Shown here piece after piece: positions 1 through 42,430 of a DNA stretch of 42,430 nucleotides (its first letter is position 1; each line of letters opens with the position of its first letter). The stretch is from the UHGV virus genome UHGV-0382861; one strand, 5' to 3'. The translations under genes and the position numbers were made by a program. The DNA is from a virus. The notes beneath the pieces were generated by a model. The model saw only the letters and a list, made by a program, of their open reading frames with translations, made no database searches and was not told the DNA's origin.

Positions 1-293
1 CTGCAATTTACTGAAAGTAAATGAGTTATTTTTATTTGGCGCACATATCGCAATTAATACAGCGTTTAGTAATTAGTAAAGACATTTCAATAAATTACCA
101 TTAAAACATTAGTAAATCAGTAAGTTATGATGGATTCGTATTCTTCACTATTATTAACTTACTGTATGTTGATCCAGTGTATTTAACGCTGATAAACTCA
201 ATCCAGTAACACAAAACCGCAACACATTGCATTTTGTCACGTAGAAAAGGCCTGCATGTGTGAGCTTATTTTCTGCGCCTTCGCAGATAAGGA

Positions 294-1697
294 TTGAGAA
301 TGCCGCGCACTGTAACACATAAACCGGATAGCCCCAATAATGACGATGTTTTAGCCGCATCTGAAAAATGGGATGCCTGTAAACCTCCCTATACCAGCGC
401 ACACATGAAAATCTGTGTTGCTGCCGCCAAAATCATCCTCGCCGCTTCCGGCGTGGCTCGCCGTTCCAAATACGAAAAGGAGAACTATCTCCGTATCGAT
501 TTCAGCAAAGCCGGTAAGGTTACATTTTACGCCGAGTTTCCAAAAAAGATGGGGCTCAAAGGCAAAAAGCTCGGCGAGTGGCCGGAGCTTGCCATCCAGC
601 TGGCGCGCGAAAAAGCGTTAGGTATGGCTGAAGGCGGCTTGCGAGCTGAGTCCGTACATGCAGCGCTGGAAATGTACCGGGATGACCTCAAAGCCAAAGT
701 TGCCCGGCAGAAGTTAAGCCCGGATAGTTTCACCACCTACGGGGTGCGTATTGACCGGATTAAAGCAACGTTCGGCCCGCGGGAAGTATTCAGCGACGTA
801 ACATACAGTCGGCTGGTGGAAGTGCTCGACGAATGGATTGCCACCCGCTCGAACAATAACGCCCTGGAGTTGTTCGCCGAGCTCCGCCGGTTCTGGAAGT
901 TCTGCTCCCCTACGCTTTGCAATGGCCGCAACGTTGCTGCCAGCCTGCCCGATGATTATGTATCTTCTCGCGTACAGAAACCCACCCCAACACGGCTTTT
1001 CACCGATATCGAATCCATCGCCAAACTCTGGCTCAATGTTGCCGCCTGCACCTCTGTACATCAGAAGAATGCTGTTCGCTTCATGATCATCACCGGCGTT
1101 CGTCCGATTAACGTTCATAACCTGCGCTGGGATTACGTTAATGAAGATGCTGGCGAAATTGTTTATCCGGAAGGGGTTATCGGCATGCGCGGGGCCATGA
1201 AAACACAAAAGGCTTTCCGCCTGCCGATAACGCCAGAGATCCGGCGGATTATCGACGAGCAGAAAGCCTGGCGTGATTCAGTTCCTGAGTGCAATAACGA
1301 TTTTGTATTCCTGCAGCCGCGTGACCCAATGCAGCCATTTTCAAAACGATCGCTGGATAAACTGGTGAAAACCTACAGCCCAGAAGGGGCAGTAAAAGGA
1401 ATGAAGCATGACGGGACTATTAAGGGGAGAGAGGGGGCATTTAATACGATGTGCCGCAAATTCCTTAAGAGCAATGTTATTGCCCTGATGAAGGAAAGGG
1501 GCTATTCCCGATCAGACCGAAGGGAAATCAGCCTCCTGTGCCTTCACCATTCCAGCAAGTCAGATGACCCGATGGCAGAACACTACGACTTTTCAGACGA
1601 AATTTTGCAGGAAGAGATTGCGTTGAAGCGCGAAGCCTTCGAAGCTCACGAACGAAGCATACTCGCGCAGGCTGCGCTGTTACGGCGACGGGGTTAA
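294..1697 (+). CDS. int: Tyrosine recombinase/integrase, P4-type (N-terminal arm-binding DUF4102-like plus C-terminal catalytic domain)
   Basis: 467-aa ORF at the element's left edge, preceded by a very AT-rich 290 bp. Motifs 'ITGVRPINVHNLRWDYV' and a C-terminal 'HHSSKSDD...EHY' resemble the R..H..R..Y region of P4-family integrases. RBS-like GGATTGAGA upstream. Confidence 0.8.
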   Translation: MRMPRTVTHKPDSPNNDDVLAASEKWDACKPPYTSAHMKICVAAAKIILAASGVARRSKYEKENYLRIDFSKAGKVTFYAEFPKKMGLKGKKLGEWPELAIQLAREKALGMAEGGLRAESVHAALEMYRDDLKAKVARQKLSPDSFTTYGVRIDRIKATFGPREVFSDVTYSRLVEVLDEWIATRSNNNALELFAELRRFWKFCSPTLCNGRNVAASLPDDYVSSRVQKPTPTRLFTDIESIAKLWLNVAACTSVHQKNAVRFMIITGVRPINVHNLRWDYVNEDAGEIVYPEGVIGMRGAMKTQKAFRLPITPEIRRIIDEQKAWRDSVPECNNDFVFLQPRDPMQPFSKRSLDKLVKTYSPEGAVKGMKHDGTIKGREGAFNTMCRKFLKSNVIALMKERGYSRSDRREISLLCLHHSSKSDDPMAEHYDFSDEILQEEIALKREAFEAHERSILAQAALLRRRG

Positions 1698-1894
1698 TAC
1701 TGGCTACGGCATTTTTGGATGAAGGCATCGACGTTACGGCGTTCATAGCGAACCACTTTTGCGCTGAAACGGATGGGGGCCAGTACGGCGCGATGCCGGT
1801 GCTTTATATTCCAGTCGCATAACGTCTTCTGGGTTATGCCCAGCTTCTGGCATACTTCGTCCGGGGTGAGCAGATCGTCGGGTTGCTCGCTCAT
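1694..1894 (-). CDS. alpA: AlpA-family HTH regulator / excisionase-like protein
   Basis: 66 aa. 'LLTPDEVCQKLGITQKTLCDW' matches the AlpA/Xis MerR-like HTH pattern. ATGA overlap with the upstream SNF2 gene; GAGGTA RBS. Confidence 0.65.
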   Translation of the reverse strand: MSEQPDDLLTPDEVCQKLGITQKTLCDWNIKHRHRAVLAPIRFSAKVVRYERRNVDAFIQKCRSQY

Positions 1895-3291
1895 GCTATA
1901 CCTCTCTTTTTCATGGCATCGAGCAGGATGTCCTGCACTGTTCGTTTTGAGTTGCGCCGCTCCATCACCATTTCGTCCATAGTGTCAGCGGCGATAATGT
2001 GGTGGATAAACACCGGGCGGTTATGTCCGGCCTGAATCTGCCGGGTTGGCCCGATGCGTTCGATAATTTGCTGGTACTGCTCCAGATCCCACCAGTGCGA
2101 GAAAAACACCAGTATGTTGCCGCCGTCCTGCATGTTCAGGCCGTGGCCTGCGCTGGCCGGGTGTGCGAACAGGACAGGGATTTTCCCGGCATTCCAGTCG
2201 CGTAGCGTCTGTGGATCCTGGTCGAGGTGGCGACCTCGGGGAAACGCTTTAAGCAGGCGCTCAAGGTCATGTTTCCAGTGGTAGGCCACCAGCACCGGTG
2301 CGCCAGCTGCTTCGGTGAGAATACTGTCCAGCGCCTGCAGCTTCGCGTCGTGCAGTTCTGACCAGCTCCCGGCGTCGTCGGTGTACACCGCGCCGCTGGC
2401 AATTTGCAGACACTTCACCGTTTTTGCCGCGGCGTTCGGCGCTTCGATGCCCTCGCCGTTCAGCTCAAGGAACATTTCCTTTTCCATTTCGCGATACTGC
2501 TGGCGGGCCTTCGGCGGCATGTCTACTCGGATCACGTTATGGATGGGCTCTTTGATATCGAACCAGTCGGCGGCATCGAGGGAGATAGTCACGTCTGCCA
2601 GCGCCCGCTGTATTTCGTCCTGCGAATGGGCGAACGGTTCCAGTTTTGTCCAGCTCTGCCCCGGAAACTGTATTGAGTTGAACCAGCGGGAGGTAAACGC
2701 ACCGTATGTGCGCCCGAGGCGCTGACCCTGATCCACAAACCACGCCTGCCCCCACAAATCCACCAGGCCGTTTGGCGCTGGCGTACCGGTGAGATTCATC
2801 CAGCGCCGGACGTGCTTATGTGCCACTTTGCCCAGGGCCGCCGCGCGCTTGCCACCTCCACGCAACCGGAACGACTTTAGCCGGGTGCTTTCGTCGGGGA
2901 TGACGGTACCGAACGGCCAGCGGCCGCCCAGCTCTTCCACCAGCCAGACCAGATTGTCGTAGTTGATGGTAAACACGCTGGCGTTGCTGTTCGCCAGCGC
3001 CGCAGCGCGCGCTTTGGCATTACCGACAATAGGCTGCACCTCGATATTGCGCAGATGCCCCCATTTCACCGCCTCATCCGGCCAGGTGCTGGCAGCCACG
3101 CGTAGAGGCGCGAGAACCAGCGCGGGCTGAGTCTCTGCGCCTGCCATGAAGAGATCTTCCAGCGTGGTGAGCGTCGCCACGGTTTTACCCATCCCCATGC
3201 CCGCCCAGATGTTGCAGCGCAGGATGTCGATTTCGTGGTTGATGATGAGGTCTTGATAGGGGCGGGGTGTAAAGATTTTAGATGAGGTCAT
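1891..3291 (-). CDS. SNF2-family DNA helicase (DEXH/helicase-C)
   Basis: 466 aa. 'RPYQ' Q-motif, 'GMGMGKT' Walker A, 'VIPDESTRLK' DExx box, C-terminal helicase motifs. Confidence 0.8.
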   Translation of the reverse strand: MTSSKIFTPRPYQDLIINHEIDILRCNIWAGMGMGKTVATLTTLEDLFMAGAETQPALVLAPLRVAASTWPDEAVKWGHLRNIEVQPIVGNAKARAAALANSNASVFTINYDNLVWLVEELGGRWPFGTVIPDESTRLKSFRLRGGGKRAAALGKVAHKHVRRWMNLTGTPAPNGLVDLWGQAWFVDQGQRLGRTYGAFTSRWFNSIQFPGQSWTKLEPFAHSQDEIQRALADVTISLDAADWFDIKEPIHNVIRVDMPPKARQQYREMEKEMFLELNGEGIEAPNAAAKTVKCLQIASGAVYTDDAGSWSELHDAKLQALDSILTEAAGAPVLVAYHWKHDLERLLKAFPRGRHLDQDPQTLRDWNAGKIPVLFAHPASAGHGLNMQDGGNILVFFSHWWDLEQYQQIIERIGPTRQIQAGHNRPVFIHHIIAADTMDEMVMERRNSKRTVQDILLDAMKKRGIA

Positions 3292-4423
3292 ATCCTGCGC
3301 ATTCCATAAACGAGCGGATGAATGTAGCGGCAGCTGGTGCGACTATCGCGTTGCCGTAGGCGCGCAGTCGTCCCACTCTGCTGGTAATCCCATGAGCCAG
3401 CGGGAATGTGCCGGGTTCAACTGGCCGCCAGCGACCATCCCGGCAGAGGAGCCAGTCAGCATCATCCCAGCAGCCGTTAATCGTATTGGGCCGCAGATTC
3501 TCGCTGCGCCGCCGAGTGTCGTTCCCCGTTCGGTATGATTGGCCGCTGCGCCCTCGCCCCGAACCTGATTGTTGTCGATCGTCGTCACTGTCGGCCATCC
3601 GCTCAGGCAAGCATAATCTTGCAGGTTCGGCTGCCGTCCTGCCTGCTGACGCGCTATTACTTTCTCGGCATCCTGATAGGCCGTTTTGGTATTGCTCGCC
3701 AGAGGACTCGGCCAGCCCGCAAGTCTGGATAGCCCTGCTAGGGTTTCCAGACCGCGTTTTGTCTCCGGCTGTGGATTGGTGTTGCAGGTTGGCGTGTACC
3801 ATCCCGCCAGGTGGGCAAAGTCCCGGAGGGAACTGTGCAAGGGGTTGCCGGATGGTCGACGATCTCCAGACATCTTCCTCAGTGCTATTGAGGCGCTTCC
3901 GCCACCGCTGTGATCGCTCGCCGCTGGCGTCGGCCACCCAATATGCTCTGTCTCGGATATGCGGGGCACCGACGCCCGCAGCCGGAAACGGGACAAGCCC
4001 AAAGGCGTAGTCCACTGCTTCCACGTCAGTTTGTACAAGATCGAACCAGGCATTGACTCCCGCAACCTGTTCGCCAAATACCAGCTCAGGGCGTCGCTCG
4101 CTGATGAGGTGGAATAGCGCCGGCCATAGGTGCCGCTCGTCATCAAACCCAGCGCCTTTACCAGCCGAGCTGAAAGGCTGGCACGGGCAACTTCCTGTCC
4201 AGACCGGTTTGTTATCCGGCCATCCGGCCAGACGCAGAGAATAAGACCAGACGCCGATCCCGGCGAAGAAATGGCACTGTGTGAAGCCGCGCAAGTCGTC
4301 TGGTGCGACATCTTCAATACTCCTCTCGTCAACTTCACCCGGGGCAATATGCCCGGCCGCAATAAGGTTACGCAGCCATTGTGCCGCGTTAGGGTCTATT
4401 TCGTTGTAATAGGCTCCCCGCAC
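3278..4423 (-). CDS. DNA (cytosine-5)-methyltransferase (Dcm-like)
   Basis: Motif I 'FAGIGVW', motif IV 'PCQPFSSAG', 'GEQV' ENV-like motif, C-terminal 'YGNAIV' motif X. GTG start at 4423 preceded by GGAGGGG. The variable TRD region is low-complexity. Confidence 0.8.
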
Positions 4424-4689
4424 AATATCCCCTCCAGATTTTTGTTATCCAGCACCACCACGGTAAAGCCCAGCGCACGCAGCCGTTCGTGCTCACGCAA
4501 CTGGTCGGCGCGTGGTGGCTTGCCGGGGGCTTTGCATTCAACGAAAACGAGACGGCCGCCGGGTAGCAGGACAATGCGATCTGGTACTGAGCGGCGACCT
4601 GGTGATACGAACTTAAAGGCAACCCCGCCAGCCTTTTTCACTTCGGCGACGAGGTGCTTTTCGATAAGGCTTTCACGTTCGTAGGTCAT
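4396..4689 (-). CDS. VRR-NUC domain nuclease
   Basis: 97 aa. PD-(D/E)xK signature 'VPDRIVLL...LVFVECKAPGK'. ATGA overlap with the PAPS-reductase-like gene. Typical partner of phage SNF2 helicases. Confidence 0.75.
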   Translation of the reverse strand: MTYERESLIEKHLVAEVKKAGGVAFKFVSPGRRSVPDRIVLLPGGRLVFVECKAPGKPPRADQLREHERLRALGFTVVVLDNKNLEGILCGEPITTK

Positions 4690-5462
4690 GCTACCCGCTC
4701 CTTTTGCTCACCTTCGGCTGCCAACTCCCGAATGGGGATCCTACTCATGTGCATTGTGTACCCGGTTTTTACCTCAAGACTGGCGTACTGCTCCAGCAGA
4801 GGAGGGTTATGCCGCGCGCCGTTCGCCAGATCATTTCGGCTGGCCATAATGCAAAATACGCAACTCAGTCGTTCATTTCCCAAAGCATATGCATAATGTG
4901 GCTCTTGCCCTGCCCGCCGAATAGCGCCAAACACCTCCTCGGTTAGCAGTTCATGTACAGGCAACCACTCATACCAGGTATTAACTGAGTTGCTTATTCC
5001 CATCTTGCTCAATACTTGGCGCTTAGCTCGTCCTGGCGATTCCTGGGCGCGCAAGCCGAGGCAGTTAACGATCGTTTTAAAACCATTAGCCTTTGCGTAC
5101 CGACGAACTTCTCGCTGAATAGGTCCGCGCTTTAGGTCGCTAGTGCATTGGCGGGTGCTGGCTGACGGCCAGCTCGGAACCTCAGGACGATTAGCAAATC
5201 GACGTTCGACCATATCGAAAAATGTCTTGCTGGCCCGAGCTACGATGAATGTCAGTCCAGCGTCTTTTGCTTGCTTTTCTGCCAGTTCCAAAGCACCAGG
5301 CCACTCAATAACGCCAAGAGATGCATGAACAACGATAAGCTGTGTAGTTGGGATTATTTCAAGAAGTTTGATTAGCATCGCTTGGCTATCTTTTCCGCCG
5401 CTGTGGTTTGAAACAAATAGCGCCCCCGCGTTGACCAGAGAACTAATATCAGCGGGGATCAT
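4686..5462 (-). CDS. Phosphoadenosine-phosphosulfate (PAPS) reductase-family PP-loop protein
   Basis: 258 aa. PP-loop 'SNHSGGKDSQAML' near the N-terminus, C-terminal 'CVFC' pair. ATGA overlap with the ANR-like gene. Confidence 0.75.
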   Translation of the reverse strand: MIPADISSLVNAGALFVSNHSGGKDSQAMLIKLLEIIPTTQLIVVHASLGVIEWPGALELAEKQAKDAGLTFIVARASKTFFDMVERRFANRPEVPSWPSASTRQCTSDLKRGPIQREVRRYAKANGFKTIVNCLGLRAQESPGRAKRQVLSKMGISNSVNTWYEWLPVHELLTEEVFGAIRRAGQEPHYAYALGNERLSCVFCIMASRNDLANGARHNPPLLEQYASLEVKTGYTMHMSRIPIRELAAEGEQKERVA

Positions 5463-5674
5463 TCTTCCACCGCCTTACGCTTTTCGCGCATGTTCTGCAT
5501 CAGGCAAAAATCAGACCGGCGCTCGCTCCAGTCCTGATTCAGTTCATTACGCGATTCGCGGTTGGCTTTGGCCCAGACCTTTGCCGCCCGGTCGTACTCG
5601 CCGGACTGCTCAAGGCGCAAAGCCTCCCGCGCAGCCCGGTAATAAAGCGGACTGTCCCGATATTTAAATGACAT
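5459..5674 (-). CDS. ANR-family (Aar-like AraC-negative-regulator) small protein
   Basis: 71 aa from ATG at 5674 (GAGGTAA RBS; the ORF-track start at 5704 lacks an RBS). Pattern 'Y..AA..A.R.E..G....AA..W.KA....NQ.W..R..FC' matches the Aar/ANR family as I remember it. Confidence 0.5.
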   Translation of the reverse strand: MSFKYRDSPLYYRAAREALRLEQSGEYDRAAKVWAKANRESRNELNQDWSERRSDFCLMQNMREKRKAVEE

Positions 5675-5684
5675 AGGGATTACC

Positions 5685-5888
5685 TCAGTTGATGACGCCG
5701 ACAACCTCAGGGTCGGTTGCTATATCGCTGTTTACCAGACGGAAGCGGACCAGAACTGCGCCCTGATCACCCCAGTCTCTGCGCAGAGTGCGCCAAGAGG
5801 GGTGTTTATCGCCGCAGCATTCCAGAATGGCGGCGCTGTCTATATCGAACTGCGCACGGCTATCCATCACCATAAAAATGAATTTCAT
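5685..5888 (-). CDS. Hypothetical small protein
   Basis: 67 aa, GAGGAAG RBS, ATGA overlap with the upstream gene. No recognisable domain. Confidence 0.5.
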   Translation of the reverse strand: MKFIFMVMDSRAQFDIDSAAILECCGDKHPSWRTLRRDWGDQGAVLVRFRLVNSDIATDPEVVGVIN

Positions 5889-6187
5889 GCGGTAACTTCC
5901 TCATTTGAGGTGGCTTTACCGTTGAATTTAGTACCGCAGAATGGGCAGTAGTTGATTGCGATTTTCGTGTCAGCGTTTGTTAAACGCTGCTCCGGATCGC
6001 CGTTTTTCTTCCGCTTGCGATACCGCACGTTGAACGGCAGCATTACCGCGCAGTAGTCGCCTTCTTCAAGCACCCAAACACGATTACCAAAATCACACTC
6101 GTCCATTGAATGAACCGAATCACCCAACACCTCTTTTACGCGCGCTTCCATGCGTTCTTTCACTTCTGAAAAGCAGTTACAGGCCAT
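5885..6187 (-). CDS. Hypothetical zinc-ribbon protein
   Basis: 100 aa with 'CNCF...' and 'CPFCG' Cys pairs. AAGGAT RBS. Confidence 0.5.
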   Translation of the reverse strand: MACNCFSEVKERMEARVKEVLGDSVHSMDECDFGNRVWVLEEGDYCAVMLPFNVRYRKRKKNGDPEQRLTNADTKIAINYCPFCGTKFNGKATSNEEVTA

Positions 6188-6192
6188 AGCAA

Positions 6193-8253
6193 TTAATCCT
6201 TACGGTAGTGGTACGCCTCAAAGCCGCCAGCGTTCAGCGGGATATCGGGCGCCCATTCGGGGTTAGTGGAGAGCAGCGCGGAAAGCGCTGTATCGTTGAA
6301 ATCGTCAGTGTCCGGCGCTTCGGTTATCACCTCATCGTGTACCGTCAGCACAATGCTGTATCCGGCATCCTCGATCAGCGGCATGTTTCCGGCCAGAACG
6401 TCGCGGGCGGCCGCCTGGGTGACGTTTTCCACCAGCTTTCCACCGTAGGTTTTGAGCCGCTGCCATTTGCGCGAGTAGGAGTTAACACCCTGATAGGTGA
6501 TGTTTCCCTTCTCGATGGACGGGGACGGGTAACACAGCGCGCGCCCGGACGGCAGCTGTATGCGCAGCCATGCGCCATCACGGCGGACTTTCAGATAACC
6601 GCAGTACAGTGTCTTTTTGGGGGTAGCGATGGCGGTGCGGACAGTGCGCTCGAGCTCGTACCAGAAATCGCAGGTCGCCGGGTGCGCTCTGCGCCACAGG
6701 CGCTTGAGCGAGTCACATGCGATGAATACGCGCTCGGACAGGCCAAAGGTCGACTTGCGTTTAACTGATTCGTCGTACCAGCTTTTCGCCTCGCGGATGA
6801 CATCGCGGGGGATGTTCGGTAGTGCGGCGCTCGCCAGCTCGTCGAGGTCGAGGCCGTAGACCAGGGCGAAGGTCAGGAACGCCGCAACACCACCACCAAA
6901 GCCGAGACCCAGCTCCATCACCTTGCCGATCTGACGCTGGTATTTATCAACATCGTCCGGTGAGATGTTGAAGGCGCGGGCGTAGGCCAGTTTATACAGG
7001 TCCGGCCCGGTTCCCTCGTCGTACTCCCGGAACGCGTCCAGTTTCCACTGCTCGCCGGCAAGCCATGCCAGCTTACGGCCTTCAATGTTCGACAGGTCGC
7101 TAACCACCAGCTTTTTGCCTGCGGGGGCCATAATGCAGCCGCGCAGCGCTGAGCTGGTCAGCTCCATGATGTTATCGAACAGCAGATCGGCGCATCCGGC
7201 TTTCAGCGCCTCGATGCCCTCGTCTATCTGGTCCTGCTCAAGAGAAGGGCGGGGCAGGTTCTGGGGCTGGAACAGCCGCCCGGCCCAGCGCCCGGTTCGC
7301 GATGCGCCGCAGAATTGCAGCGTGCCGCGCAGACGCCCGTCGCTGCTCACGCCCTTCATCAGTGATTTGTACTTGCTGGTGCTGGTGGTGCTGGCCTGCA
7401 GGCGAATAGCCAGCAGCTCTTTCACCGCCGACGGCAAATCAGGATCCGCCATACGGCGCTCCAGCGTGCTGCGCTGCATGTCCGGCAGCTCCACGCCGTA
7501 GGATTCAACAATGTGCTTAATCAGCGCATCGCGCTGCGTGGCCGCCTGCACTTCGCCGTCGGTCATCACCTGCGTGCGTTTCGCCAGGCGTTTTTGCTCG
7601 AGGTCTACCGCCTCGATCGCCGCCTGTGCCAGCTGCACATCCATGCAGACGCCGCGGTCGTTGATCTGCTGGTCGCGATGCCAGAGCGCCAGCTCTGTAC
7701 CCTTATAATTCCACTTCGGCAGGCGCTTATGTACTTCGCGCATAGCCTCGATATCCAGTCCGGCGTAAGCAACAAAGCGCCGCCATTCTTCCGGATGGGT
7801 TTTGCTGGTGGCCCGGCGCAGTTTGCTGTTCTTTGGCCGTGGCTTACAGAACAGCTGGATAAGCGCTTTACCTTCTTTGTCCTTCGCCTTGTCCTGCGGG
7901 ACGCCCAGCACCTCGCAGAGTGCCCCCAGCGCGCCGGGGAGGCCGTGCGCCAGCGCCTGCACCATTGTGTCGCGCCAGCGCGTTACACCAGGGACCAGCT
8001 CCGGATGGTCATGCCGCATAACCGTACGGTCGAAATGTGAATTGTGCGCCCACACCTCAATCGCCGGATCGGCCAGTGCCCGATACAACATTGGCGGCAT
8101 TACAATGCCCGTCGTTAAATCCCATACGCTGACAGGACCATCGTCAATGGCCCAGGCCATCAGCATTACCTCAACCTTTTCAGCATAGGCATGGGTGCCG
8201 TTGTTAATAGGCACCTCGCTGAAGGTTTCGAGGTCAATCCATAATTTTTCCAT
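6193..8253 (-). CDS. Family-A DNA polymerase with 3'-5' exonuclease domain
   Basis: Start at ATG 8253 ([12 protein letters not shown]; GAGGAT RBS); the track's 8298 start lacks an RBS. Exo I 'DLETFS'. Pol motifs '[16 protein letters not shown]' and 'VHDEV'. Confidence 0.85.
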
Positions 8254-8330
8254 ACTCAATCCTCGCGGGTGCTTTGCGAAAAGGGACGCTCTTTGCAAAA
8301 CACCCGGCGCATGGCCGGGTGGGAGAAGAG

Positions 8331-8879
8331 TTAAACCAGATCGGAGGCGTCTGCACCTTCGCTGATATCGTCGAAGTCATCCGGTGCGGCCACACCGCCG
8401 CCAGCGAACGCGTCACCGTCGCGCAGGAACTGGACGCCACCCAGCGATGCGTTAACGCGTTTGCCGAAGTTGTTGTCCTGCGCCCAGATGTCGATTACCG
8501 CGTTGACGTAGCAGCCAGCATAAGGACGCCCATCAGCCTGGATGAGTGGCGAACGGTCGCGGTCAATAACCGCCGGGCGCGCTTTGTTGGCAGCGTTCAG
8601 GAAGAAGTTGCCCGGGAAGCCTTCATATTCGGCTTTCTCGTCACCGTCATGCAGGCAGAGGTTGAGCTTTTTCTCCAGCTGGTTGTAAATGGTTTCCCAC
8701 TTCTCACCCCATTTTTCCTTCGCTACCTGTTTCAGCGCTTTGCGGACTTCATCCAGTTGCGGGTGCTTCGGGTCCATCAGGAAAACAGCAGAGAAGCGCG
8801 GGTCGCCTTCACCGTTTACGGTTTTTGCTTCGAACAGAGCAGGGAAGGCCAGGCGGACGTTATTCAGTTTAATTTTCAT
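8331..8879 (-). CDS. DUF2815-family phage protein (putative ssDNA-binding/annealing)
   Basis: 182 aa starting '[18 protein letters not shown]', the typical DUF2815 N-terminus. AAGGAA RBS. Confidence 0.75.
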
Positions 8880-8894
8880 GGAGTCGTTCCTTAT

Positions 8895-10196
8895 TCAGAT
8901 GAGGTCTGCGGCGAGCGCGTCGTCGGACACGTCGTCGAAATCGTTAACAGGGTTGATATTGAGCGCTGGGCGCGGGTCGGATTCTGGGGCGACGGTAGGC
9001 TTACCGTCAGCGCGGGTGATCAGCGCTTCGACTTTCGGCCAGCGGCGAGGGCTGGCCTTTTTGATAAGCTTCTCGGCTTTGGTCGGGCTGATCAGCTTGA
9101 AGTCGAAGACTTCTTCCATTTTGTAGCGGAACTGGTCTTTCAGCAGCGCGCGGGCAGCTTCTTCATCGCTCCAGGCACGATTGCCCTGTTTGCCAGTAAC
9201 CAGCTTAAAGCCCGGTACCGGATGCCCGGCGTTCAGCTCACTGTTCACCCGGTCGCGCACAGCCTTTAGCCACGATTCGATAGCATCGGCCTGGCTGTAG
9301 ATCTCCGCCAGTTCCTCAGTGGTCAGTAGCGGTACGCGCGAGCTGGCAGCAGTGATGATTTCGCTAACCGGTTTGGTCAGGTCTTCGAAATCGCTGGCAG
9401 CAGTTTGCATGTGCTGCATTTTCTGAGCAGTGCAGACTGCTTTGGCTTTGCAGAACCGGCACTGCTTTTCACCGGGAGTGAAGTTTTCCAGAGGCAGTGT
9501 TTCGACGCCTTCGCAATCTGCGATGTTGAACATCACGATCACATTGGCCGCTGCTTCCTGCGCCCGTTCTCCGAACGCCTGGAGTTCTTCCACCGTCAGC
9601 GCCCACTCTGAAACGTGGTTAAGCCGCGGCTGGTGGATGAACAGACGCACCGTCTCGAAGTCGTACAGCATGCTGAACTGTTCGAGCGCGCCCAGGGCAT
9701 ACAGCTGCAGCTGCTCGTTCTGCTCGGCATCGACGCGCACACCCTTACCGTATTTCAGGTCGTGGATCTGCAGCTCGTTGCCCGCGATGATTACGCCGTC
9801 GGCGGTACCAAAGGACTCTTCTACGCCCACGATATGGGAGAAGTCGACACGCTGCTCGACCAGCAACTCATTGCCCTGCGACAGCGCCCAGACGGTGTCG
9901 ACGTAACGGCCAACGGCTTCGACCATTTCCTCATCTACCTGCGGGCCGGAAGTATCATCCGGGTGCTCAGCAAGGGGATAGGAGCCGAGGAACATCGCGA
10001 CATTGCAGCCCGCATAGTGTTCCGGGTGGCTCTGACGGTTGCGCAGCACCTTTTCGCCAAGTGCATGCGCTGCAGTGCCTTCTAAAGCAAAGGACGTTTC
10101 TTTGTCTGGCTGAGTGGCCTCCAGCGCCAGACTGCCAGGGCAGCGCATCCACCGATGCGCTGATGATGGGGAAAGTCGTGCATGAACGTCCGGCAT
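8895..10196 (-). CDS. DUF2800-family PD-(D/E)xK nuclease (Cas4-like, C-terminal Cys cluster)
   Basis: 433 aa. '[14 protein letters not shown]' N-terminus, '[10 protein letters not shown]' cysteine cluster. GGAGGG RBS. Confidence 0.75.
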
Positions 10197-10198
10197 GA

Positions 10199-11098
10199 TT
10201 AACCCTCCAGCGCTTTTTCAGCCTGAGCGATCACATCTGCGAGGTTCTCGTCAGCGACTTCACCGAGTTTTTTGGCACCCTGTTTTTCCAGAATCGCCAC
10301 AGCTTCGGCACGGTAACCGCCTTTCGCCAGTTGGAGGATCAACCCTTCGGCCTGTTTACGCAGCACTGCAAAATCGGTCTGTTCGCCAGCTGTTTCGATA
10401 CCGTCTTTTGCCGCGTTTTTACGCGCGAAATCTTCCTGCAGCTGGAGGTACTCAACTTTAGTGATCTCGATATGGCCCTTTTTAAGCAGCTCGTTCAGCT
10501 TGCGTAAGGTATGGAGCTCGCTGGCGGCGGAGCCATCGACGTTCTTGCAGTAGAACGGCCCGGTGCGTTCTTCATCCTTACCGCTGGATTTCGGCTTCAC
10601 TTCATGGCGCCCGTCAGCTGGTGCGTCCAGTAAGCGTTCGGCAAAATCACGACGTGCCGCGATGGTTGGTAAATCGTCCCAGAAGCGCAGGATGTTACGT
10701 GACAGGTCAAGTAACGCTGGCTTGTTCAGATGAGCAGCGCGTTTAACGCCCTGCAGGGCGCTGTCCAGAGCGTCGATCTGCACAACGCGCTTATCGCCTT
10801 CGGCGTCGCGGTAATCAACAACGCGCTTGACCATTGTTTCGCTGAGCTCCTGCGCGTCCGGGTAGAATGCAGCCAGAGCGATAATGTCGCTGAACTCCAG
10901 ATCGTCCAGCGTAACCTTGCGGATAACAGTATTTTCCGCTTTGGTTTCCGGTACTGTTTCGCGGTATTCCTGCACCTGCGCCACTGTGTCCGGGCGGAGA
11001 GCGACGCCAGAGGCGAGCGCGGTGATAAGGCGTTCCAGCAGTTCGTTGTTACGGGTTACCAGCTGGTTATTAAGTTCCAGATTTGTTTCTAAGCTCAT
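10199..11098 (-). CDS. Hypothetical acidic helical early protein
   Basis: Start placed at ATG 11098 (MSLETN...) with a GAGGA RBS 7 nt upstream. The track's 11263 start would run through the upstream small gene. Confidence 0.55.
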
Positions 11099-11244
11099 AC
11101 TGCGGTCCTCGCTACAAGGAGAATGAAGGTAATAGCCAGGCCGAACGCAGTAGCGAGGGCCAGACCGGTGAAGATGTCGAAGTGTTTGCGGCGCCAGCGG
11201 AGCACGTCGCGCCCCGTCAGCCGGTGGAGGTGTTCTGGTTTCAT
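11095..11244 (-). CDS. Small (49 aa) single-pass membrane protein, absent from the ORF track
   Basis: ATG at 11244 with an AAGGAG RBS 8 nt upstream. Product [49 protein letters not shown]. Its TGA overlaps the ATG of the next gene (ATGA). Confidence 0.45.
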   Translation of the reverse strand: MKPEHLHRLTGRDVLRWRRKHFDIFTGLALATAFGLAITFILLVARTAV

Positions 11245-11302
11245 CGGTAGTGCTCCTTTTCATGTCGGGGAGCGCACTGCATCGAATGCGCTTTCAGGTA
11301 TG

Positions 11303-11328
11303 AAAAAAGCCCGTCATGGGAGGCGGGC
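11303..11328 (-). terminator. Intrinsic terminator inside the early-left operon (tL1-like)
   Basis: Minus strand reads GCCCG-N10-CGGGC followed by TTTTTT. It sits between the first small gene and the rest of the operon. Confidence 0.45.
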
Positions 11329-11354
11329 AAAGACTACACACAGCAATGGATGAT

Positions 11355-11555
11355 TCAGAGGATGGGTGTTATGGCTAACGGGCGGATTGTGTATCCATAA
11401 CCGAGATAGCCGTTGCGTTCCTGATAAGCCGCCGCTCTTATTCGAGCGGAGTTTTCGCCTTTAACGGTCGCAACGACGTAATCAGTCGCGTCGGGTCCGT
11501 TTTCTACCACTTCAAAAGTCGGCAAGTATTTTGTTGTGAGCCCATAGGTATTCAT
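11355..11555 (-). CDS. Hypothetical 66-aa protein, first gene of the early-left operon
   Basis: ATG at 11555 with a GGGGAG RBS (MNTYGLTTKYL...). The track's longer start at 11621 lacks an RBS. Confidence 0.45.
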   Translation of the reverse strand: MNTYGLTTKYLPTFEVVENGPDATDYVVATVKGENSARIRAAAYQERNGYLGYGYTIRPLAITPIL

Positions 11556-11763
11556 TTCAGTACTCCCCAGTGGATTAGTAAAAGGCCCGAAGCCTTTGAT
11601 TAATTCACTGCGCCCCATCATCGGGGCGTTTCAATTTGCGTGACTTATCAGCTCGTCGCGGTGTGGTCCTCTACGCTTACCGTACGCATACGGACTCAGC
11701 GCTTACCTCGATCCCATCGGGTGCCATTTCGTTTTGCCAGGAGCACAGCGGCTTACCTGTCAC

Positions 11764-11776
11764 GCGGTTCTGTTTG
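11764..11776 (-). promoter_or_regulatory. boxA-like element (CGCTCTTTAACAA) in the early-left leader
   Basis: Minus-strand CGCTCTTTAACAA matches the rrn/lambda nut boxA consensus GCTCTTTAACAA at 12/12, about 30 nt downstream of the predicted start site. Confidence 0.4.
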
Positions 11777-11802
11777 TTAAAGAGCGATATTACAAAATGC
11801 AT

Positions 11803-11838
11803 TATCTATGCGATATCGTATTTATATGCGTAACGGGA
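11803..11838 (-). promoter_or_regulatory. Sigma70 early-left promoter (PL analogue)
   Basis: Minus strand TTGACA (11838..11833), 17-bp spacer, TATAAA (11815..11810). Overlapped by the near-palindrome ATGCGATATCGTAT (11797..11810). Confidence 0.55.
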
Positions 11839-11857
11839 TTTTGTGTCAATGCGAAAA

Positions 11858-11891
11858 TGAATTATTTTGCAAATAAGAAAACCGCCCCTGT
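11858..11891 (-). terminator. Intrinsic terminator downstream of cI
   Basis: Minus strand AACCGC-N11-GCGGTT followed by TTTTCTTATTT. Confidence 0.45.
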
Positions 11892-11933
11892 GGAGAGCGG
11901 TTTAGTTAGAAGAGCAGTGTCTGACCGTGGGGT

Positions 11934-12608
11934 TTAGTACATGCGTAGTGCAGACTTGGCGATCCCCGCCACGTAATGGATTTTCTCGATGTTTTCGCGC
12001 GATACTCTGACAGGCGGATGATCTTCGTTTACTGACATGAGATGGAAGAGGCCATCGCGTTCGAACAGGAAGGTTTTAACCATTACCTCGCCGTCCTGGG
12101 TAACCACAAGTACTTCATCACCCGGAGCGTAGTCGTGGTTTGGTTCGACTATTACGAACTCACCCTCTTTGATTCTTGGCATCATTGAATCGCCAACACA
12201 TTTCAGGGCGTACGCATCTTCATCCTTTGTCGGCCAGTATATAAAGCCATCACTACTACCTACTGAATACTGGGTGTCGCTCCAAAGTCCTCCTACGCCT
12301 AGCTGAGTGTTTCCCAAAACAGGTACTTTATTAAACCTAAGAGAAATATAAGTTTTTATACCTGTGTCGTCCTCTTTTTCCATCTCCTGAAGGCTCCTTT
12401 CTGCCAGGTCTATTGGTGACACACGGAAGTAGTCGGCGATCTGCTTTAGCGTTGCGTATTTCGGGTCTTTCACCTCTCCTGAAACGAGCCTGTGTAGCGT
12501 TGGTTGGTTCAGCTGTAACCGACGTGCCAGCTCAGTTATCGAACTTATCTTGGCTTTGTCCATCAGATACTTGATGTTTTGAGAGAGGATATCGGTAGTT
12601 TCAATCAT
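11934..12608 (-). CDS. cI: CI-like repressor (XRE HTH plus S24 LexA-type autopeptidase)
   Basis: 224 aa. N-terminal HTH 'ITELARRLQLNQPTLHRLVSG', C-terminal S24 domain with 'GDSM' Ser and 'VKTF' Lys. Confidence 0.85.
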   Translation of the reverse strand: MIETTDILSQNIKYLMDKAKISSITELARRLQLNQPTLHRLVSGEVKDPKYATLKQIADYFRVSPIDLAERSLQEMEKEDDTGIKTYISLRFNKVPVLGNTQLGVGGLWSDTQYSVGSSDGFIYWPTKDEDAYALKCVGDSMMPRIKEGEFVIVEPNHDYAPGDEVLVVTQDGEVMVKTFLFERDGLFHLMSVNEDHPPVRVSRENIEKIHYVAGIAKSALRMY

Positions 12609-12749
12609 TTGGATTCATCCATGTTGTAGACAGGGACGGTGATTATGCGTTATCGGATATTTTAATCCAGGTTGATATAGCATTGCTGTATTGCTGAATA
12701 ATCCGTTTTCGTATAGATTTGCTCTATAGACGAAAGCGGAGACTTAAAT
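12609..12749. promoter_or_regulatory. Divergent operator/promoter region (OR, PRM/PR) between cI and cro-like gene
   Basis: Near-palindrome ATGCGTTATCGGAT (12645..12658) resembles the PL-overlapping site. Imperfect palindrome TTTTCGTATAGAtttgcTCTATAGACGAAA (12706..12735) lies just upstream of the cro RBS. Confidence 0.5.
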
Positions 12750-12950
12750 ATGTCCGGACTAACACCCCAAGAGATGGTCAAAAGCCTGATTGATTCAGGA
12801 TATACCCAAAGCCAAATTGCTGAAGTTGCAGGCGTGAAGCAGTCTTCTATTAGTAGGCTTCTTACTGGGGTTCATTCTGACCCCCGCTTTTCTACGGTAC
12901 GTGCAATAGAAAAGCTTTTCCAGGAAGTGACTGCCAGACAAAAGGCGTAA
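12750..12950 (+). CDS. Cro-like HTH regulator
   Basis: 66 aa, divergent from cI. HTH 'YTQSQIAEVAGVKQSSISRLL'. GGAG RBS. Confidence 0.7.
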   Translation: MSGLTPQEMVKSLIDSGYTQSQIAEVAGVKQSSISRLLTGVHSDPRFSTVRAIEKLFQEVTARQKA

Positions 12951-12953
12951 CCC

Positions 12954-15122
12954 ATGCCAGAGAAAAAGATCTGGGGGGCAACGCCTGACGAATGGTTCCA
13001 CTTCGATCTGGTGCTGGGGCGTACTGACCAGCTGCTGCCGGTCGTGTGCAACCCGGGCGCCGCCATTTCCCCCGACAGTAAACTGAAAGCGCTGGGCAAG
13101 ACGCCGAGCCGCTATAACCGTGACCGTCTGGTCACCGGCATTGCTCAGTGGACCGAGCACTTCGTAACCGAGCATGACTTTGCCCGCTGGTCGAAAGAAC
13201 CGGATTACGGCATCTGCGTGCGTACAGGTCATGGCTGGCTGGCGCTGGACTGTGACAGCGAAGACGAAGATATCCAGGCCGATATTCGCAAAACGCTGGT
13301 GCAGCTGCTTGGTGAGCTGCCGCCGCGTCGCTGGCGCGCCAACAGCAACAAATGTCTGTACCTGCTGGCCGTTGATGGCGATTTCCGTAAACGCATCCAC
13401 CGCCTGGCGGGCGACATGGGCATTATCGAGCTGCTGGCGAACGGGCAGCAGTTCGTTGCCTGTGGTACGCACAGCAGCGGCGCACGCATTGAGTGGGACG
13501 GCGGTCTGCCGGATGAACCTCCGGCCGTTACTGCTGACCAGCTCGAAACGCTGTGGCAGCGCCTGGCCGAACAACTACCTGTGGCGGTCACCACCGAAGC
13601 GGGCAGCACGAAGATGCGCGACCGCTCGACGTTCACGCCCGGCGCTACGGATGAGACGGCGGAGTATCTGGACGCCAACGGCTGGACGCTGCTGGACGGC
13701 GCGAACGGCGAGCGATACATCCGCTGCCCGTTTGAGGACGGTCACAGCACCGGCGGCGACCCGACCAGTACGGTTTACTTTCCCGGCGGTACCGCGGGTT
13801 TTGAGCAGGGGCATTTCAAGTGCCTGCACGCCAGCTGCGCGCACCGCGACGACGGCGATTTTCTTAATGCCATCGGGATCCGCAACGACGATTTCGAAGA
13901 CCTGACCAGCACCGAAGTGGCCGAGCCATTACCGCTGCCGGCGTTCGAGCGTGACAAATGGGGCCGCATCGAGGCCACCATCAGCAACGCGGCCAAAGCG
14001 GTAGTGCGTCCTGACTTCGTGGACATCGATATCCGCTTTGACCAGTTCCGCGACGAAATCATGTTTGCGCCGGCAGGCTCCGGCCAGTGGCAGGCGTTCA
14101 CCGATGCGGATTATGCGCGCCTGCGCATCACGATGGAAAAGCGCGGCTTTAAGCCTGTCGGACGAGAGCTGATACGCGACGTAGTGCTGCTGGCCGCTGA
14201 CGAACAGCCGTTCGACTCAGCGACTACCTGGCTTAACGGGCTGGAGTGGGACGGCGTGCCGCGCATCGAAACTTTCTACCACACGCACTTCGGTACCGCC
14301 GACACGCCATACACCCGGGCGGTGTCCATGTACATGTGGACGGCACTGGCGGGCAGGGTGCTTGAGCCTGGCGTTAAAGCCGATATGGTGCCAATCCTCG
14401 TCGGCCCGCAGGGCTGCGGGAAGTCCTCCGGCGTGGAGGCGCTGAGCCCCGACCCGGCGTTCTTCACTGAGATATCGTTTGCTGAGAAAGACGACGACCT
14501 GGCGCGCAAGATGCGCGGGCGTCTGGTGGCGGAGATTGGCGAGCTCCGCGGCCTGAATACCAAAGAGCTGGAATCCATCAAGGCATTCGTGACGCGTACG
14601 CATGAGAACTGGATCCCTAAGTATCGTGAGTTCGCCACCCAGTTCCCGCGTCGTCTGGTATTCGTCGGTACCACCAATGAGGACGAGTTCCTCGCGGATA
14701 AGACCGGTAACCGCCGCTGGCTCCCCGTGGAGGTGTCGAAAGTAAACGTGAAAGCGATAAAAACCGACCTCCTTTTGCTCTGGGCTGAGGCCCGCGAGAC
14801 GTTTAAGCGCCTCGGTGGCATCCAGTTCCGTGATGCTGAGCGGCTCGGTGCGAGTGTCCATGAGCAGTACACCATTAAGGACGCGTGGCTCGAGACGGTC
14901 GAGAAATGGCTCGACACACCTGACCTGATGACTAACGACATTCCGCGAAATTGCGAATTTTTACGCGCTAGTGACGTTCTGCGTGATGCGATTGGCTTAA
15001 ATCCAAGTCACATCGGAAAACGCGAAGAAATGCGAATTAGCAATGTTTTGCAAAATTGCGGATATAAGCGCGTTCAGCGTCGTGTCGACGGGAAAGTGTT
15101 GAAGGTTTGGACGGCAACGTAA
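12954..15122 (+). CDS. Replicative primase/helicase (N-terminal prim-pol plus Zn-binding region, C-terminal VirE/D5-type P-loop NTPase)
   Basis: 722 aa. Cys/His cluster 'RCPFEDGHSTGG...HFKCLHASCAH'. Walker A 'VGPQGCGKSS', Walker B 'LVFVGTTNEDE'. Confidence 0.8.
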   Translation: MPEKKIWGATPDEWFHFDLVLGRTDQLLPVVCNPGAAISPDSKLKALGKTPSRYNRDRLVTGIAQWTEHFVTEHDFARWSKEPDYGICVRTGHGWLALDCDSEDEDIQADIRKTLVQLLGELPPRRWRANSNKCLYLLAVDGDFRKRIHRLAGDMGIIELLANGQQFVACGTHSSGARIEWDGGLPDEPPAVTADQLETLWQRLAEQLPVAVTTEAGSTKMRDRSTFTPGATDETAEYLDANGWTLLDGANGERYIRCPFEDGHSTGGDPTSTVYFPGGTAGFEQGHFKCLHASCAHRDDGDFLNAIGIRNDDFEDLTSTEVAEPLPLPAFERDKWGRIEATISNAAKAVVRPDFVDIDIRFDQFRDEIMFAPAGSGQWQAFTDADYARLRITMEKRGFKPVGRELIRDVVLLAADEQPFDSATTWLNGLEWDGVPRIETFYHTHFGTADTPYTRAVSMYMWTALAGRVLEPGVKADMVPILVGPQGCGKSSGVEALSPDPAFFTEISFAEKDDDLARKMRGRLVAEIGELRGLNTKELESIKAFVTRTHENWIPKYREFATQFPRRLVFVGTTNEDEFLADKTGNRRWLPVEVSKVNVKAIKTDLLLLWAEARETFKRLGGIQFRDAERLGASVHEQYTIKDAWLETVEKWLDTPDLMTNDIPRNCEFLRASDVLRDAIGLNPSHIGKREEMRISNVLQNCGYKRVQRRVDGKVLKVWTAT

Positions 15123-15297
15123 CCACCTGTAACCACCTCAGCGCCGTAGGTGGTTACGTTTTAACTAATTGAATTTAAAGGCATGTATCCACTGTATCCA
15201 CTGTATCCACCTTCTTACTAAGAACCCCATATATATATATAAGTCGTTCAGGGAAAGGTTAGAAAGATGGTGGATACAGTGGTTACAGGTGGATACA
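15119..15297. promoter_or_regulatory. Putative replication origin: iterons, AT-rich tract and flanking inverted repeats
   Basis: Three perfect tandem TGTATCCAC at 15184..15210. (AT)n tract 15225..15242. Two inverted copies GTGGATACA at 15270..15278 and 15289..15297. 14-bp inverted repeat CCACCTGTAACCAC (15123..15136 versus 15279..15292). Hairpin GTAACCACC/GGTGGTTAC at 15129..15157. Confidence 0.5.
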
Positions 15298-15427
15298 CGC
15301 CCAACATGTAATTTTTTGCACGTAACAGCGTGCAATACACAAATTGGGACCGCGTTATCCACACCCACGGAGAGGCGGACGCGGTTCCCTGAAAATTTTT
15401 TCGTAGCAAAACGTAGAGGTCAGAGCT

Positions 15428-15862
15428 ATGCGTAATATTCAACAGGTTTTAGAGCGCTGGGGTGGCTGGGCTGCCGATAGCAACACCGCGGTGAGCTGGG
15501 CGCCAATAGCTGCTGGGTTTAAGGGACTGGTGGTCAGCAGTTCGTCCAGCAGGCTGAGTTGCTGCGATGACGACGGGCTGGTTATTGATGCCTGCGTCTG
15601 TCGTCTGCAGCAGGTCCGCAAGCCCGAGGAGCTGGACGTCATAATGCTGTACTACGTCTACGGGTTGACCAAGCGTGAGATAGGGCGGCGGCGTCGCTGT
15701 TCTGAGGGATTTATCCGCCAGCAGTTGCAGGTAGCAGAGGGATTCATAGAGGGGTGTCTCTGCATGCTGGGCGTGAGACTTCAGATGGATCCTGAGGTCG
15801 AAATTCAAAGGGATGAAAAAAGTATTAGTGCGCTACGCAAAAACTGCGCTACGCTGGTATGA
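15428..15862 (+). CDS. Late-gene antiterminator Q (QuuD/Phage_antitermQ family)
   Basis: 144 aa. 'MRNIQQVLERWGGWAA...IAAGFKGL...CCDDDG' closely follows the QuuD-type Q N-terminus as remembered. AGAGG RBS. Confidence 0.7.
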   Translation: MRNIQQVLERWGGWAADSNTAVSWAPIAAGFKGLVVSSSSSRLSCCDDDGLVIDACVCRLQQVRKPEELDVIMLYYVYGLTKREIGRRRRCSEGFIRQQLQVAEGFIEGCLCMLGVRLQMDPEVEIQRDEKSISALRKNCATLV

Positions 15863-15887
15863 GTTGAATTTCTGACCTCAACGAAGA

Positions 15888-15911
15888 GGCTCCTGCGAGG
15901 GGGCCTTTTTT
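15888..15911 (+). terminator. Intrinsic terminator 26 nt after Q (tR'-like)
   Basis: GGCTCC-tgcgag-GGGGCC (one G-U pair) followed by TTTTTT. Confidence 0.5.
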
Positions 15912-16146
15912 CTTACCCCGTTCAGGGGAAAAGTTAATAAAACAGGATTTTCACTGCGAAAAAACGCTATGCAATTTGCCCCCTGTTTTATGCACGATTT
16001 ATTCACTCATTTTTGTTCGTTTCGTACAGCTTATCTTGCGTAAACACGCCTTTCGCCGCGAATCCGTGGTGAGTGCCGATCGCGTAGTACCGATAACGTA
16101 CATTATGTTAAATCAGGCCGTTTTTTAACAAATTATGGGGGTTGGG

Positions 16147-16698
16147 ATGGATGTGGCAATCATCTGCGCTTCAGGACCCTCTCTCACTATCGCGGACTGC
16201 GCTGCGGCATGCCGTTCTGGCCTCCCGGTCATCGCGGTTAACTCATCATGGCGTGCGGCACCGGGTTGTACTCACATCTACGCGGGTGACCTTCGCTGGT
16301 GGGATATTAACATCCCCGCACTACCTGATGGGCCTGAGCGCTGGACATGCAACCGCAGGGCGCACACCAGGCATGGTCTGAACCTGTTCCCGACTGATAC
16401 CACTGGCACCTTCAATTCAGGGCAGAGGGCGATTCTGTTTGCCCACTGGCTGGGTGCAAAGCGCATCATCCTGCTGGGCTTCGACTGCTCCATCACAAAT
16501 GGCAGCCACTGGCATGGGGACCACACCTGCCTGGACAACCCGACTGCGGCGAACGTGAAGCGCTGGCACGGTGAGTTTGCTCGCGTCGCGCAGCTGCTTC
16601 GCGGGAAGGTCAATATCGTCAACAGCAGCCGCCAGACGGCGCTTAACTGCTTTCGGCGTCAGTCACTCGACGAGGCGCTACGCGAGGCCACATGCTGA
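16147..16698 (+). CDS. GPSL-motif Rossmann protein, DUF115 (Maf/MptE-like) or GT42 sialyltransferase-like putative glycosyltransferase
   Basis: 'VAIICASGPSLT' resembles 'VIIAGNGPSLK' of CstII and DUF115 proteins. 'IILLGFDC' resembles CstII 'IYLSGIDFY'. Alternative ATG at 16135. Confidence 0.45.
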   Translation: MDVAIICASGPSLTIADCAAACRSGLPVIAVNSSWRAAPGCTHIYAGDLRWWDINIPALPDGPERWTCNRRAHTRHGLNLFPTDTTGTFNSGQRAILFAHWLGAKRIILLGFDCSITNGSHWHGDHTCLDNPTAANVKRWHGEFARVAQLLRGKVNIVNSSRQTALNCFRRQSLDEALREATC

Positions 16699-17588
16699 AT
16701 GTACCCCTTTTCATTGAGGGCATGCTGGGGATGGGTGACAACATCTACCAGCGTGCTTTCGTCCGCCAGCTGCCAGCTGGCTCGTTTATCAAAACGCCCT
16801 GGCCGGAGCTGTACGAGGATTTACCCGTCTGCCCGGTGCGCAGCAACACGACGCTGAGAACTCAGCGGAAGAACGAGCACCGCACGCAATCGGTATTCCA
16901 CCCGCTGCCAGATATGCGCCAGACAAAGCGCATTTTCTACGGGCCAGACCATCTGCGGCGCGGGTCGATATTCGACGCAATGCGCCAGCAGTTCGGCACG
17001 GAGCCAGCAGCGCTGGATCTCCCTTCCTTCGGCCCTGCGGAGTTTACGCACGAAAAGCCGATTGCGGTCATCCGCCCGGCCACCGTCCGATCAGAATGGC
17101 GCAGTGATTCGCGCAATCCGGACCCTGATTACCTGCTGAAGGCTTCCCGCATCCTGCGTAAGCATTTCTGCGTGATCAGCGTGGCCGATTTGCAGGACGG
17201 CGAGGAATGGGCCGTCGGCGAGCTGCCAGAAGCTGATCTGCGGCTTCATGGTGGTGAGCTTGGTTTCAAATCGCTGATGCGCCTTGTTGAGCATGCTGCT
17301 GTGGTGGTAACGCCTGTTGGCTGGGCGCTGCCCGCAGCGATTGCCTACAAAACACCTGTCTACGTTGTAGCGGGCGGGCGTGGCGGGCACAACGCCCCGG
17401 AAATCGTAACCGATCCGGCGATGGACCTTTCTCGTGTTGGCTGGGCAATTCCCGACAATTACTGCCGCTGTGAAGAGTGGGACCACCACTGTGACAAGCG
17501 GATCTCCAATTTCACTAACAAATTCGAGGCCTGGCTCCATGAAGTCGTTTTATCAGGAACTGGAACGCGGGCTGGTGTTTCTGCCTGA
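16692..17588 (+). CDS. Glycosyltransferase family 9-like (heptosyltransferase / BAHT-like)
   Basis: N-terminal 'GMLGMGDNIYQRAFVRQL' resembles GT9 'SLGDVIHTLPALRAL'. C-terminal 'LHGGELGFKSLMRLVEHAAVVVTPVGWALPAAIAYKTPVYVVAG' resembles GT9 'LAGKTSLRELAALIAGARLFVGNDSGPMHLAAALGTPTVALFG'. Confidence 0.5.
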   Translation: MLNVPLFIEGMLGMGDNIYQRAFVRQLPAGSFIKTPWPELYEDLPVCPVRSNTTLRTQRKNEHRTQSVFHPLPDMRQTKRIFYGPDHLRRGSIFDAMRQQFGTEPAALDLPSFGPAEFTHEKPIAVIRPATVRSEWRSDSRNPDPDYLLKASRILRKHFCVISVADLQDGEEWAVGELPEADLRLHGGELGFKSLMRLVEHAAVVVTPVGWALPAAIAYKTPVYVVAGGRGGHNAPEIVTDPAMDLSRVGWAIPDNYCRCEEWDHHCDKRISNFTNKFEAWLHEVVLSGTGTRAGVSA

Positions 17589-18153
17589 GCTGGGGATCGG
17601 TCGATATCCGGTACCGCCAGCTAGGCCGTATAACTCGCAATATTTTGCTAAGTATCAGGCTTATGCAGATACGGAGACCGGTCGTGCGCTCACGCAGGCG
17701 CGTATCGATCTTGTGGCGCGGCATTACAGCGGTCTGGTACTCGATGTGGGAATCGGGGCCGGACAGTTCGTGTCCACGCGAGCAGAAACGGTGGGCTACG
17801 ACGTTAACCCTGCTGGGGTCTCCTGGCTGAAAGATAACGGATGTTTCGTTGACCTCTACGCTGAGGGGGCTCCGGCCCTGACATTCTGGGATAGCCTGGA
17901 GCACATCGACGACCCGGTTTGTGCAGTTCAGCAGGCCGGACAGTTCGTGTTTGTCTCTATCCCGATTTTCAAAGATGCCGAAGACATTCTGGCATCACAC
18001 CACTACAAGAAAGACGAGCATATCTGGTACTTCACCGATGAGGGCTTGCGGCGCTGGTTTGCGGAGCAGGGCTTCGAATGTGTGGAGCACAACGAGATCG
18101 AGTGCGAGCTCGGGCGCAAAGGGGTTGGTACTTACGCTTTCAAGCGTTTCTGA
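17539..18153 (+). CDS. Class I SAM-dependent methyltransferase
   Basis: Motif I 'VLDVGIGAG', post-I 'GYDV', 'FWDSLEHI'. Start tentatively ATG 17539 (50-nt overlap with the upstream gene); a GTG at about 17575 is possible. Confidence 0.6.
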   Translation: MKSFYQELERGLVFLPELGIGRYPVPPARPYNSQYFAKYQAYADTETGRALTQARIDLVARHYSGLVLDVGIGAGQFVSTRAETVGYDVNPAGVSWLKDNGCFVDLYAEGAPALTFWDSLEHIDDPVCAVQQAGQFVFVSIPIFKDAEDILASHHYKKDEHIWYFTDEGLRRWFAEQGFECVEHNEIECELGRKGVGTYAFKRF

Positions 18154-18168
18154 GTTGACCCTCATTTT

Positions 18169-18192
18169 GCCCGCTTCGGCGGGCGCTTTTTT
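18169..18192 (+). terminator. Strong intrinsic terminator between the methyltransferase gene and holin
   Basis: GCCCGC-TTCG-GCGGGC followed by GC and TTTTTT. Confidence 0.7.
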
Positions 18193-18224
18193 ACATCACA
18201 GCACCCCGACCCCGGAGGTGTGGA

Positions 18225-18545
18225 ATGCAACGTATGAACCCAACAAATGGACATGACCTGCCGTACTGGTGGTCAGCTGCTTTAGGGTTGTTCTCTTTGC
18301 TTAGCCTGCAGGATTACGTATTTATTATCGGTGCCCTCGTATCGGCGTTTTTCACGATAAAAACCTATTACGCAAAACGCAAAGAAGAGCGTGAGCGTAT
18401 GGCAGAGGAAAGAAAAAGAACCCAGCTGCTGGCGAACTATCTATCTGATGTAGGTAAAAAACCCCACTCCGATCGTCCGGCTGCAGCCGAGGTTGTAACG
18501 GGGGCTATGCGGAGAATTTCCAGTGGCACAATTGAAACTGAGTAA
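18225..18545 (+). CDS. Holin (two TM segments) with dual-start motif
   Basis: GGAGG RBS. 'MQRM' with Met1 and Met4 gives a lambda S105/S107-like antiholin/holin pair. TM1 'WWSAALGLFSLLSL', TM2 'VFIIGALVSAFFTI'. Charged C-terminus. Confidence 0.65.
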   Translation: MQRMNPTNGHDLPYWWSAALGLFSLLSLQDYVFIIGALVSAFFTIKTYYAKRKEERERMAEERKRTQLLANYLSDVGKKPHSDRPAAAEVVTGAMRRISSGTIETE

Positions 18546-19059
18546 GAAAAGCGGAGCGACCGGGATTGTTTGCTCAGTCGCTACGATTATCGCAATAGTG
18601 GTCAATGCGGGGCACGTTCGAACCAATGAACGTGGTCTGGAGCTAATCGGGAATGCAGAATCTTGTCGTCGTGACCCTTATGTTTGCCCCGCTGGCGTGC
18701 TCACCGATGGCATGGGAAACACCCACGGCGTTAAACCCGGCACAGTTAAAAACGACCAGCAGATCGCGGCTGAATGGGAAAAAAATATCCTCGATGCTGA
18801 ATCCTGCGTTAACCGGTACGCCAACGGCAAAAATCTCAGCGACAATACCTTTTCTGCAGTAACGTCAATTACCTTTAATGTCGGGTGCCCAACGATGAAG
18901 CAGTCGACAATGTTTGCATTATTTCGCGAGCAGAAATCGGCGTGGCCATCAGCCTGTGACCAGTTCCCCCGCTGGGTGTATGCAGGGAAGACTATTCTCC
19001 CGGGCCTTGTTAAGCGGCGCGACGCAGAGAAACAGCTCTGTCTGGATGGGCTGAAATGA
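18523..19059 (+). CDS. SAR endolysin (GH24 lysozyme with N-terminal signal-arrest-release domain)
   Basis: N-terminal 'KKSGATGIVCSVATIIAIVVNAG' followed by 'ERGLELIGNAESCRRDPY...GVLTDGMGNT', an E-D-T lysozyme triad pattern. Confidence 0.75.
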   Translation: MAQLKLSKKSGATGIVCSVATIIAIVVNAGHVRTNERGLELIGNAESCRRDPYVCPAGVLTDGMGNTHGVKPGTVKNDQQIAAEWEKNILDAESCVNRYANGKNLSDNTFSAVTSITFNVGCPTMKQSTMFALFREQKSAWPSACDQFPRWVYAGKTILPGLVKRRDAEKQLCLDGLK

Positions 19060-19601
19060 TCACCCTGGCCGATATCAAAGCCTCATGGCGTCTGATACTG
19101 CTGGTGGCCGTCATTGCGGTAGTCGCCGTGCTGTGTGTCCTGCTGGCAAACAGCCGTTCTGACGTTGCTATGCTGAAGAGTGATAATGACGTTCTGCGCA
19201 GTGATAACACCCTACAGGGGACGGTTATCGCTGCACAGGCTTTCAACTTCAACCGGTTTAACCAGGTTGCCGAAAACGCCAGCCGATTAAACTCACTGAT
19301 TGATGCCAGCTCCGATAAAACCGTTATCGAGTATCGGGAGATCCTCCGCCGTGAAAAAACCTGTGATCTGCCTGTTCCTGCTGATGTCGCTGGTGGGCTG
19401 CTCAGCTACGCGAACAGTTTACGTGCCAGCGCAATGCACGCCGATCCCAGGGGCGCTGACGCAGCCAGTGTTAGCGCCACTACCACCAGCGCGCTGACGT
19501 ATTGCCAGGCTGTTCTCTGGATTAAGCCGCTGCTGGCCGCTATCGAAAAAGCGAATAACCAGCTGGCGGGCATCCGTCAAATCGAGCAGGACAGGCAATA
19601 G
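19056..19601 (+). CDS. Rz: Rz-like i-spanin
   Basis: N-terminal TM 'WRLILLVAVIAVVAVLCVLLA', then a coiled-coil periplasmic domain. Confidence 0.65.
   Translation: MITLADIKASWRLILLVAVIAVVAVLCVLLANSRSDVAMLKSDNDVLRSDNTLQGTVIAAQAFNFNRFNQVAENASRLNSLIDASSDKTVIEYREILRREKTCDLPVPADVAGGLLSYANSLRASAMHADPRGADAASVSATTTSALTYCQAVLWIKPLLAAIEKANNQLAGIRQIEQDRQ
19351..19497 (+). CDS. Rz1: Rz1-like o-spanin lipoprotein embedded in the +1 frame of Rz
   Basis: GTG start at 19351 after GGGAG. Product MKKPVICLFLLMSLVG|CSATRTVYVPAQCTPIPGALTQPVLAPLPPAR has a lipobox LVGC and a Pro-rich mature peptide. Confidence 0.6.
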   Translation: MKKPVICLFLLMSLVGCSATRTVYVPAQCTPIPGALTQPVLAPLPPAR

Positions 19602-19659
19602 CATTACAGAAGCCCTTCACTGAGGGGCTTCGATAATGACATGACACATGGAAAATCAA

Positions 19660-20232
19660 ATGACTAAGAAGCTGAAAGCGAAGCACGAGGTGTTTTGCCG
19701 CGAGTTTCTTGTCGATCTGAATGCCACCCAAGCCGTCATTCGTGCGGGGTACTCCGCTAAGCGAGCGCATGTTACTGGTGCTGAGCTTTACGGTAGACCA
19801 GAAATACGCGCCCGCATCAACGAGCTAAAGCAGGAACGTATCGACCAGTTGGGCATCGACGCGAATTATGTGCTGATGCGGCTGGTGGAGATCGACAAGC
19901 TCGATGTGGCCGACATCCTCGAAGACGATTTAAGCGTTAAGCCGCTCTCTGAGTGGCCGGAGTCCTGGCGTCGGTATCTTAGCGGGTTCAATCTCGCGGA
20001 AATGTTTGAGGGCCGTGGGGATGACCGAGAGATGGTTGGCATTCTCAAAAAGATTAAGTGGCCCGACAAGGTCAAAAACCTTGAGCTGCTTGGTCGCCAC
20101 GTCTCTATTCAGGCGTTTAAAGACAACGTTAAGAGCGAGATAACCGGCGCTGATGGCGGTCCAGTCAGAACTGAAACAACCAACTTAACGCCAGAGCAAG
20201 CAGCAGAGGCGTATAAAAAAATGATGGGTTAG
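19660..20232 (+). CDS. terS: Terminase small subunit (Terminase_2 family)
   Basis: '[32 protein letters not shown]' is the classic TerS N-terminus. The track's start at 19648 adds four residues. Confidence 0.75.
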
Positions 20233-20234
20233 AT

Positions 20235-21857
20235 ATGCCTTTACCGTTTCCTTTTGATTTCAAAAAACCTGACTACGTGCAGGTTTTCGAATGGCGAATG
20301 GAGCGACTGGAGAGGATCCGCAAAGACCCCGCCATGCTGGCAACCCTGAAGCAGTTTTATCGTACCAATCCAGCCCAGTTCATCATTGACTGGGGTATGA
20401 CGACCGACCCGCGTAACCTCGACTACGGCCTGCCGGTGACCATTCCGTTTTTGCTCTTCCCAAAACAGGAAGAGTGGATCCACTGGATTATGGAACGCTG
20501 GGGCAATCGGGAGAACGGGATAACGGAAAAATCCCGTGAAATGGGGCTCAGTTGGACGGCGATAGGAATGGCCTGCTCACTCTGTCTCTTCAACAAAGAG
20601 ATGGTGATCGGTTTCGGCTCCCGTAAAGAGGAATATGTCGACAGTACTGGCGATCCTAAAGCGTTGCTCTGGAAAGCGAGAAAGTTTATCGAAACGCTGC
20701 CCGTTGAGTTTCGTGGTGGCTGGAATGAGAAGAAAGACTCACGGTTTATGCAGGTGGAGTTCCCGGAAACCGGGGCCATTATCAAAGGTGAGGCTGGCGA
20801 TAACATTGGCCGTGGTGACCGTACCACACTTTATCTGGTGGATGAGTCTGCTTTCCTTCTGCGCCCGCAACTGATTGACGCAGCGCTGTCGCAAACGACC
20901 CGCTGCCGTATTGACCTCTCCTCCGTTAACGGGATGGGTAACCCTTTCGCTCAGAAACGCCACGGCGGCAAAATCCCCGTGTTTACATTCCATTGGCGCA
21001 GCGACCCTCGCAAGGACGATGAGTGGTACCGCAACGAATGCGATAAAATCGATAATCCGGTGGTCGTGGCACAAGAACTGGACCTGAATTATGCCGCATC
21101 GGCGGAAGGTGTCCTCATCCCCGCAGAATGGGTGCAGGCGGCTATTGATGCCCATATCAAACTGGGTATCAAACCGACAGGCAGACGCCAGGGGGCTCTG
21201 GATATTGCTGACGAGGGGCGGGATAAAAACTCTTATTCAGCCCGGTATGGTTTCCTGCTGGAGGATGTCCAGGAATGGTCTGGCAAGGGTAGCGATATCT
21301 TCTCTACCGTCGAGCGCGCTTTCGGGCTTTGCGATGCGGCTGCCGTCGAAGAACTACGTTTCGATGAAGATGGTCTCGGGGCTGGCGCGCGCGGTGATGC
21401 CCGCGTTATTAACGAACAGCGCAGAACAAATCGCCGCCCAGCTATTCTCGCAACGCCGTTCCGCGGTAGCGGAGCGGTGTTTGATCCAGATGGAGAAGCT
21501 GTACCGGGGGATAACGCCCGGACTGCTCGGCTGAATAAGGATTTCTTTGCAAATGCCAAAGCGCAGAGCTGGTGGCATTTACGCAAGCTGTTCCGCAACG
21601 TTTATCGCGCGGTGGTAGAGGGCAAACCCTACAACCCCGACGAAATAATCTCTCTTTCCAGCAGTATTTCCTGCCTGGACAAACTGGTCACTGAGCTGTC
21701 CCAGCCGACGTTCTCCATCAATGGAGTCGGCAAGATGGTGATTGATAAACAGCCTGACGGCACGAAGTCGCCGAACAATGCTGACTCAGTGATGATCAAC
21801 TATGCGCCGATGAATGCGGCACTGAATATCTGGGAAAGACTCGGGAGACAGGCTTAA
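20235..21857 (+). CDS. terL: Terminase large subunit (Terminase_6-type ATPase/nuclease)
   Basis: 540 aa. '[14 protein letters not shown]' Walker A variant (KxRQxGxS-like), 'LYLVDESAF' Walker B. Confidence 0.8.
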
Positions 21858-23323
21858 TGGCGAAACAAAAGCAAGGCGGCCAGCGGAAAGCAGTAGCTAC
21901 CGCTGACAGCATTGAGAACTTTGTCGCCCGGGTGGGTATGCAAGCACCTAACCAGCACGCAGCGTCAACGTATCGACCGAATTTTACCAGCCGCAACCGA
22001 CTGCTGGTGGAGTGGGCGTATCGCTCGTCGTGGATTGTTGGCGAGGCGGTTGATGCCATACCGGACGACATGACCCGTAAGGGGATTCGCATCACCTCTG
22101 AAATTGATGCAAAAGACCGCGGCATTATCGAGTCACAGTTCGACGATTTGCAGTTGTGGGACGCGCTCAACGATGTGCTGAAGTGGTCACGTCTATACGG
22201 CGGTGCCGTGGGCTTCATCATGATTGAAGGTCAGGCGCCGATGACGCCGCTCAGGCTCGAGACCATCGGCAAAGGCAAGTTCAAAGGCATTCTGCCGCTC
22301 GACCGCTGGATGATTAACCCTGTGCTGACCCGTCGCATTAAAGAGATGGGGCCGGACCTGGGCAAACCTGAATTTTACGATGTGGTGACCACCGCGACAG
22401 GTATCCCTTCCTGGCGTATCCATCACAGTCGCTTGATTCGATTTGACGGCGTCACGCTACCTTTCCAGCAGAAAATGACCGAGAACGAATGGGGCATGTC
22501 CGTTGTGGAGCGTATCTGGGACCGGCTCACTATTTTTGATAGCGCGACTATGGGCGCCGGGCAGCTCGTCTATAAAGCTCACCTGCGTACCTACGGCGTG
22601 GACAAGCTCAGGGAACTGATTGCCTTCGGCGGCCCCGCTTACGATGCGCTGCTGAAGCAAATAGACCTGATTCGGCAGTTTCAGAGCAATGAGGGGATGA
22701 CCCTCAAAGATAATGCTGACACCTTCGAAACCCATCAGTACAGTTTTGCGGGGCTGGATGACATCCTCGCGCAGTTTGCTGAACAAATCAGCGGTGCAGT
22801 GGGCATCCCTCTGGTGCGCCTGTTCGGGCAGTCACCGAAGGGGTTCTCCACTGGCGACGCCGATCTCGCGAATTATTACGACCGGGTGAGTTCGTTGCAG
22901 GAGCGCCGACTCCGGCAGCCGCTTCGTCGGGTGATCGACATCATCTACCGTTCAGAGCTTGAGCAAGCCCTACCGGATGATTTCACCTTCGAGTTTAACC
23001 CTCTCTGGCAGATGTCTGATGTGGACCGTTCAACTGTGGCCGTCAATACCACCACGGCAATAGTCAACGCGCTGGACGCTGGCCTGATGACGACGAAAGC
23101 CGCTATGACTGACCTGCGTGAGAACTCTGATGTAACAGGTATCGGTGCATCCATAACCGACGAGGATATCGAGAATGCCGAAGACGAAGCGCCTCCAGGC
23201 CTCGGCGAACTTGAAAACCCGAAGCCAGAACCGACAAGCGGAGATCCGATATCGAACCAACCTACGCAGGATAGCGCGGACGGTCGGCGACATCGTAAAT
23301 GGCCGCTACGATGGTTCAAATGA
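21857..23323 (+). CDS. Portal protein (DUF1073-type)
   Basis: 488 aa directly after TerL (TAATG overlap). Sequence looks like a DUF1073 portal, with an acidic C-terminal tail. Confidence 0.7.
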   Translation: MAKQKQGGQRKAVATADSIENFVARVGMQAPNQHAASTYRPNFTSRNRLLVEWAYRSSWIVGEAVDAIPDDMTRKGIRITSEIDAKDRGIIESQFDDLQLWDALNDVLKWSRLYGGAVGFIMIEGQAPMTPLRLETIGKGKFKGILPLDRWMINPVLTRRIKEMGPDLGKPEFYDVVTTATGIPSWRIHHSRLIRFDGVTLPFQQKMTENEWGMSVVERIWDRLTIFDSATMGAGQLVYKAHLRTYGVDKLRELIAFGGPAYDALLKQIDLIRQFQSNEGMTLKDNADTFETHQYSFAGLDDILAQFAEQISGAVGIPLVRLFGQSPKGFSTGDADLANYYDRVSSLQERRLRQPLRRVIDIIYRSELEQALPDDFTFEFNPLWQMSDVDRSTVAVNTTTAIVNALDAGLMTTKAAMTDLRENSDVTGIGASITDEDIENAEDEAPPGLGELENPKPEPTSGDPISNQPTQDSADGRRHRKWPLRWFK

Positions 23324-23957
23324 CAGCGTCACAGAAATTATGGATGCACTGGAACGTTATAGCGAAATCATAACGCCCTGGGCGACTAAAGTGGCGGAGT
23401 CATTCACCGCAGACCTCACCCGGCAGAACGACAAAGTGTGGCGGCAGCACAGCAAGAACATCAGTCGCGAGCTCCGCAATCTGGTGGAAAGCGCCCCGGT
23501 TGGCCAGGTGATGCAGTCCATCATCGCGGAGCAGGTGAAATACATCAAATCTCTGCCTCTCGAGGCCGCAGACAGGGTGTACGGCATCCAGAACAAAGCG
23601 ATAGAGGCCGTGGTCACTGGCGGCCGGGCGGCGCAGTTCGCTAAAGAAATTGCATCCACTGGCGACGTTGCAAAGTCCAGGGCCGATCTGATTGCCCGAA
23701 CGGAACTGGGAAGAGCAACTGGCGCGCTGGATATGACCCGAGCGATGGCTATTGGTTCTATCGGATATATCTGGCGAACGGCAGATGATGGCGATGTCAG
23801 ACATTCGCATGCGGAGATGGAAGGCAAATTTGTTGAGTGGGGCAAGCCTCCAACGCTGGACGGCATGACCGGCCACGCGGGGGAGCTGCCAAACTGTCGC
23901 TGCTATAAAGAGATCGTGTTTGCTCGCGTTCCATTCGCAATGAAAAGGGCAGCATAA
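23175..23957 (+). CDS. Head morphogenesis protein, Mu F / SPP1 gp7 family
   Basis: 'DGDVRHSHAEMEGKF...LPNCRCY' Mu-F signature. GAGGAT RBS at ATG 23175, giving a 149-nt out-of-frame overlap with the portal gene. Alternative ATG at 23340. Confidence 0.7.
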   Translation: MPKTKRLQASANLKTRSQNRQAEIRYRTNLRRIARTVGDIVNGRYDGSNDSVTEIMDALERYSEIITPWATKVAESFTADLTRQNDKVWRQHSKNISRELRNLVESAPVGQVMQSIIAEQVKYIKSLPLEAADRVYGIQNKAIEAVVTGGRAAQFAKEIASTGDVAKSRADLIARTELGRATGALDMTRAMAIGSIGYIWRTADDGDVRHSHAEMEGKFVEWGKPPTLDGMTGHAGELPNCRCYKEIVFARVPFAMKRAA

Positions 23958-23960
23958 CCC

Positions 23961-25181
23961 ATGAAATACTTTTTTGAGACCAGGCTCGGGGAAACCCGAT
24001 ACCGCCTGGCGGATGGCTCATTGCTTTGCAAAGACGTGCCCGTAGCGCGAACCGGAAAGCAACTCTACGGCGCAGCCGATCTACCCAACCTTATTCCCGA
24101 TGCCTTTGGCGAAATTGTTGTCAGTCGCTCGCCAGAGCATGTCTTCGCCCCGGCAACCCTGGCGTCTTTCGAGGGCATGAGTATCACCGTTCTCCACCCG
24201 GAGGACGAAAACGGCAATGTGCAGCTGGTCAACCCTGCGAACTGGAAAGAGCTCGCGGTGGGCCACCTGCAGAATGTTCGTCGTGGGACAGGTGAACAGT
24301 CCGATCTGATGATTGCCGACATCATTATCAAAGACGAATACGCCATTCAGATGGTCGAAGACGGCCTCCGACAGGTGTCGTGTGGTTACGACGCGGAGTA
24401 CGAACAGACCGAGCCAGGTAAAGCCGAGCAGGTAGAAATTACAGGTAACCATGTGGCTCTTGTCCCCAAGGGCAGAGCCGGAAATCGTTGTGCAATTGGA
24501 GACAGAGACACAATGGCAAATCAAAAGAAAAACTGGTGGACACGCATGCGCGCTGCCATCAAAACCGGGGATGCCGACACCATGAACGAATTGGTGGAGT
24601 CGGCTCCAGCATCGGTTACAGGTGATGAAGGGGATTTGCCGCAGGGCGTAAATCTCAATATCAACCTGTCGCCACAACACCCTCTACCGGATAAAGATCC
24701 TGAAATGGGGGGCACGAAAACAGGAGATGGCGACGATGATGTCGTTACGCTGCTGAAAGCGCTGCTGGCTAAACTGAGCGCAGGTCCTACGGGCGACAAT
24801 GATAATCCGGATGATAAAAAAGGTCCTACCGTCGACGGTGAAGACGACGAAGAGGAAGCCGTGATTACTGGCGACTCAGCGTATCGCGCCGAAGTTATTC
24901 TGCCAGGGGTCGATCTGAGTCGTAAGATGAAGCCTACAGCGTTCAAACGCGAAGTTTTGTCCACCGCCGACAAGAAGTTGGTTCGTCAGGTTGTCGGCGA
25001 TGCCGATATTCGCAAGCTGCCGAAACAGTCGGTAGAAATGGCTTTCAATGCGGTTTCCGAGCTGGCAAAAGGCCGCAATACGCGCACCGCAACGGGCGAT
25101 GCCTCCCGCGCTACGATCACCACTCCTAACATTTCCGACCTGAATAAAGCTAACGCTGATTTCTGGGCTAAAAAAGGATAA
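23961..25181 (+). CDS. DUF2213-family head scaffold/maturation-like protein
   Basis: 406 aa. Conserved N-terminal domain followed by a long acidic Gly/Asp-rich linker. Confidence 0.5.
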   Translation: MKYFFETRLGETRYRLADGSLLCKDVPVARTGKQLYGAADLPNLIPDAFGEIVVSRSPEHVFAPATLASFEGMSITVLHPEDENGNVQLVNPANWKELAVGHLQNVRRGTGEQSDLMIADIIIKDEYAIQMVEDGLRQVSCGYDAEYEQTEPGKAEQVEITGNHVALVPKGRAGNRCAIGDRDTMANQKKNWWTRMRAAIKTGDADTMNELVESAPASVTGDEGDLPQGVNLNINLSPQHPLPDKDPEMGGTKTGDGDDDVVTLLKALLAKLSAGPTGDNDNPDDKKGPTVDGEDDEEEAVITGDSAYRAEVILPGVDLSRKMKPTAFKREVLSTADKKLVRQVVGDADIRKLPKQSVEMAFNAVSELAKGRNTRTATGDASRATITTPNISDLNKANADFWAKKG

Positions 25182-25187
25182 TTCACG

Positions 25188-25685
25188 ATGACTGCATATC
25201 TGTACCGGATGCCCGTAGGCATCGCCGGGGCGATTTCACGCCCTCAGGATCTGACCACCGAGCCGGTCATCCTAAAATCCGCTGACGCCTTCCCAGCCTA
25301 TGGTCTGGCAGGCAAATACGATGCGGATGGTTATTTTGTCCCGCTTGATGACGGCGATACTGCTGACAAAGTGAAGGGCATTTATGTGCGTCCGTATCCA
25401 ACGACCTCTACACCGGATATGGTCCGTCAGGTTGGCACCGACAAAAACTTCCCGGGTGATGCGCTGAAGCGCGGCTATATGACCATCAACCTGGGTAATG
25501 ATGCGACCACCATTAAAAAAGGCGCTCCGGTGTACGTCGTGATTTCTCTCGACTCCACCATTGATGTGCCGCTTGGCGGTTTCTCAGCAGCGAACATCGC
25601 CGGAAAGACAGTAGCTCTTCCGAATGCTGAGTTCACCGGTGCTGGCGATGCCGACGGCAACGCTGAAATCTCCTGGAAGATTTAA
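25188..25685 (+). CDS. Putative head decoration/cement protein
   Basis: 165 aa, Gly/Ala/Asp-rich, sitting between the scaffold-like gene and the major capsid gene. Confidence 0.35.
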   Translation: MTAYLYRMPVGIAGAISRPQDLTTEPVILKSADAFPAYGLAGKYDADGYFVPLDDGDTADKVKGIYVRPYPTTSTPDMVRQVGTDKNFPGDALKRGYMTINLGNDATTIKKGAPVYVVISLDSTIDVPLGGFSAANIAGKTVALPNAEFTGAGDADGNAEISWKI

Positions 25686-25697
25686 GGAATAAATAAC

Positions 25698-26645
25698 ATG
25701 CCAATGATTACTTTTGACCAGGCGACGGTAGACGGCTCTGGTGCCTTTCTTGTCGGCGAACTGGAGCGTCTTGACCAGGGATTAAACCTGCCGCTGGTGG
25801 GATACACCTGGACCCGCGATATCCAGCTGCGTGAAGACGTCTCTATCGCAGATGACATTTCCAGCTGGACTAACACCAGCTTTGGCGCTGCCGGTACTGG
25901 TGCGAATCCGAACGGTAAAAACTGGGTTGGTAAAGACCCCACCGCCATTGCTGGGGTGAACGTCGATATCGGCAAAGACGGCAATCCGCTGAACCTGTGG
26001 GGTATGGAGCTGGGCTGGACCGTTATCGAGCTGAAAGCCGCTGAGCAGGTTGGTCGCCCAATCGATACTCAGAAATACGACGGTATGCAGCTGAAGTGGC
26101 AGATGGACAACGACGAGCAGGTTTACGTCGGAGATACCTCGCTGAATCTGAAAGGCCTGGCCACGCTGAACGGAGTTCCAGTAAACAACGCGGCGAAGAC
26201 CTGGGCGACTTCCACACCGGATGAAATCCGTGCCAGCATTAACCAGGTGCTGTCGGATGCCTGGGCTGCCTCAGGCTATTCAATGGTACCCCGCGATTTG
26301 CTAATTCCGCCGGAGCAGTTTGCTCTGCTGTCCAGCATCATCGTGTCTTCAGCAGGTAACCAGTCCCTGCTTACTTACCTCCAGACCAACACCATTAGCT
26401 ATCACCAGAATGGCGTTCCGCTGAACATCCGCGCGGTTAAGTGGCTGAAAGGTCGTGGTGTTGGTGGCAAGGATCGCATGGTTGCCTACACCAACGATAA
26501 GAAATACGTCCGCTATCCGCTGGTACCGCTGCAGAGCGTGCCTGTGCAGTACCGCGGTCTGTATCAGATTGTCACCTATTACGGCAAGCTGGGTGCAATC
26601 GAACCTGTGTATAAAGAAACGCTGTCCTACGTGGACGGTATCTGA
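25698..26645 (+). CDS. Major capsid protein (DUF2184 family)
   Basis: 315 aa; size, position and composition typical of DUF2184 capsids. Followed by a strong hairpin GGCCCC-TTTTAC-GGGGCC at 26655..26672. Confidence 0.65.
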   Translation: MPMITFDQATVDGSGAFLVGELERLDQGLNLPLVGYTWTRDIQLREDVSIADDISSWTNTSFGAAGTGANPNGKNWVGKDPTAIAGVNVDIGKDGNPLNLWGMELGWTVIELKAAEQVGRPIDTQKYDGMQLKWQMDNDEQVYVGDTSLNLKGLATLNGVPVNNAAKTWATSTPDEIRASINQVLSDAWAASGYSMVPRDLLIPPEQFALLSSIIVSSAGNQSLLTYLQTNTISYHQNGVPLNIRAVKWLKGRGVGGKDRMVAYTNDKKYVRYPLVPLQSVPVQYRGLYQIVTYYGKLGAIEPVYKETLSYVDGI

Positions 26646-26688
26646 TAACCAGAATGGCCCCTTTTACGGGGCCTGAAGGACTTTCCAA

Positions 26689-27048
26689 ATGGCAAAAGAA
26701 AAACTGGTTTCGATCCTTGTCCATACCCCTTTCAAGTTGACGCTGGCGGATGGCACGGCGACCGAATACACCAAAGGTCTCCACGACGTACCGGAAGAGC
26801 ATGCCGGACATTGGTTTACCCAGGCTCATGCGGAGTTGACGGACCGGGTTAACGCTGACGATGGCGAAGATCTGCAGAAGCTTAAGGATGCACTGGCCCA
26901 ACGTGATGAGCAACTTAAGGCGAACCAGGACACAATCGACGCCCTGAATATGCAGATTGAAGACCTTAACGCGCAACTGGCGGCATCGCTGATCGGCGGT
27001 GAAGGGGGCAAAAATGCCGAAAAACCAATCTCTGCCAACCGTAAGTGA
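26689..27048 (+). CDS. Hypothetical head-tail joining region protein with C-terminal coiled coil
   Basis: 119 aa, AGGA RBS, '[37 protein letters not shown]' heptads. Confidence 0.5.
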
Positions 27049-27424
27049 TTTTCGGCGTGACTTTCCCCAGTTTGCTGACCCCGTTAAATACCCTGAACCA
27101 CAAATCCAGTTCCGTCTGAACCTAGCTGATATACAGCTGATTGGTGAAGGTACGACTGGAAAGCAGCTCTTTCCGTATTTTGCTGAGCTGTATGTCGCGC
27201 ATTACATGGTGCTCTGGGCTGCTGATAGTCGGGCGATGCTCGCTGGCGGCCCGGGAGGTTCAACTAATGGGGTCCAGTCCTCTAAGTCAGTGGATAAGGT
27301 TAGTGTTAGTTATGACACTGGCGCGACGCTTAACCCTGATGCTGGGTTCTGGAATAACAGCCGTTACGGTGCAGAACTGTATCAGCTAATCACCATGTTT
27401 GGCGCAGGCGGTCGCCAGCTATGA
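27014..27424 (+). CDS. DUF4054-like head-tail adaptor protein
   Basis: ATG at 27014 with a GAAGGGGG RBS; 35-nt overlap with the upstream gene. Confidence 0.45.
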
Positions 27425-27969
27425 AAAGCGGCGTAACGATTCGTGCCGATAATGCTCAGGCTATTCTGGATGCGCTCAAGTCGCTAACCAAAAAGGATGT
27501 GCTGGTCGGTATCCCTTCGGAAGACAGTGAGCGTGATGATGTTCCGTTTGGTAATGCCGGGATCGGCTATGTCAACGAATACGGCTCACCAGCACAAAAC
27601 ATCCCCCCACGACCGCACCTGGTCCCCGGCATTAAATCAGTAGAGGAACAGACGGTGCCGCAGCTCAAAGCAGCGGCGCAGGCTGCACTTGATGGTAATG
27701 CGGATGGAGCGGAAAGAGCCCTCAATCAGGCCGGCACACTGGCCGCTAACGGCGTCAGGCGTTACATGACCATTACCGGCTTTACACCGCTAGCTGATAG
27801 CACTGTTGAAGCCCGCGCTCGTCGTGGGCGGAAAGGGGCGAAAGCTGAGCTTGCCCGACGCGCTGCGGGTGAGCTACCCGGGACAGATCTGGTGAAACCG
27901 CTAATCGATACCGGGCAGTACCGCAGAGCCATTACCCATGTTGTGAGGGATAAAGATGCCGACTCTTGA
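27421..27969 (+). CDS. Hypothetical virion (neck/tail completion) protein
   Basis: 182 aa; ATGA overlap with the upstream gene. Confidence 0.45.
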
Positions 27970-28345
27970 TGTAACAGACGTGCTTTTTGACCCCGATTTT
28001 TGCGACTTCAACCTGTGGGTAACGCGTCGCGCGCAAACGGTGGACGAAGACGGTATCGGCAGCGACAGCGAAGTTAAAACGCAGTTTGCCGGGGTTGTTA
28101 CCGTTGACCGCTCTCTTGAAAACCGCCGCATGCAGGCCGGGCAGGTTATCAGCGGGGCGATTCTTATCGTGACGACTGAGCGACTCACGCAGGGGCAGAC
28201 TGGCCGTGATGCCGATATCGTGACGTATCAGAACCGTGATTATCGTGTGACGTTCGTCGACCCGTATACCGCTTACGGTGCTGGCTTCGTCCAGGCACAT
28301 TGCGAACTGTTGCCATTTGATGGGGGGACCCCCGTTGAGCAATAA
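27956..28345 (+). CDS. Hypothetical virion protein
   Basis: 129 aa, overlapping the previous stop. Confidence 0.45.
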   Translation: MPTLDVTDVLFDPDFCDFNLWVTRRAQTVDEDGIGSDSEVKTQFAGVVTVDRSLENRRMQAGQVISGAILIVTTERLTQGQTGRDADIVTYQNRDYRVTFVDPYTAYGAGFVQAHCELLPFDGGTPVEQ

Positions 28346-28883
28346 CACCAGCACAGAGCGCGGCTGGCTGACACCCACCAGCGGCGATCCTGATTATGAC
28401 GAAGCGCTCGACAGGCTGTTAAGCCAGTGGATGCGCAACGTTTCCGGCTTGCCGGCTGGGATGGTTCGCCCGCGCTGGCAGAAAGATCAGCCGCCAATGT
28501 TGCCAGTTGAAACGAACTGGTGCGCGTTTGGCATCATCGAATGGCCCATTGATAACAGCCCCGCATTCACACAACAGACCGATACCGGAACACAGCTCTG
28601 GCGGCATGAGGATTTTGTCGCGATGGCGTCGTTCTACGGCCCGGGAGGAATGCAATTTGCTTCGCGATTCCGTGACGGAATATCGGTTGAGCAAAACAAT
28701 GCCGAGCTGAACCAGTCGGATCTCTCACTCGTTAGCTATGGCGATATTGTCCCTTTCCCCGAGCTTATTAACCAACAGTGGGTGCGCCGTTACGACATGA
28801 AAGTGCGGCTGCGCCGGAAAGTGGTTCGAGAGTACAACATCCTGGCGCTGCAAGATGCGCCCGTTTCATTCTTCGGAGACTAA
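28335..28883 (+). CDS. Hypothetical virion protein (probable TTG start)
   Basis: The ORF-track start at 28278 overlaps the upstream gene. TTG at 28335 preceded by GGGGGA is more plausible; ATG at 28320 is an alternative. Confidence 0.4.
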   Translation: MSNNTSTERGWLTPTSGDPDYDEALDRLLSQWMRNVSGLPAGMVRPRWQKDQPPMLPVETNWCAFGIIEWPIDNSPAFTQQTDTGTQLWRHEDFVAMASFYGPGGMQFASRFRDGISVEQNNAELNQSDLSLVSYGDIVPFPELINQQWVRRYDMKVRLRRKVVREYNILALQDAPVSFFGD

Positions 28884-28886
28884 ATT

Positions 28887-30032
28887 ATGCCGCAGGGATT
28901 ACCTGTATCGAACGTCGTTAATGTCGACGTGATCATTGGGCCGCGTGCGGCTACTGGTCGAAACTTTGGTTCGCTGCTCATTCTCGGGAGCTCAACGGTT
29001 ATCCCGGTCGCTGAGCGCCTTCGCCTTTATTCTTCTGTAGAGGATATCGGCTCTGATTTCGGCGTGGATAGCCCGGAATATGAAGCCGCCACGGTGTATT
29101 TCTCACAGTCACCGAAGCCTCAGCAGGTGTATGTCGGCCGCTGGGCGAAAACGCTGGAATCGGCTGAAAGCGGATCGACGGAAACGCTGCTGCAGGCCGT
29201 GAACGCCGTTTTGAATTACACGAGCTGGTACGGTCTGGCCGTGGCAGACGATGAAGACATCGACGATGCCGACTGGCTGAGCGTGGCCGCCGCGATCGAG
29301 GCTTCCAGCCTCAGCCGTATTCTGGCGATTACCACTGCAGACCCGGCCTCAGTTGATGCGACATCGACTACCGATCTGGCTTACAAGCTGAAGGCTGCAA
29401 AATACGCTCGCACGTTTGTGCAGTATTCCACCAGCAGCAAGTACGCCGCGCTGTCGGCGTTTGGCCGCGCGTTTACCGTGAATTTCAACGGCAGCAACAC
29501 AACTATTACCCTGAAGTTCAAACAGGAGCCGGGGATCACGTATGAAACCCTGACCACTAATCAGGCGGCGGCGCTGGATGCCAAAAACTGTAACGTCTAC
29601 GTGTATTACGAGAACGATACGGCAATCCTTCAGCAGGGCGTCATGTCCAGCGGCGATTTCTTTGATGAGCGCCACGGGCTCGACTGGCTGCAGAACTACG
29701 TGCAGACCAACCTGTATAACCTGCTCTATACCAGCACAACCAAAGTCCCACAGACTGATGCGGGTGTGACGCGCCTCCTTTCCAATGTTGAGAAATCAAT
29801 GGATCAGTCGGTAACGAACGGGCTGGTGGCGGCTGGTGTCTGGAACGGTGGCCCTATCGGACAGCTGGATTCCGGCGATACGCTGACAAAAGGCTATTAC
29901 GTCTACGCGCAGCCGATTTCCGAGCAGGCGCAGGCTGACCGTGAAGCACGTAAGGCACCGGTTATTCAGGTGGCCTGTAAGCTGGCGGGGGCGGTTCATT
30001 TCGCTGATGTTCAGATCAACGTCGTTCGCTAA
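28887..30032 (+). CDS. Tail sheath protein (DUF3383-type)
   Basis: 381 aa, first gene of the tail block, followed by tube, chaperone and TMP in the canonical myovirus order. Confidence 0.6.
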
Positions 30033-30043
30033 GGAGAACATGA

Positions 30044-30484
30044 ATGGCTACGTATTCTTTTATGGACGTCACGGCGTCCCTTTCCGGCCCGACCGGTGAG
30101 ATTGATCTGGGCTACGGTTCCGCCAGTTCAGAGGAGGGGATCACCGTTGCAATGGGCGGCCCCAAAAACACCATGACCATCGGTGCTGACGGCGAAGTGA
30201 TGCACAGCCTGCACGCGGACAAAAGCGGCACGGTAACCGTCAACCTGCTGAAAACCTCGCCGACAAACAAAAAGCTGTCGCTGGCTTACAACGCGCAGAG
30301 TCAGTCCTCAGGCACCTGGGGAAACAACGTCATTGTGATCCGAAACAAGGTGAGCGGAGACATCATCACGGCGCGCAGCGTGGCGTTCCAGAAACAGCCG
30401 GATAACGCCAACGCTAAGGCCGGTAATACGATGCCCTGGGTGTTTGACTGCGGCAAAATCGACCAGGTACTCGGAGAGTTTTAA
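30044..30484 (+). CDS. Tail tube protein (DUF3277-like)
   Basis: 146 aa between the sheath and chaperone genes; GGAG RBS. Confidence 0.55.
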   Translation: MATYSFMDVTASLSGPTGEIDLGYGSASSEEGITVAMGGPKNTMTIGADGEVMHSLHADKSGTVTVNLLKTSPTNKKLSLAYNAQSQSSGTWGNNVIVIRNKVSGDIITARSVAFQKQPDNANAKAGNTMPWVFDCGKIDQVLGEF

Positions 30485-30487
30485 CAG

Positions 30488-30940
30488 ATGGAATGCTCAA
30501 TCAAAGGCCACGATTATCGCGTGGCAAAACTCAGCGTTTTTGACCAGCTGAAAGTGACCCGTAAGCTGCTGCCGGTGCTGGCGGGCATGATGTCAGATTT
30601 CGGGAGCATTCGCTCCCTGCTGCCTGCTGATGGCAAAATCGACACCGTGAAATTCGATCAGCTGAAACCGGTATTTGAAACCCTGCTTCCGCGTATCGCT
30701 GAAGAACTGTCTTCCCTGACCGAAGAAGACACCAACGCGATTATTCATCCTTGCCTGGCCGTAGTATCACGTAAGCACATGGACGGATGGACGCCGGTAT
30801 TTAACAGCGGTCAGCTGATGTTCGATGATATCGACCTGCTAACCATGCTGCAGCTGGTGGCGCGGGTGGTCGCCGATTCGCTGGGAAATTTTTTGCCCGT
30901 GAGCCCTACCAGCGCGACGGCGGACCAGCCTCAGGGCTAA
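30488..30940 (+). CDS. Tail assembly chaperone (G/E-like)
   Basis: 150 aa immediately upstream of the TMP gene; contains the slippery site near its 3' end. Confidence 0.6.
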   Translation: MECSIKGHDYRVAKLSVFDQLKVTRKLLPVLAGMMSDFGSIRSLLPADGKIDTVKFDQLKPVFETLLPRIAEELSSLTEEDTNAIIHPCLAVVSRKHMDGWTPVFNSGQLMFDDIDLLTMLQLVARVVADSLGNFLPVSPTSATADQPQG

Positions 30941-31128
30941 CCCTCAACAGCCTGCCTGACGGGCTTTCTTATCTCCTTGACCCGGTTGACGCCGGGTTAA
31001 TCCCTTATTACGCGCTGAAGGATGGATCTGTCGATCTGTGCGATATCGCGCTGATGAATGACCACCTGGCCGTTAAGGCTGACAACCAGCGCCGTATAGA
31101 GAAATGGAGAGAGGATAATGAACGCTGA
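30488..31128 (+). CDS. Frameshifted tail chaperone fusion (GT / E+E'-like) via -1 PRF at A_AAT_TTT (30886..30892)
   Basis: Canonical X_XXY_YYZ heptamer in the zero frame. The -1 frame stays open for 78 codons with no start codon of its own (...FFAREPYQRDGG...IEKWREDNER*), ending at 31128, just overlapping the TMP start at 31118. Possible 6-bp stem AGCCCT/AGGGCT 9 nt downstream. Confidence 0.5.
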
Positions 31129-33127
31129 GACTATTAAAGATTTCCTCGTCTCGCTCGGTTTTGATATCGACGAAGCAGGCGCGGAAAAGTTCGATTCAGT
31201 CCTCGCCGGCACGACCGCAAACGCCATCAAAATGGGGCTGGCCGTCGAAGGTGCCGCGCTTACCGTAGTGGCCTTTACGGCTAAGATCGCCTCCGGGCTC
31301 GATAACCTCTACTGGGCGTCACAACGCACCGGCGCGACGGTTCAGGGGATTCAGTCTATTGGCTATGCGGTTTCGCAGGTGGGCGGTAGCGTGGACGCGG
31401 CGCGCTCCTCTCTGGAAAGCCTCTCCCGGTTTGTTCGTAACAATCCCGGCGCGGAAGGCTTCCTGAATCGCCTGGGCGTACAGACCCGTGACGCCAGCGG
31501 TAACATGCGCGACATGGCCGCTATCTTTACGGGTGTCGGTCAGAAGCTCAGCAGCATGCCGTATTACCGGGCTAACCAGTATGCGCAGATGCTGGGCATT
31601 GACGAAAATACCCTCATGGCGATGCGCCGGGGTGTAGGTGGTTTCTCCGGGCAGTACAGCGCGATGGCGAAGGCTATCGGCTTCAATGCTGACGAGGCGG
31701 CCAGAAGCTCCAACAAATTCATGACCTCCCTGCGCGAGTTCGGCGCGATGGCAGGCATGGCCCGTGACAAAATCGGCTCTAATCTTGCTGGTGGCCTGGC
31801 GGGTTCGCTGGACACGCTGCGCCGTCATATCCTGGATAACTTCCCGCGTATCGAGCAGACCCTGACGAAAGCCATTAAAGGCATTCTGGCGCTCGGGGAC
31901 ATCATCGGGCGGCTGTTCTTCAGGCTTATTGAGGGAACATCCAGCCTTATCACCTGGTGGCAATCGCTGGATAAGCAAACCCGGGAACTGATCTCGCTGT
32001 TTGGCGCGCTGACGATTGCGCTGCGCATTCTGAACAGTACGTTCTGGATGTCGCCGATTGGCATAATTACCGCACTGGCGGCGGGGATTGCCCTTCTGTG
32101 GGAGGACTATCAGACCTGGAAGGAAGGCGGGGACAGCCTGATTGACTGGGGCAAGTGGAAACCGGAAGTCGACGCTGCGCTGAAGATGGTTCGTGACCTT
32201 AAAACTACCGTTAACGACCTGGCTAAAGCGCTGGCGAAGCTGCTTAATATTGACCCCAAATCATGGTCCCTGAAGTGGGATTTCAGCAACTTCATCGACC
32301 AGATGGGCGAGTTCAGCAAAATGCTGAACATGATCGCCGACCTGCTTAACGCCATTAAAGATGGCCGCTGGGCTGATGTCGCCAGCATCGGCAAACAGAT
32401 GCTCAATCAGGGCAGCGAAAATCCTTCAGCGATGCCGATGGTTACTGACAGCGCCAACGGTACCGCCGACTGGATTAAAGAACACTGGGGATTCGATCCT
32501 CGCAGCGTGGGCCGAACGGTGCGCGGCTGGTTTGGTGATGATGAACCTGAACAGCTCGGCCAGTCAGTCAAGCGGCCACAGCCAACCAAAGCGGGCTCTG
32601 AACTGCTGGGTTGGATGCAGCCGATGCTAACCAACCTGGAGCAGCTCTATCGGCTTCCGGAAGGTTTGCTGCGCAGTGTGGCCATCACGGAATCGGGCGG
32701 TAATCAGTTCGCCGTTTCAGGCGCTGGCGCTAAAGGTCTGTTTCAGTTTATGGATGGTACGGCGCGCGACATGGGGCTGCGCGGGAACGATGTTTTCGAC
32801 CCGGAGAAGGCCGCCCAGGCAGCCGCAAAGTATCTTTCACAGCTGCTGCAGGCGAACGGCGGTGACCTGAGCAAGGCGCTGGCCTCATACAACTGGGGGA
32901 TCGGGAACGTGCAGAAGCATGGGATGGCCCTTATGCCTCAGGAAACCCGCAACTACATTCCTAAGGTGTTGAGTAACATGCCCGGGAAGGGAACGCAGGT
33001 ACAGCAGCAGAACACCTACCACATTTACGGTGGTGGTGACCCGCGTTCTGTCGGTACCGAGGTCGAGCGTCGGCAGCAGTCGGCAAACGCCCAGGTCATG
33101 CGCGGTAATCAAACGAAGGTGGGCTAA
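31118..33127 (+). CDS. Tail tape-measure protein with C-terminal lytic transglycosylase (SLT) domain
   Basis: 669 aa, helical and repeat-rich. 'ITESGGNQFAVSGAGAKGLFQFMDGTARDMGL' matches the SLT catalytic-Glu region. Confidence 0.8.
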   Translation: MNAETIKDFLVSLGFDIDEAGAEKFDSVLAGTTANAIKMGLAVEGAALTVVAFTAKIASGLDNLYWASQRTGATVQGIQSIGYAVSQVGGSVDAARSSLESLSRFVRNNPGAEGFLNRLGVQTRDASGNMRDMAAIFTGVGQKLSSMPYYRANQYAQMLGIDENTLMAMRRGVGGFSGQYSAMAKAIGFNADEAARSSNKFMTSLREFGAMAGMARDKIGSNLAGGLAGSLDTLRRHILDNFPRIEQTLTKAIKGILALGDIIGRLFFRLIEGTSSLITWWQSLDKQTRELISLFGALTIALRILNSTFWMSPIGIITALAAGIALLWEDYQTWKEGGDSLIDWGKWKPEVDAALKMVRDLKTTVNDLAKALAKLLNIDPKSWSLKWDFSNFIDQMGEFSKMLNMIADLLNAIKDGRWADVASIGKQMLNQGSENPSAMPMVTDSANGTADWIKEHWGFDPRSVGRTVRGWFGDDEPEQLGQSVKRPQPTKAGSELLGWMQPMLTNLEQLYRLPEGLLRSVAITESGGNQFAVSGAGAKGLFQFMDGTARDMGLRGNDVFDPEKAAQAAAKYLSQLLQANGGDLSKALASYNWGIGNVQKHGMALMPQETRNYIPKVLSNMPGKGTQVQQQNTYHIYGGGDPRSVGTEVERRQQSANAQVMRGNQTKVG

Positions 33128-33714
33128 TGGATATTCTCTCTACGCTCTTTCAGCAGCAGAGCCGGAAAATAGGGATGATTGTCCCAAGCGTGGTTGTTTC
33201 TGAGAAGCATAGCGATACGCTGGAGATAACCGAGCACCCTGTCGAGGTCGGGGCCGCCATAGCTGACCATGCCTACAAAAAACCGTCTGAAGTGGTGATG
33301 GAGGTCGGTTTCGCTGGTGGCGGATCGCTGCTGGATTTTGCCAGTAATCTGACGGCCACCAGCCTGCTCGGTCTGAGCCCCCAGCAGACGTATCAGGAGA
33401 TACTCGACCTGCAGGCGAGCCGTATCCCTTTCGATGTGGTAACCGGCAAACGGCTGTACAGCAACATGCTAATCCGCGCGCTGGAAGTGACGACAGACAA
33501 GACAACCGAAAACGTCCTGTCTGCCGTCCTCACCCTGAGGGAGGTTCTTATCTCGCAGACGCAGCAGATCACCGTCGCGGATAAAACCAACATGAAGGAC
33601 GGGGCCAGCACATCGGCGGTACTGAATACCGGCAACAAAACCACAAAGCCGCCAAATACCTCGCTGCTGAAAAGTATCACGGGTAACGCGGCGTCATTAC
33701 TGGGGCTCGGCTAA
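33127..33714 (+). CDS. Tail protein (P2 gpU-like position)
   Basis: 195 aa directly after the TMP gene (ATGG overlap). Confidence 0.4.
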   Translation: MDILSTLFQQQSRKIGMIVPSVVVSEKHSDTLEITEHPVEVGAAIADHAYKKPSEVVMEVGFAGGGSLLDFASNLTATSLLGLSPQQTYQEILDLQASRIPFDVVTGKRLYSNMLIRALEVTTDKTTENVLSAVLTLREVLISQTQQITVADKTNMKDGASTSAVLNTGNKTTKPPNTSLLKSITGNAASLLGLG

Positions 33715-34016
33715 TGGCAATTCAGGAAATCCCGCTGACAGCGGATAACCAGCAATTCAGCATCATCCTGGCAGGTACCACCTGGCGGATTAGCATCACC
33801 TGGCGCGATCTGTACTGGATTTTGGACCTGCAGAACGACAGAGGGGAGCCGGTAATCTCCGGTATTCCTCTCGTAACGGGGGCTGACCTGCTGGCGCAGT
33901 ACGGCTATATGGGGCTCGGCTTTAAGCTGGTGGTGGTCTGTGACGACAGCACACAGGATTATCCGACGAAAACCGACCTGGGCGGCCGCAGTCATTTACT
34001 GGTATCAACGGAGTAA
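33714..34016 (+). CDS. Small tail protein (P2 gpX-like position)
   Basis: 100 aa; ATGG overlap with the upstream gene. Confidence 0.4.
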   Translation: MAIQEIPLTADNQQFSIILAGTTWRISITWRDLYWILDLQNDRGEPVISGIPLVTGADLLAQYGYMGLGFKLVVVCDDSTQDYPTKTDLGGRSHLLVSTE

Positions 34017-34018
34017 GC

Positions 34019-35083
34019 ATGTCACAGAACTGGATGAGACATTTCGAGCTGCAGCTCGTGGACGAGAACGGGCAGGGTATCGAGCTCAGCGATTTTAAAG
34101 TGACCTTTACGATCGACTGGTTCAACATCAGCAGCGCGTCACGGGTGGGAACATTCAAAATCTACAACCTCTCGGCAGATACGGTGAACCGCATCACCGG
34201 GCAGGAGTTTTCGAAAGTGCGGCTGATTGCCGGTTATGACGGTATCGCGCCGGAGGTATCGGCCAGCGACGTCGGGACCGTGCGCGAAGTCGACGCGGCG
34301 GACGTGGGACAGAGCGACGGACGCAATTACGGGCTGATTTTCAGCGGTGAAATTCGCTACTCGGTTACAGGAAAGGACAGCCCCATCGATACCTATGTCC
34401 TGATTCAGGCCGCTGATACGGATCTGGCTTTTGCCACCAGTATAACCTCGCAGACGCTGGCGGCCGGTTACACGGTCGCTGATGTCAACCGCGCGCTGAT
34501 GAAAGACTTCGAGGCCAAAGGCGCGACCGAAGGCCTGACGCCTGAAATGCCTGCTACAGTATTCCCACGCGGCCGGGTGCTGTTTGGCATGACACGACAT
34601 CTTATGGATAACGTCGCCGGGCAATGCGGCGCAACATGGCAGTTTGTGGACGGCCAGCGCCAGATGGTGGCGAATAACGAGTATGTTCACGACGCGATTG
34701 TGCTCAACAGCGCCACCGGGCTTATCGGTATGCCGCAGCAGACCATCGGCAATGGCGTAAACGTCCGCGCGCTGATTAACCCGAATATCCGGGTTAACGG
34801 GCTCATTCAGCTGGATCAGGCTTCCGTGTATCGCACCGCGCTGTCGAACAACGATATCGCGATGGCCGGCGGGCAGATCACCGACCAGAACATAGACGGC
34901 AATATCACGCTTAGCGGCACCATGGCGCAGCCTGCCAGCATCGCAACGGATGGCGTTTATATTGTGCGCGGTATTATGTACACTGGCGACACAAGGGGCC
35001 CGGCGTGGTACATGGATATGATGTGCGAAGCGCGTGGCGCGGCGGATCTCCGTAGTCAGGGCGCAATGAATAGGTGGGGATAA
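34019..35083 (+). CDS. Baseplate hub / late-control-D-like tail protein
   Basis: 354 aa, in the P2 gpD / Mu gp44 position. Confidence 0.4.
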   Translation: MSQNWMRHFELQLVDENGQGIELSDFKVTFTIDWFNISSASRVGTFKIYNLSADTVNRITGQEFSKVRLIAGYDGIAPEVSASDVGTVREVDAADVGQSDGRNYGLIFSGEIRYSVTGKDSPIDTYVLIQAADTDLAFATSITSQTLAAGYTVADVNRALMKDFEAKGATEGLTPEMPATVFPRGRVLFGMTRHLMDNVAGQCGATWQFVDGQRQMVANNEYVHDAIVLNSATGLIGMPQQTIGNGVNVRALINPNIRVNGLIQLDQASVYRTALSNNDIAMAGGQITDQNIDGNITLSGTMAQPASIATDGVYIVRGIMYTGDTRGPAWYMDMMCEARGAADLRSQGAMNRWG

Positions 35084-35086
35084 CGA

Positions 35087-35551
35087 GTGAATAGGCGTAA
35101 CATTCTTTTGTTTCTGAGTTTATTTATTCCTCTGTCAGGAATCGCTGCACCGGGTAAGTATGAGAAAATGGCTGTTGATTTAATGGATCAGCAGAAATTT
35201 ACTCAGTGGCAACATTATTCCTCGGCTGTTCCATTCTTCGCTATGAATGGACGCAGATTCGCTATGACCATTGATGACTTTGCCGACATCGTTAGCAACA
35301 CCTTTCAAGAGTGTGAGGATTTGGATGCCTACACAAATCAAAAGGGTGCGACTGATAGTTGTAAGTCCTATGTTTATAAGGGAATTAAAGAATGGGTTAC
35401 CCTTTCCAAAGATAGCTCTGTTAGCGATACCGCTTGGAAGATGGGGCAGAGATATGCTTACAACAGCCGAAATCCGATAGCACACAAGAATGTCTGGGAT
35501 TTTAATGGAATGGCTGGAGGGATCCGCGTTGCAAAATCTCAAGGGTACTAA
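35087..35551 (+). CDS. Secreted hypothetical protein (low-GC cargo gene, GTG start)
   Basis: Signal peptide MNRRNILLFLSLFIPLSGIAAP. GC about 42% against about 57% in the flanking tail genes. Confidence 0.5.
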   Translation: MNRRNILLFLSLFIPLSGIAAPGKYEKMAVDLMDQQKFTQWQHYSSAVPFFAMNGRRFAMTIDDFADIVSNTFQECEDLDAYTNQKGATDSCKSYVYKGIKEWVTLSKDSSVSDTAWKMGQRYAYNSRNPIAHKNVWDFNGMAGGIRVAKSQGY

Positions 35552-35664
35552 CAGCATGGACGCGCCGAAAATCATCGGCTCTTTCCCATGTAAGAAAACG
35601 TCCGGCTAATCTTCGTGCTCAATATGATTATTAACCTCCGAAGGTATTAATTTCAGAAGGACTT

Positions 35665-36024
35665 ATGAAAAAAATAGCTCTAGCATTTTCTCTGGTGTTT
35701 GTATCAGCATTCGCTCAAGCTAAGACTGTATCTGACTTCATAAATGAGCATCCTGAACTCGCAAAAAGCCCAACGATAAAAGCAGCCATTCAGCAGGGGG
35801 CGATGGGGAACGCGGGGATTGATGCTCTAAGTAATGGGTCATCCAATCAAACCCTCGGCAGTGATACTCAGAAGCTGTTAGCTGAAAATGGATATGAATA
35901 TGCTCAGGCAGGTTTGAGAGACCTTGCCACTTCCATCTGTGGAGAAAATGGCTTGGCTGATGTTTATGGTCTGAGAAAAAAGGATTGCGATACAATTATA
36001 AAAGTTGACTCAGAAATAGAGTAA
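35665..36024 (+). CDS. Secreted hypothetical protein (low-GC cargo gene)
   Basis: Signal peptide MKKIALAFSLVFVSAFAQA|KT. GAAGGA RBS. GC about 43%. Confidence 0.5.
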   Translation: MKKIALAFSLVFVSAFAQAKTVSDFINEHPELAKSPTIKAAIQQGAMGNAGIDALSNGSSNQTLGSDTQKLLAENGYEYAQAGLRDLATSICGENGLADVYGLRKKDCDTIIKVDSEIE

Positions 36025-36045
36025 TTAACAAATAATTCATGAGAA

Positions 36046-36070
36046 CCCGCCACCCGGCGGGTTTTTTTTT
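36046..36070 (+). terminator. Strong intrinsic terminator ending the cargo cassette
   Basis: CCCGCC-ACCC-GGCGGG followed by T9. Confidence 0.75.
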
Positions 36071-36089
36071 GCTTTCTGGAGCCTACCAA

Positions 36090-36743
36090 ATGGCAGTATC
36101 TGACCAGACCCGCAGCGGCAACCTTGCCGAAACATTCAAATCTGAGCGGGACACGACAAAAAACCAGATCCGCGTCGCTTTGCCTGGCATCGTTCAGTCA
36201 TTCGATCCCGGCGCGGTGACGGCGGTTGTACAGCCCGCGGTCCGTTCGGTTGAAACCGATAACGACGGCAACCGCGTTACCAAAAATTACCCGCTGCTGG
36301 TGGATGTGCCGGTGATATTTCCGCGCGGCGGCGGCTGCACGTTAACTTTCCCGGTGAAAGCCGGCGATGAATGCCTGGTGATTTTCGCCGACCGCTGTAT
36401 CGATTTCTGGTGGCAAAACGGCGGGGTACAGGAACCTGTCGATGACCGGGTGCATGATTTATCGGATGCGTTCTGTATCGTCGGGCCGCAGTCGCAGGCG
36501 CAGAAAATCAGCGGCATCAGCACCAGCGCGGTTGAACTGCGCAGCGACGATGGCGGAACCAAACTGAGCCTTAATCCTTTAAGTGGAGCGATAGCCGGTA
36601 CCGCGCCGGGAGGTTTCAACCTCAACGGCCTGAAAATTCTGCCTGACGGCCGCCTGCAGCTGGTGGATGGATCAATCGTTGATAAGCATACGCATGGCGG
36701 CGTTGAAAGCGGCGGCAGCAATACAAAACCTCTGGGAGGGTAA
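36090..36743 (+). CDS. Baseplate spike protein gpV-like
   Basis: Start at ATG 36090 (GGAG RBS; the track's 36039 start runs through the terminator). 218 aa with a Gly-rich C-terminus. Confidence 0.65.
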   Translation: MAVSDQTRSGNLAETFKSERDTTKNQIRVALPGIVQSFDPGAVTAVVQPAVRSVETDNDGNRVTKNYPLLVDVPVIFPRGGGCTLTFPVKAGDECLVIFADRCIDFWWQNGGVQEPVDDRVHDLSDAFCIVGPQSQAQKISGISTSAVELRSDDGGTKLSLNPLSGAIAGTAPGGFNLNGLKILPDGRLQLVDGSIVDKHTHGGVESGGSNTKPLGG

Positions 36744-36745
36744 TT

Positions 36746-37102
36746 ATGCGATACCGACGTGAGGACGACGACGACGGCGATTACACTTTTGGCAGCGGCG
36801 ATGATACCTGGCTGATTAACTCACCGGAGGCTGTCGCGCAGGCTGTGAAAACGCGATTCGAATTGTGGTATGGGCAGTGGTTTCTCGACACCACAGAGGG
36901 GACACCGTGGATTCAGTCCGTACTCGGTAAGCAGAAGCCGGAAACCTACAACCTGGCGATCCGTAAGCGCATCCTCGAAACGCGGGGCGTTAAATCCATT
37001 CTCTCTTTCAATACGACAGTGAACACGACGACGCGCCGCGTCCAGTTCTTCGCTGAAATCGACACTATCTACGGAACAACGACAGTAACCAGCGAGGCAT
37101 AA
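36746..37102 (+). CDS. Baseplate wedge protein gpW / gp25-like
   Basis: 118 aa (P2 gpW is about 115 aa). GGGAGGG RBS. Confidence 0.5.
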   Translation: MRYRREDDDDGDYTFGSGDDTWLINSPEAVAQAVKTRFELWYGQWFLDTTEGTPWIQSVLGKQKPETYNLAIRKRILETRGVKSILSFNTTVNTTTRRVQFFAEIDTIYGTTTVTSEA

Positions 37103-38302
37103 ATGGCCCTCAATTTGGACACACTCGGCTTATCGGCAACGGTAACCGCTGAGGGGATCAGTGCGCCCGATTACCAGACGATACTCGATACCCTGACGAG
37201 CTATTTCCAGCAGATCTATGGCAGTGACGCTTATCTGGAGCCGGACAGCAAAGACGGCCAGATGGTGGCGCTGGTGGCGCTGGCAATTCACGATGCCAAT
37301 AACACGGCCATTACTGTTTACAACTGCTTCTCACCTGCTACGGGTTACGGTGCAGCGCTGACCAGCAACGTGAAAATTAACGGTATCGCGCGCAAAGGGG
37401 CGACGAACTCCACCGTGGATCTGCTACTCACCGGCACCGCAGGGACAATCATCACGAACGGTACCGTGAAAGACACCAATAACGTGATCTGGCGTCTTCC
37501 TGCCTCGGTAGTGATTGGCGTAGACGGTACGGTGACGGCCACTGCCAGCTGCTCAAAAAGCGGCGCGGTCGCAGCGCTGGCGGGGACAATTACTACCATC
37601 AACACGCCGACCCGAGGCTGGACATCGGTAACAAACCCGGCAGCGGCCACCGTAGGCGCACCGGCAGAAACCGACGCAGAGCTGCGCATCAGGCAGGGGC
37701 AGAGCGTCGCGCTACCCTCTATCACGCCGTTTGAGGGCGTCGACGGTGCGATTGCTAACGTTGCTGGCGTGACACGTCACAAGCTCTACGAGAATGATAC
37801 TGGCGCTACCGACAGTAACGGGCTGCCGCCACATTCTATCTCGGCCATCGTGGACGGCGGGGACGTGACCGACATTGCCCAGACTATCCGGGGTAATAAA
37901 GGGCAGGGAACGGCGACCTACGGGACGACCTCTGTCACGGTACCGGACACATACGGCAATCCACACGTGATCAGTTTTTCGCGCTCGACTGATGTCCCGA
38001 TTTTCGGGCATATCACCCTGAAAGCCTTTACGGGCTACACGTCGCAAATTGGCGTACAGATTCAGCAGGCCGTCGCGGATTACATCAACGGGCTGACGAT
38101 CGGTGATTCTGTTCTGCTGAGCCGCATTTACTCCCCGGCCAACCTCGGCGTGGTGAGTGGTGGCAGTGCACGCTATTACGACATTCAGGAGCTGCTGATT
38201 GGCAAATCTGCCGGAACGGTAGCGGCGGCGAATATCAATATCGCCTACAACGAATCAGCATCCTGTAAGCCGGAAAATATTGTCTTAACGGTGACGTCAT
38301 GA
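37103..38302 (+). CDS. Baseplate J-like protein
   Basis: 399 aa. The N-terminus 'LDTLGLSATVTAEGISAPDYQTILDTLTSYFQQIYGSDAYLEPDSKDGQMVA' has a Baseplate_J character. Confidence 0.7.
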   Translation: MALNLDTLGLSATVTAEGISAPDYQTILDTLTSYFQQIYGSDAYLEPDSKDGQMVALVALAIHDANNTAITVYNCFSPATGYGAALTSNVKINGIARKGATNSTVDLLLTGTAGTIITNGTVKDTNNVIWRLPASVVIGVDGTVTATASCSKSGAVAALAGTITTINTPTRGWTSVTNPAAATVGAPAETDAELRIRQGQSVALPSITPFEGVDGAIANVAGVTRHKLYENDTGATDSNGLPPHSISAIVDGGDVTDIAQTIRGNKGQGTATYGTTSVTVPDTYGNPHVISFSRSTDVPIFGHITLKAFTGYTSQIGVQIQQAVADYINGLTIGDSVLLSRIYSPANLGVVSGGSARYYDIQELLIGKSAGTVAAANINIAYNESASCKPENIVLTVTS

Positions 38303-38979
38303 GCAAGTACACAGACTTAATCACCAACTATCACGCCACCAGACCGAAATACTTTGATCACATCGACCTGAGCACCCGGCCGCTGATTGACATCACATCA
38401 GCCATCCGGGGGCTGGTTAGCGCGTTTGACATCGATACAGCTGTAGGCGTCCAGCTTGATACCCTCGGGCTCTGGATCGGACGCAGCCGTATAGTCAGCC
38501 AGCCGATAACGGGTGTTTATTTCAGCTGGGACACCGACGGGCTCGGATATGACCAGGGCGTATGGCAGGGGCCGTATGACCCCGATTCCGGGTATACGAC
38601 GCTGAGTGACGACACCTATCGCATCATTCTGAAAGCAAAAATCGCTATCAACAACTGGGACGGCCGCAACGATTCTCTGCCGCCCATTCTTGACGCTGCG
38701 ACAGAGGGATCCGGAATTAGGATGCAAATTGTCGACAATCAGGATATGACGATATCTGTATGGGTATTTCCTGAAACGGATATTAATGATGTTTCACTGG
38801 AACTTATTGCAGCAATTAGACAGGGGTACTTGACGATTAAGGCTGCCGGTGTGTGGGCAGGAAGTATAGAAACACCAGCAGTTGAAACACCTTCTGAAGG
38901 AAATAAATTCTTTGGATTCGACATGGAAAACGACTATTTCGCCGGGTTTGATTCCGGGGCGTGGGGAGAAATACTGTAA
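38299..38979 (+). CDS. Baseplate/tail protein gpI-like
   Basis: 226 aa in the P2 gpI / Mu gp48 position; ATGA overlap with the upstream gene. Confidence 0.5.
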   Translation: MSKYTDLITNYHATRPKYFDHIDLSTRPLIDITSAIRGLVSAFDIDTAVGVQLDTLGLWIGRSRIVSQPITGVYFSWDTDGLGYDQGVWQGPYDPDSGYTTLSDDTYRIILKAKIAINNWDGRNDSLPPILDAATEGSGIRMQIVDNQDMTISVWVFPETDINDVSLELIAAIRQGYLTIKAAGVWAGSIETPAVETPSEGNKFFGFDMENDYFAGFDSGAWGEIL

Positions 38980-40208
38980 TGGCTAAGAACGATTTTAAAC
39001 CTTTTGCAACCGGCAACGGTGCGAATGTATTGACTCAGGCAGAATATGAGGCGCTCGCCGCATTAGCATCTGGCTTCACCTCTGGTAAGGCATCCTCTGC
39101 TCAAATTAACAAAGCGATTCGGCAGGCAACAGTTATTGCCAGTGTAATCGCTCAATTTACAGCAGACAACGGCGGAAGCGATGTTTTAGATAATGGAAAT
39201 ACGGCAGCTATTCTTGCAAGTTTTATCACAGCTCTTAATACTTCCGTAGGAAACTCACTGGGTTCTAACTTCCTGCGTAAGACTAATAACCTGTCTGATA
39301 TTTCCAATGCTACAACATCACGACAAAACTTATCCGCTGCTAAGTCTGGGGTGAATAGTGATATCACTGCACTAAACGGACTTACAACTCCACTCACCGT
39401 GCCGCAAGGTGGAACCGGAGCAACAAGCGCAATTAATGCCAGGGCAAACCTCTATGCCGCACAACTGGGGGCCAACTCTGACATTACTTCACTGTCTGGA
39501 CTTACAACAGCTTTATCGATTCCGCAAGGGGGGACCGGGGCGAAATCTGCGACTGATGCTCGTGCTAATCTTTTCGCTGCTCAGTTGGGAGCAAACTCCG
39601 ATATTACCTCTCTAAAGGGGCTCACTACTGCTTTGTCGATTGACCAGGGCGGAACAGGAGCCAAAACAGCAGCGAACGCACGCAGTAATATTGGTGCTGC
39701 TGCTTCCGGTTCAAACTCAGACATCACAGCCATTAATGGCTTAACGACGGCACTATCCGTTCCGCAAGGTGGAACAGGATCTTCAAGTGCTGCAGGTGCC
39801 AGAGCAAATTTGTTTGCAGCACAGCTCGGTGCTAACTCAGATATCACGTCATTGTCTGGATTGACAACTGCCCTTTCAGTTACACAGGGAGGGACTGGGG
39901 CAAAAACAGCTACCGCTGCACGCGCAAACCTGTTTGCTGGTGGTATTCCCACCGCGCTGAACTCAGCTCAAGGCTGGTGGAAGTGTGCTGACACTGGACG
40001 TATTTTCCAGCATGGGAAAGTTGCAATTACCTCCGGCTCACAGCTTACCTTCCCGATAGCATTCCCCAATGCCTGCTTTGCGGTGATCATGACTGATAAT
40101 GATGGCTATAAGGATGCAGGCCTGCTGGGTGCGACAACTACTTACGCATCATTCACCAGTGGTTCAGGCGGCACTGTCACTGTTGGTTATCTGGCAATTG
40201 GATATTAA
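38979..40208 (+). CDS. Tail fiber protein with five tandem ~40-aa repeats
   Basis: TAATG start with a GGGGAG RBS. Repeat unit '...ANSDITSLSGLTTALS[IV]PQGGTGAK[ST]A..ARANLFAAQLG' x5 (about 39290..39900), then a distinct C-terminal tip domain. Confidence 0.75.
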   Translation: MAKNDFKPFATGNGANVLTQAEYEALAALASGFTSGKASSAQINKAIRQATVIASVIAQFTADNGGSDVLDNGNTAAILASFITALNTSVGNSLGSNFLRKTNNLSDISNATTSRQNLSAAKSGVNSDITALNGLTTPLTVPQGGTGATSAINARANLYAAQLGANSDITSLSGLTTALSIPQGGTGAKSATDARANLFAAQLGANSDITSLKGLTTALSIDQGGTGAKTAANARSNIGAAASGSNSDITAINGLTTALSVPQGGTGSSSAAGARANLFAAQLGANSDITSLSGLTTALSVTQGGTGAKTATAARANLFAGGIPTALNSAQGWWKCADTGRIFQHGKVAITSGSQLTFPIAFPNACFAVIMTDNDGYKDAGLLGATTTYASFTSGSGGTVTVGYLAIGY

Positions 40209-40218
40209 GGAAAATTCA

Positions 40219-40671
40219 ATGAGCAAAAATAGTAATTCTGAATCAGCAAGTTATTTTTACAGCGCATCCACCGGTGGTTTTTATCCTGTTAGCCTGAAAG
40301 TCGATTATGAAACAGCAGGCTCTTGGCCGGTTGATGCTGTTTCTGTTGAGGACGAAGACATGGTGGCTTTGCAGGCAGGACAATCCGCAGGTAAGCAGAT
40401 TACGGCTAATGCTGAAGGGTATCCAGTTCTAACCGATCCTAAGCCTCTTACACCTGAACAACTTCAACAACAGGCAAAAATGCAACAAAGCGCACTGATG
40501 AATGCTGCAACAGATGCAATAGCGCCTTTGCAGGATGCAGTTGATTTGGATGAGGCTACGGAAGAGGAGCTTGCTCTTCTCAAGGAATGGAAGCAGTACC
40601 GAGTTACGTTAAACAGGCTTGATTTATCAACTGCACCGGATATCGATTGGCCTGTGACACCCGGCGAATAG
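40219..40671 (+). CDS. Tail fiber assembly chaperone (Tfa)
   Basis: 150 aa (MSKNSNSESASYFYSASTGGFYP...), AAGGA RBS. The track's 40099 start overlaps the fiber gene. Confidence 0.65.
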   Translation: MSKNSNSESASYFYSASTGGFYPVSLKVDYETAGSWPVDAVSVEDEDMVALQAGQSAGKQITANAEGYPVLTDPKPLTPEQLQQQAKMQQSALMNAATDAIAPLQDAVDLDEATEEELALLKEWKQYRVTLNRLDLSTAPDIDWPVTPGE

Positions 40672-40684
40672 TAAAGCGATCGGC

Positions 40685-40702
40685 GGTATTATTACCGCCT
40701 GT
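40685..40702. terminator. Hairpin between convergent Tfa and acyltransferase genes (possible bidirectional terminator)
   Basis: GGCGGTA-TTAT-TACCGCC. No clean U-tract on either strand. Confidence 0.3.
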
Positions 40703-40706
40703 GAAT

Positions 40707-41828
40707 TCAACTCAGAGCAGGACCACTATGCTTGCGTCGGATCAGTTTCACGCCTGGTTTTTCGATGTATAAATGACACACATAAGCCATTAATAACGAA
40801 AGTATAAGTATTATGAAAAAACTATTTGTGCCATTAAAATCCGGCATGTAATCCGTAAATAAGCGGTTCACAAACCAGTGACACAGGTAAAGAGAAAAAG
40901 ATATATTCCCTAAAAACATTAGAGAATGAATGCTTTTTTGGAATGATGATAGTTCGTAGAAAAGGAACATAAGAGCGAATGGGATAGCCATGAAAATAAA
41001 ACCACCGTAACCTAGTACGTTAGAGATATTTCCAGTGTATGGTTTGTAAATCCCAAACCACAGACCTACGTCATTGCAGAATATAGTGACTGATAAAATT
41101 GTGGATATCACGAAAAGAGCTCGCCACGCTATCACTGGAATTGTTGATTTTTGAAGGGATAAATACGCCTTGCATAGAATAATTCCTAATACAAACTCAT
41201 AAATCATTGTACTGCTAACAATGTGCAATGCTTGTGAATACAATCCATTTCCATGAACGTTAACCGAAGCGGAGGAAGAAAGAGAAAACTCCCCATTAAA
41301 ATGGTACTGCAAAGCTACAGGCAACGTAAGCAAAACAACGGACGCTATCTCCCCCCTAAATCGATTGGATAGCAGGGAACAAATAAGAAAAATGGCATAG
41401 AAATAAATCTCATAAGTTAATGTCCATGCCACGCCGACCATGCTAAAACCAAAGCCAGGCGCTGGAGCTTGATAATTGTGATGAAAAAGGAAAAATCCCC
41501 TTATGACTGATGTAAGGTCAAATTTAGTGAAGAATAAAAATGTAGATATTATGAATATAAACCAATAGAGAGGGAATATTCTGAATGCCCGCTTTATAAT
41601 GAATTTCTTTGGGTTTAATTCGCTGCTATTTTTTGTGATGAAATAAATTATAAAACCACTGATAATAAAAAATATATCAACACCACCACGACCATTGTTA
41701 AAAATCGGTGCAATATTATCAGGTAGCCTTTCCTTTAGGTGGAATAGAACAACCATCAACGCAGCAATGCCACGCATATATTGCAAGCCCAAAATGGTAC
41801 CATTCCTGTTACGCTGCCTTTCCATCAT
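40707..41828 (-). CDS. Acyltransferase family 3 membrane protein (O-antigen/LPS O-acetylase-like)
   Basis: 373 aa, about 10 predicted TM helices. N-terminal 'LQYMRGIAALMVVLFH' acyl_transf_3 signature. GC about 33%. Confidence 0.75.
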   Translation of the reverse strand: MMERQRNRNGTILGLQYMRGIAALMVVLFHLKERLPDNIAPIFNNGRGGVDIFFIISGFIIYFITKNSSELNPKKFIIKRAFRIFPLYWFIFIISTFLFFTKFDLTSVIRGFFLFHHNYQAPAPGFGFSMVGVAWTLTYEIYFYAIFLICSLLSNRFRGEIASVVLLTLPVALQYHFNGEFSLSSSASVNVHGNGLYSQALHIVSSTMIYEFVLGIILCKAYLSLQKSTIPVIAWRALFVISTILSVTIFCNDVGLWFGIYKPYTGNISNVLGYGGFIFMAIPFALMFLFYELSSFQKSIHSLMFLGNISFSLYLCHWFVNRLFTDYMPDFNGTNSFFIILILSLLMAYVCHLYIEKPGVKLIRRKHSGPALS

Positions 41829-41994
41829 TCATTCCAAGCTGTTGTTTTATTGTTCAAATTTGAAAGATTCAGCGTATTTTAAAACAGGAATGGTTGTGTG
41901 GCTATTGCTAAAAGTGTGATCGGTCAATAAGATCTGTCTGTATTCTTTGGTCTTTTGTGACTGATTTTTAAGGCACGACACCAAAAGTCAGGAC

Positions 41995-42267
41995 CTAAAG
42001 ATGTGGACCCATGTTTCTGACCGTCGGGAACTCAGATACCAGCCACATATCAGACTCCTCGAACATCTCTTCCAGCATGCGGTTCAGCTTCTCCCGATCG
42101 TTTTTACTTGCATCGCTATTCAGGCCGTTCGCCTGCATCGGCTTCACCCTTACTTCGGCATCAGGGAAAATCTGGTGCACTCGCTTCGTCAGTTCTGCCA
42201 GGATAATCTCTCTGGCCCCTTCGAGCCCCTCTACATTGCGTTTGTCATAAACCAGTTCAACGAACAT
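41995..42267 (-). CDS. dinI: DinI-family protein
   Basis: '...KRVHQIFPDAEVRVKPMQANGLNS...DREKLNRMLEEMFEESDMWLVSE' parallels E. coli DinI '...RRIQYAFPDNEGHVSVRYAAANNLSV...DKQRISEILQETWESADDWFVSE'. GGAGGG RBS. Confidence 0.65.
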   Translation of the reverse strand: MFVELVYDKRNVEGLEGAREIILAELTKRVHQIFPDAEVRVKPMQANGLNSDASKNDREKLNRMLEEMFEESDMWLVSEFPTVRNMGPHL

Positions 42268-42286
42268 AAAACCCTCCGGAAAACCA

Positions 42287-42302
42287 CTGTAATTGTATAC
42301 AG
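42287..42302. promoter_or_regulatory. LexA (SOS) box CTGTAATTGTATACAG upstream of the dinI-like gene
   Basis: Perfect CTGT-N8-ACAG with an AT-rich centre, 20-35 nt upstream of the dinI-like start codon. Confidence 0.6.
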
Positions 42303-42430
42303 TGGAATTGTAAGCTATGAGCGCAACAGCGGGTAGGGTTTTGTAGGGAGTTGGAAAAAATTTTGTGTTGCAGAGAATACTTCATAAAATTTTTCGCAAG
42401 AAAATCAGCAACACAACACGCAACACATAA

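Follow-up and report, generated by a model that had tools for sequence, protein, structure and literature searches.

In phage lambda, the early-left transcript runs from pL through nutL and N to the terminator tL1, and boxA and boxB of a nut site are spaced about 8 nt apart. Nus complexes of the rrn type suppress Rho-dependent termination well and act poorly on intrinsic terminators. The put RNA of HK022 consists of two stem-loops, has no boxA and is smaller than the leader domain described below. In suhB, boxA is RBS-proximal, unlike the phage boxA considered here (review PMC12360218). For the host sRNA RprA, a processed species comprising nt 60-105 has been described and pairing with csgD was proven by compensatory mutations (PMC3465796); the processed form, RprAproc, is active (PMC9262595). 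Stx phages make a short PR'-tR' transcript, StxS, that functions as an Hfq sRNA (PMC7547250).

The locus analysed here lies in a 42,430-nt viral sequence (UHGV-0382861; hereafter the window). An earlier note made from the sequence described the region as a positional analogue of lambda pL-nutL-N-tL1. Every element that it listed is present on the minus strand, although promoter, boxA and hairpin lie some 10-11 nt from where they had been placed. The promoter, a sigma-70 site that reads TTGACA-17-TATAAA as described, is found at 11849..11821 rather than 11838..11810, with a predicted start near 11814, and adjoins a CI-type repressor gene. It is the sole site in the window within one mismatch of TTGACA-N17-TATAAT (0.08 expected by chance). 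A consensus promoter scan skipped the site because position 6 of its -10 hexamer is not the usual conserved T. The site is kept in relatives of the same immunity type, and its use as an early-left promoter may be supposed from sequence.

The repressor gene (11934..12608, minus strand, the same strand as the leader) encodes 224 aa with a helix-turn-helix and an S24 peptidase domain (Pfam HTH_26, 1.9e-12; Peptidase_S24, 2.2e-18). It is followed by an intrinsic terminator predicted by a terminator scan at 11879..11903 on the same strand, a 10-bp stem and then UUUUCUUAUUU (-13.9 kcal/mol, z = -4.2). An operator-like 18-mer, TATGCGTAACGGGATTTT, to which no strand is assigned, overlaps the spacer and -10 of the promoter (11825..11842). 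It belongs to a direct repeat (D2, 78% identical) whose second copy lies in the cI/cro intergenic region (12644-12661), and is a candidate repressor site. In a lysogen the promoter should be repressed, which would confine synthesis of the small RNA considered below to infection or induction.

An rrn-type boxA lies about 29 nt into the predicted transcript, where one had been noted. The 12/12 match to the consensus holds, with the coordinates corrected: CGCTCTTTAACAA occupies 11786..11774 rather than 11776..11764, and the 12-nt match itself (GCTCTTTAACAA) 11785..11774, so that GCUCUUUAACAA on the minus strand (11774..11785) is the exact rrn boxA consensus and the only exact match in the 42-kb window. 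At one mismatch or fewer, 0.14 sites are expected and no second boxA is found in the window, the right operon included. Across 78 related viral contigs (there is some redundancy among IMG/VR contigs) the promoter/operator DNA differs in mosaic fashion, with at least seven unrelated immunity types; boxA is exact in 75 of the 78, at a fixed distance of 43-45 nt ahead of the leader motif, and is the best-conserved landmark of the region. Homology between immunity types starts about 2 nt upstream of boxA. Since the DNA upstream belongs to at least seven unrelated types, conservation begins at boxA. Hamiltonella phage APSE-2 likewise carries a boxA, TTGCTCTTTAACAATTTA, behind its own promoter and about 430 nt before the homologous operon.

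The transcript begins with a long untranslated leader that measures about 260 nt in this phage and, in short-form relatives, about 330 nt. From boxA it is about 220 nt to the first RBS, and no RBS lies within 200 nt of boxA. Antitermination of the rrn type is expected to show just such an arrangement, a consensus boxA early in a long untranslated RNA, and recruitment of Nus factors by this boxA is predicted from its sequence. No RfaH ops element is present in the leader; one exact ops match elsewhere in the window is not clearly beyond chance.

A structured domain of about 125 nt, absent from the earlier list of elements, starts 8 nt after boxA (11639..11765, minus strand). RNAalifold and a covariance model describe it as a four-way junction with a closing stem GCGUGAC/GUCACGC and invariant loops CCUGGCAAAACGAAAUGGC and GUAGAGGA. 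Of the 32 pairs in the RNAalifold structure, 8 show compensatory changes, and counts gave 96.3% paired, against 21-41% when the structure was slid. Across 51 distinct leader sequences, whose alignment had been fitted to the model, 97.9% were paired and 16/32 pairs were compensatory, among them 6 of the 7 in the closing stem; in slid controls 2-5 pairs were. This covariation is supplied by four leader lineages only (A-D). The covariance model scores 182.8 bits on the window (11785..11636) and about 30 bits on type-D leaders, on which it was not trained. No Rfam family matches the domain. The loops contain GGA, which judged by sequence could equally point to CsrA binding.

The model found no match in Eeyore-type phages, APSE-2, phiES15 or Erwinia phages, so the RNA domain and the RprA-like module described below are independent units. 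Scanning GTDB species representatives for boxA plus leader gave four matches; only the one in Trabulsiella guamensis is borne out by the covariance model. The leader is absent from the plasmids searched, and occurs in about 2% of complete E. coli genomes, there without any annotated feature.

The conserved leader ends in a GC hairpin, ACGCCCC-GAUGAU-GGGGCG(U), whose sequence and missing U-tract had been described correctly but which lies at 11629..11611 on the minus strand (-12.9 kcal/mol, z = -3.2). Although it had been called boxB-like, a distance of about 145 nt separates it from boxA, and close relatives differ in the hexaloop (GATGAT, GACGAT, GATGCA, GTTGAT, GATTAT and GATGAC); it is therefore not an element of the boxB kind. 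Read on the plus strand, the hairpin scores as terminator-like. Where relatives carry an antisense cargo gene, that gene ends about 50 nt before the hairpin, which could act there as the terminator of the gene.

Between leader and operon lies a slot for small genes, occupied in this phage by the 66-aa ORF of the earlier note (11555..11355, minus strand), which does have a strong RBS (GGGGAG, 7 nt ahead of the ATG). Its product is indeed not arginine-rich, has no Pfam match and matches only phrog_16707, a PHROG entry without assigned function. The ORF is not conserved at this position: it is missing from about 17 short-form loci and from Yersinia YeP4, and in other relatives the slot is filled by unrelated small ORFs or an antisense ORF. 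A homologue is found among the structural genes of Salmonella phage pink, a Jerseyvirus, and further homologues in Pantoea PdC23 and phiWAO78-1. The proposed role as an N analogue does not survive this comparison, since most relatives with boxA, leader and operon lack the gene or carry another in its place. Judged by these loci, the gene is swappable cargo and not a conserved partner for the leader. The window encodes no N-like protein; the right operon has a gene for a Q-type antiterminator.

The 5' junction of the slot (11556..11610, minus strand) consists of CAGUGAAUUAAUC, a hairpin, ACUAAUCCACUG and the RBS GGGGAG (11568..11563). Its small hairpin, AAAGGC-UUCGG-GCCUUU with a UUUU tail (11597..11580, -6.9 kcal/mol), had not been listed before. 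An identical junction precedes differing cargo ORFs, and each of the two tandem cargos in one locus (L068). At the 3' side, the junction CUGAAUCAUCC (11348..11358, minus strand) lies between cargo and seed, holds the stop codon of the 66-aa ORF (11357..11355) and is conserved after differing phage cargos as well as, on Klebsiella plasmids, after an unrelated 86-aa ORF. The cargo proteins have no informative Pfam or PHROG annotation, and the slot represents a defined hotspot for small accessory genes lacking assigned function.

The terminator that the earlier note likened to tL1 is exactly where it was placed, at 11328..11303 (GCCCG..CGGGC plus T6). It is an intrinsic terminator as stated, but the module to which it belongs is homologous to the 3' part of the host sRNA RprA. 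The module spans 11303..11347 on the minus strand and comprises a 22-nt seed, AUUGCUGUGUGUAGUCUUUGCC (11347..11326), a hairpin with a variable stem and the phage-specific loop CCUCCCAUGA (11328..11309; -9.8 kcal/mol) and a U6 tract (11308..11303). At the Rfam gathering level, neither the window nor four related loci gave a match; at E <= 10, a sub-threshold match to RprA (RF00034; 56.4 bits, E = 5e-6, gathering score 70) was the sole meaningful one. Compared directly with E. coli rprA, the module aligns over 45 nt with 91% identity and a seed identical at 22/22 positions, a match present in 5424 of 5426 E. coli genomes. The homology spans exactly RprA nt 60-105.

Conservation within the module is concentrated in the seed. 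Searching by the leader alone gave 61 loci, 42 with the exact seed and 19 with a seed one base off; the flanks of these loci are 30-70% conserved and the terminator stems change with compensation. In the predicted fold the seed is largely unpaired and is followed by the Rho-independent terminator and its U-tail. Against site I of the E. coli csgD leader it forms 15 contiguous base pairs (-29.7 kcal/mol, a value reached by none of 500 shuffles), and its bases are exactly those used by RprA against csgD and ydaM. For rpoS, the 33 nt upstream of the seed paired no better than shuffles, whereas RprA30-62 gave -22.8 kcal/mol at the known site. An rpoS-activating function was rejected, given this lack of pairing; the RprA 5' stem-loops and rpoS region (nt ~30-60) are absent. 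A search for seed targets inside the phage gave a best non-self duplex of -26.0 kcal/mol, within the range of shuffled seeds. Processing of the module, Hfq binding and action in trans are predicted, and the conservation of the seed could also reflect a cis role or Hfq binding rather than pairing in trans.

The module is widespread beyond this phage family. It occurs in other temperate phages, there too downstream of the repressor gene, in lytic N4-like and jumbo Erwinia phages, and on 812 plasmids. Hundreds of Klebsiella plasmids carry it. Of the plasmids with the module, 25 were sampled and none has an annotated feature under it. Erwinia amylovora hosts may lack csgD. The module is missing from one related locus (L009) and from leader types C and D, including YeP4, so it is not essential to the job of the leader. 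An origin of the RprA homology as an attP site was considered and rejected, since the module is 11 kb into the prophage and a long way from the integrase-like gene (294-1697). We found no description of phage or plasmid copies of RprA in literature in which subscription journals were thinly covered, and a prior description is possible.

Downstream of the terminator, ORFs and their annotation bear out the long replication operon described earlier, which extends over 9.4 kb and encodes a 49-aa membrane protein, a 299-aa protein, a nuclease, an SSB-like protein, PolA, a methylase and an SNF2 helicase. The gene for the membrane protein (11095..11244, minus strand; phrog_11981, PHROG 1.4e-33) is the first conserved gene of the operon. 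In the interval between terminator and operon RBS lies a further hairpin, AGCGCAUU..AGUGCGCU (11271..11292, minus strand; -10.3 kcal/mol, z = -2.1), and the promoter scan found no promoter-like site between terminator and operon. In short-form relatives, the operon RBS directly follows the terminator U-tract, with the ATG about 15 nt further. Because no promoter-like site intervenes and, in those relatives, the RBS abuts the U-tract, read-through of the terminator appears to be obligatory. Given the poor action of rrn-type complexes on intrinsic terminators, boxA alone may not explain read-through of a -9.8 kcal/mol hairpin.

These features are best accounted for, with a probability of roughly 55%, by a leader protected by Nus factors and boxA, in which an attenuating terminator would release an RprA-mimic sRNA and read-through would express the replication operon. 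The setting would be the early-left control region of a temperate phage with an APSE-like replication module. In the absence of the CI-type repressor, the sigma-70 promoter would start a long, mostly untranslated leader, and boxA, early in this RNA, would recruit host NusB/NusE and via them NusA and NusG, as on ribosomal RNA operons. Together with the domain of about 125 nt, boxA would render RNA polymerase Rho-resistant and more processive, enabling it to cross 300-500 nt of leader and enter the promoterless operon. The slot between leader and operon would accept accessory cassettes, and the RprA-like terminator behind it would act as an attenuator, with transcription presumably divided between termination and read-through. 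Transcripts that stop there would be trimmed by RNase E at AUU just ahead of the seed, yielding an Hfq-type sRNA of about 45 nt that carries the anti-csgD/dgcM seed of RprA and lacks the rpoS-activating part.

The element order of promoter, boxA, hairpin, small gene, terminator and operon is that of pL-nutL-N-tL1, and a lambda-like N system would take boxA and the GC hairpin as nut, the 66-aa protein as an N-unrelated antiterminator and 11328..11303 as tL1. We regard it as very improbable: most relatives with boxA, leader and operon lack or replace the 66-aa gene, the homologue in Salmonella phage pink lies among structural genes, the protein is neither arginine-rich nor matched in Pfam, the hairpin is distant from boxA and variable in its loop, and the window has one boxA and none in the right operon. 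A different possibility is that boxA acts negatively, as in suhB/hisG, with NusB/E promoting Rho termination so that leaky transcription in the lysogen is kept from the replication genes. Depending on context, complexes of boxA and Nus factors can strengthen termination by Rho (review PMC12360218), and a long untranslated leader is a natural Rho substrate; however, the suhB effect uses a boxA close to the RBS, and here more than 200 nt separate boxA from any RBS. Moreover, the operon is needed for replication and boxA is the most conserved element of the leader, so a positive role fits better and a negative one seems improbable.

The other two readings concern the structured RNAs. The RprA-like sequence may be an efficient terminator or RNA-stabilising 3' end, perhaps an Hfq platform, that was captured from a host, spread with cassettes and has no action in trans. 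That the module always sits where a terminator is expected, moves together with the junction CUGAAUCAUCC, following small ORFs of unrelated kinds in phages as well as Klebsiella plasmids, is dispensable in some relatives and has no target found inside the phage all agree with such a role. The 22 nt ahead of the stem would not be required for termination alone, though, and these are far better conserved than stem, loop or flanks; the seed is also identical across unrelated contexts, including lytic phages, and corresponds to exactly the RprA bases that pair with csgD and ydaM. We consider this reading possible, if on the unlikely side. Alternatively, the domain of about 125 nt might itself be the antiterminator, as a cis-acting RNA that alters RNA polymerase directly, like HK022 put, or a docking site for a host or phage protein, with boxA as a helper; this overlaps with the Nus/boxA-protected leader proposed above, and the two are not mutually exclusive. 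The domain occupies the place of boxB in a nut site, 8 nt after boxA, has strong structure, covariation and invariant loops, and would serve a phage that encodes no N-like protein and must cross an intrinsic terminator. Yet APSE-2 has a boxA and lacks the domain, no Rfam family is similar, and the GGA loops could equally suggest CsrA; we hold this alternative to be doubtful.

What would be new is a portable copy of processed RprA acting in trans, or read-through that depends on host factors only through boxA and the domain of about 125 nt, or both; we advance this tentatively. If so, a mobile RprA copy, made on infection or induction, would hit targets of the 3' seed (such as csgD/dgcM, and with them curli and biofilm matrix, during phage development or plasmid carriage) without activating RpoS, and in this phage family the module would double as an attenuator. 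Its carriers are mobile elements of Enterobacterales throughout, namely several unrelated temperate phage groups, where it typically closes the early-left leader, together with hundreds of Klebsiella plasmids and lytic phages of the N4-like and jumbo kinds. With a mimic of RprA(60-105), mobile elements would clearly have copied no more of a core sRNA than its processed half with the seed, and the module could help explain the strong conservation of the RprA 3' half. A leader that needs only host Nus factors would represent a third route of antitermination beside N/Q proteins and put RNA, and would be a compact, transplantable element for expression of long operons.

Set against known systems, the parallel with lambda drawn by the earlier note can be kept for promoter, boxA, terminators and operon and has to be given up for boxB and N, owing to the distance and loop of the hairpin and the cargo nature of the gene. 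As at lambda pL, a repressor-controlled early-left promoter on the cI strand is followed by boxA about 30 nt into the transcript, a structured RNA 8 nt after boxA, and terminators ahead of a long early operon. Unlike lambda, the phage has neither a boxB-type hairpin with 5 bp and a pentaloop nor an N-like protein rich in arginine; its small gene is cargo that is not conserved, the right operon has no nut site and boxA has the full rrn consensus. The 'Nus-dependent non-lambdoid' coliphages of type mEpimmI were rejected as counterparts, since they form a separate group whose members have three nut sites and an N-like Gp17 (PMC11893012). As in rrn antitermination (NusB/E/A/G, SuhB, S4) and in boxA leaders of other untranslated RNAs, an exact 12/12 boxA starts a long untranslated RNA that Rho could attack if it were unprotected; in contrast to rrn, the context is a phage, no boxC is recognised, a 125-nt domain follows boxA and the downstream terminators are not all Rho-dependent, one being intrinsic. 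With HK022 put, the leader shares the presence of a structured RNA early in the transcript of a temperate phage without N.

The module resembles RprA60-105/RprAproc in its 22-nt seed (nt 60-81), hairpin architecture, U-tail and predicted duplex with csgD site I. It differs from RprA in lacking nt 1-59, including the rpoS-pairing region, in scoring below the Rfam gathering threshold, in lying in a phage operon leader/3'UTR rather than between ydiK and ydiL, and in being placed under a repressor-controlled promoter instead of Rcs. StxS, unlike the phage module, is made in lysogens from a late Q-controlled promoter, has an unrelated sequence and activates rpoS, but it offers a parallel for the proposal made here, in which a leader RNA ending at a terminator that has to be overcome would double as an sRNA after RNase E processing.

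The leader lies on the minus strand, left of a CI-type repressor gene (S24 peptidase plus HTH; 11934-12608, minus strand) whose terminator was located at 11903-11879 (minus strand) by a terminator scan and folding. An earlier note had proposed a lambda-like pL-nutL-N-tL1 arrangement here. Its observation is largely right: all the listed elements are present, although the coordinates for the promoter, boxA and GC hairpin are about 10 nt too low. The promoter (TTGACA-17-TATAAA, 11849-11821, minus strand) is the sole site within one mismatch of consensus in the 42 kb of the window, which is a whole prophage, with 0.08 expected. Its -10 is imperfect, lacking the usual T at position 6, and for this reason it was omitted by the scan tool. 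An 18-nt sequence over the promoter is found again in the cI/cro intergenic region, which would be the pattern expected of shared operators. The right operon carries a cro-like gene, a primase and, 3' of the primase gene, a Q-type late antiterminator (15428-15862, plus strand; PF06530, 2.6e-51), and no N-like protein was found in the window. The late promoter, with its terminator, is expected in the 270-nt gap that follows the Q-type gene (15863-16134). At the prophage ends are an integrase-like gene (294-1697, plus strand), a DinI-like gene (41995-42267, minus strand) and an acyltransferase-3-like membrane protein (40707-41828, minus strand), possibly for O-antigen modification; no host flank is visible there. 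The RfaH ops element, GGCGGTAGCGTG, is matched exactly at 31382-31393 (plus strand), within a 669-aa ORF (31118-33127) of the tail-gene region; this match may be meaningless, since 2.6 sites are expected by chance at one mismatch or fewer.

The rrn-type boxA, CGCTCTTTAACAA (11786-11774, minus strand), contains a 12-mer that is unique in the window (0.14 expected at one mismatch or fewer). BLAST relatives were four E. coli isolates (vB_EcoM-606R2 and relatives) and the Yersinia phages YeP4-6; the leader is present in 104 of 5426 complete E. coli genomes, annotated in none, and is absent from the plasmid collection searched. Scanning IMG/VR with a leader motif that excludes boxA returned 78 contigs, and exact GCTCTTTAACAA was observed 43-45 nt upstream of the motif in 75 of them. 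One of the remaining three has a single boxA mismatch and two lack boxA, one of these being a chance hit. Upstream of boxA the related contigs show at least seven unrelated promoter/operator types, and similarity among relatives starts ~2 nt before boxA; the leader is therefore a module into which different immunity regions plug, with boxA first. Conservation reaches much further for boxA than for the remaining leader, since boxA also precedes the homologous operon (P53/P51/P50/polymerase) of Hamiltonella defensa phage APSE-2. There, TTGCTCTTTAACAATTTA, including exact GCTCTTTAACAA, follows the phage's own promoter (TTGACT-17-CATAAT; L184 61-135) about 430 nt ahead of the operon, and the rest of that ~430-nt leader is unrelated to the window's. 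The flanks of the APSE-2 boxA match E. coli rrn sequence too. Two contigs, L004 (9814-9825 and 10412-10423) and L054, have two boxA copies ~600 nt apart, which suggests a duplicated or compound leader; no obvious promoter lies ahead of the second leader in either.

Eight nt after boxA begins a structured domain of ~125 nt (11765-11639, minus strand), for which Rfam has no match. It comprises a closing stem (GCGUGAC/GUCACGC) and inner helices; the loop CCUGGCAAAACGAAAUGGC is invariant, as is GUAGAGGA. The domain exists as four sequence types, A-D. The structure predicted by RNAalifold from 13 A-C sequences has 32 pairs, 8 with compensatory changes; 96.3% of cells are paired, versus 21-41% when partners are slid, and the covariation score is 0.208, versus at most 0.071 in slid controls. 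A covariance model built from A-C sequences detects the type-D (Yersinia) leaders, on which it was not trained, at ~30 bits (E ~1e-5). Across 51 distinct sequences, in an alignment fitted to the covariance model, 97.9% of cells pair and compensatory changes are seen in 16 of 32 pairs (6 of 7 in the closing stem), compared with 2-5 pairs in slid controls. In a natural variant, L042, one hairpin is cleanly deleted, exactly between two GGUAAGCG repeats. This structured leader, coupled to an rrn-type boxA, is undescribed. GGUAAGC occurs three times in the domain, and GGA-containing motifs conserved across types (UGGGAU, AAGGAU or ACGGAU in a hairpin loop, plus GUAGAGGA) resemble CsrA-binding sites at the sequence level.

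The GC hairpin (11629-11611, minus strand) is followed by a second, small hairpin ending in UUUU (11597-11580, minus strand). The former had been read as boxB-like, but it lies beyond the structured domain, ~145 nt from boxA, and its loop varies among relatives (GATGAT, GACGAT, GATGCA, GTTGAT, GATTAT, GATGAC), which argues against that role. It is terminator-like when read on the opposite strand, and an antisense 189-aa gene in 606R2-type relatives ends ~50 nt before it.

The 66-aa ORF (11555-11355, minus strand; RBS GGGGAG) had been put forward as a candidate antiterminator unrelated to N. Across related loci, however, the distance from leader motif to terminator module ranges from 177 to 873 nt. 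In ~17 loci the intervening slot is empty: the leader, GC hairpin and small hairpin are followed by the seed and terminator, and the RBS of the 49-aa gene comes directly after the U-tract, with the ATG ~15 nt beyond it. Other loci hold at least 10 different small ORFs, two tandem cassettes (L068), a 174-aa protein or an antisense ORF, each bounded by the same fixed 5' junction CAGUGAAUUAAUCAAAGGCUUCGGGCCUUUUACUAAUCCACUG and 3' junction CUGAAUCAUCC (11556-11610 and 11348-11358 in the window, minus strand). No slot occupant gave an informative family match. The 66-aa protein has homologues at other places, one example being encoded amid the structural genes of the Jerseyvirus pink, a Salmonella phage. 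By these comparisons, what separates the leader from the RprA-like module behaves like a cassette slot, and the 66-aa gene is its cargo here. A protein so dispensable cannot be the antiterminator of the conserved leader.

The terminator taken as 'tL1' (hairpin GCCCG..CGGGC plus T6; 11328-11303, minus strand), for which the earlier coordinates were exact, corresponds to the processed half of RprA. Against a gathering score of 70, the match of the Rfam RprA model to 11404-11299 reaches 56.4 bits (E = 5e-6), and the convincing alignment is limited to the 3' part. In a BLAST search of the 5426 E. coli genomes, 5424 gave a match in their annotated rprA (91% identity across 45 nt), and ~190 further sites were hit, 30 on plasmids. 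The phage 22-mer, AUUGCUGUGUGUAGUCUUUGCC, equals nt 60-81 of E. coli RprA, and the match extends to the U-tail. RprA60-105 is a known processed species (PMC3465796), and 'RprAproc' (the last 47 nt) exists alongside the full-length RNA and is active (PMC9262595). In 61 loci identified solely through their leader, 42 seeds are exact and 19 are one base off, conservation of the 15 nt upstream is 30-70%, and terminator stems vary with compensation (GCCCG/CGGGC, GCCCCUC/GAGGGGC, GCCUGUC/GACAGGC) at energies of -7.7 to -16.8 kcal/mol. Some relatives have no RprA module. Type C/D leaders without it (L002, from YeP4, and contigs L005, L024, L045, L059 and L061) end in a conserved hairpin, CCUGCCGC..GCGGUAGG, just ahead of the first gene; its 3' arm holds GGCGGTAG, identical to positions 1-8 of the ops consensus (L002 3293-3300).

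Compensatory mutations established that RprA nt 60-97 pair with csgD leader site I, GCUG with CAGC at -87..-90; pairing of nt 45-75 with ydaM/dgcM was demonstrated in the same study (Mika et al., PMC3465796). The same csgD duplex is predicted for the window's seed, with 15 contiguous pairs at -29.7 kcal/mol (RprA60-105, -29.8 kcal/mol), a value reached by 0 of 500 shuffled seeds. For the 33 nt preceding the seed, no pairing to the rpoS leader emerged, where RprA30-62 recovers its known site at -22.8 kcal/mol, and no target inside the phage stands out. On these results the module is a mimic of processed RprA only.

The RprA(60-105) mimic is widely mobile. An exact-seed IMG/VR scan gave at least 120 contigs, and at least 135 modules were collected in at least 35 upstream contexts. 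In a large Eeyore/Flotzy/LLS-type group (E. coli phage Eeyore, L183 ~3571-3625) the module shares its strand with a CI-like gene lying ~500-650 nt upstream of it, and there is no boxA; in Cronobacter phiES15 it lies between a DicA-like repressor gene and kil (L186 ~1501-1545). Unrelated temperate phages thus carry it downstream of a repressor gene, on the same strand. Lytic N4-like Erwinia phages have it directly after thymidylate synthase, and a jumbo Erwinia phage carries it too; located examples are Erwinia phage Ea9-2 (L185 ~1201-1243) and pEa_SNUABM_1 (L187 ~1001-1070). An RprA(60-105)-like module is also found in 812 plasmid records, mostly large Klebsiella plasmids (749 Klebsiella; 576 predicted conjugative). 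On the one Klebsiella plasmid inspected (L191 1729-2045), an unrelated 86-aa ORF precedes the CUGAAUCAUCC junction and module, flanked by IS5 copies. RprA controls plasmid conjugation in Salmonella through ricI. Among the records listed, no annotated feature lies under the module, the exceptions being a few phage records in which a 'hypothetical protein' call overlaps it, and no earlier description of such a mimic was found in the searchable literature, coverage of which is incomplete.

The left operon encodes a 49-aa membrane protein, a 299-aa protein, a nuclease, SSB-like, PolA, PAPS-reductase-like, C5-methylase and SNF2 helicase products, and its replication module is APSE-like. Between terminator and operon, a scan detected nothing promoter-like. 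The first conserved gene (phrog_11981; 11095-11244, minus strand) encodes the 49-aa protein, which is basic at its N-terminus (RLTGRDVLRWRRKH), carries a transmembrane helix at its C-terminus and is the only arginine-rich product near the leader. In the mechanism we propose, the promoter would fire in the absence of CI, and boxA would recruit NusB/NusE, as in rrn and lambda complexes (review PMC12360218). Nus recruitment, perhaps with the adjoining RNA domain, would shield the long untranslated leader from Rho, and the protected polymerase would be carried on into the operon. The RprA-type terminator would divide the transcription flux, and terminated RNAs, cut at AUU before the seed, could give an Hfq-type sRNA. 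The weak points are the imperfect -10, the module missing in some relatives, and the terminator itself, as rrn-type complexes are poor against intrinsic terminators.

The analogy with lambda N holds only for the promoter, boxA, terminator and operon, not for the boxB-like hairpin or an N-like gene. What makes the locus interesting is instead its undescribed structured leader joined to an rrn-type boxA, together with the cargo slot and the RprA(60-105) mimic, which is widely mobile. In contrast to the lambda nut site, the position of boxB is taken by the ~125-nt domain. StxS provides a precedent for a phage leader RNA doubling as an sRNA (PMC7547250), as the window's leader may do.
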